Assembly (NCBI GenBank): GCA_965218585.1
Contig: CBDCLE010000004.1
Span: 96,001 to 160,000, forward strand
Direction: 5' to 3'
Length of the DNA stretch: 64,000 nt
From: Terriglobia bacterium
GTDB taxonomy: Bacteria; Acidobacteriota; Terriglobia; 20CM-2-55-15
How positions within the stretch are numbered: the first letter of the stretch is position 1; each line of letters opens with the position of its first letter. Positions 1 to 64,000 of this stretch are shown here, piece by piece. Below the pieces are notes generated by a model that saw nothing but the letters and a program-made list of their open reading frames with translations, did no database searches and was not told where the DNA came from. The position numbers and the translations under genes were made by a program.

Positions 1-871
1 CTCCCAATAGGGCGTCAGCAAATTCTGCGAGCGAAGTTCCGCCATCAACCCCAATCTCGATGCCGGGTTCAACGAGTCCATGCAGGTTGAAGTTCTTCCC
101 GATCATGCGGCCACTCTCACGGAGGACCATGGCGTGACCGGCCGTTCAGTAAAAGCATTCATTGATCGCCGAAACCCGTCCGGCAACGACTTCGACCTGT
201 GGACGTGTCAGTCCTGCATGCTGCTGATAGTCGAATTCGGCAAAGTGATGCGCGGGCAGGTACTGCGCCTCATCGAGTTTCATGTGGGCCAGGTTCTCGG
301 AAGGCGCAAGGCTCATCCCCCGAAAGATGAAAGACACCATCTTAGCGTCGCCGTACATTTCCCGGGCGGCATCACCGCCACTCGCCCCTGCAGGCACGGT
401 ATCGACCCATGCTCCCTCGGCGATCGCCGTGGTCGGTCGCCGTCGAGACGGATTATCTCCTCCCGACACGCCGATAGCTCTGGGCCCGATACCCAGACCA
501 CGGGCAATGACGTCGAAATTTACAAGACGCCCCACAATCCCGACGATCTCGACGTATTCGGCGTCAGTCAACCCGTCTCGAACGGCCTCCTCATAGAACT
601 CACGCACGAAAGTTCCCGGCGAAAGCGCCGCTTCCCGCGCCACGTGTTTCGCGGTATCCGAAAGATCGGCGCCATCGTTGACCGGAGCCGGCGCACCAAC
701 GGTTTCCTGAACGCCCGCTTCGATACGCGCAGCGTGCACCTCTTTCACGAGGGCGACGCGCTGGCTTCGCGTGAACCAGGTCCCAGGCCCGCCAAGCGCA
801 TCAAGCTGGGCTTCATGGATCGCTTGTAACGCCGCGTCTACGGGATATTCAGAATCACTGTATAAACTCAT
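1..871 (-). CDS. AhpD/carboxymuconolactone-decarboxylase-like probable selenoprotein; reads through UGA at 146-148 and runs off the window edge
   Basis: The ORF track ends at ...RVSAINECFY-TGA. The same frame stays open to base 1 (TAGHAMVLRESGRMIG...GVDGGTSLAEFADALLG), giving CxxU...H, which parallels the AhpD CxxC...H motif. selD is in the same window. Confidence 0.75.
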
Positions 872-941
872 TCACTCTGTCCTTGTTGTATTAACCGATT
901 CATTAGAAGCCTACCAGAATCCGAAAACTGTCGAAATCCGT

Positions 942-1704
942 CTACCCCAAAACTTGCTCGACTGCCGGTGGAAATATTTCTCCGACTTCGCCTTCAACCC
1001 TCAGGGAAACACCGGGTTCGGAATCATGCTCGGTCATGCCTTGATTTATGATCAACGTAGGGAACTCCGCGCTGGGCAGCCATCAGCGGAAACCCGGCAG
1101 CCGGATACACCGAAAGCGTGGACCCTAAGGCAACAACAAGGTCCGTTTCCTCGGCAGCCTGGCTGGCTCGTTCGAGCGATTCCGGATCCAGGCCCTGGCC
1201 GAAACTGATCGTCGCCATCTTCAGGAATCCGCCGCATTCGCATGAAGGTGCGGTCCCGCTTGCGCGAAAATTCTCGAGGTGCGATTCGGGATCGTCACGC
1301 CAGTGGCATGTCTGACATTCCACGAGCAGATTCGTTCCATGGAGTTCGACCAGCCGCTCCGCGCTCGTTCCCGCAAGCGAGTGCAGCCCATCGATATTCT
1401 GGGTCACAACCGTCCCGACTTTTTCGGCCTTTTCCAGCCGAACGATTGCATGGTGCACGGAGTTGGGTCGCGCTGCGGTCATTACCGGCCATCCTTCAAG
1501 CTTGTCCGCCCAGTGCTCGATGCGCGCCTCTTCCGACTTCATGAAGTCCTGATAGTAAACAGGCTTCTTTCGTTTCCATACTCCCTGCGGACCACGAAAA
1601 TCAGGGATGCCACTTGAGGTGGAAACACCCGCACCGGTAAATATCATCATCCGGTCGGATTGGCTGAGATACGCCGCCAATTCTTGGGAGGTGTCGTTCA
1701 TCAC
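942..1704 (-). CDS. cobB: NAD-dependent deacylase (Sir2/CobB family) with a 1-nt frameshift near 1053-1056
   Basis: Motifs TGAGVSTSSGIPDFRG, TQNIDGLH, ELHGT, Zn CxxC/CxC and GSTLSVYPA. The expected C-terminus (IINQGMTEHD...LRVEGEVGEIFP) lies in another frame ending at TAG 942-944. Confidence 0.85.
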
Positions 1705-1773
1705 ATTCTAAGAGACTGGGCCGGAGATCTCTAAGCGGCCCGAATCGCAACAGGAGGATGGGGACGGGTCGGT

Positions 1774-2178
1774 CTATTTGCGACCGGCTACTGCTATGCG
1801 AACGGCTGCGCGTTGAAGCGCATCCTGAGCCCGGGGATAGTCGACGTCATCGCCGCCTTTGGAGATCAATTCTTCCGCTCGGGACCGGGCCTCGCCGGCG
1901 CGCTCTACATCTATGTTTGTAGCCGGTTCGGCAACGTCAGCCAATACCCGTACTTCGTCGTTTGAGATTTCCACGAAACCTTTCGCAAGCGCGATGGAGC
2001 TTTTCTGCCCTTCGCGGGTGTAGGAAAGCTCACCGATCGCTAGCTCGGAAAAGAGTGGAGCGTGACCGGGCAACAGGCCCAGGTAGCCGTTGAGTCCGGG
2101 AACCTGGACTTCGTCCACTTCTTCGTGGACAAGCGCCTGCTCGGGTGTGACAACTGTAAGATCGAGCCCGTTCGCCAT
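1774..2178 (-). CDS. atpC: F1 ATP synthase epsilon subunit
   Basis: VVTPE...VPGLNGYLGLLPGHAPL motif; operon position. Confidence 0.95.
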   Translation of the reverse strand: MANGLDLTVVTPEQALVHEEVDEVQVPGLNGYLGLLPGHAPLFSELAIGELSYTREGQKSSIALAKGFVEISNDEVRVLADVAEPATNIDVERAGEARSRAEELISKGGDDVDYPRAQDALQRAAVRIAVAGRK

Positions 2179-2187
2179 AAAAACTGC

Positions 2188-3618
<1,431 letters not shown>

Positions 3619-3648
3619 TTACGCTATTTAGTTTCAGAAACTCTACCG

Positions 3649-4503
3649 CTACGCGCTCGCGCCGCTGACAACCTCGATGATTTCACGCGTAATAGCCGCC
3701 TGCCGAATTCGATTCATGTTCAGCGTTAGGCTCTCGATCATCTCACCCGCGTTGCGGGCAGCCGTGTCCATCGCAGCCATTCGAGCGCCGTGTTCCGACG
3801 CTGCCGATTCGAGCAGAGCGCGGTGGACCTGTATGTCGACAAACTGCGGAAGCAGCCGGTCGAATATGGCCTGCGGAGGTTGCTCGTAAATGTAGTCGCC
3901 GCCATTGGCATCATCACCATCGAGTTCGGTTCCACTCAGCGGCAAGAGCGGCTCGACGACCAGTCGCTGCTGGATGACGGACTTGAACTCGTTGTATGCC
4001 AGGTAGACGCTGTCGATTTCCGCGCCGCCGTAGAGCTCAACGATACGTTCTCCGATCGTGCGCGCGTGTTTGAAGTCGAGTTGGGAAAAAATGCCGATGT
4101 GCTCTTCGAAGATCGAGGTGGCTCGACTCCGGAAGTAGTCGCGCCCCTTGCGACCAACAGTCATCAGCTGCACTTCCTGTTCCGGATGCGACCTTGTGAA
4201 GTCCTGGGCCGAACGGGAAATATTCGTGTTGAACGCACCGCACAGCCCGCGGTCTGCCGTAACAAGGACCAGCAGAATTCGTTTTTCGGGACGTAGTTCC
4301 AAGAGGGGGTGGCGTAAATTCTCGATGCGGGCCGAGAGGTCGGCGAGGACTGCCTTCAACTCATTCGCGTACGGGCGCGCAGCAAACACACGCTCCTGCG
4401 CGCGCCGAAGCTTCGCGGCAGAAACGGTTTTCATAGCGCGTGTGATCTGCTGGGTGTTCTTGACCGAGCGGATTCGTCGTCGGATGTCGAGAAGGTTCGG
4501 CAT
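3649..4503 (-). CDS. atpG: F1 ATP synthase gamma subunit
   Basis: DRGLCGAFN; C-terminal RQAAITREIIEVVSGA. Confidence 0.98.
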   Translation of the reverse strand: MPNLLDIRRRIRSVKNTQQITRAMKTVSAAKLRRAQERVFAARPYANELKAVLADLSARIENLRHPLLELRPEKRILLVLVTADRGLCGAFNTNISRSAQDFTRSHPEQEVQLMTVGRKGRDYFRSRATSIFEEHIGIFSQLDFKHARTIGERIVELYGGAEIDSVYLAYNEFKSVIQQRLVVEPLLPLSGTELDGDDANGGDYIYEQPPQAIFDRLLPQFVDIQVHRALLESAASEHGARMAAMDTAARNAGEMIESLTLNMNRIRQAAITREIIEVVSGASA

Positions 4504-4516
4504 TCAGTCTTCGTCC

Positions 4517-6040
4517 TTACCGGGCCTCACGTTCCTGTTTGAACTTCTGCTTGGCTTCGTTGATTGCGCCTTCGAGCTCTGCACTCAGTTCGTCATCGAG
4601 AATCTTTTTCTCCGTGATGTTCTTGAGCACTTCCGGCTTACTTGTATCCAGAAAACGCAACAGTTCGGCTTCGAAATCCCCGAGATCGGCAACCTCGAGG
4701 TCATCGAGGAGGCCTTTGGTTCCGGCATAAATGATCGCAACCTGTTTAGCCACTGGAAGAGGCACGTACTGACCCTGCTTGAGAATTTCCGTGAGGCGTT
4801 CGCCGCGCGCCAACTGCGCCTGCGTAGCCTTGTCCAGATCGGACCCGAACTGCGCAAAGGCAGCCAGGTCGCGGTACTGAGCCAGATCCAGGCGGAGACT
4901 ACCGGCAATCTGCCGCATTGCCTTGATCTGGGCGCTTCCACCCACGCGTGAAACCGACAGACCGACGTTGACGGCGGGACGGATACCGGAGTGGAACAGA
5001 TCCGACTCCAGATAGATCTGTCCGTCGGTGATCGAAATGACGTTGGTCGGAATGTAAGCCGAAACATCACCCGCCTGGGTTTCGATGATGGGAAGGGCGG
5101 TTAGCGATCCGCCGCCGTTTTCGTCACTGAGCTTGGACGCGCGTTCGAGAAGTCTCGAGTGAAGATAGAACACGTCGCCCGGGTAGGCCTCACGTCCGGG
5201 AGGACGGCGGAGCAAGAGCGAAATCTCCCGGTAGGCCGCTGCGTGTTTTGAAAGGTCGTCGTAAATACACAGGACGTGGCGTCCCGTATCGCGGTAATAC
5301 TCACCAATAGCACAGCCTGAATAGGGCGCCAGAAACTGCATCGGTGCGGGGTCGCTGGCCGAAGCTGAAACGACAATCGAATAATCCATCGCGCCGGCTT
5401 CTTGAAGCGTTTTTACAACCTGCGCCACCGTCGATCTCTTCTGGCCGATCGCAACGTAGATACAGATGACGTCGAGGCCTTTCTGATTGATGATCGTGTC
5501 GATCGCAACGGCGGTCTTACCTGTCTGACGGTCACCGATGATCAACTCGCGCTGGCCGCGACCAATGGGAATCATCGAGTCGATCGGCTTGAGCCCTGTT
5601 TGTAGCGGCTCACCCACCGGTTGTCGATCGACAACTCCGGGAGCCAGCCGTTCGATCGGTTGCGTCTTGTCAGATGTGATCGCACCTTTACCGTCAATCG
5701 GCTCGGTGAGAGCGTTTACCACGCGGCCGGCCAGGGTCTCGCCGACAGGAACCTCTATGATGCGGCCCGTCCGCCGGACCTGATCGCCCTCTCGAATTTG
5801 GGTGAACTCACCCAGCAGAACCGCACCCACCTGAGATTCTTCCAGGTTCAGGGTGAGGCCCATCACGCCATGTGGAAACTCGAGCAGCTCTCCGGCCATG
5901 GCTTTTTCAAGTCCGTACACGCGCGCGATGCCGTCACCGACCGAGATCACGCTACCGACTTCACTGACCTCGAGCCCCGGACGGTATTCGTCGATCTGCT
6001 CTCGAATAATCTTGCTGATTTCTTCTGCCTTGATGTCCAT
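4517..6040 (-). CDS. atpA: F1 ATP synthase alpha subunit
   Basis: [29 protein letters not shown]. Confidence 0.99.
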
Positions 6041-6095
6041 GCGGCTCCCTGAATCAAAAGCTCAACCGAGCTTAGAAATAAAAAGTGTTATGACT

Positions 6096-6638
6096 TCAGT
6101 CTGCAAGCAGGCTTTCTTTGAAACCCGCCAGATGCTGAAGGAGCGATCCGTCATAGACCGTGCTGCCGATCCTAACGACCAGGCCACCGATCAATGAAGA
6201 GTCCTCTTCCACTTCCATAACAACGCGCTGTCCCAGTGACTTTTCTAGCTTGCCGATGACCTCCAGCTGCTGTGCCTCCGAGAGCGGGCCGGCGGAGGTG
6301 ACTATGGCCCGGACAATGCCGTTCCTGTCATCCAGCATCTTTCGGTATGCTTCGGTCAGATCATCCAGAATCTCAAGACGACGACGCTCGACGATCAACT
6401 TCAGCAACTTACCGACTCGCGGGTCCAGACCCAGAGCGCGGCTCATCTCGTCCACAAACCGGTCCCGGCGGTCGGGAGGTATCACGGGGTTTATCAGCAA
6501 CTTGCGGGCGTCCGGCTCTGTCTCCAGAAGCTCTCGGATCTGACCCAGCTGTTCCAGCCCGGCATCAGGGCCTACGGTGTTTTCCGCGCTCAGGGACTCG
6601 ATCAGAGCCCTCGCGTACCTGCTTGCTACTACTGTCAT
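6096..6638 (-). CDS. atpH: F1 ATP synthase delta subunit
   Basis: VASRYARAL...SLIGGLVVRIGSTVYDGS. Confidence 0.95.
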   Translation of the reverse strand: MTVVASRYARALIESLSAENTVGPDAGLEQLGQIRELLETEPDARKLLINPVIPPDRRDRFVDEMSRALGLDPRVGKLLKLIVERRRLEILDDLTEAYRKMLDDRNGIVRAIVTSAGPLSEAQQLEVIGKLEKSLGQRVVMEVEEDSSLIGGLVVRIGSTVYDGSLLQHLAGFKESLLAD

Positions 6639-6647
6639 AGTAAATAT

Positions 6648-7271
6648 CTAGAGCTTATCTACGGCCCGCCGCACAATACGCCCGTGGTCGTCTCCGGTCA
6701 GTTTGGACCGTAGCTTCTCTTCGGCACTCCGGACGACCCCGTCGGCGATGTGCGAACGGATCTCCTGCTCCATCCCCCGAGCCACCCGCTGAACCTCGGC
6801 CCCGGACTGCTCGACGGCCCTGCCGGCCTCCGCCTTGGCATCGGCAACTATCCGCTCCCGTTCCGTGCGTGCCAACTCCTCCGCATCCGACTTTATGCCC
6901 GCCATCTCCGTTGACAGGCGGGACAGGCGGCCCTCGATGCCGGACATACGCTCGGCAGCATCCTTCTGAGCGGCGCGGGATTTCTGAAGCCCCCCCAGGA
7001 TCTCTTCCTTGCGTGCCTCGAAAAACGCCACTGCCGGTTCTCTCAGCAAATAACCCAGGCCACCGAAAAGAATGATGGCGTTTATCCAGCGCATGGCGAG
7101 GGCAAGTGGACCGCCCTCCTCTTCTTCGCCCTCTTCTCCTTCACCTTCCTCGGCTTCGGAAACTTCTTCGGTTTCGGCTTCCTGTGCCCGAGCAGTAAAC
7201 GAGGTGGGTGTCAGCCCAATCACCATAGCGAAGGCCAGTACACCGAAAATGGATAGCCAGTGGATTTTCAT
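6648..7271 (-). CDS. atpF: Fo ATP synthase subunit b with acidic N-terminal extension
   Basis: TM segment (RWINAIILFGGLGYLL) followed by a charged coiled coil; operon position. Confidence 0.85.
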   Translation of the reverse strand: MKIHWLSIFGVLAFAMVIGLTPTSFTARAQEAETEEVSEAEEGEGEEGEEEEGGPLALAMRWINAIILFGGLGYLLREPAVAFFEARKEEILGGLQKSRAAQKDAAERMSGIEGRLSRLSTEMAGIKSDAEELARTERERIVADAKAEAGRAVEQSGAEVQRVARGMEQEIRSHIADGVVRSAEEKLRSKLTGDDHGRIVRRAVDKL

Positions 7272-7279
7272 TCTGGTCT

Positions 7280-7699
7280 TCAGCCTTCGAGAAGCGTTTC
7301 AGTGAGGCGCGACGCAAGGGCATCGATTTCGCCTTCGAGTTTCTTTCGGGCTTCTTCGGTTTCGGCTCCCAGTCGCGCCCTCGCATCCGCGATGATCTGG
7401 TCCGCTTCGCGTCGGGCCTCGCCGAGCAGTCGCGCGCGTTCCTCAAGAGCCTCCTCACGAATGGCTTCCTGGTGCTTGTACGCTTCCGCCCGAGCCTCAC
7501 GAACCGCCGACTCGTATTCGGCGGTCTTTTTCTCTACTTCTTCAATGCGACGCGCTGCTTCCTCGAGGCTGCCTTCCATTGCCTGGCGGCGTTCGGCCAG
7601 AATCCGGGTCACCGGCCCAAAAAAAAACTTGGAAAGAAACACGTATAAGATGGCGACATAGATGATCGTTACGAGGATGGAAAGGTCCAGATCAATCAT
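7280..7699 (-). CDS. Fo ATP synthase subunit b'
   Basis: N-terminal TM, FFGPVTRILAERR, charged helix; first gene of the atp cluster. Confidence 0.85.
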   Translation of the reverse strand: MIDLDLSILVTIIYVAILYVFLSKFFFGPVTRILAERRQAMEGSLEEAARRIEEVEKKTAEYESAVREARAEAYKHQEAIREEALEERARLLGEARREADQIIADARARLGAETEEARKKLEGEIDALASRLTETLLEG

Positions 7700-7758
7700 C
7701 GTTTTATACTGGAAGGAAGCGCGAAATTACCCGAGACACCATTGACAACAAACGAGTT

Positions 7759-7787
7759 AAAGTAGCACCGCCATTATGGGGTGTCAA
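7759..7787 (-). promoter_or_regulatory. sigma70-type promoter of the atp operon
   Basis: TTGACA-17 nt-TACTTT on the minus strand, about 60 nt upstream of the b' start. Confidence 0.6.
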
Positions 7788-7844
7788 GGCCCTCGGGAGG
7801 CAGGTAGTGCGGGATTAGCGTGTGCTGCCCCTGTGTAGTTAGGT

Positions 7845-8117
7845 TTAGGGTTGCGTGGCAGACTCAACAACGGGGCCTACGACGAACCCGTCGTGTTCAA
7901 TGGTCCAGCCAAGATTCCGAAGGACGCTAAACATCTTATTCGGCCCAATTCTTTCCGTGCTCAGAATCTTTCGTAGATGGTCAGGATTAAGCCCCGCCTC
8001 TTCAGCGAATGTGCCTTGATTTCCCCGTCCGCGTACCTCTGATTCTTCTTGCAACCGCGCAATGAAGACAGCGGTCAGAGCATCCGCCAGAGATAGGGAT
8101 GGGGCATGGCTAGACAT
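7845..8117 (-). CDS. Small putative HTH (XRE-like) DNA-binding protein, transposon passenger
   Basis: NQGTFAEEAGLNPDHLRKIL helix-turn-helix-like pattern. Palindrome TTTGTGTAA-N4-TTACACAAA at 8117-8138 abuts its start. Confidence 0.5.
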   Translation of the reverse strand: MSSHAPSLSLADALTAVFIARLQEESEVRGRGNQGTFAEEAGLNPDHLRKILSTERIGPNKMFSVLRNLGWTIEHDGFVVGPVVESATQP

Positions 8118-8281
8118 TTGTGTAAGCTTTTACACAAACTATGAATTGGAGTGTGGGGCCTCAAATCTCCACATACCATATATTCAATAGTTATTGTGGC
8201 GACCATATAGCATTGGACCAGATATGTCTATTTGTGTATTACTATACACAGATAGAGAGCAGTGCGACTGTTACTCTCTTC

Positions 8282-8310
8282 TTGACGGCATGACGACCAA
8301 TGATTACAAT
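8282..8310 (+). promoter_or_regulatory. Near-consensus sigma70 promoter for the PyrF homolog
   Basis: TTGACG-17 nt-TACAAT. Confidence 0.6.
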
Positions 8311-8402
8311 GAGCGATTCCACCGTGCGGGGCCCCCTCTCGTCCCTGTACAATGGTTATTGGGGCAGTTTTTCCTTTCTTCTGCCTTATCTGGGGTGATT
8401 CA

Positions 8403-9173
8403 ATGGCAACAGTCGGCAATGAAGCCCGCCTGAGGCAGGCAGATCCAACTCTGCCCGCCCGCGAGCGGTTGATCGTTGCGCTCGATTTTAACAACCGCGA
8501 CGATGCGCTGGGGCTTGTTGATAAGCTTCAAGGCGAGGTGGAAACCTATAAAGTAGGCTACGAACTCTTTATCTCTGAAGGGCCGCAGATCATTGTGAGT
8601 CTCGTACAGCACCAGAAGAAAGTGTTTCTCGATCTCAAGATGGATGATATTGGTGTCACCATGTCGCGGGCTGTGACTGCAATCAAGACTCTCGGGGTTT
8701 CTTTTCTGACGCTGAAGGGTAATGGAGCGACTGCAAGAGCGGCACGTGAAGGGCGTGGGGCTGGCCCGCCACCGCTTTTCTTGCAGGTCACGTACTTGTC
8801 GAGTCAAGATGAAGCGGACCTGCACGATGAGTATGGTGCGAATATCCCGCTGCAGCAGTTCATCAGGATTCGGGCAGAAAAGATTCTTGAGGCGGGCTGC
8901 GATGGCGTAATCGCTTCAGGTGCAAGCGTTGGGGATCTTCGAGGTTATTTGGATGGCCGCGTTGCTCGGGTGAAGACGCCAACAATCGTTGTTCCTGGTA
9001 TCAGGCCGGAGTGGGCAGAGCCGGACGACCATAAGAGATTCTTGACGCCAACGGATGCCATTCATACCGGTGCCGACTACTTAGTTGTGGGACGGCCGAT
9101 CAGGCATGCATCCGATCCAGCTGATGCAGCCCATCGAATCATCGACGAAATACATAGCGCATCTAACGTATAA
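8403..9173 (+). CDS. pyrF: Orotidine-5'-phosphate decarboxylase homolog (divergent), transposon passenger
   Basis: RLIVALD, YKVG, FLDLKMDDIG (DxKxxD), PGIRP, DYLVVGRPI. ATG 8403 preferred over the longer ORF-track start. Confidence 0.9.
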   Translation: MATVGNEARLRQADPTLPARERLIVALDFNNRDDALGLVDKLQGEVETYKVGYELFISEGPQIIVSLVQHQKKVFLDLKMDDIGVTMSRAVTAIKTLGVSFLTLKGNGATARAAREGRGAGPPPLFLQVTYLSSQDEADLHDEYGANIPLQQFIRIRAEKILEAGCDGVIASGASVGDLRGYLDGRVARVKTPTIVVPGIRPEWAEPDDHKRFLTPTDAIHTGADYLVVGRPIRHASDPADAAHRIIDEIHSASNV

Positions 9174-9180
9174 AGTTTGA

Positions 9181-9270
9181 CGGAGGGGACGGGATTCGAA
9201 CCCGCGAACTGTGGTATCAGCACAGCGCCCGATCCTAAGTCGGGTCGTTTCACCTGACAACAGCCCCTCC
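9181..9270 (-). tRNA. Atypical class II tRNA, anticodon UAG (Leu), Ser-like acceptor/discriminator, no encoded CCA
   Basis: GGAGGGG/CCCCTCC acceptor, CCCGA-CTTAGGA-TCGGG anticodon arm, CTGTG/CACAG variable arm, GCGGG-TTCGAAT-CCCGT T arm, discriminator G, C at position 8. Confidence 0.8.
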
Positions 9271-9331
9271 GTCAATTCCCCACCCTACCCACTCCGCAGT
9301 CACATCCGGTCCATAACTCTCAACTAATAAC

Positions 9332-9360
9332 TTGCATACGGGCGTATCATATGATACATT
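9332..9360 (+). promoter_or_regulatory. Promoter with overlapping palindromic operator for the RHH gene
   Basis: TTGCAT-17 nt-TACATT; perfect palindrome GTATCATATGATAC at 9344-9357; ATG 6 nt after the -10. Confidence 0.6.
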
Positions 9361-9366
9361 ACATAA

Positions 9367-9531
9367 ATGACGACAAAGACTATTAACCTTCGGGACATGC
9401 CAGAAGATCTAGTGAGGAAAGCCAAGGCACACGCGGCACTAGAGGGAATCAGCCTGAAGGCTCTCGTCATTCAGGCCCTAGACCAGGTTGTCCGAGAGGA
9501 AAAGACAGGAAAGAAGATTAAAGAGAAATAG
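9367..9531 (+). CDS. 54-aa ribbon-helix-helix (Arc/CopG-like) regulator, not in the ORF track
   Basis: Manual translation MTTKTINLRDMPEDLVRKAKAHAALEGISLKALVIQALDQVVREE fits the RHH pattern. Confidence 0.75.
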   Translation: MTTKTINLRDMPEDLVRKAKAHAALEGISLKALVIQALDQVVREEKTGKKIKEK

Positions 9532-9957
9532 ATCGGCCCTGCCCGGTGCGACTAACACCAGACAGGGCCTAACTAACTCACGCGATAGAGCCGCATGAGC
9601 CAGCCATCAAACTCATTGTGAACCTGTCCGCGTGGAAAGGCAAGGTTCACAATGACCTGCATCCACTGCCAGCACGACCGAGTTAGAAAGTCCGGCACCT
9701 ACGGTAAGAAACGCATCCAGCGTTACCGTTGCACGTTCTGCGATAAGACCTTCTCAGAAGCCCAAGAAAAGCCTCTCGGAAAGCTCCGTATATCAGTCGA
9801 GAAAGCCGTCCAGATCGTCAATTGCCTCGTCGAAGGTTGCGGTATCCGTGCCACTTCGAGATTGTGTGACGTAGACGCAAAGACGGTTCTTGCCGTACTT
9901 GAGTTGGCCGGAGAACGATGCCAACGGCTCATGGACCGAAAGTTGTACGGCATCAAT

Positions 9958-10995
9958 CGCTTTGACAACGTAAAAAGAGCCCACCCCCGGGTTAATGGTT
10001 TGTAAGTAAATCCGCCGTCGGGGTTGCGGGAAGTGTGGAAGCCGAAAGCTTCCAAGCCGCGGTGGTAACGCGCCGGCTTTGCAGCGGGTTTCCACGGTGG
10101 CGACACTTTCCACAGCCGCTCGCTCGCGTGTGTTTCACGCGGAACCTTGGGCGGACCGGGGTTTCTTCTTCCGTTTGCCCGCGGCACCGAGACTCTCGGT
10201 GAAGCGGATACTTTCCCAATCGAACTGATGAATCGCACAGTGATGGGTCAATCGGTCCAGCAGGGCCGCGGTCAGGGCGGCATCGCCGAACACGCTGGTC
10301 CACTGCGCAAACGGCAGGTTCGACGTCACGATGAGGGAACCCTTTTCGTACCGGTCCGAGAAGACCTGAAACAGCAACTGGGCACCCTCGGCCGAGAACG
10401 GGATATAGCCGACCTCGTCGACGATGAGCAGCTCGAAGCGGGACAACTTCGCCAGTTGCCGCTTCAACTGTCGCTCCTCACGGGACTCGATCAGCGTATT
10501 GACCCGCCCCGCGGCCGTGGTGAACCCGACGCGGTAGCCCCTCCGGCAGGCTTCCACGCCCAGCACCGTCGCGGCGTGGGTCTTGCCGGTGCCGTGCTTG
10601 CCCAACAGCACGACGTTCTCGCACCGGGTGATGGTGTCGCACTCGGCCGGCTGCTCCCGATCGGCCCGCAGCCAGCCCTCCACGATCCCGGCCACCGGGT
10701 CCATCACCGGACAGGCCGGCTCCTTCTCCCGCCGATACTTCGGCTCCTGGCCGGCCAATACTTTCCGGACCGTCCGTCTCGTGTGCCCGGTCTCCCGGGC
10801 GATCTGTCGAATGCTTTTCTTGTAAACTCGATGTGCGGTCCTGACCATCTCGTACTGATCCATCCCTAACAACTCCTTATCCTCCCTCCGCCATGCCGGT
10901 TCATCCAGGCACTCGCCGGGGGAGGCTATCAGGGTGGGTCCTTTTTCCTCGATCAGAACCCCGTTTGGTGGGTCCTTTTTACGTTATCGAAATCA
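9958..10995 (-). mobile_element. Internally deleted IS21-family element (in-frame istA 5'-istB 3' fusion, ORF 10135-10872)
   Basis: Imperfect IRs containing AACGTAAAAAG; TSD ATCAAT (9952-9957, 10996-11001). IstA HTH N-terminus fused to IstB motifs GKHGTGKT, LLIVDEVG and LLDRL. Confidence 0.88.
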
Positions 10996-11082
10996 ATCAA
11001 TGCACAGCAGATCCAGTGCGACGAAATTTGGACTTTTGTTCAGAAGAAAGAAAGGCGCATTAAACCTTGGGAGAATGGCAAT

Positions 11083-12447
11083 GAGGTCGTTCCAATCGGT
11101 GTGTAAAAAGAGAAGGCGGTGTACGCTTTCGGTGAATTCGAAACCGTAAGCAATCCCGGCAGCAATCGGGAGAAAGGTACACCACCCATGAAGAAGAAGA
11201 ACATACCGGCATCAGTGGCGTCAACGAACGCGTATGAAGGTTTGGAGGACTGGGCGCGATCCCGGGTCCAAGTCTGGCTACAGGAGCTGCTCGAGGACGA
11301 AGTCACTCAATTTCTGGGTCGGGAAAAGTCGGAGCGGAGTCCGAATCGACGAGGATACCGGAACGGTCACGGGAAACCGCGACGCTTCGCAATGATGAAC
11401 GGTACGATGGAGGTTCGACGACCTCGGGTTCGAAACACCGCCGAGCGGTTCGAGAGTCAGATCCTGCCGTATTTTCGACGGAAATCGAAACAGCTGGGCG
11501 AGCTACTTCCCGATCTCTACCTCCACGGTCTGGCCACAGGGGACTTCGAGCAGGCCATGCGCGGACTGCTTGGCGCTGGCGCTCCGTTGTCGCGAGCATC
11601 GATCCAACGACTGAAATCGACCTGGCAGTTGGAGTATGACGAGTGGGTCCAGCAGGACCTGTCCGGCCTCGAGGTCGTGTACCAGTGGGCAGACGGCTTG
11701 TACGTGAAAGCGGGGATCGCGAAAGAGCGAGCGGCATTGCTGGTGATCATCGGAGCCTTGTCAGACGGGCGCAAAGTGCTGTTGGCCTGTGAGAGCGGGC
11801 AGCGGGAAAGCAAGGAGTCCTGGAGCCGCATTCTGCGCAATCTCCAGAGACGGGGCCTGAAGCTGGGACGGCTGACTGTCGCGGACGGTCACCTGGGCAT
11901 CTGGTCCGCGCTGGCCGAGCAACAGCCCCAGGGCCAGGAACAACGCTGCTGGAACCACAAGTCGATCAACGTGGTCGATCATCTGCCGAAGACCGAGCAG
12001 CCCGCGGCCAGACAGCTGCTTCATGGGATGGCCTTCGCGAACTCCCGCGCGGCCTGCGAACGAAAGCGGGATCAGTTCGTCCGCCGATATGAGAAGAACT
12101 ATCCCAAAGCGGGTGAGACGCTGTTGCGGGACTGGGACCGGATGATTACTTTCTATGAGTTCCCGAAACAACACTGGGTGCATCTGAGAACAACCAACAT
12201 CGTCGAATCGCCCTTCGACATGGTTCGCCTCCGCACCAACGCCGCTCGCCGATTCAAGCGTGTCGAGAATGCAACGGCAATGATCTGGAAGCTACTACGT
12301 GTCGCTGAGAAGGCTTGGCGACACTTAAAAGGATCCGAACTCTTACAAGAGGTCTATGATGGTCAGCAATTCGCTGACGGCATCAGAGTCGTGATGAAAT
12401 CGAAGGCCGCCGCCTGATGACTTTTACACACCTTTTGTAATAACCTC
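11083..12447 (+). mobile_element. IS256-family element, transposase about 11188-12417
   Basis: IRs GAGGT...GGTGTGTAAAA; TSD ATGGCAAT; motifs YRNGH, WADGLY, QRCWNHK, LRTTNIVES. Confidence 0.92.
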
Positions 12448-12674
12448 ATGGCAATGAGATCGGAAGCCAGTACGTTTTCGTGGCGTTTGACCGTGACTCG
12501 AAACTCGCTATCAACCACACGATAGGAAAGCGTAGCCCAGCTACAACCCGTCAATTCGTGGGTGACCTGAAACGCCGTGTCAGTGGGAGGGTGCAAATCA
12601 GCACAGACGGATTTGGAGCTTATCTTGGCGCAATCGAGGATACGTTCGGGGCCAACGTCGATTACGCTCAACTA

Positions 12675-13488
12675 GAGCGTGTTAACACTAATGTAGTGCC
12701 TCGACGATGAGTGCGAAGTGAAGGAAAGCGAGGAACATGACGTCGAGTTTATCGAAACGGGAGAAGATACGCCGAAAATCCTTGAGTCGGCGGAAGAGCC
12801 TCTCGACTTCGTTCCTGCGGCGGTAGAGCACGCGGTCGTATTCCCACGGCTCCAGGCGGTTGCGCTTGGGCGGCACGACGGGAATCCACCCAAAATCCAG
12901 AGCCAATTGGCGGGTCTGGTCGTCCTGGTAGGCACGGTCCATCAGCAGCGGCAGTGGCGCGGGCAACGGCCCCAGGCCGGCGAGCAGATCGCGGCCCTGC
13001 GGGGCGTCGTGCGCTTGGCCGGGCGAGAGCGCAAACGTTATCGCCGTTCGAGCATTCGCGGCAACCAGATGAATCTTGGTGGTCCATCCACCGCGGGATT
13101 TGCCGATCGCTTGCGGACCGTTTTTTTTAACGCTCCCGTGCCGTCGGGATGCACCTTCACAATGGTCGAGTCCATCGAAACGGCTTCCACCCGGATGCGC
13201 ACCAGTTGCTCGCGCTGGAGTTTTTCGAAGACGGCGTCGAGCACCCCGTTCTTGGACCAGCGGTTCATCCGGGTGTAGATGGTGTGCCAGTTGCCAAAGC
13301 GCTTGGGCAGACCGCGCCACTTGCAGCCCTGCTCAGCCACATACAAAATGGCGTTCAAGACCGTCAGGTTCGAAAGACTGACGTTGCCCCGCCGACGCGG
13401 CAGTTCCGGCTCGATGCGACAATACTGCTCCTGTGTGATCTCCATGCCTGATTATAAAACATTCATGCTCATTAGTGTTAACACACCC
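12675..13488 (-). mobile_element. IS5-family (IS427-like) element; two ORFs (13038-13445; about 13130 to 12688) joined by a probable programmed frameshift at an A8 run (13121-13128)
   Basis: IRs containing GTGTTAACACTAATG; TA duplication; motifs GCKWRGLP, SRGGWTTKIH, YRRRNEVERLF. Confidence 0.9.
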
Positions 13489-13833
13489 TAGTGAAGGTCT
13501 ACCAGAATGAACCCGCAAGGCGAGGACGTTATGCCCCATCGAAGTTCGTCCGGGCGATCTCAACCACCATATCGGGCAATCCCGATCCCAAGCTCATCTG
13601 TACGTCCCACGTCGAACGATGCAATCTCACTATGCGCACCTTCATGCGGCGATTGACGCGCCTATGCCTCGGATTCTCGAAGAAGTTGGACAATCTGAAA
13701 GCCGCAGTCGCATTGCATTTCGCGTGGTACAACTTCTGCCGGGTTCACAGGAGCCTTCGGGTGACTCCTTGTATGGAGGCTGGGTTGGAGGATCATATCT
13801 GGACGATTGAGGAGCTAATCGCATGAGATACTA

Positions 13834-15072
13834 CTACTATGTTACAAACGGTCTATTTTATGTTAGCATCCGGTCATGAGCGCCAAATCGAAGGCGCCAG
13901 GCACTCAGGAAAAACGTTTTGCGGCCTATTTGGAACGCCTGGCGTCGGCCGCAGGACACGCCGATCGTCATGAACCGTTGAAGTCGTACTGCACCGGGTT
14001 GTTGCTGCCGATCAAACGTAAGAGTGTGGAGCCGATGGCTGCACGATTGGCTCCGGATAATGTACGCCGAATGCACCAGTCGCTACATCATCTGGTCGCG
14101 GATGCGCCCTGGGACGATGCGGCTCTGTTGGCAGAAGTTCGACAGTACGCGCTGGGGGCGATGGAAGCCAACGGTCCGATTGAAGCCTGGATTGTCGACG
14201 ACACCGGATTCGTGAAAAAGGGGACCCACTCGGTGGGTGTGGCCCGGCAATACTGTGGACAGGTCGGCAAACCTGAGAACTGCCGGGTGGCGGTGAGCCT
14301 GTCGGTGGCGACAGCGAAATCCAGCTTGCCGGTGGCATGGCGACTCTACCTCCCCGAGACCTGGGCGAAGGATCCGGAACGTCGAAGCAAAGCCGCTATT
14401 CCCGAAGACGTTCGATTTCAAACTAAACCTCAAATTGCTTTGGAACAAATCCGGCAGGCCGTCGATGACGGCATTGCTCCGGCACCGGTTCTGGGCGATA
14501 CGGCCTACGGCAACAACTACAAGTTCCGGCACGGCATCACCGAACTCGGACTTAGCTACGTCCTAGGGGTGCAAGGCACCACGACCGTGTGGAAACCGGG
14601 CCAGGGTCCCTTGCCGCCGAAATCCTTGACCGGCCGCGGACGGACACCGACCCGCATGCAGCGCAACAAGAAACATCAACCGGTTTCGGTCAAGCAACTG
14701 GCCCTCTCGTTGTCTCCCCAGCGTTGGAAGAACGTCTCCTGGCGCGAAGGCACCTCCGAGACCCTGCGTTCCCGTTTCGCCGCAGTTCGCATTCGTCCCG
14801 CTCATCTGGATCACGAGCGCCACTCGCCGCATCCGAAAGAGTGGTTGTTGGTCGCCGAGCGGAGCTGTTTTTCCCCCTCTGCATTTGTCGAGCATGTTGG
14901 ACTATCCGTCCCCAAACTCCCCAAACACTTCAAACCCCGCAGAACCCCGGATCCGGCCCGAACGACATAACCCCTGCTCGATTGCCACGCTTCGCATTCG
15001 CATCGCCCGCTTCCTGATTCAGCAGCTTCCTCATTGTCCGTTCTGTGGACCGCTTCGTTTATAACACAGTAG
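13834..15072 (+). mobile_element. IS701-family element copy 1; transposase 13876-14970 with a 3' internal deletion
   Basis: IRs CTACT(A/G)TGTTA(C/T)AAACG; TSD TACTA; motifs VDDTGFVKKG and ARQYCG. Lacks the RWIIERDYQELK segment present in copy 2. Confidence 0.9.
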
Positions 15073-15119
15073 TACTACAAGGGCTACAGGAAAAAAATAT
15101 CAGAACAAAAGCACACGCT

Positions 15120-16752
15120 GATATGGATTGACCCTGTCAAGCTTCCGTTACGTTTCTCGAATGCGCCTCCTTCAATGTGCTGGATTCAGGGCGCGGCCGG
15201 CATGATTCGCGACGGTGGATCACTCTGATATTCGTGGGTTGGCTACCACCTGACATCACTTCGTCGCGGAGCTGCCTCGGTCTAAGGACGTGGGTCGGTC
15301 TGGCTGAGCCAAGCCTCTCATAGCGTGCACGAGGATTCTCCTCACCGGCCTGCCACGCCCTGAATCCAACACATTACGTTTTTTGGGTCCAGCCTTGCTC
15401 CGGAAGCGCATGATGGCATTGCGCCCGGGGAGGCGTCGGAGGAGTTTTCCACACCTTGTCCATGGCACCGCGTGCTTCGAATACACGGCGGAGCAGTGGC
15501 AAGGTGTGGAGAACTCCGGCCCATCTCTCAGCTCCGCGCCCGCGTTGCATGGGCTCGGCCCATCACCTCGCAAGCAATCGCCCAGATGAACCCCACCAGC
15601 TCGCGGGCCACCGCGGTGGTGACCACGCACTTCGCCTTGCCCGCGCTATACAGATGCCGGTACCGCGCACACAGCCGCTTCTGGGCTGCCCAGGCGATGG
15701 CCTGCACTGCTGGCGGCGCCGCACTCGCCTTGCATCTCAAGTGCCTGGTTTTGCGCGCAGGGAACCGGTAGCTCCAGGCCGATTCAACCAGCACGCGGCG
15801 CACGTGTCCATTGCCTGTTTTCGTGATGGCTCCTTGGCGCCGCCGCGGCCCCGAGGAGTGCTCGCTCGGCACCAGCCCCAGAAAGCTCATCAGCTCGCGC
15901 GGCGAATCAAAACGCGTCAGGTCCCCGAGTTCGGCCAGCACCGTCATGGCCGTGACCACATCCACCCCGCGCAACGCGATCAGCGCCTCGACCATCGGAC
16001 GCAGCGACCACCGCTCCAACACCTCGCGCATCTGCCCTTCCAGGCCCGCCACGCGGCGGCGCGCCTCCATCACCGTATCGACGTATTCCTGAAACACCAC
16101 CTGCTGTACCGGATGCTCGAACCGCTGCTCCTCCAGCCACCGAAAGTGCCGTTGCGTCCACCGGCTCTTGCCTTCCCGATACACTCGATCATGACGCAGC
16201 AGAAACACCCCCAGTCGCTGCCGAGCCTTGGCCTCGATCGCCTTCATGTCCTCGCGCGCCCGCGTCAGGTCGCGCATCGCCTCCTGCTCCTCGTCGGGCA
16301 CCCACACCGCCGTCAGCTCCCCCGACCGATGCAGCCGCGCCAGCTTCACCGCGTCGCGCCGATCCGTCTTCACTCGCTCCCCCGCGCGCCGCGGGATCAG
16401 GCTCGGCGCGACCACCTCGCAATAGTGGCCGGTGTCGATGATCTCTCGATACACCCCATACCCGCACGGTCCCGCCTCGTAGCAGAAGCTCAACACCTCT
16501 GCGTGCGGACTCAGGCTGCGAATGAGTCGCAGCAGCGATTTGCGTTGATTCTTGATCTCGCCCCGGTACACCGGCGCCTCACGTCCGGGCAGCGCTACCG
16601 CCACCGCGATCGTGTCCTTGTGAACGTCCAGTCCAACGTATGCACTACACTTGTTCATGACCTGCCCTCCTCGTTGTGGCTCTGTGTCGAAGGTTCCTCG
16701 CCCCGCAACATAACCCACGCGTACGAGGCCAGGGCAGGTCAATCCATGGTGT
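15120..16752 (-). mobile_element. IS110-family (IS1111 group) element inserted in the IRR of the IS1 transposon; transposase about 15528-16658/16742
   Basis: Motifs VGLDVHK, CYEAGP, KTDRRDA, GLVPSEHSSG. Sub-terminal IRs ATGGATTGACC; duplicated CT core at both junctions; about 400-nt non-coding region downstream of the transposase. Confidence 0.92.
15174..15375 (-). ncRNA. Candidate bridge/seek RNA of the IS1111-group element
   Basis: Closing stem (15174-15197 with 15352-15375) encloses four short segments that match target and donor halves in the expected order. Confidence 0.55.
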
Positions 16753-16901
16753 CTAATCCCGCACTACCGGGAGGCAAGAGTTGGCCGTCTTTCGGGGCCT
16801 CTCCGCGCATTTTCCTGGTAGGCGGTGCTGGCACGCCCGGCACCGTTCTTATGAAAGGACTTTCGTCGTTTGGTGGGACCCCTTATCTCCGCAGAAAGGA
16901 G

Positions 16902-17930
16902 TCACACAACGTGGATGCAGGCTTCGCTGTGCGGAAGAGCGCGGCCGATTTCAGCGACATCGATGCCCTCCCCAACAAGTGCATCGATCAGGCTGGAAGA
17001 ATCTGCTTCGTTTATGAAAATAAGCAAGCCACCGGAGGTCTGGGGATCGAATAGAACGCTCTGGTGGTCTTCCGGTATCTGGGGACTCCAGGTGACGTGG
17101 GGAGAAAAGAATTCGCGATTGCTGTTCAATCCGCCAGCGCGGTGCCCCTTGGCGCTGTAATCGAGAGCACCATCAAAGATCGGCAGGCGGGTGTGGTCGA
17201 CTTCGATGGTCAGATTGCTGGCGCGCGCCACTTCAACGGCATGGCCTGTCAAACCAAAACCACTGATATCGGTCATCGTGCGGACGTCGAACTGAGACAC
17301 GATTTCGGCTGCCCTCTTATTGGTTTCAATCATCGAACGGAGCGCGGCATCAACATGCGCTGCCTCCGCCTCTTCTCTCTTCGAGGCTGTCGCGATGAGT
17401 CCCGTCCCCAGGCGTTTGGTCAGCAACACGCTGTCGCCGGCGAGCGCTCCACTGTTATCTCGAATCCGTGTGGGATCCACAGTCCCCGTCACTGCATAGC
17501 CAAACTTTATCTCTTCGTCCTTAACCGAATGCCCTCCCAGCAGCGCCACACCGCACTCGTTGAGCTTGTCCAAACCCCCGTCAATGATGTCCCTCAGCAG
17601 GCTGGGATCCGCCTTGCCTTCCGGAAAACCTACGACCGAAAGCGCCGTCAGGGGCGTAGCGCCCATCGCGTATATGTCGCTCAACGCGTTTGCTGCGGCG
17701 ATCTGCCCGAAGGAGAAAGCGTCATCAACGATGGGTGCAAAGAAATCGACGGTTTGGACCAGGGCGATATCGTCGGTGAGGCGATACACTCCGGCGTCAT
17801 CGGCATGATCGAAGCCGACGAGGATTTCAGGAATTTGCTGGGCCTTGAGGCCTTTGAGCGCGCGGTCCAAGTCCCTTGGACTTAACTTACCTGCTCAGCC
17901 GGCACATTTCGCAAAACTAGTTAGCTTCAT
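16902..17930 (-). CDS. selD: Selenide, water dikinase, Sec-containing (UGA at 17895-17897)
   Basis: True start ATG 17930 after RBS GAGGGAG gives MKLTSFAKCAG-U-AGKLSP. Motifs DDAGVY, QTVDFF, DIYAMG, GGHS, DPQTSGGLL. Hairpin AAGTCC-AAG-GGACTT lies about 11 nt after the UGA. Confidence 0.93.
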
Positions 17931-18327
17931 CCACTCCCTCGAACGCTGCCTGACTTGGGCCAGACTCTTCGCCATCCGGGTGATCTTCACTCATACGACT
18001 GCGGCCGTTGAGTGAACCGCCGTCTTCGATGACCAAGGCTGGCGTGCGGATATCGGCGGTGACGCGCCCCGTAGATCGGATCTCGATCCTCCGGGCGGCT
18101 TCGATGTTTCCAGAAACACGCCCATGGATTTCGACCTCACCGGCATGAATGTCGGCGTGAACGTCGGCGTGCTCACCAACGGTTAAAACATCATCGGTTG
18201 CAATGGAGCCGTGGAAATCGCCATCGATTCTGAGCGTTCCAGAAAACCGGAGTTCCCCGGTTACGGCAGTGCCGTGATCCAGAAAACCGGTGATCTCTTC
18301 AGAGGAAACCTTTCCCCGACGTCGCAT
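17917..18327 (-). CDS. Bactofilin (polymer-forming cytoskeletal protein)
   Basis: GELRFSGTLRIDG...G-V-G repeats; usual position after parB. Confidence 0.9.
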   Translation of the reverse strand: MRRRGKVSSEEITGFLDHGTAVTGELRFSGTLRIDGDFHGSIATDDVLTVGEHADVHADIHAGEVEIHGRVSGNIEAARRIEIRSTGRVTADIRTPALVIEDGGSLNGRSRMSEDHPDGEESGPSQAAFEGVDEAN

Positions 18328-18345
18328 GGAACCTCCCGGGCGCGG

Positions 18346-19203
18346 TCAGAAGCGCGCCTGAAGCAATCCATTGTAAAGCCTGTCGAGTTCATCTTTCGAA
18401 TGAAAGTGAATCTCGATCTTGCCCTTGTTGCCCGACTGTCGAATCGTCACCTTTGTCGCCAGAGCGCGCTCCAGCCCGCGGATAGCTGCCCGTACGTTCG
18501 GATCGATATCTGTACCCGTCTTTCCCTTCTCACGTTTCGGTCTGCCGGGACGGTTGACCAGGGCCTCGGCTTGCCGAACCGAATAGTTGCCACGGATCAT
18601 TTCCTGGGCCGCGGCCAGAATCTCTTCCGCATCCGTCAGTGAAAGCAGCGCTTTGGCGTGCCCGACCGTGAGTTTTCCGTCCTGCAGCCACAATTGCACT
18701 TCCCCGGGGAGCTTCAACAGTCGAAGCATGTTGGCTATCGTGGCGCGGCTCTTGCCCACACGCTCAGCTAACTCGTCCTGCTTCAGCCCGAACTCCGACA
18801 AGAGTCGTTGATAGGCCTGGGCTTCGTCGATCGGGTTGAGATCTTCCCGTTGAACGTTTTCGACCAGTGCCAATTCCAACGCCTGGTGCTGGTGGGTTTC
18901 ACGGACCAGAGCCGGCACCCGCGCCAGCCCCGCCTTCTGGGCTGCCCGCCATCGGCGCTCTCCGGCAACGATCTGAAAGACGCCGTCCTGGAGCGATCGC
19001 ACCACGATGGGCTGGACCACACCGTGGATCCGAATCGACGCAGCGAGATCATCTAAACCACTGACATTAAATGACTTACGTGGCTGATCAGCGTTCGGAA
19101 TAATCCTGTCGATATCTATTTCACGTAAGCGGTCCGACTCAAGATCGGGTGTGCCGAGCAGTGCGCTCAGCCCCCGGCCTAAAGCTTTTCTCTGCGCGGG
19201 CAT
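18346..19203 (-). CDS. parB: Chromosome partitioning protein ParB
   Basis: ALGRGLSALL, QPRK, AGERRWRA, ENVQREDLNP. Confidence 0.97.
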   Translation of the reverse strand: MPAQRKALGRGLSALLGTPDLESDRLREIDIDRIIPNADQPRKSFNVSGLDDLAASIRIHGVVQPIVVRSLQDGVFQIVAGERRWRAAQKAGLARVPALVRETHQHQALELALVENVQREDLNPIDEAQAYQRLLSEFGLKQDELAERVGKSRATIANMLRLLKLPGEVQLWLQDGKLTVGHAKALLSLTDAEEILAAAQEMIRGNYSVRQAEALVNRPGRPKREKGKTGTDIDPNVRAAIRGLERALATKVTIRQSGNKGKIEIHFHSKDELDRLYNGLLQARF

Positions 19204-19954
19204 TGATGACCTCCTTGGCCAGCCGAATATAGCTCACCGCGCCCTTCGACTTAATATCATAGAGCAGGATGGGCTGGCCGTGGCTTGGGGCTTCGCCAAG
19301 CCGAACGTTCCTGGGTATTTTCGTCGAAAATAACTGAGGGCCAAAGAAAGATGCCAGGTCTGCATGAACTTGCTGCGCGAGGTTGGTTCTCTCATCGAAC
19401 ATGGTAACCAAGACCCCTTCGATTTCAAGGTCCGGATTCCTTTGACGACGGATCTGGCGGATCGTCTCGACGAGCTCGGAGATACCCTCCAGGGCAAAAT
19501 ACTCGCACTGGATGGGGATCAGAACGCTGTCGGCCGCCACGAGGGCGTTTACGGTCAACAGATCCATAGCCGGCGGGCAATCGATCAGAATGAAATCGTA
19601 ATCATCTGCGATAGGATGAAGCAAATCACGGAGTCGACGATCTCTGCCCTCTTCCTGGGCAAGTTCTAGCGTCAAACCGACCAACTCGCGGCCTGCAGGG
19701 GCCAGAAAAAGCGACTCAAGCTCGGTAGGCAGGAGAATGGACGAGATGGGCTCTCCGAACGCCAGCGAGTGATAGGTCGAGTTTTCATAAGCATCCCGCC
19801 GCACACCAAGTCCGGAGGTCGCGTTTCCCTGGGAATCCAGATCCACGAGGAGGGTCCGCATCTCGGCTGCGGCCAAAGACGCGGCCAGATTGATGGCGGT
19901 CGTTGTCTTGCCGACACCACCTTTCTGGTTCGAAATGGCGATGATTCGTCCCAT
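19139..19954 (-). CDS. parA: Chromosome partitioning ATPase ParA/Soj
   Basis: NQKGGVGKTT, DLDSQGN, IDCPP, IPRNVRLGEAPS. Confidence 0.97.
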   Translation of the reverse strand: MGRIIAISNQKGGVGKTTTAINLAASLAAAEMRTLLVDLDSQGNATSGLGVRRDAYENSTYHSLAFGEPISSILLPTELESLFLAPAGRELVGLTLELAQEEGRDRRLRDLLHPIADDYDFILIDCPPAMDLLTVNALVAADSVLIPIQCEYFALEGISELVETIRQIRRQRNPDLEIEGVLVTMFDERTNLAQQVHADLASFFGPQLFSTKIPRNVRLGEAPSHGQPILLYDIKSKGAVSYIRLAKEVINARAEKSFRPGAERTARHTRS

Positions 19955-19986
19955 ATGAGGCGGAATGTACCACAGGGCCGGAAAAG

Positions 19987-20002
19987 TGTTCCACGTGGAA
20001 CA
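19987..20002. promoter_or_regulatory. parS centromere site
   Basis: Perfect palindrome TGTTCCACGTGGAACA matching the bacterial parS consensus, just upstream of parA. Confidence 0.92.
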
Positions 20003-20143
20003 CTACCCTTAGAGCCCCTTGACCTTGGCTTACTCTGGCCTCCGGAATCGGCTTTTCGACCCAAAAAACTCATCCTGAGTCTGTTGGAGATTCCGGAGTC
20101 TGTTTGAATCCTCTCTCCCAACAGACCCAGAAGAGGTCCGGAC

Positions 20144-20731
20144 TCAAAGCTCAAAAACAAGGGCGCGGCGGTCAGAAAAGGGTATTTCGAGATCATGGGT
20201 GGGCAGCTCCGGAGGTTCGGCTGTCTTGGTAAACCAAACCACATTAGTGGCTTCTGTCTTCTTGGGGCGCATTTTCTCCAGCAACCGGGCTGTCAGCCGC
20301 ACCCCCTGAAGCGTTACCCAATTTGCTGGTGTGATTTCGCTGGCGACATCTTCGAAGCGTCCCCGATGAACCGTAACTCTTTCGAGGCCGAGCTTACGCG
20401 CGGCTTGTCTCAAGAAGGCCGCACGGCGAGTCCGCGCCTCTACCAATTGCGTCGCGGCAAAATCGCCTCGAATATGCCAGGGGATGGCGGGGGAGCCGTT
20501 TCCCGACCCGATGTCCAGATAATATCCCCTTGGCGACAGCCGCTCTAACGCCCAAAGAGGCTCAATGACCAGGTGGCGAATCAGGGAAGGGCCCTTGAGG
20601 GCAGTGAGATTGATGGTTCGGTTCCATCGCTCGAGCTCGAAGATATAGCTCAGAAGCTGTTCGAGCTCCCCATCTCTCAAACGCAACTCGTACTCTTTCA
20701 GTTGAGCTTGGAGAATCGCAGCGTGAGACAC
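20144..20731 (-). CDS. rsmG: 16S rRNA m7G527 methyltransferase
   Basis: WNRTINLTA, LDIGSGNGSP; follows mnmG. Confidence 0.9.
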   Translation of the reverse strand: MSHAAILQAQLKEYELRLRDGELEQLLSYIFELERWNRTINLTALKGPSLIRHLVIEPLWALERLSPRGYYLDIGSGNGSPAIPWHIRGDFAATQLVEARTRRAAFLRQAARKLGLERVTVHRGRFEDVASEITPANWVTLQGVRLTARLLEKMRPKKTEATNVVWFTKTAEPPELPTHDLEIPFSDRRALVFEL

Positions 20732-20766
20732 TAAGCACCGGCGTCAAAGCAATAACTCATTTATTA

Positions 20767-22653
20767 CTATATAGTTACGGCCGATTTGGGGATGGGTTTG
20801 CGGTTTCGCCCCAGCTCCAGATGGAGCAGGACGATGGAGAGCGCTGCAGGCGTGATTCCAGGGATTCGGCTTGCCTGGCCGATCGATTCAGGGCGGATCT
20901 GGGTGAGTTTTTCGGTGACTTCCGCTGAAAGGCCCGGCATAGCGGAATAATCGAGCTCTGCGGGCAGCGTCCGTTCTTCCGACTTCCGTAACCTTTCGAT
21001 CTGGCGTTCCTGCTGCTTGAGATAGCCTTCGTACTTGATCGCTGTCTCGACCGACACAACATCTTCCGGTCTCAGGCCGTCTGTTGACACGATCCCGGCC
21101 GCGGCAAGCGCTTCGAGCCGGATTTCCGGCCTTTTCAATAGGTCATGCAGCCGCGGTTTTTCCCGCAGCTCGATTCCTTGTTCTGCAAAGAACCGATGCG
21201 AAGGATCTATCCGAGTGTCCGCCACGGAAGCGCGTAGGCGGTCGATCCGGACGCGGCGGGCTTCAAAGAGTTCCCACTGGCTGTCGTCAACGAGTCCACA
21301 GGCCCGGCCCACCGGTGTTAGGCGCAGGTCTGCGTTGTCGATACGCAGCTTCAGCCGGAACTCCGCTCTCGACGTGAACATGCGGTACGGCTCGTTCGTT
21401 CCTTTCGTTACCAGGTCGTCGATCATGATGCCGATGTACGCGTCGGATCGGCCCAGCACGAGCGGGCGCTCACCCTGAACCTGTCGTGCCGCGTTGATTC
21501 CCGCCATGACCCCCTGTGCTGCGGCCTCTTCATAGCCGGTCGTGCCGTTAATCTGTCCGGCGAGGAAAAGGCCCGGATAGCGCTTGGTCTCCAACGAACG
21601 CTCCAACTCCGTTGGCTGGACAAAATCGTACTCGATCGCGTACCCAGGACGAATCATGGTAGCCGACCGGAGACCGTCCATCTCGGCGAGCATCTCCCGC
21701 TGAACCTCAATGGGGAGGCTCGTGGACAGCCCGTTCACATAGACCTCGTGGGTGTTCAGGCCTTCGGGTTCGAGAACGATCTGATGCTGGTTCCTGTCGG
21801 GAAACTTAACGACCTTGTCTTCGATCGATGGGCAGTAGCGGGGCCCCAGACCCTTTATCTGCCCGCTGTAAAGCGGCGATCGGTCCATGTTCTTCCGGAT
21901 GAGTTCGTGGATACGCTCGTCGGTTCGCGTGATGTAACAGGAGATCTTGTTCTGGAGAGGCTGCTCGGTCCGAAAAGAAAACGGCGTTGGGTTCGCGTCG
22001 CCCGGCTGTTTCTCGAAACGGTCGAAGTCGATCGTCCGGGCGTCCAGCCGAGGCGGTGTGCCGGTTTTGAGGCGGCCCCACTCGAATCCCATTGCCCGGA
22101 CGGAGTTGCCCAGAGCGCTGGACGCCGCTTCGCCATTGCGCCCTGCAGCAAACTGCTTCTCGCCGATATGGATCAGGCCGTTCAGGAAGGTTCCCGTCGT
22201 CAGTATTAGAGCCCCGGCTGCCACACGACGTCCATCCATCAATTCGATACCGGAAGCACGGGATCCTTCAAATAGAATCTCCGTCACTTCGGCCTGCTTG
22301 ATGTAAAGGTTCTCCTGCAGCTCGAGGACGTTCCGCATTTCCTGTCGGTAGGCGGCCTTGTCGGCCTGTGCTCGCGGTGACCAGACGGCCGGACCGCGAC
22401 TCGTATTCAACAGGCGGAACTGAATTCCAGCGCGATCTGCAACGACGCCCATGATGCCGCCAATCGCGTCTATTTCCCGCACAAGGTGACCCTTGGCAAC
22501 ACCTCCGACAGCAGGATTGCAGGACATCTGCGCAATCAGGTCGGCGTTCATCGTGTAGAGCGCGGTCTGAAGGCCCAGCTGCGCTGCAGCATGCGCCGCC
22601 TCACAACCGGCGTGTCCGGCACCAACCACTACAACTTCGTAACTTTCGTCCAT
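20767..22653 (-). CDS. mnmG: tRNA uridine-5-carboxymethylaminomethyl modification enzyme
   Basis: [44 protein letters not shown]. Confidence 0.98.
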
Positions 22654-22708
22654 TATTTAGCGTCGGGCCCACCGGACCTGTGTCTGGCGCCGACCCTCCC
22701 GCTCGTCA

Positions 22709-24070
22709 CTACTTCCCGATACAGAACGTCGAAAAAATTCTATCCAGTATATCGTCCGTTGCGACTTCACCGGTCAACTCGCCAATGGAAGACAATGCTG
22801 CGTAGAGATCCAACAGGACCATTTCGTGGGGGACCTCGGTCATCAAAGCTGTCGCCGCACTCTCGAGGTTGTCCGTGGCTGCCTTCAGAGCTTCCAGCTG
22901 CCGCTGGTTTGTAAGGACAAACCCTTCGGCGTCGGCGGGACGTTGTTCGTTAATATAACTTCCGATTTCTCGTTCAAGATCTTCCATTCCCGTGCCCGCA
23001 AGCGCGCTCACCCTCACTGCATTCCATCCATTGGATTCTTCCCACTCGGCGGGTAGATCCTGCTTGTTGATGACGACCAGGTGCGGTCGATCCTGAACCC
23101 TTTCGAGAATGGAACGGTCGTCCTCGTCCAGCTCCCGGGAACGATCCAGCACTACCAACGTCAGGTCGGCCTCTCCAAGTGCGGCCAGCGTTCGTGAGAC
23201 GCCCATTGCCTCCACGGTCTCTGTCGCGTCCCGGACCCCGGCGGTATCGGCAAATCGTACGGGCACTCCGCCAACGGAAACGGTTTCGGTCAGCACGTCG
23301 CGTGTTGTGCCAGCAACTTCTGTGACGATTGCGCGGTCATTGGAAACGAGCCGGTTAAACAAGCTCGACTTTCCAACGTTGGGTTTTCCGGCGATCGCGA
23401 GACACAGCCCACCGCCGAGGAGCCGCCCGTACTGAAACGTTTCGGTCAGTTTCCGAAGGCTCGCTGCAATCATCGAAATCCTCTTCGCGGCTTCGGTCGG
23501 TGCGGGTGGTTCGACTTCGTCTTCGGCGAAGTCGATGCCGGCCTCCAGCTCTGCAATTACCGCAACCAGTGTGTCCTTGTCCGGACCGACACGCTTTGAA
23601 AGTGCTCCGTCCATCTGCAACATGGCGGTGCGAGCCTGCGTTTCGGTCTGCGCTTCGATAAAGTCTCGGACAGCTTCAGCCCCGGCTAGATCCATCTTTC
23701 CGTGAGCGACAGCTCGTAAGGTGAATTCTCCCGGCCCCGCGCGCCGTGCACCCGAAGAAACCAGCTCAGAAGTGATCGTGTTCAGTATTAGCGGATTGCC
23801 GTGGGCACTGATTTCAGCGACGTCTTCGCCAGTGTATGAGTGCGGTCCTTTGAAGAACGTGACCACGACTCGGTCGAGTGTGTCTCCCTGGCTTGTGCGA
23901 AAGCTACCGTAGCGCGCGCGCCGGTCTTCAAAAGACTCTTTGCTCTGGAACGAGCGTTCGACGATTGTCTGAGCGTCCGAACCTGAAAGCCGGACAATAC
24001 CGATGCCGCTCCGTCCATGCGGCGTGGATATAGCTACGATCGTGTCGTCGGATGGATAGGTCGCCGGCAT
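22709..24070 (-). CDS. mnmE: tRNA modification GTPase
   Basis: GKPNVGKSS, GTTRD, DTAG, C-terminal FCIGK. Confidence 0.98.
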   Translation of the reverse strand: MPATYPSDDTIVAISTPHGRSGIGIVRLSGSDAQTIVERSFQSKESFEDRRARYGSFRTSQGDTLDRVVVTFFKGPHSYTGEDVAEISAHGNPLILNTITSELVSSGARRAGPGEFTLRAVAHGKMDLAGAEAVRDFIEAQTETQARTAMLQMDGALSKRVGPDKDTLVAVIAELEAGIDFAEDEVEPPAPTEAAKRISMIAASLRKLTETFQYGRLLGGGLCLAIAGKPNVGKSSLFNRLVSNDRAIVTEVAGTTRDVLTETVSVGGVPVRFADTAGVRDATETVEAMGVSRTLAALGEADLTLVVLDRSRELDEDDRSILERVQDRPHLVVINKQDLPAEWEESNGWNAVRVSALAGTGMEDLEREIGSYINEQRPADAEGFVLTNQRQLEALKAATDNLESAATALMTEVPHEMVLLDLYAALSSIGELTGEVATDDILDRIFSTFCIGK

Positions 24071-24134
24071 TTTCCCTAAAGTTGTAAAGATGAAAATCCT
24101 GCCGTACAGGCTCTCCTCAACAGATAACTTCTAG

Positions 24135-25907
24135 CTATTTTTTGCGTCCCTTCCGGCGTCTGCGTTTGGGCGCGGCGGGCTTCGCGTCCGGCGTTGGCTC
24201 GGGTGAGATCATCTCCTCGGGAGGCGATTCTTCTTCTTTCTCTTTCTCGTCCTGCTTGTTCTTCCCTACGTCGGACCGGTAACGCTTGTTGATGTAGTAC
24301 TGCTGTCCGATACCCAGCAGGTTCCCCGTCAGCCAATAGAGCATGAGTCCACTCGATTGGGTCGCGAACATCACGATGAGCACGAGTGGCATGAGTCGCA
24401 TCATCCGAACCATGTTCGGATCACCTGTCATCGGCGTCATGGTCTGCATTGCAAACATCGAACCACCCATCAGGACTGGCATAACGTAGTAGGGGTCAGC
24501 GGCAGACAAGTCATGGATCCACAGCGCCCAGGGCGCGCCGCGCAATTCGATCGAGGTTCGGAGCATGCTGAATACCGCGAACAGAAACGGCATCTGCAAG
24601 AGGATGGGCAGACACCCGCCCATGGGGTTGACGCCGTGTTTCTTGTAGAGGCCCATCATCTCCGCCTGCACTTCCTGCTTGCGCGGGTCACTGCCCTTGA
24701 GCTTCTTGAGCTTGTCCTGTAGCGTCCGCATCTGCGGCTGGATCTTGCTCATCTTCAACATCGACAACTGCTGTTTGAGGCGTAGCGGAAAAAGGATGAA
24801 GTTGATCCCGAGCGTCAGGATGATGATGGCCCACCCGAAGTTGCCCACGTATCCATGGATCCACAGAAGGATAAATAGCAGGGGGCGTACCATGATTTCG
24901 AAGAAACCGTAATTGACTGCTTCGACCAGATTAGGATCGACCTGCCGAAGAGCGTCCTGCTGTTTCGGCCCAACGTAAAGTTCGATGGCTTCGCCGTCGT
25001 AGGGAATCTGAACGCGAGGGGCAAGTACTGCGTCCTCGGCCGCCGGATCCACAACCACACCCGTTGCCGCGGGAAGAGCGCCGTTGGGCAGGCGGAACAT
25101 CGCCAGGAAAAACTGGTCTTCAAGGCCCACATAGGTTGTGGGCGTCACACCCTGCGGCTCATCCAGTCTGCTTACGTTGATCCGCTCGAACTCTCCGGCC
25201 TCGAAGTAAACGATGTTCGTCTCACGCGGTTGATAGTCTCTGGACTGGTCTCCGAATTCTCCCTGAAGCACGAAGGAAAACGGAACCGGTTCGCCATTCC
25301 GCGTGACGTCGGCGTCGACCACTACCGCATATGTTTCCGGGTCGAAAGTAAACTCCTTGACCACCTGAAGCCCACCCGAACCGTAGCGCAATCGCACGCC
25401 GTTGGCATCCTGTTCCGTCACGAAAAGCGCCGACTGGATAGCTTCGTCGAGTGCGGCATCGCCGGTAGCGATCGCTAGGGGCCATCCAACGCTTTCGCCA
25501 ACATCAGAATCAATGAGTTCGAGCGGTTCGCCCTCTTCCCCTGCATAATTCTTTAACCGAACGCTTTCCAGGCTCGCGCCCTGGTTGCTGATACGAACTT
25601 CGAACCGGGCTGTGTCGATCCGGATCGTCTCTACGTTCGCGGCTTCCAACTCCAGCACGACTTCTTCGGTATCCGCCGATTCAAGAACCGCTTCTTCTAC
25701 GTTCGCGGCTTCGTTTAAAGGCGGGGCCGTCGGTTCGCTCTCCACGGGAACGGACGGTGTTTCACTTTCCTCGGCAATCTCGCTTCCGGCATCAGGAATT
25801 ACTTCGGGGGAGGTGGGTGGTGGCGAGAACAACCAGAACCAGGCCGACAGCACAGCCAAAGAGAGGGCAAAGGAGAGAAGGATCCGTTTTTCCATTGATT
25901 CTTCCAC
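24135..25907 (-). CDS. yidC: Membrane protein insertase
   Basis: GNFGWAII, GVNPMGGCLPILLQMP, LYW. Confidence 0.96.
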   Translation of the reverse strand: MEESMEKRILLSFALSLAVLSAWFWLFSPPPTSPEVIPDAGSEIAEESETPSVPVESEPTAPPLNEAANVEEAVLESADTEEVVLELEAANVETIRIDTARFEVRISNQGASLESVRLKNYAGEEGEPLELIDSDVGESVGWPLAIATGDAALDEAIQSALFVTEQDANGVRLRYGSGGLQVVKEFTFDPETYAVVVDADVTRNGEPVPFSFVLQGEFGDQSRDYQPRETNIVYFEAGEFERINVSRLDEPQGVTPTTYVGLEDQFFLAMFRLPNGALPAATGVVVDPAAEDAVLAPRVQIPYDGEAIELYVGPKQQDALRQVDPNLVEAVNYGFFEIMVRPLLFILLWIHGYVGNFGWAIIILTLGINFILFPLRLKQQLSMLKMSKIQPQMRTLQDKLKKLKGSDPRKQEVQAEMMGLYKKHGVNPMGGCLPILLQMPFLFAVFSMLRTSIELRGAPWALWIHDLSAADPYYVMPVLMGGSMFAMQTMTPMTGDPNMVRMMRLMPLVLIVMFATQSSGLMLYWLTGNLLGIGQQYYINKRYRSDVGKNKQDEKEKEEESPPEEMISPEPTPDAKPAAPKRRRRKGRKK

Positions 25908-25916
25908 GGTCCCTCC

Positions 25917-26153
25917 TCAGTCCAACAGATCCACACCCCCGCTGTGCAGCGGGTGGCATCTCGACAAACGCCGAAGTGTTTTCCAAGATCCCCGAATCAC
26001 GCCGTACTTTTCTACGGCCTGGCTTGCATACTCCGAGCATGTTGGCACAAACCGGCATGCGGGAGGCAGCCAGGGCGACAGGACTTTCTTATATCCCCAG
26101 ATCATTCCGAGCGCGATCGATGAAAAAAATGATGTGGTCTCGGTGTCTTTCAT
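25917..26153 (-). CDS. yidD: Membrane protein insertion efficiency factor
   Basis: CRFVPTCSEY...RCHP. Confidence 0.95.
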   Translation of the reverse strand: MKDTETTSFFSSIALGMIWGYKKVLSPWLPPACRFVPTCSEYASQAVEKYGVIRGSWKTLRRLSRCHPLHSGGVDLLD

Positions 26154-26521
26154 GGCGTCGTCCGGAGCACAGACACTAGCTCCGTTCGAAGCGTCTCGAA
26201 GTCCCTCTCCAGGACCGATCGCCGCAGATTAAGAACAACATCAAAACCGGACGGAAATCCTCTTCGCTCCCGCCGAAGAATTTCTCGGATTCTGCGACGA
26301 ATTCGATTTCTTTCATGAGCTTTCCCGAGTTTGCGCGGGGTCGTCAACCCGAACCGGGTCACTTTCGTATCGTTGGGCAGGAAAAAAACGACGAACGAGC
26401 GGGATGTTTTCTTCTTTCCGCCGGCGTAAACAGCTTTGAATTCGCCCGCCTTCCGAAGCCGGGCTTCTTTCGGAAATCGGGCGTCGCCCTCCGTCGCCGG
26501 ATTGCGATCAGTAGTGCTCAA
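26150..26521 (-). CDS. rnpA: Ribonuclease P protein component
   Basis: RFGL...[15 protein letters not shown] (RNR motif). Confidence 0.95.
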
Positions 26522-26654
26522 CTGAAAGTCGTTTTCGGCCCCTGGCCCGCCGACGTTTCAGTACCAAGCGTCCGGCCTTTGTACTCATGCGGTGCCGGAA
26601 GCCATGCTTCTTGGCGCGCCTTCGATTGTTCGGTTGAAAGGTTCTCAGTGGCAT
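26508..26654 (-). CDS. rpmH: 50S ribosomal protein L34, not in the ORF track
   Basis: Manual translation [48 protein letters not shown]. Confidence 0.97.
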
Positions 26655-26859
26655 TCTTATAGCTCTGTGTGTTTGGAAAACCATGAATTTACCATCTGGC
26701 TGGGCTGGGGGTCAAGCTACGTCTTTGATATAAAACCTTTTACTTGATCGGCGTGTCCCTTCCGGCGCGTAAATTTTTCGCGCTTTTCCTGATTGAAAAC
26801 GCCCGGCGAAAAGTGTTACGCTTCGCGCTCGCACGGCAGGAAAAGTAACCTGTAAACCC

Positions 26860-26900
26860 CCAGATTTCCACAGGTTGTGGAAATCTCTGTGGAAATCTAC
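26860..26900. promoter_or_regulatory. DnaA-box cluster upstream of dnaA
   Basis: ATTTCCACA and two TGTGGAAAT copies. Confidence 0.55.
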
Positions 26901-26929
26901 CCCCTTTCCTTCGCTTTACGGACCGCAAA

Positions 26930-28234
26930 ATGGACACCTGGCAGCAAGTTCTCTCTGTTATCGAGAAAAAGGTCAACCGGCAAAGCTACAACACCTGGTT
27001 CAGGCCGACTCAGTTGGTGCGTCATGACGGAAGCGCACTCTACGTCCGTGTTCCGAATTCCTTCTTTCAGGATTGGCTCAACGATCACATCGATGTCGTC
27101 ATCGAGGCGGCCCAAAAGGCCGGCATTGGGGACATCAAGGTGGTCTATGTCGTCGAGGAAAAACCCGCCGTTACCCCGAAAGGAACGCTTCAGGGTCAGC
27201 TGGATTTCGACTCGGTCGCGAACACGCTCAACTCCAAATACACCTTCGACACGTTCGTTGTCGGCTCCTCGAACCAGTTCGCCCATGCCGCAGCTCTCGC
27301 TGTAGCCGAGCGACCATCAAAAGCCTACAACCCGCTTTTCCTGTACGGCGGCGTGGGCCTGGGCAAGACCCACCTGATGCATGCAATCGGTCAATCCATC
27401 AAGGGTGGAGACCAGTCGCTTCGCCTCGCCTATGTCTCGACCGAGAAGTTCACCAATGAGATGATCAACGCGATTCGTTATGACCGGCTTCCCGCTTTCC
27501 GCGAGCGCTACCGCGGTCATGATGTCCTCCTGATAGACGACATTCAGTTTATTGCCGGCAAAGAACGCACCCAGGAAGAGCTCTTTCACACCTTCAATGC
27601 GCTTTACGACAGGCAGAAACAGATTGTTATATCTGCGGACTGTCCGCCACGCGAGATTCCAACCCTCGAAGAGCGGCTGCGCTCCCGCTTCGAGTGGGGC
27701 CTGATCGCCGATATCCAACAACCGGATCTCGAAACCAAGATCGCGATTCTTCGTAAGAAAGCAGAGCGTCAAAAGATCATTCTTCCGGACAATGTCGCGA
27801 TTTATATCGCCAGCAAGGTCCGGTCGAATATTCGCGAACTCGAAGGCGCCCTTGTTCGCCTCATTGCGTATTGCTCGTTAACCGGGGCGGAAATCACGCT
27901 TCCAATGGCCCAGGAGACCCTCCGTGATCTCTTTAATCCCGGCGAGAAACCGATTTCGATCGAAATGATCCAGAAAGCTATTTCCGACCACTATGGGCTT
28001 CGCGTCCAGGAGTTGAAGTCCAAGAACAACTCCAGAGCGATTGCGCTGCCGCGGCAAATCTGCATGTACCTTTGCAAGCAACTCACCGGGGCATCCCTGC
28101 CCAAGATCGGGCGAGAGTTCGGGGGAAAACACCACACAACGGTCCTCCATTCCGTCTCGAAAATTGATCAACTCCGGCAGAAGGATAAGGAGATCGACAA
28201 ACTTCTCCGGACATTTACGGACTCGTTTAACTGA
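26930..28234 (+). CDS. dnaA: Chromosomal replication initiator
   Basis: YNPLFLYGGVGLGKTHL, LLIDDIQF, RSRFEWGL, HTTVLH. Confidence 0.99.
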   Translation: MDTWQQVLSVIEKKVNRQSYNTWFRPTQLVRHDGSALYVRVPNSFFQDWLNDHIDVVIEAAQKAGIGDIKVVYVVEEKPAVTPKGTLQGQLDFDSVANTLNSKYTFDTFVVGSSNQFAHAAALAVAERPSKAYNPLFLYGGVGLGKTHLMHAIGQSIKGGDQSLRLAYVSTEKFTNEMINAIRYDRLPAFRERYRGHDVLLIDDIQFIAGKERTQEELFHTFNALYDRQKQIVISADCPPREIPTLEERLRSRFEWGLIADIQQPDLETKIAILRKKAERQKIILPDNVAIYIASKVRSNIRELEGALVRLIAYCSLTGAEITLPMAQETLRDLFNPGEKPISIEMIQKAISDHYGLRVQELKSKNNSRAIALPRQICMYLCKQLTGASLPKIGREFGGKHHTTVLHSVSKIDQLRQKDKEIDKLLRTFTDSFN

Positions 28235-28469
28235 TCCCCCGGGGTAGGGTTCGCGCGCCGAGACGGGGGCTCTTTCCTCAGGCTGGTGGGTCCTGATGTG
28301 GACAAGCTGTGAATAGGATTAATGAGGCGACATTTCCACAGATGTTACACCGATTGCGGCTTGCTATCTCCACACGTAAAGACGGCGTAAGGCGCACAAA
28401 ACATAACGATTTATGGATAGTATCCTCTGTATCCACAGGATATAGAGATAAAGATATATAACAACCAGT
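28235..28469. other. Probable oriC (dnaA-dnaN intergenic)
   Basis: Several DnaA-box-like nonamers (TGTGGACAA 28297, ATTTCCACA about 28331, GTATCCACA 28429) followed by an A-rich unwinding tract at 28439-28466. Confidence 0.8.
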
Positions 28470-29582
28470 ATGGAATTTAAGATTAAGAAGTTCGATCTCT
28501 TGCACGAACTGACGCTGATTCAGGGTGTTGTCGAGCGCAAAACGACGATTCCTATTCTGGCGAATGTTCTACTTCACGTCGAAGAAAACAGGCTGGGGAT
28601 TATCGCAACAGACCTCGAAACAGGTTTGAAGTCGGCTTGCGAGGCCAAGGTAACCGCGAGCGGAACGATCACGCTGCCTGCGAAGCGACTGTATGAAATC
28701 GTCCGGGCCTTACCGGACAAAGAGATTCGTTTCAAACAGGGCGATGCCAACTGGGCAACCGTAACATGCGGGTCGAGTCGCTTTCGGATAGCCGGCCTAC
28801 CGCAGGAAGATTTCCCGAAGCTTCCCGATGCGGCCGGCAACGGAATCACGATTCCCGGTGAGACGATGTCACAGTTGATAACACGGACGATCTATGCGAT
28901 CAGCACGGAGGACTCGAAATATACGTTCAGCGGGGCACTTCTGGTCATGAAGCCTGGATCGTTGACGATGGTTGCAACCGACGGGCATCGGCTCTCTTAT
29001 GTCGAGAAACGCGGCGAGCTGGAGGATCTTTCCGAAGAGACGAAAATTCTGATTCCCAAGAAGGCGATGAGCGAATTACTCCGAATGCTCACAGAGAGTA
29101 ATGAGCAGGAAGACATCCGATTCTCTCGTGACGAGAATCACCTGTTTTTCGATTTGGGTCAGCGGTTGCTGACTTCCCGGGTGCTGAGCGGACAGTTTCC
29201 AAACTGGGAGGCCGTGCTGCCCCGAAGCAACGATCGTACATTTGCGATCGGGCGGGACGAGGTCGCCGCAGCCATCCGACGCATCGCAATCCTTGCTGAT
29301 GAGCGATCTAAGACCGTTCGCTTTGGCCTGAGCAAGGGTTCGCTGGAGTTAGCCTCCAGCCATTCCGACCTTGGAGAGGCAACCGAAACGATAGAAATCG
29401 AATATGACGGCGAGGAGTTTCAGATCGGATTTAATTACCAGTATCTGATCGATTTCCTGTCGACGATTCCCGAGACAGAGGTTTCTTTTGAATTCAAGGA
29501 TGGAGAGAGCGCGACCCAATTGAGGGCATTGCCGGGAGAGGACTACAACAGCCGTTATATCGTGATGCCTATGCGTATTTAG
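28470..29582 (+). CDS. dnaN: DNA polymerase III beta clamp
   Basis: TIPILANV, ATDLE, ATDGHRL, C-terminal VMPMRI. Confidence 0.98.
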   Translation: MEFKIKKFDLLHELTLIQGVVERKTTIPILANVLLHVEENRLGIIATDLETGLKSACEAKVTASGTITLPAKRLYEIVRALPDKEIRFKQGDANWATVTCGSSRFRIAGLPQEDFPKLPDAAGNGITIPGETMSQLITRTIYAISTEDSKYTFSGALLVMKPGSLTMVATDGHRLSYVEKRGELEDLSEETKILIPKKAMSELLRMLTESNEQEDIRFSRDENHLFFDLGQRLLTSRVLSGQFPNWEAVLPRSNDRTFAIGRDEVAAAIRRIAILADERSKTVRFGLSKGSLELASSHSDLGEATETIEIEYDGEEFQIGFNYQYLIDFLSTIPETEVSFEFKDGESATQLRALPGEDYNSRYIVMPMRI

Positions 29583-29912
29583 CCAACCAGACGAAAACCC
29601 GACATAAACAGCTCTATTATATTGACTTATGCCCGATCCGCCGACTTCCCACTTTTGGGCTGATCGGAATCTGCCCAAATACCCCCCGATTTCGTCTTCC
29701 TGCCGCCCCTTTCATAAGGCAAAAGCCGTTATTTTCTGGTAAAATAGCGGCTTGTTTAACCCCCCGGAGGCCGACCTGAGACACCATCTGAGCAGATCAA
29801 GGCGCCCGCGCCACCCAAGGCCCCATAAGCGCATACAAATAAATAGCTTACAGCGAATCCGGCCTCTTGCCTCGATTCGCTCCGCTTCTTGGCAGTGGCG
29901 AGGACCTGCTGA

Positions 29913-32336
<2,424 letters not shown>

Positions 32337-32392
32337 ATCAATGCGGCATCTGCGTAATCAACTTCAATCCGTGACGTCGGTGTAACAAAACG

Positions 32393-34873
32393 ATGGCAGA
32401 CGAGAACACACCCTCAGGGCAGAATCACGTCCCGGTAAATATCGAAGACGAGATGCGTCGGTCGTATCTCGATTACGCGATGAGCGTGATCATTGGCCGC
32501 GCGTTGCCGGACGTGCGCGATGGCCTGAAGCCGGTACACCGCAGGATTCTGTACGGCATGCGCGGCATGGGCCTGGCATCGAACCGACCTTACAGAAAGT
32601 GCGCCAAGATCGTTGGCGAGGTCATGGGGAACTACCACCCCCACGGCGACAGCGCCATATACGACTCAGTTGTTCGAATGGCGCAGCACTTTTCCTGCCG
32701 CTATCCGCTGGTGGACGGACAGGGCAATTTCGGTTCGGTTGACGGCGACCCTCCGGCCGCAATGCGTTACACCGAGGCGCGGATGGAAGCGCTATCCGAG
32801 GCACTGCTCGAGGACATCGATAATGACACCGTCGACTTTGTTCCGACCTATGATGAGTCTTCCGAGGAGCCGTCCTTTCTCCCCGCCAGGGTTCCCGGAC
32901 TGCTGGTTAACGGATCGGGCGGAATTGCGGTCGGCATGGCCACAAACATGCCCCCGCACAACCTGACGGAAATCTGCAGCGCCGTCATTCACATGATCAA
33001 CAAGAAGAGCGCGACCTATGAAGAGATTGCCGCGCTTGTTCCCGGCCCCGACTTTCCCACAGCGGGATTTATCTACGGACGGAGTGGCATCCAGAGAGCA
33101 TACCGCGAAGGGCGTGGACAGATCACAATGCGGGCGCGAGCGACGATCGAACCCATGGTAGGGAAGGAGCGCCACGCGATCCTCATTACGGAGATTCCAT
33201 ACCAGGTCAACAAGGCGCGGCTCATCGAAAAGATTGCGGAACTGGTGCAGAGCAAGCGGGTGGAGGGGATATCGGATATTCGCGATGAAAGCGATCGCGA
33301 CGGCGTTCGCGTTGTTGTTGAGCTCAAGCGTGGCGAACAGCCGACGATCATCCTGAACAAGTTGTACAAATTGACGCCGATGCAAACGACTTTCGGCGTG
33401 ATCAATCTGGCGATCGTCAACGGGCAACCGCGCGTCCTGACCTTGATGCAGCTGTTGCGGCATTTCATCGACCACAGGATCGACGTCGTTCGCCGCCGGA
33501 CACAGTTCCTTCTGCGCCAGGCCGAAGAGCGGGCCCATCTGCTGGAAGGTCTTCAGACAGCGCTGGACCACATTGACGAGGTCATCAAGCTAATCCGTGC
33601 GGCAAAGACGCCTCCCGAGGCGAAAGACAGATTGATGGCGCAATTTGAATTCAGCGACCGTCAGGCGAAAGCGATTCTGGAGATGCAGCTTCAACGCCTC
33701 ACGAACCTGGAGCGGCAGAAGATTGAAGATGAGCTGAAAGACCTCATGGAAAAGATCGCGGATTACAACGAGATCCTTGCCAACGAGAACCGGTTACGCC
33801 AGGTGATTGTTAAGGAGTTGCGCGAAGTACAGAAGAAGTTTGGGGACGAACGCCGGACCGAGATCATCGACGAAGAAGCCGAGCTGAGCATCGAGGATCT
33901 CATCGCCGACGAAGACGTCGTGATCACGCTGAGCCACACCGGCTATATCAAACGCACGCAGCTTGCGATCTACAGAAACCAGGGCCGTGGCGGCAAGGGG
34001 CGAATTGGAATGAAAACCCGCGAAGAAGACGTCGTCACCAACATGTATGTGGCCAGCACGCACAGCTACATGTTGGTGTTCACGAATCGCGGGAAACTGC
34101 ATTGGCTGAAGGTCTATGAGATTCCTGATGTGGGTGCCAACGGAAGAGGAAAAGCAATCGTCAACCTCGTCAACATAGCGCCCGGCGATAAAGTTGCTGC
34201 CGTTGTTTCAGTGAAGGGATTCGAAGACGCAGCTTCCGTCGTGATGGCGACACGGCAGGGCCAGGTCAAGAAAACGGCACTGGCGGCGTTCAGCAATCCG
34301 TCTTCGCGCGGCATCATCGCGATGAACCTGCCAGACGAGGATGAACTGATAGCGGCCCAACTCATCACGGACAATGAGAGCATCGTTATCGGAACGCACA
34401 AGGGGCTCTCGATACGGTTCGGCAAGGACGACGTCCGCCAGATGGGCCGTACCGCATACGGTGTTCGTGGCATCCGACTGGTCAAAGACGACTATGTCGT
34501 CGGTATGATTGCCGCAGACGAGGAAGGCATGATCCTGAGTGTCACCGAACGCGGCTTCGGTAAGCGGACCAAGATCGCTGAATACCGGACGCAGACCCGG
34601 GGCGGGAAAGGGATCATCAACGTGAAAACGACGAAGCGAAACGGGAAGGTTGTCGCGATCATGCAGGTCACGGATGATTCGGGCCTGCTGATCATTACCG
34701 CGCAAGGAAAACTCATCCGCGTCAAGGCCTCCGGCATCCGACGGGTGGGCCGCAGCTCTCAAGGCGTGAAGCTTATCGATATACCCACCGAAGACCGCGT
34801 GGCAGCGGCGACCCTGGTCGAGAGTGAGAAGGTAGAAGATTTACCGTTGGAGCCGGAAGAGACGATCCACTAA
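32393..34873 (+). CDS. gyrA: DNA gyrase subunit A
   Basis: [16 protein letters not shown], GyrA-box QGRGGKG. Confidence 0.99.
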
Positions 34874-34898
34874 ATCAGTCCCTTTCGCGGGGCCTTTC

Positions 34899-35780
34899 GT
34901 GCCCCCAGCCGTGACTGCTACAATAGCCGCCGCCGTGGCTAAGACTAAGATCTCAGTTGTTCAGTACCTTAACTCGGCCCCCCTTGCATGGGGCATTCTC
35001 GAAGGTCCGCAGAAAGAGGAGTTCGACGCCGTTTTCTCGACTCCTGCTGAATGCGCGGCCCAGCTGGCCTCGGGCGAGGTCGATCTGGGACTGATCCCAT
35101 CGATCGAGTACCAGCGAATTCCGGGAGCTCGAATCGTTGCGGGTCCCGCGATCGCATCGCACAGTCGGGCCCTCAGCGTGATCCTGCTGAGCCTGGTTCC
35201 CTTGTTCCGTATTCGGTCGGTGGCCCACGACAGTGCTTCGCGGGCCTCGGTCGCCCTGACGCAGGTGATCCTGAACGAATTTTATGGAAATAAACCCGAG
35301 TTCAAGCCTGGGGACCCGGACGCGGCCTCTCTGCTCGCCGACAGCGATGCCGCGCTCCTGATTGGGGATGCCGCGCTCCGTTATCGGTTCGAAAACCAGC
35401 TCCCGAGCGCCGAAGGCCAGAAGGGGTTGATACGGCAGGGTGCCGAGCCCGTGCAGACGTTCGACCTCATGGAACGCTGGCACAACTTGACAGGGTTGCC
35501 GTTCGTTTTTGCATGCTGGGCAGCGAGAAAGGGATTCACTGATTCGACGGTTGGGGAGAAGCTTGTCGCCTCGCGGAGTTTCGGGCTGGAAAACCTTGAC
35601 ACGATAGCGGAGCGCTATACCGAGAAGCTTGGCATGGACAAGGCGTTCCTCCTTGAGTACCTGCACAAGAACATGGACTATCATATGGGTTCGGACGCTG
35701 TTGCCGCGCTGGGCCTGTTTTATGAGATGGCGTCCCGTGCGGGAGCGCTCAAGACAACTCGGGGCATTGAATTCCTGTGA
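34899..35780 (+). CDS. mqnA: Chorismate dehydratase (futalosine menaquinone pathway)
   Basis: YLNSAPL, LLIGDAAL, TGLPFVFACW; coupled to mqnC. Confidence 0.88.
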   Translation: MPPAVTATIAAAVAKTKISVVQYLNSAPLAWGILEGPQKEEFDAVFSTPAECAAQLASGEVDLGLIPSIEYQRIPGARIVAGPAIASHSRALSVILLSLVPLFRIRSVAHDSASRASVALTQVILNEFYGNKPEFKPGDPDAASLLADSDAALLIGDAALRYRFENQLPSAEGQKGLIRQGAEPVQTFDLMERWHNLTGLPFVFACWAARKGFTDSTVGEKLVASRSFGLENLDTIAERYTEKLGMDKAFLLEYLHKNMDYHMGSDAVAALGLFYEMASRAGALKTTRGIEFL

Positions 35781-36850
35781 AAGCCTGTTCAGAAATATTG
35801 AAATCGGCTGTTGGTGGAAACCGTGTTTCAGACAGCGAAGCCACCCAGCTTTTCCTCGAGGCCGATCTTCTGGAACTGGGAGAAGCCGCGGATTCGATTC
35901 GTCGCCAACGCGACCGGGAAGTGATCAGCTACATCATCGACCGGAATATCAATTACACGAATGTATGTAACGAATACTGTTCCTTCTGTGCGTTCTATCG
36001 CCCGGAGGGGCACCCGGAAGCGTATGTTCTGGCCAATGAAGATATTTACCAGAAGATTCAGGAGACTGTAGACCGTGGCGGGACGGGCATCCTCATGCAG
36101 GGCGGGGTTCATCCCGACTTGAAAATCGAATACTACGAAGAACTGCTCAGCGGGATGCGCGAACGCTTCCCCGAGATCCAACGCCATTGTTTCTCGCCCC
36201 CCGAGATTCTCAATATCGCTCGTGTTTCCAACTTGACAGTCTCGGAAACGTTTCGGCGCCTGATCGCGGCCGGGCTTGACTCGATGCCTGGCGGAGGCGG
36301 GGAGATTCTCGACGACGAGATTCGACAGCGCATCAGCCCGCTCAAATGCACCACTGAGGACTGGCTGCTGGTGCACCGTCTGGCTCACAAGCAGGGATTG
36401 CGGACGACAGCCACCATGATGGTCGGCGTCGGGGAAACGATCGAGCACCGTATCCGTCACCTTCGAAGGCTGAGGGACCTTCAGGATGAAACCGGCGGGT
36501 TCACCGCCTTCATTCCCTGGACGTTTCAGAAGGACAATACGCCTCTCGGCGAACGAAATATGCCTGAGGTTACGCCCGCCGAGTACTTGCGATTGCTGGC
36601 GTTGTGCCGAATCTACTTCGATAACATAGACAACCTTCAGGTGTCCTGGCTCACGGTCGGTTTGAAGCTGGGCTCGATCGCGCTGAGGTTCGGGGTGAAC
36701 GACATGGGCAGCATCATGATCGAGGAAAACGTCATCAGTGCTGCCGGTGCGAATCACTGGGCTACCGACGAAGAACTCCGCCGCATCATCACGGACGCAG
36801 GATTTACCCCCCGACAGCGAACAACGCTGTACGAACGCTACGTGAACTAG
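35777..36850 (+). CDS. mqnC: Cyclic dehypoxanthine futalosine synthase (radical SAM)
   Basis: DRNINYTNVCNEYCSFCAF, ILMQGGVHP, FIPWTFQ, EENV. Confidence 0.92.
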   Translation: MKACSEILKSAVGGNRVSDSEATQLFLEADLLELGEAADSIRRQRDREVISYIIDRNINYTNVCNEYCSFCAFYRPEGHPEAYVLANEDIYQKIQETVDRGGTGILMQGGVHPDLKIEYYEELLSGMRERFPEIQRHCFSPPEILNIARVSNLTVSETFRRLIAAGLDSMPGGGGEILDDEIRQRISPLKCTTEDWLLVHRLAHKQGLRTTATMMVGVGETIEHRIRHLRRLRDLQDETGGFTAFIPWTFQKDNTPLGERNMPEVTPAEYLRLLALCRIYFDNIDNLQVSWLTVGLKLGSIALRFGVNDMGSIMIEENVISAAGANHWATDEELRRIITDAGFTPRQRTTLYERYVN

Positions 36851-36939
36851 TAATCAGTTTTCGGCAATCAGCTTCCTCGGATGGGATGATTGTCCCGTTT
36901 CCGAAGGCCGATGCCCGGCGGCCTCTTAAGGAGAGTCAG

Positions 36940-37546
36940 TTGGAATACGTCAACCTGGGAACGACAGGGCTCAAAGTCTCCCGGTTATGCCTGGGGACAA
37001 TGACCTATGGTTCTCGAAACTGGAGAGAGTGGGTTCTGGAAGAGGAAGAGAGCCAGCCCTTCATCCAGAAGGCTCTGGAGTTGGGGATCAACTTCATCGA
37101 TACAGCCGACATGTACTCCGACGGTCGCAGCGAGGAAATTCTCGGGCGTGCGCTGAAGGACTTCGGCCCCTCCCGCGATCGTGTTGTCATAGGGACGAAG
37201 GTGTACCTGCCGATGGGGAGCGACCCCAACCAGCGCGGCCTATCGCGCAAACACATCATTCATTCCATCGACGACAGCCTTCGGCGTCTGGGAACTGACT
37301 ATATCGACCTCTACCAGATTCACCGGTTTGACGAGCAGACGCCGGTAGAGGAAACGATTCGCGTCCTGGAAGACCTTGTAAGAGCCGGGAAAGTTCTCTA
37401 TCTGGGAGCCTCGAGCATGATGGCCTGGCAGTTCGCGAAGATGCTCTACGTCGCCGACAAAATGGGCGCTCCCCGCTTTGTGGCTATGCAGAACCATTAC
37501 AACGTTGTTTACAGGGAAGAGGAGCGGGAAATGATGCCCCTCTGCG
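36940..37546 (+). pseudogene. Aldo/keto reductase, 3'-truncated at the island boundary
   Basis: LCLGTMTYG, DTADMY, DYIDLYQIH, QNHYN. Homology stops at REMMPLC, where IS sequence begins. Confidence 0.88.
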
Positions 37547-37551
37547 TAGTA

Positions 37552-38449
37552 CTACTGTGTTACAAACGGCCTATTTATATGTTAGCATCCGGTCATGAGC
37601 GCCAAATCGAAGGCGCCAGGCACTCAGGAAAAACGTTTTGCGGCCTATTTGGAACGCCTGGCGTCGGCCGCAGGACACGCCGATCGTCATGAACCGTTGA
37701 AGTCGTACTGCACCGGGTTGTTGCTGCCGATCAAACGTAAGAGTGTGGAGCCGATGGCTGCACGATTGGCTCCGGATAATGTACGCTGCGGACGGACACC
37801 GATCCGCATGCAGCGCAACAAGAAACATCAACCGGTTTCGGTCAAGCAACTGGCCCTCTCGTTGTCTCCCCAGCGTTGGAAGAACGTCTCCTGGCGCGAA
37901 GGCACCTCCGAGACCCTGCGTTCCCGTTTCGCCGCAGTTCGCATTCGTCCCGCTCATCTGGATCACGAGCGCCACTCGCCGCATCCGAAAGAGTGGTTGT
38001 TGGTCGAGTGGCCCAAGACCGCATCCGAACCGATCCGGTACTGGCTCTCCACTCTTGGGGCCCATACCTCGCTTTCCGATCTGGCCGGTCAGGCCAAACA
38101 GCGCTGGATCATCGAACGCGACTATCAGGAACTCAAGCAGGAACTCGGTCTGGGACACTACGAAGGTCGCGGCTGGCGTGGATTTCACCATCATGGCACC
38201 TTATGTATTGCCTCTTATGGGTTCCTGGTCGCCGAGCGGAGCCGTTTTTCCCCCTCTGCATTTGTCGAGCATGTTGGACTATCCGTCCCCAAACTCCCCA
38301 AACACTTCAAACCCCGCGGAACCCCGGATCCGGCCCGAACGACATAACCCCTGCTCGATTGCCACGCTTCGCATTCGCATCGCCCGCTTCCTGATTCAGC
38401 AGCTTCCTCGTTGTCCGTTCTGTGGACCGCTTCGTTTGTAACACAGTAG
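37552..38449 (+). mobile_element. IS701-family element copy 2 with a large 5'-central deletion (ORF 37595-38347)
   Basis: Same IRs as copy 1; TSD TAGTA; near-identical sequence lacking the DDTGF region. Confidence 0.9.
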
Positions 38450-38454
38450 TAGTA

Positions 38455-38664
38455 GGCGGCCGAGGACAGATAGAGCCGGAGTTGATTGGCGCGCATGGTT
38501 GCCGCGCTGGTCCGGTCGGCGAATAGATCCAACTGCTGTTCCTTGATGCGATTTTCCATATCGCCCCGCGCACAGTAAAAGTCTTCATAGAGGGCGCGGG
38601 CGTCCAGGCGTTCCGGCGACAGTGAGGTCACAACGAATCGAGGATTGGCGCCTTTCTCCAGGTG
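38455..38664 (-). pseudogene. IS1380-family transposase fragment
   Basis: GANPRFVVTSL...YCARGDMENRIKEQQLDLFADRTS...ANQLRL. Confidence 0.85.
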
Positions 38665-39050
38665 AGCCGGTGTTGTGGGAGAGCACCGTTGAGTTGGGTC
38701 TGGACTTCTTCAACGAGATCATCCAACATCCGGTGCCGGTTGACATGAACATTCTCTACACTCTCAAGCGGTCGCCATTGGGTCTTGACCTGTACATGTG
38801 GCTCGTGTATCGAGTTTTTTCGTTGCGGGGTCCGCTGCGGCTGTCCTGGCGGGCACTTTATCGGCAGTTCGGGGCCGAGCCGACTAAGGCGGATGACAAC
38901 GTTACCGTTCAGAGATTTCGGAAGGACTGCCTGCGCGAGTTGAAGAAAATCAAAATTGCTTGGCCCGGGCTGGATTATAGAACTGCAAAGGGTGTGCTGA
39001 TCCTCTCGCCGTCCGAACCGTTGGTTCCACGCCTCACGCGCCTCAAGTAG
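38662..39050 (+). pseudogene. repA: Plasmid replication initiator RepA (RepA_C-like), C-terminal fragment
   Basis: LWESTVEL...FFNEIIQHPVPVDM...LKRSPLGLDLYMWL...LYRQFG, recognised as a plasmid RepA C-terminal signature. Confidence 0.75.
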
Positions 39051-39179
39051 CGTCCTCTTTTGATTGAGGGTTATAGCCCTCCTGTCCCTGTGGACCTCTC
39101 AAGCTGCAATTGGTTCTTTCAACAATAGCCGTCGCTCTTCACTACTTGCTAGAAATTATTTGCTCTTATTACTTGTAGG

Positions 39180-39252
39180 GTGACGTGTTTCAGCGGAGAT
39201 TTTCAGTCTGTTGTGACGTGTTTCAGCGGAAAATAAGTGACGTGTTTCAGCG
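39180..39252 (+). repeat. Three 16-bp iterons (plasmid oriV)
   Basis: GTGACGTGTTTCAGCG at 39180, 39213 and 39237; AT-rich tract upstream; DnaA-box-like TGTGGAAAA at 39281. Confidence 0.8.
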
Positions 39253-39545
39253 TGGAAAACCCCACGAAATCACAGGATTCTGTGGAAAAAGGGCCGATAG
39301 GGCAGAGTCGGCGCAGATGCTCAAGGACAAGGACTTGTAGCGGCTTTGGAGGTGCTGGGGGGCGAAGTCTGGGAGCCGTTTGCGCGCAACAATCAGATCG
39401 CTCCCTCCGCGCCCGGTCTGGGCCTATGAGATCGGCCAGGCCGATCCTCGACTCGTCCGCTGGCCAATGCGATCGAACAGTCCCCTTGACCTCGCTGTGG
39501 CTCGCGGTCGCTGCTGTCCAAACAAGTGTCTATGGTTTCGAATTC

Positions 39546-40858
<1,313 letters not shown>

Positions 40859-40911
40859 TTCCGCGAAGTCGGTGCTCCGGACGGCGAGCAGATCGTTCAG
40901 CCGTGCAATCT

Positions 40912-40942
40912 GTTTCAATCCACGCCCCGCACGCGGGACGAC
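40912..40942 (-). CRISPR. Solitary type I-C-like CRISPR repeat; no array or cas genes in the window
   Basis: Minus strand reads GTCGTCCCGCGTGCGGGGCGTGGATTGAAAC, with an internal hairpin and the ATTGAAAC handle. Confidence 0.65.
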
Positions 40943-41285
40943 ATCAGGTGGGCCAAACCGTGACACTCACACAATCGAAGTCCCGGCCGCCGATCAGCCA
41001 CACGCCCAACTGCTCATCGATGTGGACAGCCTCAAAACAGCACACCACGCCTTGCTCGATTCCCAATAGGCACACGATCCCATTCGGCGCTTCCATTCCC
41101 AATTGCTACCCGCGCCACCCCCGCCGGCCAACCGCATCCACAGTCTGCAAAAAACCCGATCTGCCGCTGCGGTGCCACGCCGTTGCCATGGTACTGGCTA
41201 CGCCCCCCCACCAACGCATAAGTCAGGCGATCCTGGAACAGGAAAAGACCCCGGAAAAGTTTCAAGAGCCTTCTCTTGCAGGAGT

Positions 41286-41573
41286 TCATTTTGGGAGTAG
41301 TCCTAACAGTTCCCGGTCTTCGGGCTTCGACAGGAAGCCATCGAGATCCTGCAGCATGGCCTCTTTCGCTTCAGGGTCAGAACTGAATTTCCGCATCATG
41401 CAATGACCTAGAAGTTCCGCTCGGCGTTGATCCAGCTTGCGGTGTTCCTCCCGGAGCTGTTTCTTAACGGTACGGAGTTTTTTCTTGAGCGCATCCTACT
41501 CGTTTTTTTGCCGCTCGAGCAGCTTCCTTTCCTCCGCCAAAAGTTCGGCGAGTTGCTTATCGGTATTCGACAT
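41286..41573 (-). pseudogene. MobC/MobS-like mobilization accessory protein with internal TAG (41496-41498)
   Basis: RBS AAGGAG; coiled coil, then RKLDQRRAELLG...LDGFLSKPEDRELLGL, resembling the IncQ MobC pattern. Confidence 0.55.
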
Positions 41574-42470
41574 TTCTTCTCCTTGAATGTGTTCCAGGAC
41601 AGGAGGCCGGAATCACTACACTCCAACCTTGATTGACTGCCGCTTCCCTTCCGTTAATCAGCCTATCCCCATCATCGCCCAGTTTGGATTCGGACAATGA
41701 CCGGGTTGTCCGGAAGCCTCATTCCGGCCCGCCCGGCAGCCAAGGAATCCGCCGTCCCACTGGCGCCCGCTCAAGACTCTTCGCCCGCGTCTCTCGCAGC
41801 CGACTCCACACTCAGCCAGTCGTTGGTACCCACTTGAACTTCCGGCGTTCGGCCACCGACGGCCGCGAGTCCAGCGTGACCGCTTCAGTTCCCTCTCGCT
41901 ATGATTCCCTGTCCACGGATCGACTAATTCTCCAGAAACATAGAGGCAGAATCAAAACCCGTCCGCGAGTCCTGTTCGATCCCCCAGCTGATTGCAACCG
42001 CCGTGCTTCGGATGGATTAGAGATGATAGTACGGACCCAGGAATCGGCGCAGGAATCCAGCGGCTACTGGCGGCCCTATTCCCTGCCGCGCAGCCATCCC
42101 GGCCATCGCCACGAGTACATCCGCACCCACGGTCCCTGGATTGCCGGTTCGGGCAGTTCGTGGTGCCGGCAAGCGGCCGGTGAGATCCCCCGGTTTTCCG
42201 TTGTTCGCTTTGACGGGCCGGCGATCCACCGCGCCTAATGTTATCTCGCCATTTTCCCGTAGCCGGGGCTTGTTACGGCGGGGACCGGCGCAGGGGCCGC
42301 AGCCAGACCGCCACACTCGCCCTGGGGGCGTCTGTCACGGCCCCTGCTCTTGGCCGGTTATTCCCCACCTTCCTGCACTCGGCGATGTACCTCCTGGGCG
42401 GGTTTGTCCGGTGCCGCCTGTTCAGTGAGCGACATACGCTCCAAACCCTTAAACCAGGAGGATTCAATCA

Positions 42471-42740
42471 ATGGCTACCCACAACAACTCAAAACCCGCA
42501 GCGGAGCTCAGGATCGGAACCGTCAAGGCGACCGTTTGGGAAAACGAGGTCGGCGGGATCACCCATCACAATGTCAGCTTTTCGCGGATCTACCCCGAGG
42601 GGGGCCAGTGGAAGACCACGCAGAGCTTCCGTTTCGTCAACCTGCTCTCCGTTGCCAAACTCGCCGATCAGGCGCACACGCTCATCGCCGAGCGCAAGGC
42701 CGAGGCGGCCCAGGCGGCTGGCGATAACGAAGCCAGCTAA
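42471..42740 (+). CDS. Small mobile-element-type hypothetical protein (possible ssDNA-binding)
   Basis: Strong RBS AGGAGG; beta-rich pattern KP...RIGTVKATVWEN...SRIY...WK...SF; terminator follows. Confidence 0.65.
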   Translation: MATHNNSKPAAELRIGTVKATVWENEVGGITHHNVSFSRIYPEGGQWKTTQSFRFVNLLSVAKLADQAHTLIAERKAEAAQAAGDNEAS

Positions 42741-42754
42741 GCGCCGCACCTTCC

Positions 42755-42785
42755 GGCGGCGGGTTAAACCCCGTCGCCTTTTTTC
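42755..42785 (+). terminator. Rho-independent terminator
   Basis: GGCGGCGGG-TTAAAC-CCCGTCGCC followed by a T6 run. Confidence 0.65.
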
Positions 42786-43612
42786 GTGGACGCCGTGCCA
42801 GCCCGAGGACGGCACGCGCTTTCAGAAACGATCACGGCGCAGGATCCTTCAGAAGACTCTGCCATGGAGTGCGTCGCGAAAGGGCGGCACAGCGCAATCT
42901 GAGGCGGGGTTTTTCGCTCGATCCCCGGTAATGTCCCGACGCGCGCGCGGATCGGCGCACCAAATCCGTTTGTTTCCATTGGTATCCCAACGGCCGATCA
43001 TCGTTTCTATCCGGCTGCGCCGGTTGTACCGTTTCAGGGCAATACCGGATCGGGAATCGGCCTTGCAGGAGGCCTCGGCCGCGGACTCGATGAAGATGAT
43101 GGGTGTGGCGTTGGGGCGGATCCGGATGGCTGGAGCACCTGCGGAGCAACTCTCCTGTCAACACCTCTGAGGAGTTTGTGGAGGTGGGGTAATCGGATAC
43201 GGTACGGATAATGGGAAACTATGCAGCTTGAAGGTGTGATAGTACGGACGATTGAAGGCAAGAGTGAGCTGCGGCACCGGGAATACGTTGGTGTGGATGC
43301 TATCGAGAATGATAGTCCGGTGCGGAGACGTCTTTCACGAAGTGACTTCGCGACGGAGCGTGCTTACACGGAGCGGAAAGAGCGAGCCCAAACCTACACC
43401 TATTGTGGCGGGATCATCTCCACCGAAGGGTAAGCGACAGCGCCTAAGCGTTTCGGGGACGCACCCAGTGAGGCGATAATTCCTGCTGAGAGACGATTCT
43501 GAAGCTGGATAAGACTTTTCAAAGGCGAAAACCGGGGATTTAAGCGACTGGGGAGGGTGACCCGTCCGGTCTGGACGCCAAAGGCGGGAAGAACTACAGG
43601 GGGAAGGAGAGC

Positions 43613-44086
43613 ATGGCGAAGCGATCCATCAGTGATTGTCGACGGGCAATTCAAATTGCGCGTGGCCGGGACATGACAACTCTGGGCATGACCGTGACAC
43701 TGGGTGGCGAGCAGATGCTCATCACCGACCTTAGAGTCATAGATAAACAATGGGTCAGCGGAGATCGGCGCTTTACGCCCAAGGAGAAGGAACTTCTGAC
43801 GACGCAGGCGCGGGTCCTCATTGCGGAAGACGAAGCGTTCAGAGCCCGCTTTCGTACCCCGCCAGCGATCTCCATCAAAGAGTGCCAGGAGGCGATTGCG
43901 ATTGCTGGTGGCATTCCCATCACACTCCGTGGTGAGAAGATGTTCATCACCGAACTCAAAACCTATCGGATGAGCAAGTGGGTGAGCGGAGATAGACGCT
44001 TTACGCCCAAGGAGAAAGAGCTTCTAACGAAGCAGGCGAGAGCCATCATTGCGGAACACGCCCCCCTGCCTGCCCCACCAAAATAG
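43613..44086 (+). CDS. Hypothetical protein made of two tandem repeats of about 65-70 aa
   Basis: RBS AAGGAG; WVSGDRRFTPKEKELLTxQAR occurs twice. Confidence 0.65.
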   Translation: MAKRSISDCRRAIQIARGRDMTTLGMTVTLGGEQMLITDLRVIDKQWVSGDRRFTPKEKELLTTQARVLIAEDEAFRARFRTPPAISIKECQEAIAIAGGIPITLRGEKMFITELKTYRMSKWVSGDRRFTPKEKELLTKQARAIIAEHAPLPAPPK

Positions 44087-44103
44087 ACCCTGATGGCAGT
44101 AAT

Positions 44104-44175
44104 GGTAAAGTTTGAGATATAGTTAGAGTTAACTATAACGTTAAAGTTGACGGCATTTTTTAATGTACGTATGCT
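44104..44175 (+). promoter_or_regulatory. Hexamer repeat array (centromere/operator-like) overlapping the par promoter
   Basis: GGTAAA GTTTGA GATATA GTTAGA GTTAAC TATAAC GTTAAA GTTGAC, then TTGACG-17 nt-TATGCT. Confidence 0.55.
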
Positions 44176-44181
44176 ATTGCC

Positions 44182-44910
44182 ATGTACGTGATTGCGTTTG
44201 CCAATCCAAAAGGCGGTTCGGGAAAAACCACCTCCGCCATGCTTCTGGCCGAGCAGATTTCCGTTGCCGGTGGACGTGTGGCTATTCTGGACCTTGACCC
44301 GAACGCCAATATACTGGCTTGGTCACAATTGCGCCAAAAAGAGGGCAGGGAGGTTCCCTTCTCTGTTCATGCTCGCCCACCGGCCGAAGAAATCATTGCT
44401 CTGATCGACGGGCTGACCGATGAAGCCGAGTACCTAGTCATAGATCTTGAAGGCTCGAAAGATCAGATCGTGACTTTCGCTCTATCCCGCACTGATCTTT
44501 GCATCATCCCGCTTGATGGTTCACCCATGGAGGCGCGTCAGGCAGCACAGGCTGTCAGGCTTGTGCAGACGACATCAAGTATGATCCGAAGCCCTATTGG
44601 ATACGCGCTTCTATTTACGCGTTCCAATGCCGCATTTCAGACTACGGACGAACGCGAGGTCCGACAGGAAATGGAGATGAATAGTATCTCCTTGCTGCCG
44701 GTTCGACTTGCCAAGCGGGCACCTTACACCAGGATATTCAGGGACAACCTTCTTCTGTCGGAGTTACCTGATCTTGCGAGGACAGAAATGAAAGGTAAGG
44801 CCGCATCCACAACTGCTAAAGCATTGAAACAAGTCACTAGCGCCATCGACAACGCCCGCGACTATGCTCAGGCCGTTATTGACAGCCTTACCGAAAAGAG
44901 GGTCGCATGA
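44182..44910 (+). CDS. Plasmid-type (Ib) ParA ATPase
   Basis: NPKGGSGKTT, DLDPN, IDLEG; no N-terminal HTH. Confidence 0.9.
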   Translation: MYVIAFANPKGGSGKTTSAMLLAEQISVAGGRVAILDLDPNANILAWSQLRQKEGREVPFSVHARPPAEEIIALIDGLTDEAEYLVIDLEGSKDQIVTFALSRTDLCIIPLDGSPMEARQAAQAVRLVQTTSSMIRSPIGYALLFTRSNAAFQTTDEREVRQEMEMNSISLLPVRLAKRAPYTRIFRDNLLLSELPDLARTEMKGKAASTTAKALKQVTSAIDNARDYAQAVIDSLTEKRVA

Positions 44911-45215
44911 GTGGTAAATATGGATTTAACAGCGGCATAGAACTGCCGTCACAAAGTAGGACTGCGGAGCGCGATCCACTTGATCTTGCTGCCTTGAAAG
45001 AGGCCGTCAGGGCGGGCAATGAATTAGGTTTTGTGGACCGCGACCCACCCGCTAGACGAAAGCCAGGGCCGAAGCGCACAGAACCGCAAGACAAAGTTTC
45101 GATTCCAGGGCCGAAGCGTGTTATTGACCGGTATCGTGATTTCTGTATTGTGCAGGATGTCACTCTTTGGCGGGGCTTGGAGATTCTTCTGAGTGAGAAG
45201 GAGAGTAGAGGCTAA
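44907..45215 (+). CDS. Small ParA partner / centromere-binding protein (putative)
   Basis: ATGA overlap with parA; size and RHH-like C-terminus. Confidence 0.6.
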   Translation: MSGKYGFNSGIELPSQSRTAERDPLDLAALKEAVRAGNELGFVDRDPPARRKPGPKRTEPQDKVSIPGPKRVIDRYRDFCIVQDVTLWRGLEILLSEKESRG

Positions 45216-45950
45216 GCTGGAGTCACCTCACTCTCTCCCAGTTATCGCCAAGGGTTGGCTCTCAGGGGCAGTGTATTCATTGAGACCAGCCCATCCAGCG
45301 ACTTCCCATTCCCGATCCTGAGTGGGCAGTACTGACACACGAATTCGTCGAGTTTACCCCGGATGATCTCAAACCCGGCGTCATCTAAGTGTGTGCAGTA
45401 TGCGATCGCGACAGGAAATGCGGCTGCGGCCGGGGGAGGGAAGTCGCCGCGTTGCTCAGCTAGACCGACTAGAAGCTCACTTCGACGGTTGAAGAAGCAC
45501 TCTCTATGGCTTTTTCGATCACGCTGAGCCGCGTCCAAGCGTAAAGATGAGGTCTAATCGAGAACTCCGTTCTCTACGCGAGATCGTTAGCACCCTCGAA
45601 GTTGCAACATCTCCCGATCCAGCGCGGCGGCGGCACCGGCAGATCCCCGGAGCGAACATCGCCCATATCATATGAATGATAAGGTCCTTTGAACTAAGCC
45701 GCGGGCGCTCGGATGCTACATGTGTGATATCGTGCAGTTGATTCGAGGATGAAAGTGCTTGCCACTCACGGAAATGTTGCCGGACTGATGGGGCGCGCTT
45801 TGAAGGCAACTTCTCATTACAAAAGGGTTAAAATTGAAAACCCATAGGGGTTGGCCCGCATCCTCCTAAACCCGCCCGCGCCTCGCTTCAAAGCGTTCTA
45901 TCCGACATGCCCCGGATCATTTCTGTCACTGTCGGTCCCGGAGCATCTCC

Positions 45951-48900
45951 GTATCTGGACTCGCCTGTCAAGTAGACGCAGCTCTCCTGTGTTCGATCTC
46001 CGAAGATTTCATTCAGCATGACTGAGGAGACTGTTCGAGGTGAACGGCAGATCGACTGCATCCGTATCTCCGGCCTCTCAAGTGGAACGCTCGGGTTCCG
46101 GGCCATGATGGAATTCGCGCGCGGGGAGCCAACCGATAGAGCGGCCTCGAAAGGGCCAGGAGATGCGTCGACATTTCCCCGCGCCGGTCTGACCGGTACG
46201 CCATCAACTCAACACGTCATCGCAGGTCGCTGAACAGATTTTTCGACTCTGGGTCAGGCCGCCCGATACTGGCCCTGATAATCGCAGTCTCGTTTCCAGA
46301 CCGCCCATACTCTGCGGGCCAGCTTGTTGGCCAAGGCGACGGCCGCCTTGTTATGTCCTCGAAGTTCGTGAATTCGAACACCCCATTGCTGTAACTCCGA
46401 TGGAGCCTCTGCCTTGTGTGCCCTCCACAACACGGAACGGCCTCCGTGGATGAGCAGCGTTCTTAGATAGCGGTCACCCCGTTTACTGATCCGACCTAAC
46501 CGACGCTGATTGCCACTGGAACGCTCCCGGGGTGTGAGTCCCAGATAACTCGCAAACTGGCGCGATGATCGAAATCGTTGGATATCGCCGACAAAACCCA
46601 CCAGGGCTGTGGCGGTTAACAACCCGACTCCCCCTCTGTGCCAACACGGGTGAGACACCTGCCTGATCCATAATTAGTGAGCAGGGCGGGAAGGAAGATA
46701 ACCTGTGTTGGTGACGAAATCCGAACACGAGCAGGAAGAATCGCGCGGAACGGAAGGAGCCCGTAGGGCGACTGGAGTTGCGCGCGAAGCGGCCGCACCG
46801 GATGGGGATGGACCGGATCCGGAGGTTGTGGATAAGGCGACGCGGCGGCGGTTCACCGCGGCGTATAAGCGGCGGATCGTGCGGGAAGCCGACAAGTGCA
46901 CGAAGCCGGGCGAGGTGGGAGCGTTGCTGCGGCGGGAGGGCGTGTATTCGTCGAGCCTGAGTGCCTGGCGGCGGCAGCACGATGCTGGCGAGCTCAACGG
47001 AACGGGCGTGAAACGGGGGCGCAAGGCGCAGCCGAAGGATCCCCGAGATAAGCGCATTGCCCAACTGGAACTGGAGAGGCGGCGGCTGGCAAGGAAGCTG
47101 GAGCAAGCCGAGACGGTGATCGAAATCCAAAAAAAAGTCTCCACGCTACTGGGGATCCCCCTGAAGAACCCCGACGAGGAGGAGAACGGCTGATGGAAGT
47201 GGCGGAAAAGTTCGCTCCGCAGTTGGGGACGGCGCCGGCATGTCGGGCCTTCGGTGTTCCCCGTGCGTCGCTCTATCGCCGTCGGCAACAGGAGGACGCT
47301 CCCCGGGCTCCACGGCGCCGGCCACCGTCCCATCGCGCCTTGACCGAGGTCGAGCGCCTGGAGGTCCTCGATGTGTTGCATAGCGAACGCTTCCTGGACC
47401 AGGCGCCGGCGCAGGTCGCTGCGGCACTGCTGGACGAGGACCGCTACCTGTGTTCGGTGCGCACGATGTACCGAATCCTGGATGCGAATCAGGAAGTGCG
47501 CGAACGGCGGAACCAGCGGCGGCATCCCGTCTACGAGAAGCCGGAACTGTTGGCGACAGGGCCGAATCGGGTGTGGAGCTGGGACATCACGAAGCTGAAA
47601 GGACCCCGAAAGTGGACCTACTACTACCTGTACGTGATCCTGGACATCTTCAGCCGCCAGGTGGTGGGATGGATGGTGGCCGATTGCGAATCCTCGAGTC
47701 TGGCGAAAAAGCTGATTCGTGAAAGCAGTGACAAGCATGGGATCGAACCGGATCAACTCACTCTGCACGCGGATCGCGGATCGTCGATGAAATCCAAGGC
47801 GGTGGCTTTATTGCTCGCCGACCTGGGGGTGACCAAGACCCACTCCCGGCCGCATGTTTTCGATGACAACCCGTTTTCCGAGGCCCAGTTCAAAACGCTG
47901 AAGTACCGGCCGGGTTTCCCCGAACGTTTCGGCTGTATCCAGGATGCCAAGGCGTTCTGCCGCAACTTCTTCGGCTGGTACAACAACGTTCACTATCATT
48001 CGGGCCTGAACTGGCTGACGCCGGCGACGGTCCATTACGGCCGCGCCGACCATGTCGTCCAACGACGGCAGCATGCCCTGGATCGCGGACGTCGCGAGCA
48101 TCCCGAACGTTTCGTCAACGCACCACGAACAATCGCCGGACCGCCCGAGGAGGTCTGGATCAACCCTCCTGCAAAGGTGCAGGTGGGAGCTTAAACTCTC
48201 AACGCAGGTGTCTCACACTTGTTGACATTTACCGTCCAGGAATCGAGCGGAGACGCTCCACCACCGGTGTTTGCTCGGCCAGAGCTTTCAGCTCACCGTC
48301 CACGGTGCGCAAGTGAGACTCCAGTTCGCCAATTTCGCCGCAGACCTGGTCCAACATCTCCCGAACCACACTGGGGATCTCGACCTCGGCATCCTCGATC
48401 AGTTCCATCACTCCCGGTACCAGATGTCGTGCGCCTACAGGAATCACAAAACCAAACTCACGTAACAGTCCCCGCACCATGTTGATCCGGGTGACTCGTG
48501 TCCGCATCCATGTCGAGCGGATTCGATGTAGCGCTGTCAGTTGCTGTTGGGCCAATGTCTTGATCGGGACCGGACGGATATCGCTGTTGCGGTAGGCCTC
48601 AAATAATCCCTTCACATCCGCACGGTCCGTCTTGTCGCGTGGCACGTACGGCCTCACCTACTGCGGCGAGATCAGAACGACCTCGTGCCCCAGCTCCCGT
48701 ATCTGCCGTCCCCAGTGATGTGCCGAACCGCAGGCTTCCATCACCACTGTCGCCGGTTCCCGATTCACGAAAAACCGAAGAAACTTCACACGACTTAAAC
48801 GATAGGTTTCCTCGACATGTCCAGGTCGATCCGATACCCCAATCTCGAAAACATTCTTTGCCAGATCCACTGCAATCGTCTTATCCTGCACTTGGACTCC

Positions 48901-48997
48901 TCCTTACACACTGTGTTTAGACCGCAACATTGCGAGTCTCTTTATGACTTTGGCACTTTTGATGCCGACTAAGTCAAAGGGGGAGTCCATCCCATCA
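45951..48997 (-). mobile_element. IS110-family (IS1111 group) element, inactivated by an internal TAG (48658-48660) and an IS3 insertion; ends approximate
   Basis: IAVDLAKNVF, MEACG, KTDRAD (48235-48891) and GLTPRERSSG, NKAAVALANK (46254-46631); sub-terminal IR TGGACTC; non-coding region 45951-46253. Confidence 0.85.
46632..48234 (+). mobile_element. IS3-family element (orfA about 46705-47193, orfB 47193-48194)
   Basis: 24-bp IR core TG(C/T)CAACA..GTGAGACACCTGC; TCC duplication restores the IS110 frame; WSWDIT, LHADRG, NPFSEAQF. Confidence 0.9.
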
Positions 48998-49299
48998 ATA
49001 GAAACATGGCGTTTATCGTTCATATTGGGCCGGGACGCACCCATTGCCGGGAAAGCTCATAATGCCGGTTCGCTCCCTGACGTTGAGCAATAAGAGAGCT
49101 TCATGGTAACTGTCCAAGCCGCGTGATGTCATTGATTTCCCCAAATCCTCAACACCCGGTGGGGGCATGGATAGCTATCAGTTGGACCGTCAGGTGAATG
49201 ACCGGACTCGGACGGTCTGTGTTCGAACGCATCGCCTGACGCTACAGATTGGGAAAAGGTCAATTTTATCTCCGTTCCGTCCATGCAACAAAGATTCAG

Positions 49300-50152
49300 A
49301 AGGAGGGCCCTGAATGCGTTCACGGGCGTCACTCCTGCCCAGCTGTCGCTGGAAATGCGGCAGATTCGTGAGCGCATCTCTAGCAAAGGGAAGTGGGATC
49401 TTTCAGATTACCTTCAGTCGCCAGCGCTCTACGTGGCGCTGCGGGCGTGGGTCCGCTCTGAAAGTCAGAACGTCCGTGACCGCGTTCAGGACTGGTGCGC
49501 AAATCCACAAAACTACCGTGGCCAAAGAAAACTCCTGTATTGCGAGTTGGTTGAGAAGCTGCGGGCAGCCTTCCGAGATCCGCGCCGCGAATGGCAGTTT
49601 TATGCAGACGACGTGTTTGCGTTTCACACCAGCGGACACCGCCAGGCGTGGGACGCTCTAACTGACTTTCACGTGTTGGCACGGGCAGCCGGTCTCCGGG
49701 GGTTCGTGCTGCTTTTCGACGAGTTTGAGGACGTAATCCAGAACCTCAATCGCCGAAATATGCAGGAGGCAGCGTTCCTGAATCTGTTTCGGTTCTTCGA
49801 CGGCGACCGCTTTCCAGGCATGAGCTATTTTGCCGTGACTCCAGACTTCGTCGAGAAGTGCAAGACCGAGTTGACTAAGCGTGGAGTATACGATTTCGAC
49901 TATCGGCGGTTCGATCATCTGCCCTTCTTCGAAATGGAACCGATCGAGTTCGCGGAGTTCGCGGACTTGGCAACTCGCATTCTTAGTGTTTATGGGGTTG
50001 CGTACGATTGCGATGCAGGTCGCTTGTTTCTGGCCGGCGAAATGGATCGGGTCGTAGAGGAACTGTGGACCGTGCGTTCACCGGACAGGGTGCGACGGGC
50101 TATTCAAGGCATCGTCAAGGAACTCGACGATCGTCTGGAACAGGGGATCTGA
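49300..50152 (+). pseudogene. DUF2791/BrxD-like P-loop ATPase, 5'-truncated (no Walker A)
   Basis: AGLRGFVLLFDEFE Walker B, FAVTP; TGATG-coupled to the helicase. Confidence 0.65.
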
Positions 50153-52144
50153 TGGCGACGGCGCTCACGGTCGAGCTAGGACGTGCCTTCTACGGCAGGT
50201 TCTCAGTGCTTCGGCCAGCACAGCGGGAGTCAATCGAGCCGGTGATCGCGGGCCGAGACGTGCTGGTGCTTTCCGGAACGGGCAGCGGAAAAACGGAAGC
50301 GGTGCTTGCCCCGCTCGTCCAGCGCTGCCTGCCAGCCATGCGCCGAGATCCCGGCTGTTCGATCATCTATGTCACACCGACGCGCGCCTTGGCGAACGAC
50401 CTCCTGCGCCGTATCGAAGTACCAATGCAGTCGCTGGGGCTGCGCGTTGGAGTTCGGCATGGCGAGCGGAATGACCTTAGCCGCACAGAGAAACCTCATC
50501 TACAACACGCAACGCGGTTTTCAACTCGGTGTCCTGCTGCAGCGCCTTAAGGCCTTCACGGGGACCGCGTGCCAAGTCGTTGGCTTGTCAGCCACTATCG
50601 CTGCGCCAACGCACATCTGGCAGTTTTTCCGCCCAGGGCGACATGTTGTCACTGTGCGCGACGAGCAGACCAAACCGTTAGACGCCGTCATCCGTGAGGT
50701 CCCGTCTGACCAGGCACTGGTCGATCTGATCGACGGCCTTTCGAGCGGTGCCCGTGTGAAGATCCTACTGTTCGCCAACGCTCGCCGTGAGTGCGATCGA
50801 CTTGGTGCAGTTCTGCAGAGGAGCGCGAGGTTCGGCGCCAGTGTTTACGTCCACCACTCATCCTTGGATCGCCAAGTGCGACTCGACGCCGAACGGAGCT
50901 TCCAACTGGCCCCGAAGGCGATTTGCGTTGCAACGAGCACCCTCGAGCTGGGTATTGACATTGGAGATATCGATCTTGTCGCCCTCTACGGCCATCCAGG
51001 TGGGTGGGAGTCCTTCCTCCAGCGAGTGGGCAGAGGCAACCGACGTTCGGCCAAGACCAATGTGGCATGCCTTGTGTCACCTGATCATGGTTCTCGATTT
51101 CAGAGCATTCTTGCTTTTGAAGCACTTCTTTCGCAGATCCGATCGGGCCGCCTGGAACGTGAGCGACCCCTCGACATTTACGGGGCTGCGGCGCAACAGA
51201 TCCTCTCACTAATTCTGGCGAGTAACGGAGCGTATTTGCGGACTTCGGATCTCGCCGAGCAATTCGTGGGCTGGCCTCACATGGACGTTGGCGTGGTTGA
51301 GAGCATCCTTGGGGAACTTGCCGAATCAGGGCATCTCATCCGCCATGGCTTCCAGAATCGATTTGGTGCAGGTGAAGAGCTACACCGTCTTCGCGATCGT
51401 CGCTTGATCTGGGGGAACTTTCCTCTAAGAAGCTGTGATGTGCGATTGATGGCAAGCGGTCGCCAAGTCGGCAACGTGCCTGTGATAAACCTCATGCGGT
51501 TATCTGTTGGTGGTGTTGTTCGATTTGCAGGCCGGCACTGGCGTGTCCGCCGCATTCGTCCGGAGCACATCGACATTGAACCCTGTCGAAGCACGAAGGG
51601 AGTGGAGATCAGCTACGGGGGCACGGAAGTACGGATGGATCCGACGATCGTGGAGGAAATGCTGCGGTTGATCGATGCGGGGATCGAATCCTCTGCGATG
51701 ACTGAAGAAGCTAGTCTGGAGTTCCTCGCGTCCGCCGAGCGCATGCGTCGCTACATTGGTTGGGACCGCTTACCGGTGGCGAACGATCGGCAAGGACACT
51801 ATCACTACTTCACCTTCGGTGGCCGCCTGTTCAACGGCGTAATCGCCAAGTGGGCGGGTCTCGATACCTTCGACGCAGGCGAAATTGTGCTACGCACCAA
51901 CCAGCCGCTTGATCTCTCGGCCCTTTCCGGGAAACTGCGAGCCCTGGAGGACGCTGCTGCTCTGTCCCTCCAAGTGCCGGGCGACTTGACCGCTTTCCAG
52001 AGCCTACTTCCGCACAAGATGCTCCTGCGCGAACTGGGTGACGTTTGGCTGAAGACCGCGGTCCATGAGCGGTCGCTGGACCGGCTGAGGAATTCCCAAC
52101 TCATGCCTGCTCCGCTGGAGGCTCTGGCACCGCTGTGTGTTTAA
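50152..52144 (+). pseudogene. Lhr-like SF2 helicase with an internal deletion/frameshift at about 50502 removing the DExH motif
   Basis: LRPAQ, TGSGKTEA and PTRALAND in one frame; GLSAT, HHSSL, TSTLELGIDIG and QRVGRG in another; no DExH present. Confidence 0.85.
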
Positions 52145-52189
52145 CTAATCCGCTTGGCGACAGTACCTGAAACATCGTTCTCTTAGGAA

Positions 52190-52387
52190 GTGAAATTGAG
52201 CGACAAGATCGAACAAACACGACGATGTGAATGTCGAAACAATCGTTGTGAGCATCCGCGCATCAATGTTGAGTCGGGGCCTCGAGAAGTGTTGTCTAGA
52301 GAGCTTTCACGATGTACGACCATACTGACCGAAACCGAGGACACACTCTGTTCACTTTGCTCCGAACAGGCGTCAAATCCTGGTTGA
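52190..52387 (+). CDS. Small Cys-rich hypothetical protein upstream of the repA 5' fragment
   Basis: CECRNNRC...CSLC; directly precedes the repA RBS. Confidence 0.35.
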   Translation: MKLSDKIEQTRRCECRNNRCEHPRINVESGPREVLSRELSRCTTILTETEDTLCSLCSEQASNPG

Positions 52388-52399
52388 GGAAGGGAAGAC

Positions 52400-52595
52400 A
52401 TGCAGCGTGAACGAGACGGGATGGTTCCCAGCGGGAAAGCCTTGGCCGATCTGGACGGGCCGGTGAAGGCGATCAGCGAAGGCGCGCACCAAGCGGTCCA
52501 CCACTTCACCCGCGCCGATCAGGTGCACCAGCTTGTCTCGGCCAGTGAAGTGGGCCCTGACATGGGTTTCATGGCGCGATTGATGGCGCTGTGTG
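52400..52595 (+). pseudogene. repA: Plasmid RepA N-terminal fragment
   Basis: RBS GAGGA; HHFTRADQVHQLVSASE..PDMGFMARLMALC, recognised as the N-terminus of the same RepA family as 38662-39050. Confidence 0.6.
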
Positions 52596-52778
52596 TGCGG
52601 CCCGTCCGAATTAACTTCAGGTTACAGATGCCAGCTATGTGCCGACCTTGGCAAGGATTAATTTATGTCACGTTCGCGATGACGTGTTGTCCCGGGGGAT
52701 CATCGGCCAGCGAGTCACCAATTCGCTGAAGACCGATATTGCCCTCTATTATTAGAATCAGCCGTCGGCCTCATTGAG

Positions 52779-52824
52779 ACCAGACTTAACTAAAACCGTC
52801 TCTGGAGGACCCGGGGTGGTTTAC
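52779..52824 (+). mobile_element. Orphan, diverged IS3 right end
   Basis: AACTAAAACCGTCTCTGGAGGACCCGGGGTGGTTTA resembles the end of IS3 copy 1 (40823-40858). Confidence 0.55.
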
Positions 52825-52845
52825 CTATGTCTGCGGGGAGTTGCT

Positions 52846-54813
52846 GTGAAGCTCAAAAGCGTTCAAGTCACCAAATACAAATGTGTTGAAGATTCTACTC
52901 CTTGGAAGGTTGATCAGGTTACCACGCTTGTCGGAAAGAATGAGGCCGGAAAATCCACAATACTTGAAGCGCTATATAAACTCAACCCAGTAGATGCCGA
53001 CGCAGCGGATTTTCAGACGACAGACTATCCGCGCAGGTATGCATTGACCGATGAAGGCAAAGAAGATTCAAGAGTCGCAAACGTACTAACTACGGACTGG
53101 TCTCTGGATGAATCTGACTTAGAGCTTTTGCGCGGAGAATTGCCGGAACTTGAAGTAAAAGATGATGCGATTGTCACTATTCGCAAGGGCTACAGCAACG
53201 CACAATGCTGGGCGGTACCGGCTGACGAGGCTGCAACTGTCAAAAACCTCATTGACTCTGCTCGCTTTAATGCCGCCGAGCGAGCATCTGTCACAGGAAA
53301 TCCGTTAACGATTCAAGCCTTACATGAGGTGCTAGCTGGGATCGAGGGGCCGACCAAGAAGCACCGTGAACTACAGCAAAGACTTAGTGAGAAGTATCCA
53401 AAGAAATCAATTTCCTCGGCGACTGAAATGGTATTGCTGCCCAATCTTCCAAAGTTCGTTTACTTCAAAGAATACGAGCGGTTGCCGGGCAAGGTCTCCA
53501 TCAATCAGCTAGTTCACCTGGAGCAAAATAACCAACTCACCTTTGAATTGAAAATATTTCAGGCCCTTCTCGCTTTGGTCAATAGCAGTGCACGGGGAAT
53601 TACGAAAACGGGGCGCTCAGAAGACCTCATCATGAATCTTGAGGCCATTGGGAATCGTTTGACAGACGAGATTTTCGAATATTGGAGCCAGAACAGGCAC
53701 CTCAAGGTCGATTTCCGGTGTGACATGGGAGCACCCAATGACCCGGCGCCGTTCAATGCTGGTTACGTATTTAGCACCCGAATCAGAAATGAACGTCACC
53801 GCGCGTCGGTCAACTTCGATGAGCGAAGCACCGGCTTTATATGGTTTTTCTCATTCCTAATCTGGTTCTCCCAGATGAAAGCTAACTATGCCTACAAGTT
53901 GATTGTGTTGCTCGATGAGCCCGGTCTGACGCTTCACGGGAAGGCACAACAAGATCTACTCAGATATATTCGGGAAAAACTCCAACCTGACTACCAAGTC
54001 ATCTATACGACGCATTCCCCATTCATGCTCGACATCAAGAATGTTTTTTCCATGCGTACTGTAGAGGATGTGGTGAATCGAAAGATTGACGGTGTCGGCC
54101 GCGAAGAAGAGATCTTGGGCACAAAAGTTGGCGCCAGAATACTCAGCAGAGACCGCGACACGATCCTGCCGCTACAGGGGTTACTTGGATATGACATCAC
54201 GCAGACTCTCTTCGTCGGTCCGTATGTGTTCGTTGTCGAGGGATCTTCCGAGTGGGCTTATATCAATTGGTTCACTCGCAAACTGGTTGCAGATGGACGC
54301 ACAGGGCTGGACATACGTTGGGCGATTGCCCCTGCCGAGGGTGCGCCCAAAGTGACGAGTTTCATTACCTTGTTTAAAGGTCGGGGCCTGAAGATCGCTG
54401 CGCTGCTCGACTATCACAACGGCCAAAAGAAAGCGGTCGAAAAGTTAGAAACGTCAAAACTCCTAGAAGATGGCCATCTTCTCAAAACGACCGACTTCGT
54501 AGGTCAGGATGAGGCGGATGTTGAGGATCTGATTGGCTGGGACCTATATGTGGCCCTGGTGAATGGCGCGCTTTCAATCCCCGAGGCCAACAAACTGCCA
54601 GCCGCCAGACCAGACGATTGTGAAATGAGAATCGTCAAAGAGGTCGAGAAACGGGCCAAATTGCTCCCGCCTGGAGTGCCGCACTTCGATCACTTTGCGC
54701 CTGCACAATATCTCAACCAGCTGAGCTCTGACAAAATTGCCGCGTTACCAGGACTAAGCGCAGCACTGGATTGTTTTGAGGCTCTTTTCGGTAGGCTGAA
54801 CAGGCTCATTTAG
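52846..54813 (+). CDS. OLD-family-like ABC ATPase-TOPRIM nuclease (putative defence)
   Basis: GTG start after GGGGAG; GKNEAGKS, LLDEPG, TTHSPF, VVEG TOPRIM motif; AT-richer than the core genes. Confidence 0.8.
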   Translation: MKLKSVQVTKYKCVEDSTPWKVDQVTTLVGKNEAGKSTILEALYKLNPVDADAADFQTTDYPRRYALTDEGKEDSRVANVLTTDWSLDESDLELLRGELPELEVKDDAIVTIRKGYSNAQCWAVPADEAATVKNLIDSARFNAAERASVTGNPLTIQALHEVLAGIEGPTKKHRELQQRLSEKYPKKSISSATEMVLLPNLPKFVYFKEYERLPGKVSINQLVHLEQNNQLTFELKIFQALLALVNSSARGITKTGRSEDLIMNLEAIGNRLTDEIFEYWSQNRHLKVDFRCDMGAPNDPAPFNAGYVFSTRIRNERHRASVNFDERSTGFIWFFSFLIWFSQMKANYAYKLIVLLDEPGLTLHGKAQQDLLRYIREKLQPDYQVIYTTHSPFMLDIKNVFSMRTVEDVVNRKIDGVGREEEILGTKVGARILSRDRDTILPLQGLLGYDITQTLFVGPYVFVVEGSSEWAYINWFTRKLVADGRTGLDIRWAIAPAEGAPKVTSFITLFKGRGLKIAALLDYHNGQKKAVEKLETSKLLEDGHLLKTTDFVGQDEADVEDLIGWDLYVALVNGALSIPEANKLPAARPDDCEMRIVKEVEKRAKLLPPGVPHFDHFAPAQYLNQLSSDKIAALPGLSAALDCFEALFGRLNRLI

Positions 54814-54819
54814 GGGTCA

Positions 54820-55052
54820 TCTCACATCTCGCCAAGCCCTTTCATCGCCTGGCGCTTCCATATGCTCACCTGGTTCGGATGAACCTGGTGCTTCGAGGCA
54901 ATCTCCTGCAGCGTCCGTTCGCCCCGAAGCGCTTCCAGCGCGACCTTCGCTTTCAACTCCCCAGAAAACCTGTGTCTCTTCGTCATCGCGTATCCCTCCT
55001 CAGTCGGTGGAATACACCTTAAACAACTGCCCGATTTTCCGGGGCCACCTCA
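54820..55052 (-). mobile_element. IS3-family left end with truncated orfA
   Basis: TGAGGTGGCCCCGGAAAA end; MTKRHRFSGELKAKVALEALRGERTLQEIASKHQVHPNQVSIWK. Confidence 0.75.
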
Positions 55053-55089
55053 AAGAACCTGGGCGATCCATGCCTGCAGGTCGAATTGC

Positions 55090-55247
55090 GTCATAGAGTT
55101 GTGCCAACTTACGAAGCAAATCGAGAGTGATATTTCAACCCGTTGGAATCGATGCGGCCCTGGACAAACCCACGAGCCCACAAGAACAGCATAAACTCCA
55201 GGATTGGCCTGAATCGAGAATGCTAGCGAGTGGACCGGATCAATCAC
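55090..55247 (-). pseudogene. SIR2-like (defence-type) protein N-terminal remnant
   Basis: IDPVHSLAFSIQANPGVYAVLVGS, then frameshifted SRAASIPTG*NITLDLLRKLA. Confidence 0.65.
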
Positions 55248-55297
55248 GGCGTTTATCCTTATTGTTTACCAACGATTCTCTCGAAATGAGAATCGGC

Positions 55298-55478
55298 TGA
55301 TTTCGATAACGTAAAAAGGACCCACCAAACGGGGTTCTGATCGAGGAAACGGGACCCACTCCTGATGGCCTCCCTCGGCGAGTGCCTGGATGAACCGGCA
55401 CGGCGGAGGGAGGATAAGGAGTTGTTAGGGATGGATCAGTACGAATGGGTCAGGACCGCACATCGAGTTTACAAGAAA
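55298..55478 (+). mobile_element. IS21-family left-end remnant related to 9958-10995
   Basis: Near-identical to the reverse complement of about 10815-10995. Confidence 0.85.
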
Positions 55479-56916
55479 CCGTCGGGCGTGCGGGAACACC
55501 ACCTGTGGACGAGAAACTCCGGTGCGTGTAGGCTCACGGGAACCCGGGAGGCGCGACCGGAATCGTATTGGTGCCCTAGAGAGCCCGCCAAGAAACATGG
55601 TCCGGGGGTGGCTGCGGACTTGTCATTGGTGACGCCCATTGGGCGATCCCGTATAGGAAAGTGATCGTTACCGCCCATCCCTGCTCCCGGGAATTAGACA
55701 TACCCGGAGGAACGATGAGCAGAGACAGTAACAAGCAGGGGAAGCGAAGGGGAAAGAAGTTATCGACTGTGAATCCTACGGCAGCGGGATTGGATGTGGG
55801 CTCGACCTTTCACGTCGTTGCGGTTCCACCGGAGCTGGACGATGAACCGGTGCGTACGTTTCAGAGCTTTACGTCGGATCTGCACGCTCTGGCCGACTGG
55901 CTCCATGAGGTTGGGATTACCACGGTCGCGATGGAGTCGACCGGCGTGTACTGGATTCCGGTGTTCGAGATTCTCGAGCAATCCGGTTTCGAGGTGTCGC
56001 TGGTCAACGCCCGGCATGTGAAGAACGTGCCCGGGCGCAAGACCGACGTGAATGATGCCCAGTGGCTCCAGCAGCTGCACTCCTACGGGTTGCTGCGGGC
56101 GAGCTTTTGTCCCCGGGATGCGATCGTCGGGCTCCGGGCCTACCTGCGGCACCGGGAGCGTCTGGTGGATTATGCGGCATCGCACATCCAGCACATGCAG
56201 AAGGCGCTGATGCAGATGAACGCGCAACTGCACCATGTGGTCACCCATATTACGGGTGTGACTGGCATGAAGATCATCCGGGCGATTGTCGGGGGAAATC
56301 AGGACCCCGCGGCTCTGGCCGAATTCCGGGATTCCCGCTGCAAGGCTTCCAAAAATACGATCCGTGAAGCGCTCACCGGAAACTACCGTGAAGAGCATGT
56401 CTTCGCTCTGGCCCAGTCTCTCGATATCTATGAGTTCCACCAAGCCAAGATCGCCGAGTGCGACGAACAAATCGAGGCCGTCCTCGACACACTCAACGCC
56501 GACCGGCAGGCGCCGGCCAGGCATCCGGCGAAGGCCCGCATGGCCAGGAAGCTGGCGACCTCGCCGGGACGGGCGCAGTACGCCCGACGCAAATGGCTGT
56601 CGGAGGCGCCCAACGGGTGGATCAAGGAAGTGCTCGGCTTCCGCCGATTCAGCCTGCGCGGCCTGCACAAGGTCCAGGGCGAGTGGGACTTGGTGTGTCT
56701 GGCATTGAACGTCAAGCGGTTGCGGGGGCTTCAGGCAGCCTGATGACAGGCATACCGCCCGCAAATCAGGCCGAACGAGGGCCGATTCAAGCACCTGTGG
56801 CGCACCCAGCGGCGCGTCGTCGTCCAAAACGCCCATTCCCCGGTCACCGATGCCGATTGATCGCCATCTCGCGTAATCCGCCGAGTCGAAAATCCTCCTA
56901 CGGCGCAGACTCCTAG
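55479..56916 (+). mobile_element. Chimeric remnant: IS110 5' part (non-coding leader plus transposase from ATG 55715) fused in frame to an IS1182-like 3' end
   Basis: GLDVG, MESTGVYW, PGRKTDVNDAQW, then YARRKWLSEAPNGWIKEVLGFRRFSLRG; ends ...CAGACTCCTAG. Confidence 0.8.
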
Positions 56917-57140
56917 GTCCCTGGTAAACGATGTTCCCAGGCAGGTCACGTGCTGACGCTGTAAGCCACTGCAGCTGAGTGTTGCTGGTATTGTTTTATT
57001 TGCTTTAGCCAACTCACACACTCTCCATCGTTTACGACACCAGCTATTTCTCACGCACCGGGACACTACAGGGAACGATGCTCTGGCAACATATTTAGTT
57101 TAGAATAGCCGCCATCCGCATCATAGAGTATAATTATAGT

Positions 57141-57371
57141 ATGAAAATGAAGACATCTATCACACTTGAGAAGGAAGTGGTGACAGCCGTTGAAGAGGCG
57201 GCGCGCGAAGGAGAAAGCCGATCCCAAGTGATTGAACGGTTGCTTCGTCAAAGTTTAGCCACGCGAGAACGAGCAGCGATCGACAAGCGCGACCGCGCCG
57301 CCATTAACGCGCACGCCGATGAACTCAATGAAGAAGCGATCGATGTTCTCGGTTATCAGGTGAAAGCGTGA
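57141..57371 (+). CDS. RHH (CopG-like) antitoxin
   Basis: KTSITL...[10 protein letters not shown]; overlaps the toxin start (GTGA). Confidence 0.8.
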
Positions 57372-57730
57372 GACGGGGTGAACTCTACCGGGTTGCGAGG
57401 CCGCGATCTCATGATCCGAAGCGCTTTCGCGTGTTCGTCATAGTTAGCCGGCAGGCGCTAATCGATTCGCGGTTCTCGACAGTCATCTGTGCACCGGTGT
57501 ACTCGGCTCGCCACGGACTCGCCACGCAAGTCGATATCGGACTGAACGAAGGACTCCGTCATGAAAGTAGCGTGCATTGCGACGAGCTTGTCAGTTTGCG
57601 TAAATCGCAGTTGACTCAGTTTGTCGGGAGCCTCGATGCCACCAAGCTCCAGCGCCTCGACAATGCACTGATGGTTGCCCTCGGACTGCTCCGCGAGACT
57701 CCTTTGCACGAGCGTGATCTTCACAGTTGA
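57368..57730 (+). CDS. PemK/MazF-family toxin
   Basis: MRRGELY...[10 protein letters not shown]...TVICAP...VGSL...LDNAL. Confidence 0.88.
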
Positions 57731-58167
57731 GTCAAGTGTTGGGTCAAGCGTCAGTAGGGTAGTTCAGTTATCTTGGTCAGCGGTTACGCGGCTGGGGCGA
57801 CGCGTCCGGCGCTGGATCGCGCCGGACAATCTCAAGATGCGGTCGGCTGTGTCTCGCTGCATGGAACTAATTAGGCGCACAACGTAACTTTCCGGATCAG
57901 CTAAACCGCGATACTGATTCTGATCCTTGCCGCAGCGATAATCCCGGTCGTTGCAGTTCGCATTTTGTTGAGAAAATAGGGTATTGGGCAGATCGGTTCG
58001 ATTTTGCACGATAAGCGTAGCGTTTCCGACGAGCGTTGAGGTGCCGATAGAGCGTCGAGAGTCGCCCCGGCTAAGCCGGGGCTTACCAATTGAGTTGTCC
58101 ATTTGCTGCGTCAAGCGCCCTTAGCGCCGCACCGTGCAATGTTTGCCAATGGAGGAGAGACCCCTGT

Positions 58168-61794
<3,627 letters not shown>

Positions 61795-61795
<1 letters not shown>

Positions 61796-64000
61796 TGGCG
61801 CTCCATCCCAACTTCCCCGAATCGCCTTATGCCATCCTCGACCCGTCTATCCGTTGGTTTCCGGCGGATGAAGCCCTGCGGGAATCCAGCTCCGAGAAGC
61901 TGATGCCGCCGCTGGTGCCGCAACTGCGCAAGAAAGTGAAGGAATGGCGGGACAGCGGCTACGTGGGGGCGACCGACACCAGCAAGAGCCTGCTCAACTG
62001 GTGGTTCAACACGCCACACATGCTCCCCCAAACCGACGGCACCATGACCGAGTTCCAGTATTACTTTGCGCAGCGCGAGGCGCTGGAGACTATCGTCTAT
62101 CTTTATGACGTGGTGGGCGTGCAGGACAAGTACGACCTGATGCGTTTCGACAGTAGCGGAGCGGTCTCCACGGGCATGTTTGACGAGACCTGGCGACGCT
62201 TTGTAGTGAAAATGGCGACCGGCACAGGCAAGACCAAGCTGCTAAGCCTGGCGCTGGCCTGGAGTTTCTTCCACAAGCTGTATGAGCCGGAGTCGGAGCT
62301 GTCCCGCAACTTCCTGGTGATTGCGCCCAACATCATTGTGCTGGATCGCATCTACAAAGATTTCAGTGGTCTGCGCATCTTCTTCGCGGACCCGGTGCTG
62401 CCGGACAACGGCGTGGACGGGCGCAACTGGCGCGACGATTTTCAGCTGACCCTGCACCGGCAGGACGAGGTTCGCATCACACGGCCCACCGGCAACATCT
62501 TTTTGACCAACATCCACCGCGTCTATGCCGGGGACGATACTCCCGCAGCGCCCGATGATGAAGACACGATGGATTACTTTCTGGGCAAGCGGCCCACTGG
62601 CGCAACCATCGACTCCAAAGTGGATTTGGGCATGATCGTGCGCGACATTGATGAACTGATGGTATTGAACGACGAGGCCCACCATATTCACGACCCGCGC
62701 ATGGCTTGGTTCAAATCCATCGAAGACATCCACAACCGCTTGAATCAAAAAGGGTCGGCCCTTTCCCTGCAAGTGGACGTGACCGCTACGCCCAAGCACA
62801 ACAACGGCGCGATTTTCGTGCAGACCATCGCCGATTACCCGCTGGTGGAAGCTATCTCGCAAAACGTGGTCAAGCATCCGGTGCTGCCCGACGCCGCCAG
62901 TCGCGCCAAGTTGACGGAACAGAAGAGCGCAAAGTACACCGAGAAATACGCCGACTACATTCACCTGGGCGTAATCGAGTGGCGCAAAGCGTATGCCGAG
63001 CACGAAAAACTGGGCAAGAAAACCATCTTGTTCGTGATGACCGATGACACTCGCAACTGCGACGACGTAGCCAAATACCTAGAAGGCCACTACCCCGATC
63101 TGAAAGACGCTGTGCTGGTCATCCATACAAAGAGAAACGGCGAGATCTCCGAATCAACGTCAGGCAAGAACAAAGAAGATTTGGAGAAGCTGCGCGATCA
63201 AGCCAACTCGATTGACGGGCTGGACAGCCCCTACAAGGCGATCATCTCGGTGATGGTGCTGAAAGAAGGTTGGGACGTGCGGAACGTCACCACCATAGTG
63301 GGGCTACGAGCGTATTCGGCCCCCAGCAACATCCTGCCTGAACAGACTCTAGGGCGCGGCCTGCGGAAAATGTACCCCGGAGGCCCGGAGGAATATGTCA
63401 GCGTGGTGGGCACGGATGCCTTCATGGATTTCGTAGAATCCATTCAGGCGGAAGGAGTGGTGCTGGAACACAAGCCGATGGGCGAGGGCACCGGGGCAAA
63501 GACCCCGCTGGTGGTGGAGATTGACAAGGAAAACGACAAAAAAGACATTGGCGCGCTGGATATTGAAATCCCCGTGCTTACGCCGCGCGCCTATCGGGAA
63601 TACAAGAACCTGGGCGAGCTGAACGCGAGCGCCTTGGGGCATCAGCGCGTGGCCTACCAATATTTCAGCGAGGAAGAACAACGGGAGATCGTCTTCAAGG
63701 ACATCACTACCGGCGAGATGGCGCATACCACTATTCTCGACACGGCGGGCATTGCCGATTACCGCAGTGTGATCGGCTACTTCGCGCAGACCCTGATGAA
63801 GGACTTGCGGCTGGTCAGCGGTTACGACGTGCTGTATGGAAAGGTCAAAGCGTTTGTGCAAGAACAGTTGTTTGACCGTCCTGTGAATCTAGAGACCGCC
63901 AACACCCTGCGCAACTTGTCGGAACTGGCCGCGACCAAAACCCTGATAGAAACATTCAAGAAGGCGATCAACGCGCTCACCGTGCGGGACAAAGGCGACG
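61795..64000 (+). CDS. res: Type III RM restriction subunit (Res), partial at window end; not in the ORF track
   Basis: TAATG coupling to mod; MALHPNFP..., KMATGTGKT, NDEAHH, TATP, EGWDV, EQTLGRGLR. Confidence 0.88.

Follow-up and report, generated by a model that had tools for sequence, protein, structure and literature searches.

The segment 7803–16768 of the window (the whole 64,000-nucleotide stretch of DNA that was analysed) is a single IS1-family transposon with ∼2.85 kb of its own DNA, which was broken by five later insertion sequences (IS) and is now immobile. It is probably best described as a dead transporter IS of a divergent, single-ORF branch of the IS1 family, carrying three independent cassettes: a regulated second pyrF gene (OMP decarboxylase), an irregular tRNA gene and a small regulator gene beside the transposase gene. 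The features are as follows.

7795–7802, no strand: left target site duplication, 8 bp, GGGAGGCA, identical to 16769–16776
7803–7826, plus: left inverted repeat (IRL), 24 nt, with a GGTAGTG start shared by 18 of 20 related loci
7845–8117, minus: putative XRE/CI-like HTH gene, 90 aa (ORF), reading outward toward IRL
8116–8256, no strand: divergent HTH–pyrF control region with two related palindromes, 8116–8138 and 8227–8256
8282–8310 (plus) and 8230–8202 (minus): promoter-like sites of the HTH–pyrF region, from a scan
8403–9173, plus: second, divergent copy of pyrF, 256 aa from the ATG at 8403; ORF open from 8352
9179–9271, minus: irregular class-II tRNA (ARAGORN), anticodon UAG, long variable arm, serine-type acceptor GGAGGGG, discriminator G
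9344–9373, promoter strand minus: 14-nt perfect palindrome (9344–9357) in a promoter-like site (9373–9346), from sequence and scan
9367–9531, plus: putative ribbon-helix-helix (RHH) protein, 54 aa, weak profile match
9613–9655, no strand: 13-nt perfect inverted repeat with a 17-nt spacer, spanning the transposase start codon at 9652
9652–13826, plus: IS1-family transposase gene, 313 aa read through, in pieces 9652–9956, 11001–11082, 12456–12675 and 13492–13826
9957–10995, minus: nested IS21 derivative, internally deleted, IstB-like ORF, duplication ATCAA
11083–12447, plus: nested IS256-family element, 8-bp duplication ATGGCAAT, >60 genomic copies
12676–13491, minus: nested IS5-like element, CTAG target
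13829–15077, plus: nested IS701-like (DDE_5) element; ∼213 bp of other copies missing here
15115–16756, minus: nested IS110-family element inside the right inverted repeat, ACG-CT-AA site
16755–16768, minus: right inverted repeat, outer part; inner part at 15110–15119, with the IS110 in between
16769–16776, no strand: right target site duplication, 8 bp, GGGAGGCA, matching the left copy

Boundaries, insertion site and lineage of the element

As the sequence stands, the element is bounded by a perfect 16-nt repeat (7803–7818 and 16753–16768), and this 16-mer was not found again in the 4.55-Mb genome. The 24-bp perfect repeats claimed in the earlier note were obtained only after the nested IS110 was taken out with one CT core, when the right end matched the left at 24 of 24 positions (GGTAGTGCGGGATTAGCGTGTGCT); the ACG-CT ... 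CT-AA flanks are common to all five full IS110 copies of the genome. The 8-bp target duplication was found as claimed. The element's own pieces, nested IS left out, sum to 2,849 bp, against about 2,854 bp in the earlier note. The cargo (7827–9651) makes up ∼64% of this length, in agreement with the view that over half of the element is passenger DNA.

The insertion happened once, as a ∼2.85-kb unit, between the ATP-synthase b' gene and selD. Three of the four same-genus genomes have the empty site, with ∼200–275 bp and no insert between the 3' end of selD and the upstream region of the ATP-synthase b' gene. The junctions of the element were found without differences in contigs of another study (X2). 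We set the limits of the five nested IS against their other copies in the genome; three of them interrupt the transposase gene and one the right end.

The four transposase pieces join, as had been proposed, into one open 313-aa frame, which is collinear with the 315 aa of an intact paralogue (contig C7). The pieces match NF033558 and PF03400 weakly, and the intact paralogue scores 87.6 and 30.1 bits on these profiles, respectively. The inverted repeat over the transposase start may be an operator or an RNA hairpin.

With the C-terminal transposase piece as query, matches were obtained in 68 of 401 genomes of the phylum, and 20 related loci were taken with wider flanks. Pairs of GGTAGTG-type repeats were present in 18 of the 20; among these 18, a perfect 8-bp duplication was seen in 16, a length above 2 kb in 17, and 1–3 kb of cargo inside the repeats also in 17. 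The same genome has at least three further cargo-bearing elements (on C7, C22 and C26). The cargo is highly varied, 63 of 85 cargo ORFs being without a relative among the others, and the 20 largest cargo ORFs of related elements include Fic, HTH+M78, DUF3800, HTH and 13 unknowns. Judged by sequence, the element is a member of a divergent IS1 branch with a single ORF and GGTAGTG ends, in which cargo is usual. The inverted repeats, the duplication, the empty sites and the cargo-bearing relatives support the earlier description of the segment as a single IS1-family transposon that carries passengers.

The passenger genes

By its sequence, the gene with the decarboxylase fold is a complete and true pyrF-type OMP decarboxylase gene, and it is the second copy in this genome. 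The PyrF homologue named in the earlier note was confirmed by PF00215 (E 1.4e-43), by the NF001273 equivalog profile (202.5 bits against a cut-off of 193) and by an alignment with solved OMP decarboxylases that spans its full length and in which D-x-K-x-x-D, PGIRP, GRP and the N-terminal Asp and Lys are all retained. The host copy (C2:212599–213282) is 40–42% identical to the cargo copy, and among 41 relatives only this genome has two copies. At least two PF00215 hits were present in 17 of 401 phylum genomes; on checking all 17, the second hit reached at least 160 bits in only three (G000, G042 and G180), and in two of these three it lay inside an IS1-type element. Three other IS1-linked pyrF cargos were found (L209, L007 and L011, the latter two on metagenome contigs). 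In a FastTree phylogeny of 210 rows, the genes of the window, L007 and L209 fall in at least three separate branches, and in each of these three a small putative DNA-binding gene adjoins pyrF. As to expression, a single RNA library (X8), in which DNA could be present, gave one 216-nt contig that falls within pyrF.

We favour the view that the extra pyrF supplies extra or inhibitor-tolerant OMP decarboxylase activity. The PyrF sequence showed nothing pointing to altered inhibitor sensitivity. No duplicated housekeeping target besides the pyrF of L209 was seen among the 20 largest cargo ORFs of related elements, so the idea of a resistant target is unsupported by the rest of the lineage.

The tRNA proved to be as non-canonical as had been suggested, combining a tRNA-Sec-like form and a serine-type acceptor with the leucine anticodon UAG. 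In Rfam it comes closest to tRNA-Sec (RF01852), at 43.9 bits, below the gathering score of 47. A canonical tRNA-Leu(UAG) is encoded by the host itself, on C22. All five host tRNA-Leu start with GC(C/G) and end with A73, whereas all four host tRNA-Ser have GGAG(A/G)(A/G) acceptors and G73, and the cargo tRNA follows the serine pattern. We found tRNA-like genes inside three of the 18 delimited relatives, plus the C22 element and the window; the other tRNA-bearing elements are four in number (C22/L002, L205, L211 and L214). Of these, L211, from another family of the phylum, has an 88-nt tRNA(UAG) with acceptor GGAGGGA and G73, 104 bp upstream of its transposase.

The 90-aa HTH protein had no match in Pfam or NCBIfam, and its neighbours in a protein atlas are XRE/CI repressor clusters (score 0.94); language-model similarity makes its XRE-like identity a lead only. 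The 54-aa protein is weakly assigned as RHH, scoring 23.7 bits on a FitA-like RHH profile (cut-off 27), 21.2 bits on HicB (cut-off 21) and E 0.0065 on a PHROG Arc-like repressor. The minus-strand promoter-like site at 9373–9346 aims at the tRNA and lies just upstream of the RHH start; together with its palindrome it may be functional. Operator-like palindromes and promoter-like sites do occur where the earlier note had placed them.

The proposed functions of all cargo genes are predictions from their sequences. In the first cassette, an XRE-like repressor would be divergent from the second pyrF, catalytically complete by sequence, with the two palindromic operators between them; this would give the cell a separately regulated OMP decarboxylase, which may have been kept since extra, or less inhibitor-sensitive, activity is useful. 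The second cassette would consist of the tRNA-Sec-like tRNA, transcribed from a promoter of its own. In its acceptor stem, its G73 and its long variable arm this tRNA would fit seryl-tRNA synthetase, and its anticodon would read the rare leucine codon CUA, so that it may insert serine at CUA at a low level, or may be a non-decoding RNA as proposed for allo-tRNAs. In the third cassette, the RHH protein beside the transposase gene is probably a repressor of the tRNA promoter, of the transposase promoter or of the two together.

Competing explanations of the locus

Because the element is dead, its cargo may be decaying. The passengers could then be neutral hitch-hikers, caught by chance and with no maintained function in the host, a reading that we regard as unlikely. 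It agrees with an element that is riddled by five IS and cannot move, in a genome holding dozens of IS copies, and with the varied cargo of the lineage. Against it, none of the five insertions lies in the 1.85 kb of cargo, all being in the ∼1.0 kb of transposase gene and right end; moreover, the pyrF frame and catalytic residues are intact, and pyrF and a Ser-type tRNA(UAG) each recur in separate elements. Somewhat less probable still is that PyrF and the tRNA evolved together with the two small regulators as a single mobile module for nucleotide or translation stress, anti-phage defence or addiction, as the earlier note had suggested. The pyrF stop and the tRNA 3' end are convergent and 6 nt apart, both genes have promoter-like or operator-like sites, and on the metagenome contig L009 a 50%-identical pyrF faces an odd tRNA 67 bp away, next to a remnant of another pyrF N-terminus. 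The spacing and the L009 pair therefore make some pyrF–tRNA link possible. However, L009 was the only such pair elsewhere, one among 160 ordinary pyrF loci; its tRNA differs from the cargo tRNA in being of class I, 74 nt long and with an anticodon loop of 8 nt, and no IS1 ends were found there. A tRNA is present in none of the three other IS1-linked pyrF cargos and pyrF in none of the four other tRNA-bearing elements, which leaves a compact PyrF–tRNA module unsupported. This comes close to the complete lack of co-occurrence elsewhere that the earlier note would have read as chance capture. The anti-phage proposal fared no better: none of the defence families in PADLOC was matched by any of the three cargo proteins, and PyrF resembles an ordinary OMP decarboxylase. 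The pyrF and tRNA genes thus look like independent passengers and not like one machine.

We consider it improbable that the tRNA is a private decoder of rare CUA codons in the element's own genes, setting transposase and regulator output. Over 1,420 long ORFs of this genome, 3.2% of leucine codons are CUA; the genes for the RHH protein, the HTH protein and the transposase have 3 of 6, 2 of 9 and 3 of 24, respectively. Yet the transposase of L211, also with a tRNA(UAG), has none among 27 leucine codons, pyrF has none among 24, and the serine-type acceptor would give serine, not leucine, at CUA. In 16 related transposase genes without such a tRNA, CUA accounts for 37 of 390 leucine codons (9.5%); the enrichment therefore characterizes the lineage and does not go with the tRNA. 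In the two elements with a tRNA(UAG), the trend is already against CUA codons kept at fixed positions. Hardly credible is the reading without any unit transposon, in which an IS1 copy and a stray IS1 end happen to flank host DNA that includes pyrF and the tRNA. The transposase gene does begin 1.85 kb from the left end, but the matching duplications and the cargo inside the repeats of relatives argue for one unit, and the empty site contradicts this reading. The G+C content is also lower in the cargo (0.52) than in the flanks (0.57–0.58), and for both pyrF and tRNA(UAG) the genome has another copy. An immobile transporter IS with three independent cassettes is the explanation that we retain.

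Comparison with known systems

Mobile second copies of housekeeping drug targets, such as dfrA, sul and mupA, confer tolerance. The cargo pyrF resembles them, by analogy only, as a divergent extra gene for an essential enzyme on a mobile element with its own regulator. Unlike for those genes, we know of no resistance phenotype, inhibitor-insensitive residue or producer cluster for these pyrF genes, and our literature search found no published description of pyrF as a recurrent IS1 cargo. A further likeness is that OMP decarboxylase has a natural inhibitor, the natural product pyrazofurin, according to an excerpt of PMC8724604.

Excerpts of Mukai et al. 2017 (PMC5389517) describe tRNA-Sec-like tRNAs (allo-tRNAs) with a long variable arm, G73 or U73 and anticodons including CUA-reading ones, the latter listed for the 9/3 group, and link those of Acidobacteria to transposable elements and toxin-antitoxin loci; the IS1 family is not named in these excerpts. 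By that description, the cargo tRNA is similar in its match to the tRNA-Sec model, its long variable arm, its anticodon for a non-serine codon, its long D stem with a tetraloop and its G73. It differs in that an 8/4 or 9/3 branch is not clear: the eighth acceptor pair would be C x U, and the fit is at least as good for a 7/5 fold containing one G-U pair.

The element is like the IS1 family in its DDE transposase with an N-terminal Cys motif, its best matches to IS1 profiles, its inverted repeats of ∼24 nt and its 8-bp target duplication. Classical IS1 has two frames joined by a frameshift, unlike the single 313-aa frame of this element. By NCBIfam, even the intact C7 paralogue falls under the IS1 cut-off (87.6 against 100 bits). 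Siguier et al. 2009 is reportedly the reference cited for transporter IS (tIS). In the passages of PMC7986276 at hand, tIS are IS that carry passenger genes, and the present element is like them in having such genes between its repeats. Unlike in other IS1, elements of this lineage carry cargo as a rule (17 of 18 exceed 2 kb), and this cargo includes tRNA genes and pyrF.

Ends, insertion site and nested insertions

The window covers C4:96001-160000 of the host genome (4.55 Mb, 26 contigs), and between its ATP-synthase b' gene and selD lies an 8,966-bp block. It starts at 7803 with GGTAGTGCGGGATTAG, the exact reverse complement of which closes it at 16768, and the terminal 16-mer occurs twice genome-wide, both times at the block ends. 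GGGAGGCA borders the block on either side, in agreement with the 8-bp target duplication claimed in an earlier note made from the sequence alone. The elements nested in the block were delimited through their other genome copies by BLAST of the block against the whole genome, and their transposase families were confirmed by Pfam. The features are the following.

Features of the block and its borders (window coordinates)
7280-7699, minus strand: ATP-synthase b' gene
7803-16768: the block
Minus strand, first in the cargo order: gene for a 90-aa HTH protein
8403-9173, plus strand: pyrF
9179-9271, minus strand: tRNA gene
9344-9357: perfect 14-nt palindrome
9373-9346: promoter-like site, putative promoter for the tRNA
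9367-9531, plus strand: RHH gene
9613-9655: 13-nt repeat across the transposase start codon
9957-10995: nested IS21 derivative, internally deleted; other copies in the genome (BLAST)
11083-12447: nested IS256-family element; duplication ATGGCAAT; >60 genome copies
12676-13491: nested IS5-like element; CTAG target
13829-15077: nested IS701/DDE_5 element; internal deletion of ~213 bp relative to other copies
15115-16756: nested IS110-family element; other copies in the genome (BLAST)
16902-17870, minus strand: selD

In the nested IS21 copy, the internal deletion fuses the element start to the IstB-like part.

All five full copies of the IS110-family element in the genome (the nested one and those at C4:166511-168152 and on contigs C10, C16 and C19) are bordered by ACG-CT and, at the opposite end, by CT-AA; their outer flanks are unrelated. 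Because these flanks are common to the five copies, we place the nested copy in an ACGCTAA site within the right inverted repeat. The shared flanks would also fit sequence-specific insertion at ACGCTAA-like sites. When the IS110 element was excised with one CT core, the right end became identical to the left at 24 of 24 positions. The perfect 24-bp inverted repeats described earlier thus hold once IS110 is removed, and measure 16 nt as the sequence stands. The element's own pieces sum to 2,849 bp, near the ~2,854 bp first proposed though not identical to it, and cargo (7827-9651) makes up ~64% of this DNA, which bears out the statement that over half of it is passenger DNA.

Three of four congeneric genomes have no insert here: only ~200-275 bp separate the upstream region of b' from the end of selD. 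Contigs of sequencing run X2, from a second study, match the left junction and two nested junctions with zero differences. The alignment to the window used contigs only, and uncovered stretches are uninformative; no un-nested form of the element was seen among these contigs, none of which spanned a nested IS with a side of at least 30 letters. None of the five later IS insertions hit the cargo (1.85 kb); all landed in the transposase gene and right end, which together span ~1.0 kb. With five events, this pattern is only suggestive.

The reconstructed ends, the duplication, a transposase frame that reads through and the empty site in three of four congeners confirm that this is a single element. 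From the left inverted repeat (IRL) to the transposase gene there are four cargo features, all within the duplication, and congeners have the empty site; this is the arrangement of a transporter IS (tIS), in which genes that have no part in transposition are enclosed by the inverted repeats and travel with the element. The data show the insertion, as a unit, of an IS1-type transporter IS that was afterwards inactivated by five IS.

The insertion separated the ATP-synthase b' gene from its former upstream region, and within window 7700-8117 the HTH gene reads outward through the left repeat toward b'. As the b' gene is cut off from that region, transcription that leaves the element may now drive the atp genes or interfere with them.

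The transposase lineage and its passengers

The four coding pieces of the transposase, read through, give one continuous 313-aa frame that aligns over its full length with an intact 315-aa paralogue on host contig C7; the reassembly proposed earlier was therefore reproduced. The window pieces match the IS1 profiles weakly (NF033558, 47.8 and 18.8 bits against a cut-off of 100; PF03400, 19.9 bits against 24.1). For the C7 paralogue (~56% identical), the best NCBIfam match is NF033558, 'IS1 family transposase', with 87.6 bits, below the cut-off of 100, while its score against PF03400 (DDE_Tnp_IS1) of 30.1 bits exceeds the 24.1 cut-off. An N-terminal CxxC...CxxC, the zinc-binding Cys motif, is visible in the translation of 9652-10005, with a borderline score for NF050000 (27.7 bits against 28).

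Relatives of the C-terminal piece were found in 68 of the 401 sampled genomes of the phylum, a tally that includes the unpublished genome G189. We fetched 20 relative loci with 4 kb per side. Inverted-repeat pairs beginning GGTAGTG delimit 18 of these, and a perfect 8-bp duplication accompanies 16 of the 18. The relatives measure 1,336-4,263 bp, 17 of the 18 being longer than 2 kb. The host genome has at least three further such elements.

Further elements of the lineage in the host genome
Contig C7: 2,843 bp; perfect 8-bp duplication
Contig C26: perfect 8-bp duplication
Contig C22, ~177.7-180.3 kb (fetched locus L002, 1180-3799): 34-nt repeats with 85% complementarity

Given these lengths and the further elements of the host, cargo is the rule in this lineage. 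The cargo is also diverse: 63 of 85 cargo ORFs had no relative among the rest. Among the 20 largest, Pfam matches at or above cut-off were to Fic, HTH_3 (three times), DUF3800 and OMPdecase, and the other 14 had none; one HTH_3 protein also gave a weak, cut-off-level match to peptidase M78.

Some further observations were made on these loci. The C22 element has a frameshifted transposase gene together with a 55-aa Cys-motif ORF and a 131-aa ORF. A small basic Lys/Gly-rich protein (74-100 aa) is the first gene inside the left repeat in 6 of the 18 delimited elements (just inside the left repeats of L204, L207, L208, L215, L216 and L221) and in the metagenome contig L007 (3758-3994); searches of Pfam and NCBIfam gave no family for it. 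Riboswitches, one ZTP and one SAM, were noted in the sequence flanking two of the fetched loci (L087, 964-1052; L205, 624-739) and are unrelated to the element.

The tRNA and pyrF cargos

ARAGORN called the cargo tRNA as a 93-nt tRNA-Leu(UAG), and its best Rfam model was tRNA-Sec (43.9 bits, just below the gathering score of 47). The anticodon loop (CUUAGGA) and stem are regular, the variable arm is long, and the D arm has a long stem closed by a tetraloop. Two drawings fit the acceptor branch, one as 7/5 with one G-U pair and the other with a C x U pair, a longer acceptor and a shorter T stem; in the Rfam tRNA-Sec alignment the acceptor is long and includes one non-standard pair, with a T stem of 4 bp, and by hand 7/5 is equally possible. 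The host has its own canonical 83-nt tRNA-Leu(UAG). Its five leucine tRNAs all start with GCC or GCG and have A73, and its four serine tRNAs all combine G73 with an acceptor of the type GGAG(A/G)(A/G). In the cargo tRNA the acceptor is GGAGGGG, again with G73. The atypical tRNA of the earlier note was thus upheld, as a tRNA-Sec-like molecule with a serine-type acceptor and a UAG anticodon. Passages of Mukai et al. (PMC5389517) take a long variable arm together with G73 or U73 to signify serine identity, and describe tRNA-Sec-like tRNAs with many non-serine anticodons. From the long variable arm and G73, and on the terms of those passages, we infer that the cargo tRNA would be charged with serine.

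Genes resembling tRNAs were found inside 3 of the 18 delimited relatives and in two elements of the host genome, where chance would give ~1 tRNA per 100 kb and the element DNA amounts to roughly 52 kb.

tRNA-like genes in other elements of the lineage
L211, from another family of the phylum: 88-nt tRNA(UAG), acceptor GGAGGGA, G73; 104 bp upstream of the transposase gene
L205: tRNA-like gene, anticodon AGC
L214: tRNA-like gene, anticodon GGA, only 75 nt
C22 element (L002, 2074-2162): 89-nt class-II tRNA, anticodon UGC, C at position 33, RF00005 36.3 bits; ~130 bp upstream of the frameshifted transposase gene

The literature searched contained no link of irregular tRNAs to this IS1 lineage. A summed contig depth of 23-40 over 9155-9465 (the tRNA and the RHH start), against ~2 in neighbouring bins, was seen in three metagenome runs from two studies; in those samples, some part of this stretch occurs on contigs of higher abundance.

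One could suppose that the element carries a private tRNA for its own rare codons. Only 3.2% of the host's Leu codons are CUA, and the window's genes for the RHH protein, the HTH protein and the transposase use it more often, as this idea would have it. The L211 transposase gene, however, uses CUA for 0 of its 27 Leu codons despite its tRNA(UAG), and 16 transposase genes that lack such a tRNA use it for 37 of 390. The enrichment is therefore a trait of the lineage that is not tied to the tRNA, and the private-tRNA explanation was rejected for anticodon UAG.

With 202.5 bits, the product of the cargo pyrF exceeds the 193-bit cut-off of the NCBIfam equivalog NF001273 (orotidine-5'-phosphate decarboxylase). 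Its alignment with solved enzymes runs over the full length, and the catalytic D-x-K-x-x-D and other invariant residues are kept: its D-L-K-M-D-D aligns with D-L-K-F-H-D of 1eix_A, and the N-terminal Asp and Lys are conserved. The PyrF homolog first noticed can accordingly be named a predicted OMP decarboxylase. It is a second genome copy, the host gene on contig C2 being 40-42% identical, and two copies were seen in none of 40 other relatives searched. Its closest relatives are five metagenome proteins (P0002-P0005, 56-66% identity, and P0022), followed by the ordinary pyrF continuum at ~50%. The locus search with the cargo PyrF as single query gave no relatives in either collection; with an alignment of the PyrF proteins P0001-P0005, identities among the matches listed were at most 51%.

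Three further elements of the same IS1 lineage carry pyrF.

Other IS1-lineage elements with pyrF
L209 (genome G042, which also has a host pyrF elsewhere): 3,106-bp element, 17-nt repeats, duplication CCGCCACC; pyrF between the transposase gene and the right end
L007 (metagenome contig): GGTAGTG-type left end, then an 84-aa RHH-like ORF overlapping the pyrF start
L011 (metagenome contig): transposase C-terminus, then pyrF, then the right end

At least two PF00215 hits were present in 17 of the 401 phylum genomes, counting the unpublished G063, G086 and G189, and we examined all 17. A second hit of at least 160 bits was confined to three, the host, G042 and G180, and in two of these three it lies inside an IS1-type element. 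Neither an IS1 end nor a transposase or tRNA lies within 1.5 kb of the second pyrF of G180, which is on a short contig. The extra hits of the other 14 genomes (≤126 bits) are probably other superfamily members or fragments. A FastTree phylogeny of 210 PyrF rows put the window clade, L007 and L209, as placed rows, on three separate branches, and we conclude that there were either several captures of pyrF or a single one so old that the gene has long been a passenger. The named neighbour nearest the host C2 gene in this tree is an Acidobacteriota record. Among plasmids, 34 records have a pyrF at <60% identity (≤40% among the 12 matches listed); 30 of the 34 are non-mobilizable, and those listed are mostly megabase-sized. 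From the RNA library X8, a single 216-nt contig falls in pyrF, which does not suffice as a sign of expression. In the literature searched, no report presented pyrF as a passenger that recurs in IS1 elements.

pyrF is transcribed divergently from the gene for the 90-aa protein, whose XRE/CI-like assignment is a lead only, and two related palindromes lie between them. The RHH protein, for which PHROGs gave a weak Arc-like match and none of the other cargo proteins a match, likely targets the 14-nt palindrome (9344-9357) and the 13-nt repeat (9613-9655).

One module or independent cassettes

The earlier note had suggested that the decarboxylase-fold enzyme and the tRNA, each with promoter or operator signals, look like a compact mobile module (nucleotide or translation stress, anti-phage or addiction). 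The joining of PyrF and tRNA found no support: the tRNA is missing from all three other IS1-linked pyrF cargos, and pyrF from all four other tRNA-bearing elements. Among 160 ordinary pyrF loci, a tRNA lies within 600 bp of pyrF in 6. Five of these have a same-strand tRNA-His; in the sixth, the metagenome contig L009, the tRNA is convergent and odd, it belongs to a different class, and IS1 ends are absent. An anti-phage or addiction role was likewise unsupported, as none of the three cargo proteins matched a PADLOC family; no ORF for a toxin partner turned up, and the cargo proteins gave only weak RHH/antitoxin-type matches.

On L009 (2512-3601), a pyrF 50% identical to the cargo gene is convergent with a tRNA of 74 nt, whose anticodon loop has 8 nt and whose acceptor has two mismatches. 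The 5' end of this tRNA adjoins 29 residues that appear to be left over from the N-terminus of another pyrF, downstream of a dGTPase-like gene. By its appearance, the native pyrF of this locus was replaced in place.

We therefore favour a reading in which the cargo would comprise three independent cassettes. One may supply an extra OMP decarboxylase under repressor control; another, a serine-type tRNA reading CUA from its own promoter-like site (9373-9346); and the third, an RHH protein that may act at the 9344-9357 palindrome and the 9613-9655 repeat. A far-reaching extension, which we consider unlikely, is that this widespread IS1 lineage is a vehicle for cargo of two kinds that would change core functions of the cell, both for tRNAs with mismatched identity and anticodon, causing regulated Leu-to-Ser recoding of rare CUA in acquiring hosts, and for repressor-controlled pyrF genes that protect against natural OMP-decarboxylase inhibitors.

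IS are usually seen as bare transposase genes; across this IS1 lineage cargo is the rule, and a core gene of pyrimidine synthesis has been moved repeatedly. If the mismatched tRNAs decode, transposons would offer a possible natural route to codon reassignment or conditional mistranslation. If an extra pyrF gives tolerance to nucleoside antibiotics, soil bacteria would have a new class of mobile resistance, based on target duplication.

Members of the IS1 family typically have terminal inverted repeats and 8-9 bp target duplications, and in classical IS1 a programmed -1 frameshift links two reading frames. The window element lacks the two-frame arrangement, a single frame being found here and in the C7 paralogue (315-aa ORF). 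Since both have one continuous frame, they appear to form a single-ORF branch, and by its sequence the element is best assigned to a divergent branch of this kind within the IS1 family.

IS with passenger genes are an established category, as passages of PMC7986276 set out. For the cargo pyrF, the best analogy may be a mobile second copy of a drug target: a natural OMP decarboxylase inhibitor, pyrazofurin, is described in part of PMC8724604, and the literature on OMP decarboxylase self-resistance that we searched held no report of a mobile pyrF. For the tRNA, passages of Mukai et al. (PMC5389517) place irregular tRNA-Sec-like tRNAs near transposon genes in Acidobacteria. In the same passages, allo-tRNAs combine a long variable arm and a D arm like that of tRNA-Sec with G73 or U73 and a non-serine anticodon, all of which the cargo tRNA shares; their acceptor/T-stem branch is 8/4 or 9/3, whereas that of the cargo tRNA can also be drawn as 7/5.

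Follow-up and report, generated by a model that had tools for sequence, protein, structure and literature searches.

ARAGORN reported a single tRNA in the window (the whole 64-kb stretch of DNA analysed), placed it at 9179-9271 on the minus strand and typed it as tRNA-Leu(tag). The gene lies among mobile elements and remnants of them, and the features of the locus are as follows.

About 7800-16900: island of ~9.1 kb between the ATP synthase operon and the bactofilin/parB side, delimited by comparison within the genus.
7858-9329: 1.47-kb segment unique to this genome, holding a 90-aa ORF, an OMP-decarboxylase-family gene and the tRNA gene (400-genome search, Pfam).
8352-9173, plus strand: OMP-decarboxylase-family gene (Pfam), with its stop codon 7 nt from G73 of the tRNA gene.
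9181-9270, minus strand: irregular class II tRNA-like gene of 90 nt, with G1 at 9270 and G73 at 9181 (ARAGORN, sequence, Rfam models RF00005 and RF01852).
9344-9357: perfect 14-nt palindrome GTATCATATGATAC between the tRNA gene and the RHH gene (sequence).
9346-9373, minus strand: promoter-like site facing the tRNA gene (TCGTCA, 16 nt, TATGAT), weak, with only 9 of 12 consensus matches.
9367-9531, plus strand: gene for a 54-aa RHH antitoxin-like protein (FitA-like/HicB; Pfam), divergent from the tRNA gene.
9652-10005, plus strand: N-terminal part of an IS1-family transposase (NCBIfam NF033558 and a zinc-binding domain), 35% identical to the transposase of locus L096.
13491-13826, plus strand: C-terminal part of an IS1-family transposase (54% identity over 111 aa to residues 175-285 of the L096 transposase, E 2e-40).

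The genes stand in the order ATP synthase genes (minus strand), OMP-decarboxylase-family gene (plus), tRNA gene (minus), RHH gene (plus) and N-terminal transposase part (plus). These are followed by an IstB fragment, a Mutator-family transposase, a DDE_Tnp_1 gene, the C-terminal transposase part and a DDE_5 transposase, and then by bactofilin, parB, gidB, gidA, mnmE and yidC (Pfam, NCBIfam).

For the description of the tRNA, which reads 5' to 3' on the minus strand, position i corresponds to window position 9271-i. The acceptor strand GGAGGGG (G1-G7, 9270-9264) pairs with CCCCUCC (9188-9182) in seven of seven Watson-Crick pairs, and the discriminator is G73 (9181). The anticodon stem CCCGA/UCGGG encloses the loop C32 U33 U34 A35 G36 G37 A38 at 9239-9233, with the anticodon UAG at 9237-9235. 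A variable arm with a 6-bp stem and a 7-nt loop occupies tRNA positions 45-63 (9226-9208), and the T arm GCGGG-UUCGAAU-CCCGU (9205-9189) includes G49.U65. All 23 pairs of the acceptor, anticodon, variable and T helices are standard, and the anticodon and T loops are both perfect. Positions 8 and 9 are C8 and U9, whereas U8 is near-universal in tRNAs. The class pattern GGAG..CTTAGGA..GGTTCGAATCC matched once in the window and in none of 100 shuffles. The elements listed in the earlier note, namely the acceptor, G73, the long variable arm, the loop CU-UAG-GA, C8 and an irregular D region, were each found in the minus-strand sequence. Three further parts of the gene require separate description.

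9245-9263, minus strand: irregular D region, positions 8-26 (fold energies, family alignment, Rfam Sec alignment).
9271-9275, minus strand: 5' leader UUGAC, which pairs with G73 plus the trailer (repeat search, predicted fold).
9177-9180, minus strand: 3' trailer UCAA, which together with G73 pairs to the leader; CCA is not encoded.

A repeat search identified a perfect 12-nt inverted repeat, TTGACGGAGGGG / CCCCTCCGTCAA, at 9177-9188 and 9264-9275. Because this repeat spans both flanks, leader and trailer add five pairs and the acceptor helix reaches 12 bp, as had been proposed. The accompanying suggestion that the extended helix gates maturation gained no comparative support, since the 5-bp extension is not conserved in relatives. 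Three related loci of one lineage (L045, L049 and L107) have three extra pairs, GAC/GUC, the other relatives have the -1:73 pair only, and the four canonical Ser tRNAs of this genome extend the acceptor by two pairs at most. The earlier note had also remarked on a 3' end GUCA in place of NCCA. The letters are correct, but they carry no information, because CCA is encoded in none of the 10 canonical class II genes of the genome (5 Leu, 4 Ser, 1 Tyr). Among class II genes only tRNA-Sec encodes it, and a rough scan of all 51 tRNA genes found very few with an encoded CCA. The GUCA end was accordingly rejected as a defect, genes lacking CCA being normal in this organism.

The accepting end is of the Ser type. 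G1:C72, G2:C71, A3:U70 and G73 are the same in all four Ser tRNAs of the genome, whose genes begin with GGAG and end in G73. Bacterial LeuRS requires A73, and the five Leu tRNAs of the genome all begin with GC and carry A73. The anticodon loop, with UAG, G37 and A38, is in turn that of a reader of CUN (Leu) codons. A long variable arm with G73 or U73 is what SerRS needs, according to Mukai et al. (PMC5389517). Isotype scoring was imitated with covariance models built from the genome's own four Ser and five Leu genes. The gene scored 43.3 bits on the Ser model and 36.1 bits on the Leu model. True Ser tRNAs scored 104-107 bits on Ser and 36.3-50.8 on Leu, and true Leu tRNAs 43.5-56.0 bits on Ser and 88.4-98.4 on Leu. 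The Ser model is therefore ahead, but because both scores of the gene fall in the cross-isotype range, its body is neither typically Ser nor typically Leu. The Ser-model score is depressed by the Leu-type anticodon loop, and the evidence for Ser consists only of the acceptor end and the long arm. The claim of Ser-like identity elements combined with a Leu(UAG) anticodon consequently holds for the acceptor end, G73 and the long arm, and does not extend to the body as a whole. The Ser anticodon and the canonical Ser body (U8, Ser D arm) are absent, as are the A73 and Leu-type body of a tRNA-Leu.

These data bear on one alternative, that of a genuine extra Leu tRNA charged by LeuRS despite G73. 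A class II tRNA whose UAG anticodon is followed by G37 and A38, the pattern of CUN readers, would fit such a role. We nevertheless consider it very improbable, given G73 against A73 in five of five Leu genes, an acceptor that begins with GGAG and not with GC, and 36.1 bits on the Leu model, where true Leu tRNAs reach 88-98. A complete canonical class II tRNA set is also present in the genome; it includes a tRNA-Leu(UAG) on contig C22 (C22:103866-103948), which makes the UAG anticodon redundant.

On general models the gene stands apart. Its score of 26.0 bits on the Rfam tRNA model (RF00005) is below the 29-bit gathering cut-off and is the lowest in the genome, where the 48 other tRNA matches scored 36.3-73.6 bits and the canonical Ser and Leu genes 49-59. 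The best Rfam family was tRNA-Sec (RF01852), with 43.9-45.2 bits, under the 47-bit gathering cut-off. The same model gave about 46 bits for the canonical Ser tRNAs and 73.2 for the real tRNA-Sec of the genome. As canonical Ser tRNAs score alike, the Sec-model match was rejected as a sign of kinship with allo-tRNAs. The 8/5 branch, the UCA anticodon and the 47 bits of a tRNA-Sec are all lacking in the gene.

Constrained folding of the gene gave predicted energies of -35.1 kcal/mol for a 7/5 form with a Sec-like D stem, -34.8 for 7/5 with a 4-bp D stem alone, -34.4 with the D stem drawn by ARAGORN, -33.6 for 8/4 and -29.5 for 9/3. The D stem in question is a contiguous 4-bp helix (U9.G25, G10:C24, U11:A23, U12:A22), shifted by one from the register 9-13/22-26 of the relatives, in which only two of five pairs are kept (U9:A26 and U12:A23). 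It can be extended in a Sec-like manner to 6 bp through a bulged G13, U14:A21 and C15:G20, leaving the tetraloop AGGU. Allo-tRNAs (Mukai et al. 2017) are marked by a long D stem closed by a tetraloop and by more than 5 bp in the anticodon stem; the relatives have a 5-bp D stem, an 8-nt D loop and a 6-bp anticodon stem, the sixth pair of which is A.C in the window copy. The unconstrained minimum (-39.3 kcal/mol, z = -2.3) is not a cloverleaf, the 5' D strand pairing with the 3' strand of the variable arm. Minimum-energy folding was rejected as a test of function, since 5 of the 10 canonical class II tRNAs of the genome likewise have no cloverleaf as their minimum.

The acceptor/T branch is 7/5, not 8/4 or 9/3. 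The 12-bp branch of allo-tRNAs, in either of its two divisions, was not found, and G49.U65 and C50:G64 pair. The analogy with allo-tRNAs drawn in the earlier note hence stands for G73, the long arm, the non-Ser anticodon and the mobile, toxin-antitoxin setting, and fails for the shape. Membership of the true allo-tRNAs, (8/4) or (9/3), or derivation from tRNA-Sec is the least probable explanation considered here and borders on the negligible. Its attractions are that tRNA-Sec is the best Rfam family (43.9 bits) and that a 6-bp Sec-like D stem with tetraloop AGGU can be drawn. They are offset by the equal Sec-model scores of canonical Ser tRNAs (~46 bits), by the lower predicted stability of 8/4 and 9/3 (-33.6 and -29.5 against -35.1 kcal/mol), and by two features of the family described below, in which C8 pairs in 0 of 12 sequences and pair 50:64 covaries.

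A BLAST search of 116 nt against 34 family genomes, 4 of them of the genus, found no close homologues, and the T arm alone matched in three. Relatives were sought with a pattern (GGAG acceptor start, CUUAGGA loop, long arm, GGUUCGAAUCC) in one genome per species, which returned 14 loci. Nine of these, all class II tRNAs, combine a GGAG acceptor with UAG, and eight of the nine have G73. They come from Solirubrobacterales (four), Acidobacteriota (one), Eremiobacterota/Baltobacteraceae-type genomes (three) and Saccharibacteria (one). One further locus has a GGGGAGU acceptor and A73, and the remaining four do not form tRNAs in this register. The Solirubrobacterales genes resemble the window gene in C8, U9, the AGGUGA of the D loop and the arm CCCGA-CUUAGGA. 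The canonical tRNA-Leu(UAG) coexists with them in all three Solirubrobacterales carriers checked, within a conserved Leu-Leu-Trp cluster. Among 150 other genomes from the order of one Solirubrobacterales carrier, one more gene was found (G782), with different D-, anticodon- and T-stem pairs.

A covariance model, R1, was built on six sequences from the pattern loci. In 150 other genomes of the phylum, it placed one gene above the range of canonical Ser tRNAs, that of genome G122 (71.3 bits); no other gene of the type was found in these 150 or in 150 class genomes, counts that take in four genomes flagged as unpublished (G058, G083, G241 and G266). Of the best 29 loci in the phylum, 28 are canonical Ser tRNAs, and the best 10 in the class comprise eight canonical Ser(UGA) tRNAs, one Ser-like UAU tRNA and one locus without a call. 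The G122 gene combines the acceptor AGAGGAG with C8, U9 and the anticodon AAG; it encodes CCA immediately behind G73, and its anticodon stem and T arm are the same as in the window gene. It lies 11 nt downstream of a second Ser-type tRNA(AAG), whose body is canonical and whose variable arm is 30 nt long; an HNH gene is near. A metagenome scan, which required the anticodon arm together with a long variable arm, gave 24 loci. Seven are of the C8-U9 type (five distinct sequences, two with anticodon AAG), five have canonical Ser bodies with UAG or AAG, and 12 are other class II tRNAs (UGG, CUG, GUA, UAA or ACG). One locus, L046, is a decayed copy of the C8-U9 family with an A6.C mismatch and anticodon-stem changes. 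Two viral scans gave no true matches, the one match of the second scan being a tRNA-Glu. The C8-U9 type with NAG anticodons is rare and patchy, occurring in Solirubrobacterales and one Acidobacteriota genome.

Twelve distinct C8-U9 sequences were aligned (alignment A5) and scored for a cloverleaf with a 7-bp acceptor, a C8 linker, a D stem 9-13/22-26, a 6-bp anticodon stem, a variable stem and a 5-bp T stem. In this cloverleaf 92.7% of the cells are paired, and changes on both sides occur at 10 of its 29 pairs. None of 500 shuffles reached 10 double changes and slid controls gave 0-5, although the cloverleaf was derived from the same 12 sequences, which favours it somewhat. Pair 50:64 alternates between U:A and C:G, and C8, opposite C65 or U65, pairs in none of the 12 sequences; because of these two features the family is 7/5 and not 8/4 or 9/3. 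Covariation among homologues, which had been proposed as a check, thus supports a 7/5 cloverleaf, from which the window copy deviates as an outlier in the D stem.

Comparison with sister species clarified the setting of the gene. The island at about 7800-16900 is absent from G025 and G026, and the segment 7858-9329 had no match there in G023, G025 or G026, nor a match (E<=1e-10) in any of 400 other class genomes. Searches for the OMP-decarboxylase-family protein in five genomes carrying relatives of the tRNA gave no close match. At the same site G023 carries a 4.5-kb inverted, partly homologous island with an RHH gene and an intact IS1-like transposase, 82% identical in DNA to window pieces 9330-9926, 11000-11078, 12456-12675 and 13488-13749. 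Since the intact G023 gene matches separated pieces, the IS1-family transposase of the window was split by three nested insertions; its N-terminal part is cut off near 9927-9984, with a multi-copy repeat from about 9957, and its C-terminal part is collinear with the G023 gene. The G023 island also has hicA directly upstream of RHH, an IS256-type transposase and a tandem pair of tRNA-like genes. The second member of the pair, a tRNA(UAG) with GGAGAGG/G73, U8-A9 and a long variable arm, differs from the window gene. Among 35 family genomes, the Ser-type/UAG pattern occurred only in the present genome (G000) and G023, a third match being a tRNA-Glu region. Homology of the window to G023 begins at 9330, exactly where hicA would end, so that the RHH gene is an orphan and the tRNA occupies the place of hicA on the opposite strand.

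The gene thus lies on mobile DNA, on an island beside a toxin-antitoxin remnant, as Mukai et al. describe for allo-tRNAs (PMC5389517). It is a passenger of an IS1-family transposon that also carries the RHH antitoxin gene and is now dead. Within 1.5-kb flanks of 11 related loci, scanned after eight ORFs overlapping tRNA genes had been dropped, a transposase or integrase was present at five (IS1595 at two, IS1/IS240-type at two, phage integrase at one), an HNH gene at one and a restriction-endonuclease domain at one.

A dead transposon raises the possibility that the tRNA is a relic as well, once functional but now either unexpressed or unable to fold, and drifting towards a pseudogene. The transposase is interrupted three times and hicA is lost; three of five pairs are broken in the D register of the relatives, and 26.0 bits lies under the Rfam cut-off. 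There is no close homologue, and L046 demonstrates that copies of this family do decay. On account of the weak D arm, the dead transposon and the missing close relative, this explanation stays strong, and we rate it as possible though on balance unlikely. The four helices outside the D arm are intact in all 23 pairs, the anticodon and T loops are perfect, the shifted contiguous 4-bp D stem can form, and random decay would not hit one helix alone and spare four.

The promoter-like site lies about 70 nt upstream of G1, and its -10 falls inside the 14-nt palindrome. The palindrome is kept in the sister genome G023 (L131 5971-5984) and, to judge from its sequence, is likely the RHH operator. Four sequencing runs were compared as assembled contigs only, and the comparison is hence uninformative on transcription. 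One run contains the stretch whole and probably is its source, and two contain parts with 0 differences. Contigs of the RNA run include an identical 216-nt piece of the neighbouring OMP-decarboxylase-family gene; over the tRNA their matches are confined to the T arm, in pieces that have 3-5 mismatches and come from other organisms.

This arrangement could also suit a tRNA-shaped RNA that does not decode, serving as a decoy or substitute target for anticodon nucleases or as a regulatory or addiction RNA tied to an RHH/HicA-type module or to the transposon. The gene is divergent from the RHH gene, the palindrome overlaps the -10 that faces it, and some allo-tRNAs have been suggested to be regulatory or linked to toxin-antitoxin systems and not translational (Mukai et al., PMC5389517). 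The arm CCCGA-CUNAGGA-UCGGG is moreover identical on very different bodies (the window gene, both G122 tRNAs, L088 and L096), though the metagenome search required this arm. Such a role appears improbable to us, as none of the 11 related loci has an adjoining RHH or antitoxin match in its 1.5-kb flanks, and the RHH gene of G023 has an ordinary hicA as its partner, with the tRNAs 2.5 kb from the pair. No anticodon nuclease was found in the island by domain and PADLOC searches, and PADLOC gave no matches for four island proteins. The 54-aa RHH protein had only two weak homologues in 400 genomes of the phylum.

A bolder and distinctly speculative scheme would make the mis-wired tRNA a conditional RNA toxin, causing Leu-to-Ser mistranslation and repressed by RHH through the palindrome over its -10, for addiction or abortive infection. 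Part of this scheme, and just as doubtful, is that the site between the ATP synthase operon and parB in the genus might keep a module of Ser-type tRNA(UAG), HicA/RHH and IS1-like transposase.

The kind of tRNA described here is already known, in that Ser-identity allo- and irregular tRNAs of Acidobacteria with Leu and other anticodons have been reported (PMC5389517). Allo-tRNAs have toxin-antitoxin systems and transposon genes in their neighbourhood (Mukai et al. 2017, NAR 45:2776, PMC5389517), and the same source lists (9/3) species whose anticodons read CUA/CUG. The window gene resembles the allo-tRNAs of Acidobacteria in G73, the long variable arm, the Leu anticodon, the toxin-antitoxin and transposon neighbours and the expected insertion of Ser at Leu codons, and its relatives resemble them in a longer D stem and anticodon stem (PMC5389517). 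It differs in its 7/5 branch, single C8 linker, A.C as sixth anticodon-stem pair and re-registered D stem, which set it apart from allo-tRNAs as that paper describes them, a separation by description and not by sequence. By analogy it should work like an allo-tRNA, although by shape it is not one. With the 'irregular tRNAs' of soil-metatranscriptome polycistrons (7/5 and 8/4; PMC5389517) it shares the 7/5 body, a mismatched identity and the toxin-antitoxin link, and their tandem layout recurs here in G122 and G023. As the same source portrays them, those tRNAs have G-1/His identity or an extra loop and Thr or other anticodons, whereas the window gene is single and has Ser-type ends. The tRNA-Ser(CAG) of the CUG-Ser yeast clades likewise combines a Leu CUN anticodon with G37, is charged with Ser, and in some species coexists with tRNA-Leu, which leads to ambiguous decoding (PMC11415595). 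Unlike the window gene, it is eukaryotic and chromosomal, with a canonical Ser body and a fixed codon reassignment, as presented in PMC11415595.

Also close is a group of Ser-type tRNAs with Leu anticodons and canonical bodies, comprising L088, L096, L089, L091, L097 and the upstream gene of G122. L088 and L096, which have GGAGAGG/G73, are identical to the window gene in the anticodon arm and the T arm (17 of 17 nt each), and a homologous IS1-like transposase adjoins both. The group differs from the window gene in having U8-G9 and a D arm of the Ser type, and its Ser-model scores of 68-75 bits compare with 43.3 for the window gene.

This case contributes the 7/5, C8-type body beside the known 8/4 and 9/3 allo-tRNAs, and the association of mismatched tRNAs, as passengers, with IS1- and IS1595-family transposons. 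Two sister species with different Ser-type tRNA(UAG) genes at the same chromosomal site form a concrete pair for asking about selective retention. More generally, tRNAs whose charging identity and anticodon disagree are raw material for genetic-code change and deliberate mistranslation, and they are also used as chassis for genetic-code expansion. The existing picture is unchanged, and the window copy may be dead.

The anatomy of the gene, its island, its link to the transposon, its redundancy with tRNA-Leu(UAG) and the patchy family with a covarying cloverleaf are direct observations. The explanation that we prefer goes further and, reasoning from sequence, is held with about as much doubt as confidence: the gene would encode an irregular class II tRNA, of Ser type at its accepting end and CUN-reading in its loop, which came as a passenger of mobile DNA and still functions as a Leu-to-Ser mistranslator. 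It is favoured by a real tRNA-like gene with four flawless helices and a pattern absent from 100 shuffles, by the Ser model scoring above the Leu model (43.3 against 36.1) despite the Leu-type loop, by the mobile context with another Ser-type tRNA(UAG) at the same site in G023, and by the covariation of the family (10 of 29 pairs double-changed, 0 of 500 shuffles). Weighing against it are the 26.0 bits, C8 and the three of five D-stem pairs broken in the relatives' register, a Ser-model score no better than that of true Leu tRNAs (43.5-56.0), the missing close homologue, the dead transposon and the lost hicA. A predicted minimum fold that is no cloverleaf (-39.3 against -35.1) also counts against it, yet 5 of 10 canonical class II tRNAs share this trait. 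Published experiments point both ways. Two acidobacterial allo-tRNAs of S. bohemicum, the (8/4) allo-tRNA(GAG) and the (9/3) allo-tRNA(UAA), led to Ser at CUC and UUA codons when expressed in E. coli and were toxic, growth stopping once they were induced; six allo-tRNA(UAU) species were inactive in E. coli (PMC5389517).

If the gene is a functional mistranslator and is transcribed from the promoter-like site, its RNA would be cut by RNase P, trimmed at the 3' end and given CCA like the other tRNAs of the genome. The genome has a single SerRS gene, in the region C1:4582-4890, and this SerRS, ignoring the anticodon, would charge the tRNA with serine. The charged tRNA would then insert Ser at CUA and, by U34 wobble, perhaps at CUG. 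In this genome CUA is used 3.3 times per 1000 codons (3.4% of Leu codons) and CUG 37.8 times per 1000.

A second mis-wired tRNA gene of this genome, after the tRNA(UAG) gene of the window, is located outside the window on contig C19 (L145, C19:34293-34378). It combines the Arg anticodon UCU and the discriminator U73 with a fully canonical Ser-type tRNA body, whose acceptor is GGAGAGG. This gene scored 80.9 bits on the Ser model vs 46.1 bits on the Leu model, with 62.1 bits on the Rfam tRNA model, and the genome also has a normal tRNA-Arg(UCU) gene, on contig C24. An 89-nt class II tRNA-like gene with U73 and a long variable arm was found on contig C22 (L146, C22:178573-178661); its anticodon loop reads CC-UGC-AA, with C33 in place of U33, and its Rfam tRNA score was 36.3 bits.

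Further long-arm tRNAs were noted in other genomes and metagenomes. The UAG anticodon was carried by canonical Ser-body tRNAs from Eremiobacterota-type MAGs (L044, L047, and L052) and a Saccharibacteria MAG (L050), which scored 65-72 bits on the Ser model, the L052 tRNA having A73 as its discriminator. In another genome of the class to which the window belongs (G260), the Ile anticodon UAU was found on a 7/5 class II tRNA with a Ser-type acceptor, GGAGGGG, and G73 (L112, 1501-1588). The anticodon stem CCCGA/UCGGG was also shared by other long-arm tRNAs with Pro (UGG), Gln (CUG) or Arg (ACG) anticodons at metagenome loci (L087, L092, L098, L099, L100-L102, L104, L105, and L106), some of which exhibited Leu-type D arms and A73.

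Two Ser-type tRNAs stand in tandem in the Acidobacteriota genome G122 (L057, 1501-1703), next to an HNH endonuclease gene. Both carry the rare AAG anticodon, and CCA is encoded in each. The body is canonical in one of them, which has a variable arm of 30 nt, whereas its partner belongs to the C8-U9 type. At the chromosomal site of the sister species G023 that matches the island of the window, features were located at 3281-3445 and 5738-7261 of locus L131, which holds:

two tandem tRNA-like genes, the first irregular and missed by ARAGORN, the second a Ser-type tRNA(UAG)
a toxin gene, hicA, accompanied by a gene for an RHH antitoxin
an intact IS1-like transposase gene

Within the window, the OMP-decarboxylase-family gene (8352-9173) is a divergent second copy, 42% identical to the copy at C2:211926-213282, which is the one common to the genus. 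The C2 copy, too, is adjoined by an RHH homologue (44% identity).

The start of the IS1-family transposase gene is closely preceded by a perfect 13-nt inverted repeat (9613-9625 / 9643-9655). A short repeat starting at ~9957 (region 9957-10134) has five further copies in the genome and showed very high depth in the sequencing runs compared. The ALIL pseudoknot, a frameshift element of IS3-family transposases, was matched twice in the window with the same score:

39878-39994, + strand, ALIL pseudoknot, 100.6 bits
60723-60839, - strand, ALIL pseudoknot, 100.6 bits

Follow-up and report, generated by a model that had tools for sequence, protein, structure and literature searches.

An intact IS1111-group insertion sequence from a Terriglobia bacterium with a predicted bridge RNA that spells its landing site

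Two insertion sequences of the IS1111 family, IS4321 and IS5075, reportedly target the terminal repeats of Tn21-family transposons, a habit that Partridge and Hall are said to have described in 2003. RNA guidance, in the account given by PMC11187229, has been demonstrated for four IS1111 members and one IS110 member, and PMC11208160 describes the same for IS621; bridge RNAs have been predicted in 93% of IS1111 entries (PMC11187229; PMC11208160). Members of the IS1111 group are described as having a GL-P----S(T)G motif in the C-terminal domain of the recombinase, subterminal inverted repeats of 11-13 bp with terminal extensions of 7 bp and 3 bp, and a long non-coding region downstream of the recombinase gene; read in the orientation of the transposase, their RNA matches first the top strand and then the bottom strand (PMC11187229). 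In many members the donor-binding bases lie in a multi-loop, and for IS621 a natural tolerance of mismatches and wobbles, as well as discontinuous donor pairing, has been documented (PMC11208160).

The element described here lies in the window, that is, the whole 64,000-nucleotide stretch of a Terriglobia bacterium contig that was analyzed; coordinates refer to the window unless another contig is named. As judged from its sequence, it is an intact IS1111-type mobile element whose own predicted bridge RNA spells the landing site. Likened by description only (PMC11187229; PMC11208160), it resembles ISEc11, ISKpn4, ISPa11, and ISPst6 in having a DEDD recombinase, the GL-P----SG motif, 11-bp subterminal repeats, and a 3' non-coding region, but it differs from them in its target, its guides, and its host lineage.

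The element and its ends

The complete insertion sequence occupies 15120-16754 on the minus strand (1635 bp, with one copy of the CT core counted), and homology among the genomic copies ends at 15120 and 16754. An earlier note on this DNA, from which all quoted strings were found in place, had given the range as 15110-16768; that range also takes in a split IS1-type repeat, whereas the inserted element itself is only 15120-16754. The sole long frame of the element (15528-16658, minus strand) encodes a recombinase, or transposase, of 376 a.a. with a DEDD (RuvC-like) N-terminal domain and a PF02371 C-terminal domain. It matches Pfam DEDD_Tnp_IS110 (1.5e-15) and Transposase_20 (2.1e-20), both above their curated cutoffs, and scores 262.6 bits against the NCBIfam model NF033542, "IS110 family RNA-guided transposase" (cutoff 140). 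The translated recombinase contains GLVPSEHSSG, which is the GL-P----S(T)G motif. Its subterminal inverted repeats, each of 11 bp, are ATGGATTGACC (15123-15133), with 3 bp (GAT) outside, and GGTCAATCCAT (16737-16747), with 7 bp (GGTGT plus CT) outside, in agreement with the IS1111 rule for repeats and extensions (PMC11187229). The non-coding sequence amounts to 408 nt on the 3' side of the gene (15120-15527) and 96 nt on the 5' side (16659-16754). The domains, the motif, and the subterminal repeats all agree with the assignment to the IS1111 group that had been made from the letters alone.

At the left junction, the sequence reads ...AGCACACG-CT and then GATATGG, with the CT at 15118-15119; at the right junction, it reads ATGGTGT-CT and then AATCCCG, with the CT at 16753-16754. 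CT is the only sequence common to the junctions, and there is no target duplication beyond this core.

An outward-facing TTGACA, resembling a -35 box, is present at 15135-15140 (minus strand), at the right end of the element in the orientation of the transposase, where the earlier note had expected it to contribute to a promoter across the joined ends. The box is a feature of the family: of the 43 distinct junctions in the family, 29 have it, followed by a CATNAT-like box after 17-18 bp, and 9 more have TTGACG. In the window element, a -10-like CACCAT (3/6 matches) would follow after an 18-bp spacer across the joined ends. The design of the junction promoter is conserved, and by analogy it may function as a promoter in this element as well.

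The predicted bridge RNA and its guides

A bridge RNA (seekRNA) of about 204 nt is predicted at 15173-15376 on the minus strand from an inverted repeat, the z-score of its fold, and covariation. The region is bounded by a 28-nt inverted repeat, and a 22-bp closing stem (15376-15355 with 15194-15173) encloses the target loop and the donor region. The single-sequence fold of this region has z = -4.07. When the window RNA was aligned with those of 29 relatives (n = 30), the consensus structure comprised 48 pairs, 29 of which show compensatory changes; 93.2% of cells are paired in the consensus, in contrast to 36-41% when the partners are slid, and none of 500 shuffles reached the observed values. 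A search of 13000-19000 against Rfam 15, at E-values up to 1, gave zero matches.

Four guide segments are predicted within this RNA, all on the minus strand. The left target guide, UGCACGCUA (15321-15329), occupies the 5' strand of the target loop (15330-15320); it includes the shorter match CACGCUA at 15327-15321, and the longer match begins at 15329. This guide repeats the left side of the target followed by CT and A, and would pair with the bottom strand. The right target guide, CCUUAG (15282-15287), is on the 3' side of the same target loop (15289-15279), where UUAG at 15285-15282 lengthens to CCUUAG from 15287 and complements CT-AAGG. The left donor guide, UGAUGUC (15252-15258), matches the element end TGGTGTC at 6 of 7 positions; an A faces a C, and the second base of the core has no match. 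Taken as GAUGUC, the guide matches at 5 of 6, and the single mismatch is found in the window and in most relatives. The right donor guide, AUAUCAG (15225-15231), complements CT plus GATAT. The two donor segments flank a small hairpin inside the second stem. In the computed consensus, which is backed by covariation, all four segments that the earlier note had proposed as guides are predicted to lie in loops, and are therefore not buried in stems.

Together, the four segments are found in order in 0 of 200,000 mononucleotide shuffles of the 204-nt RNA region, while alone CACGCTA appears in 2,833 and ATATCAG in 1,308 of 200,000. The 8-mer CACGCTAA is not rare either, with 1 occurrence in the window vs. 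1.09 expected. A bare 8-mer is common by chance, so the argument draws its weight from the junctions, from the other copies, and from the relatives.

The arrangement of the predicted RNA is similar to that of known members of the IS1111 group, in that its segments match both strands of the target, overlap at the core, and have the top-strand match first. As in many IS1111 members, the donor-matching bases are in a branched region and not in a simple loop. Like IS621, it has two loops, a left guide that would pair with the bottom strand, a right guide that would pair with the top strand, and the CT core within the pairings. It departs from IS621 in that the RNA is encoded 3' and not 5' of the gene, the orientation of the gene relative to the CT core is reversed, the subterminal repeats are long, and a shorter stretch (2-3 nt plus the core) serves as the effective right target guide.

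Among public sequencing runs (4 of 22, as assembled contigs only), one RNA-library contig of 153 nt falls in the gene and none falls on the RNA region; within the assembled contigs of the same 4 runs, none joins the right end of the element to its left end; these absences weigh neither for nor against the RNA or the circle. Most contigs of three metagenome runs have a T for the A at window position 15255, which changes the left donor guide from GAUGUC to GAAGUC, the form of most relatives.

Insertion sites in the host genome and in relatives

The genome contains 5 complete copies of the element, at 99.7-100% identity, and 4 partial copies. Of these, 8 include the RNA region, without any difference in its sequence, and the same 8 have a readable left junction. 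Written in the plus-strand orientation of the window, the site of the window copy is CACACG-CT-AATCCC. The copy on contig C16 is intergenic, between ordinary genes, at TTGCACG-CT-AAATAG; the second copy on C4 is at CCTACG-CT-AAGGCA, followed by a resolvase fragment; the C19 copy is at CGTACG-CT-AAGAGC, with a Tn3-family transposase directly after the unit; and the C10 copy is at TTGCACG-CT-AAGGCC, where both target guides are matched in full. Three left-only junctions read ...TACG-CT, and one right-only junction reads CT-AAGGCT. The flanks agree on YACG-CT-AA, and the full match to the guides is TGCACG-CT-AAGG; the right flanks (n = 6) comprise three with CTAAGG, one with CTAAGA, one with CTAAAT, and the window with CTAATC.

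In six of the 8 cases, the left flank is a 38-bp unit beginning with GGGG (or GGGT) and ending with ACGCTAAG. On C19, a frame of 968 codons beside the unit scores 997.7 bits against the NCBIfam model "Tn3 family transposase" (cutoff 500), while a Tn3 gene is absent beside the repeat at the full copy on C10 and at two junctions on C9 (3 of the 6 Tn3-type sites). The 8 junctions are thus divided between Tn3-type repeats (6), an intergenic site (1), and an IS1 repeat, which is the site of the window copy only. Judged by these comparisons of sequence, the guides are best matched, among natural targets, by the conserved inner end of the 38-bp terminal repeats of the Tn3 family. Since the RNAs are identical and 6/8 junctions are in Tn3-type repeats, the main prey would therefore be Tn3-family ends. 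The earlier note had tied its reading to other insertions matching CACGCTAA; the other sites do match, and the reading survives on this point.

Across the genome, there are 34 CACGCTAA sites and 35 ACGCTAAG sites, few of which are occupied, so either 8 bp are insufficient or transposition is rare. An empty Tn3-type repeat at 57977-58014 of the window, 86% like that of C10, reads GCACG-AT-AAG and so has both flanks without the CT core, although this is a single case. When the flanks of the 5 full copies were joined, an uninterrupted copy was absent elsewhere in the genome. The recombinase is absent from 4/4 genomes of the same genus, and is found in 1 of 24 genomes of the same family, at 50% identity. 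On contig C9 (158686-160417; L111), two partial copies abut in head-to-head orientation at a single coordinate. They are enclosed by two identical Tn3-type repeats that face inward, with Tn3 genes absent in between; the arrangement reflects either a miniature Tn3-derived element that has been rearranged or an artefact of assembly.

The window copy is located in a different kind of repeat. Elements of the IS1 family end in inverted repeats of about 23 bp and duplicate 8-9 bp of their target. The host unit in the window (7803-16768, about 9 kb) has a perfect pair of 24-bp inverted repeats: the left one, GGTAGTGCGGGATTAGCGTGTGCT (7803-7826, plus strand), is intact and empty, and the right one is split into its first 10 bp, AGCACACGCT (15110-15119, plus strand), and its last 14 bp, AATCCCGCACTACC (16755-16768, plus strand). 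The unit is flanked by an 8-bp direct repeat, GGGAGGCA (7795-7802 and 16769-16776). Contig C7 encodes an intact paralogue of 315 aa, to which transposase fragments at 9652-9954, 12459-12716, and 13488-13823 of the window can be aligned. For this paralogue, the best NCBIfam model is transpos_IS1 (87.6 bits, below the cutoff of 100), and the score against Pfam DDE_Tnp_IS1 is 30.1 bits (cutoff 24.1). The N-terminal transposase piece in the window matches transpos_IS1 at 1.6e-12, also below cutoff. Insertions of the IS256, IS5, IS701, and IS21 types have broken up the unit. With transpos_IS1 below cutoff and DDE_Tnp_IS1 above it, the "IS1 transposon" of the earlier note is therefore probably a distant IS1-family unit, now broken up; its 24-bp repeats and 8-bp duplication fit the family.

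An upstream DDE_5/IS701 element was also considered as the host. It has its ends at 13829 and 15077, with the insertion 41 bp outside; as it stops at 15077, it is not the host of the insertion. This IS701-family element (13829-15077) has about 30 genomic copies, and the window copy is without about 214 bp present in the others and has a broken reading frame. The IS1-family unit also carries four nested insertion sequences and, between its left repeat and the transposase start at 9652, an OMP-decarboxylase-like gene (8352-9173), which is either a passenger or the result of further rearrangement.

Pairing of the guides with the window site is incomplete. On the left, the guide can pair over CACG-CT-A, and the two positions beyond could be accommodated by G:T and U:G wobbles; on the right, the guide can pair with CT-AA only, which leaves positions -3 and -4 unpaired. 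The suspicion of a near-cognate site voiced in the earlier note is borne out by this pattern, in which the site pairs at most guide positions and misses two on the right. The weakness of the right-target match is nevertheless partly a trait of the family, as only 2-3 right bases covary in relatives. By its sequence, the window site is a look-alike in an IS1-family end that is near-cognate to the guides.

It has been suggested, in the same note, that the element parasitizes IS1 ends, in which case the IS1-family terminal repeat would be the true prey and the guides would have evolved to attack it. It is true that the window copy interrupts an IS1-type repeat of 24 bp precisely, and that the left guide matches this repeat over 7 bases. 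However, only 1/8 junctions is in an IS1-type repeat, as against the 6/8 in Tn3-type repeats, and the right-hand sequence called for by the guides, AAGG, is missing from the IS1 repeat. Additionally, the identical target in the left repeat (7803-7826) is unoccupied, and further copies of this repeat are absent from the genome. This explanation is improbable, and the claim about IS1 ends is not upheld; Tn3-family ends are the better candidate for the prey.

Relatives of the element were sought by scanning one genome per species, which identified 80 loci with 58-97% protein identity in many phyla. The same ends, AG-ACAT(C/G/A)ATG...ATTGACC and GGTCAAT.CATA(T/C)C-AG, are found at 54 loci, and 48 elements with full flanks and both anchors yielded 47 unique guide/flank pairs. 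Within these 47 pairs, positions +1 to +5 of the left guide are paired in 79, 85, 81, 77, and 62%, respectively, compared with 22-31% in non-cognate pairings. Positions -1, -2, and -3 of the right guide are paired in 98, 94, and 55%, compared with 81, 29, and 27% in non-cognate pairings, and guide positions farther out are at background. The relatives share kinship, so these counts overstate independence. When guide variants were counted once, 19/33 had a site matching at least 7/8 positions, compared with 1.9% of non-cognate pairings; the other 14/33 variants were below 7/8 in this fixed-column test, some of them because their core is displaced by one column. Relatives with an ATACC end, and no others, have AUACCAG as their right donor guide, and the left donor guide of relatives is GAAGUC or GAUGUC against GATGTC ends. 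The covariation envisaged in the earlier note was therefore seen, in that the guide loops track the flanks position by position. These data suggest that guidance is provided by the core together with about 5-6 left-hand and 2-3 right-hand positions.

The tracking of flanks by guide loops bears on a second explanation, according to which the protein or the subterminal repeats choose the site, RNA complementarity is incidental, and the structured region serves in regulation or end recognition. An imperfect donor-left match would be in keeping with this, and a highly conserved scaffold would also suit a protein-binding site. Yet the variable loop columns follow the flanks while the recombinase ends stay constant, and RNA guidance has been shown experimentally in IS1111/IS110 members and IS621, as described in PMC11187229 and PMC11208160. 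A choice of site by the protein is highly improbable in comparison with a choice by the RNA.

Several relatives deserve separate mention. In Halomonas sp. HK25, L062 and L063 have inserted into a further copy of their own element, within its bridge-RNA gene; the insertion point is the DNA encoding the right target guide, which is a form of self-targeting. A common target, ...CCGACAGGCTC-CT-AG, is found for L040, L058, L060, L067-L069, L077, L096, and others from different phyla, and suggests another widespread repeat or mobile-element end as prey. A relative from a Paracoccaceae MAG (L039, L041, L044, L047, and L051), at 69% identity, has guides for TCACG-CT-AAG, and one of its sites, L041, is a 38-bp GGGG...ACGCTAAG unit. 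A second lineage may therefore share the Tn3-end target; a long Tn3 transposase frame is absent within 1.4 kb in the flanks of L041 and L047.

Proposed mechanism and place in the family

A spread of the copies as relics, through recombination or duplication in the assembly and not through recent targeted transposition, is very unlikely. Insertion sequences are indeed nested in this region, and truncation or rearrangement has affected four copies, among them the two head-to-head partials on C9 and halves adjoining IS256-type genes on C10 and C19. The five complete copies, however, are 99.7-100% identical, with open frames, different unique flanks, and a common CT core. Our preferred reading, to which we assign a probability of roughly 85%, is that an active or recently active IS1111-group element picks its insertion site by means of its own bridge RNA (seekRNA).

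If it behaves like IS621 and ISEc11, the element would excise as a circle, the junction of which would read ...CCATATC-AG-ACACCATGG... The joined ends would create a promoter (TTGACA, an 18-bp spacer, and CACCAT) that could drive the recombinase and the RNA downstream of it. This RNA would then bridge the circle junction and the target TGCACG-CT-AAGG. Its target loop would present UGCACG-CU-A on the 5' side and CCUU-AG on the 3' side, pairing with the bottom strand on the left of the target and with the top strand on the right, while GAUGUC and AUAUC-AG in the second region would correspond to the joined ends. Strand exchange would take place at CT. The window copy would have landed in the right repeat of the IS1-family unit, which happens to read CACACG-CT-AATC.

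The closest parallel in choice of target is provided by IS4321 and IS5075. Like these, the present element is an IS1111-family element inside the 38-bp terminal repeat of Tn3-family transposons, in one orientation. Unlike them, its recombinase is only 24.6-25.6% identical to theirs, over 61% of the length. IS5075 in plasmid NC_025185.1 is located between ...GGGGTCGCCTCAGAAAACGG and AAATAAAGCACGCTAAG, at about the middle of the repeat, whereas the present element cuts ACG-CT-AAG, 3 bp from the inner end of the repeat. With about 25% identity and another position in the repeat, the lineage is separate from IS5075 and uses another spot. From these comparisons, it looks like an independent solution to the target class of IS4321/IS5075. 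In a literature search, the scope of which did not extend to ISfinder or the supplements of the 2024 papers, no IS1111 element cutting the inner end of a Tn3-family repeat was found.

A broader interpretation can be offered tentatively, as a possibility that we consider less probable than its negation. A widespread IS1111 clade, present in many phyla, would keep a near-invariant RNA scaffold and donor ends and swap only about 10 guide bases, and at least one of its lineages would have guides directed at ACGCTAAG, the 8 bp at the inner end of the Tn3-family repeat that are most conserved. This would constitute a second, independent case of transposon-end parasitism beside IS4321/IS5075, in which wobble and a short right guide allow spill-over into unrelated elements, such as an IS1-family end.

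The mechanism has been known since 2024, so the element opens no new question, and it is a good natural example of a known mechanism and not of a new one. It does provide a clean natural data set for the less-studied IS1111 type, with one RNA and eight sites of graded match, to which the near-identical site that has no CT core and is empty adds a contrast. The family alignment reveals which positions actually guide. Moreover, Tn3-family ends appear to be targeted at a second position, by a lineage that is distant from IS4321/IS5075.
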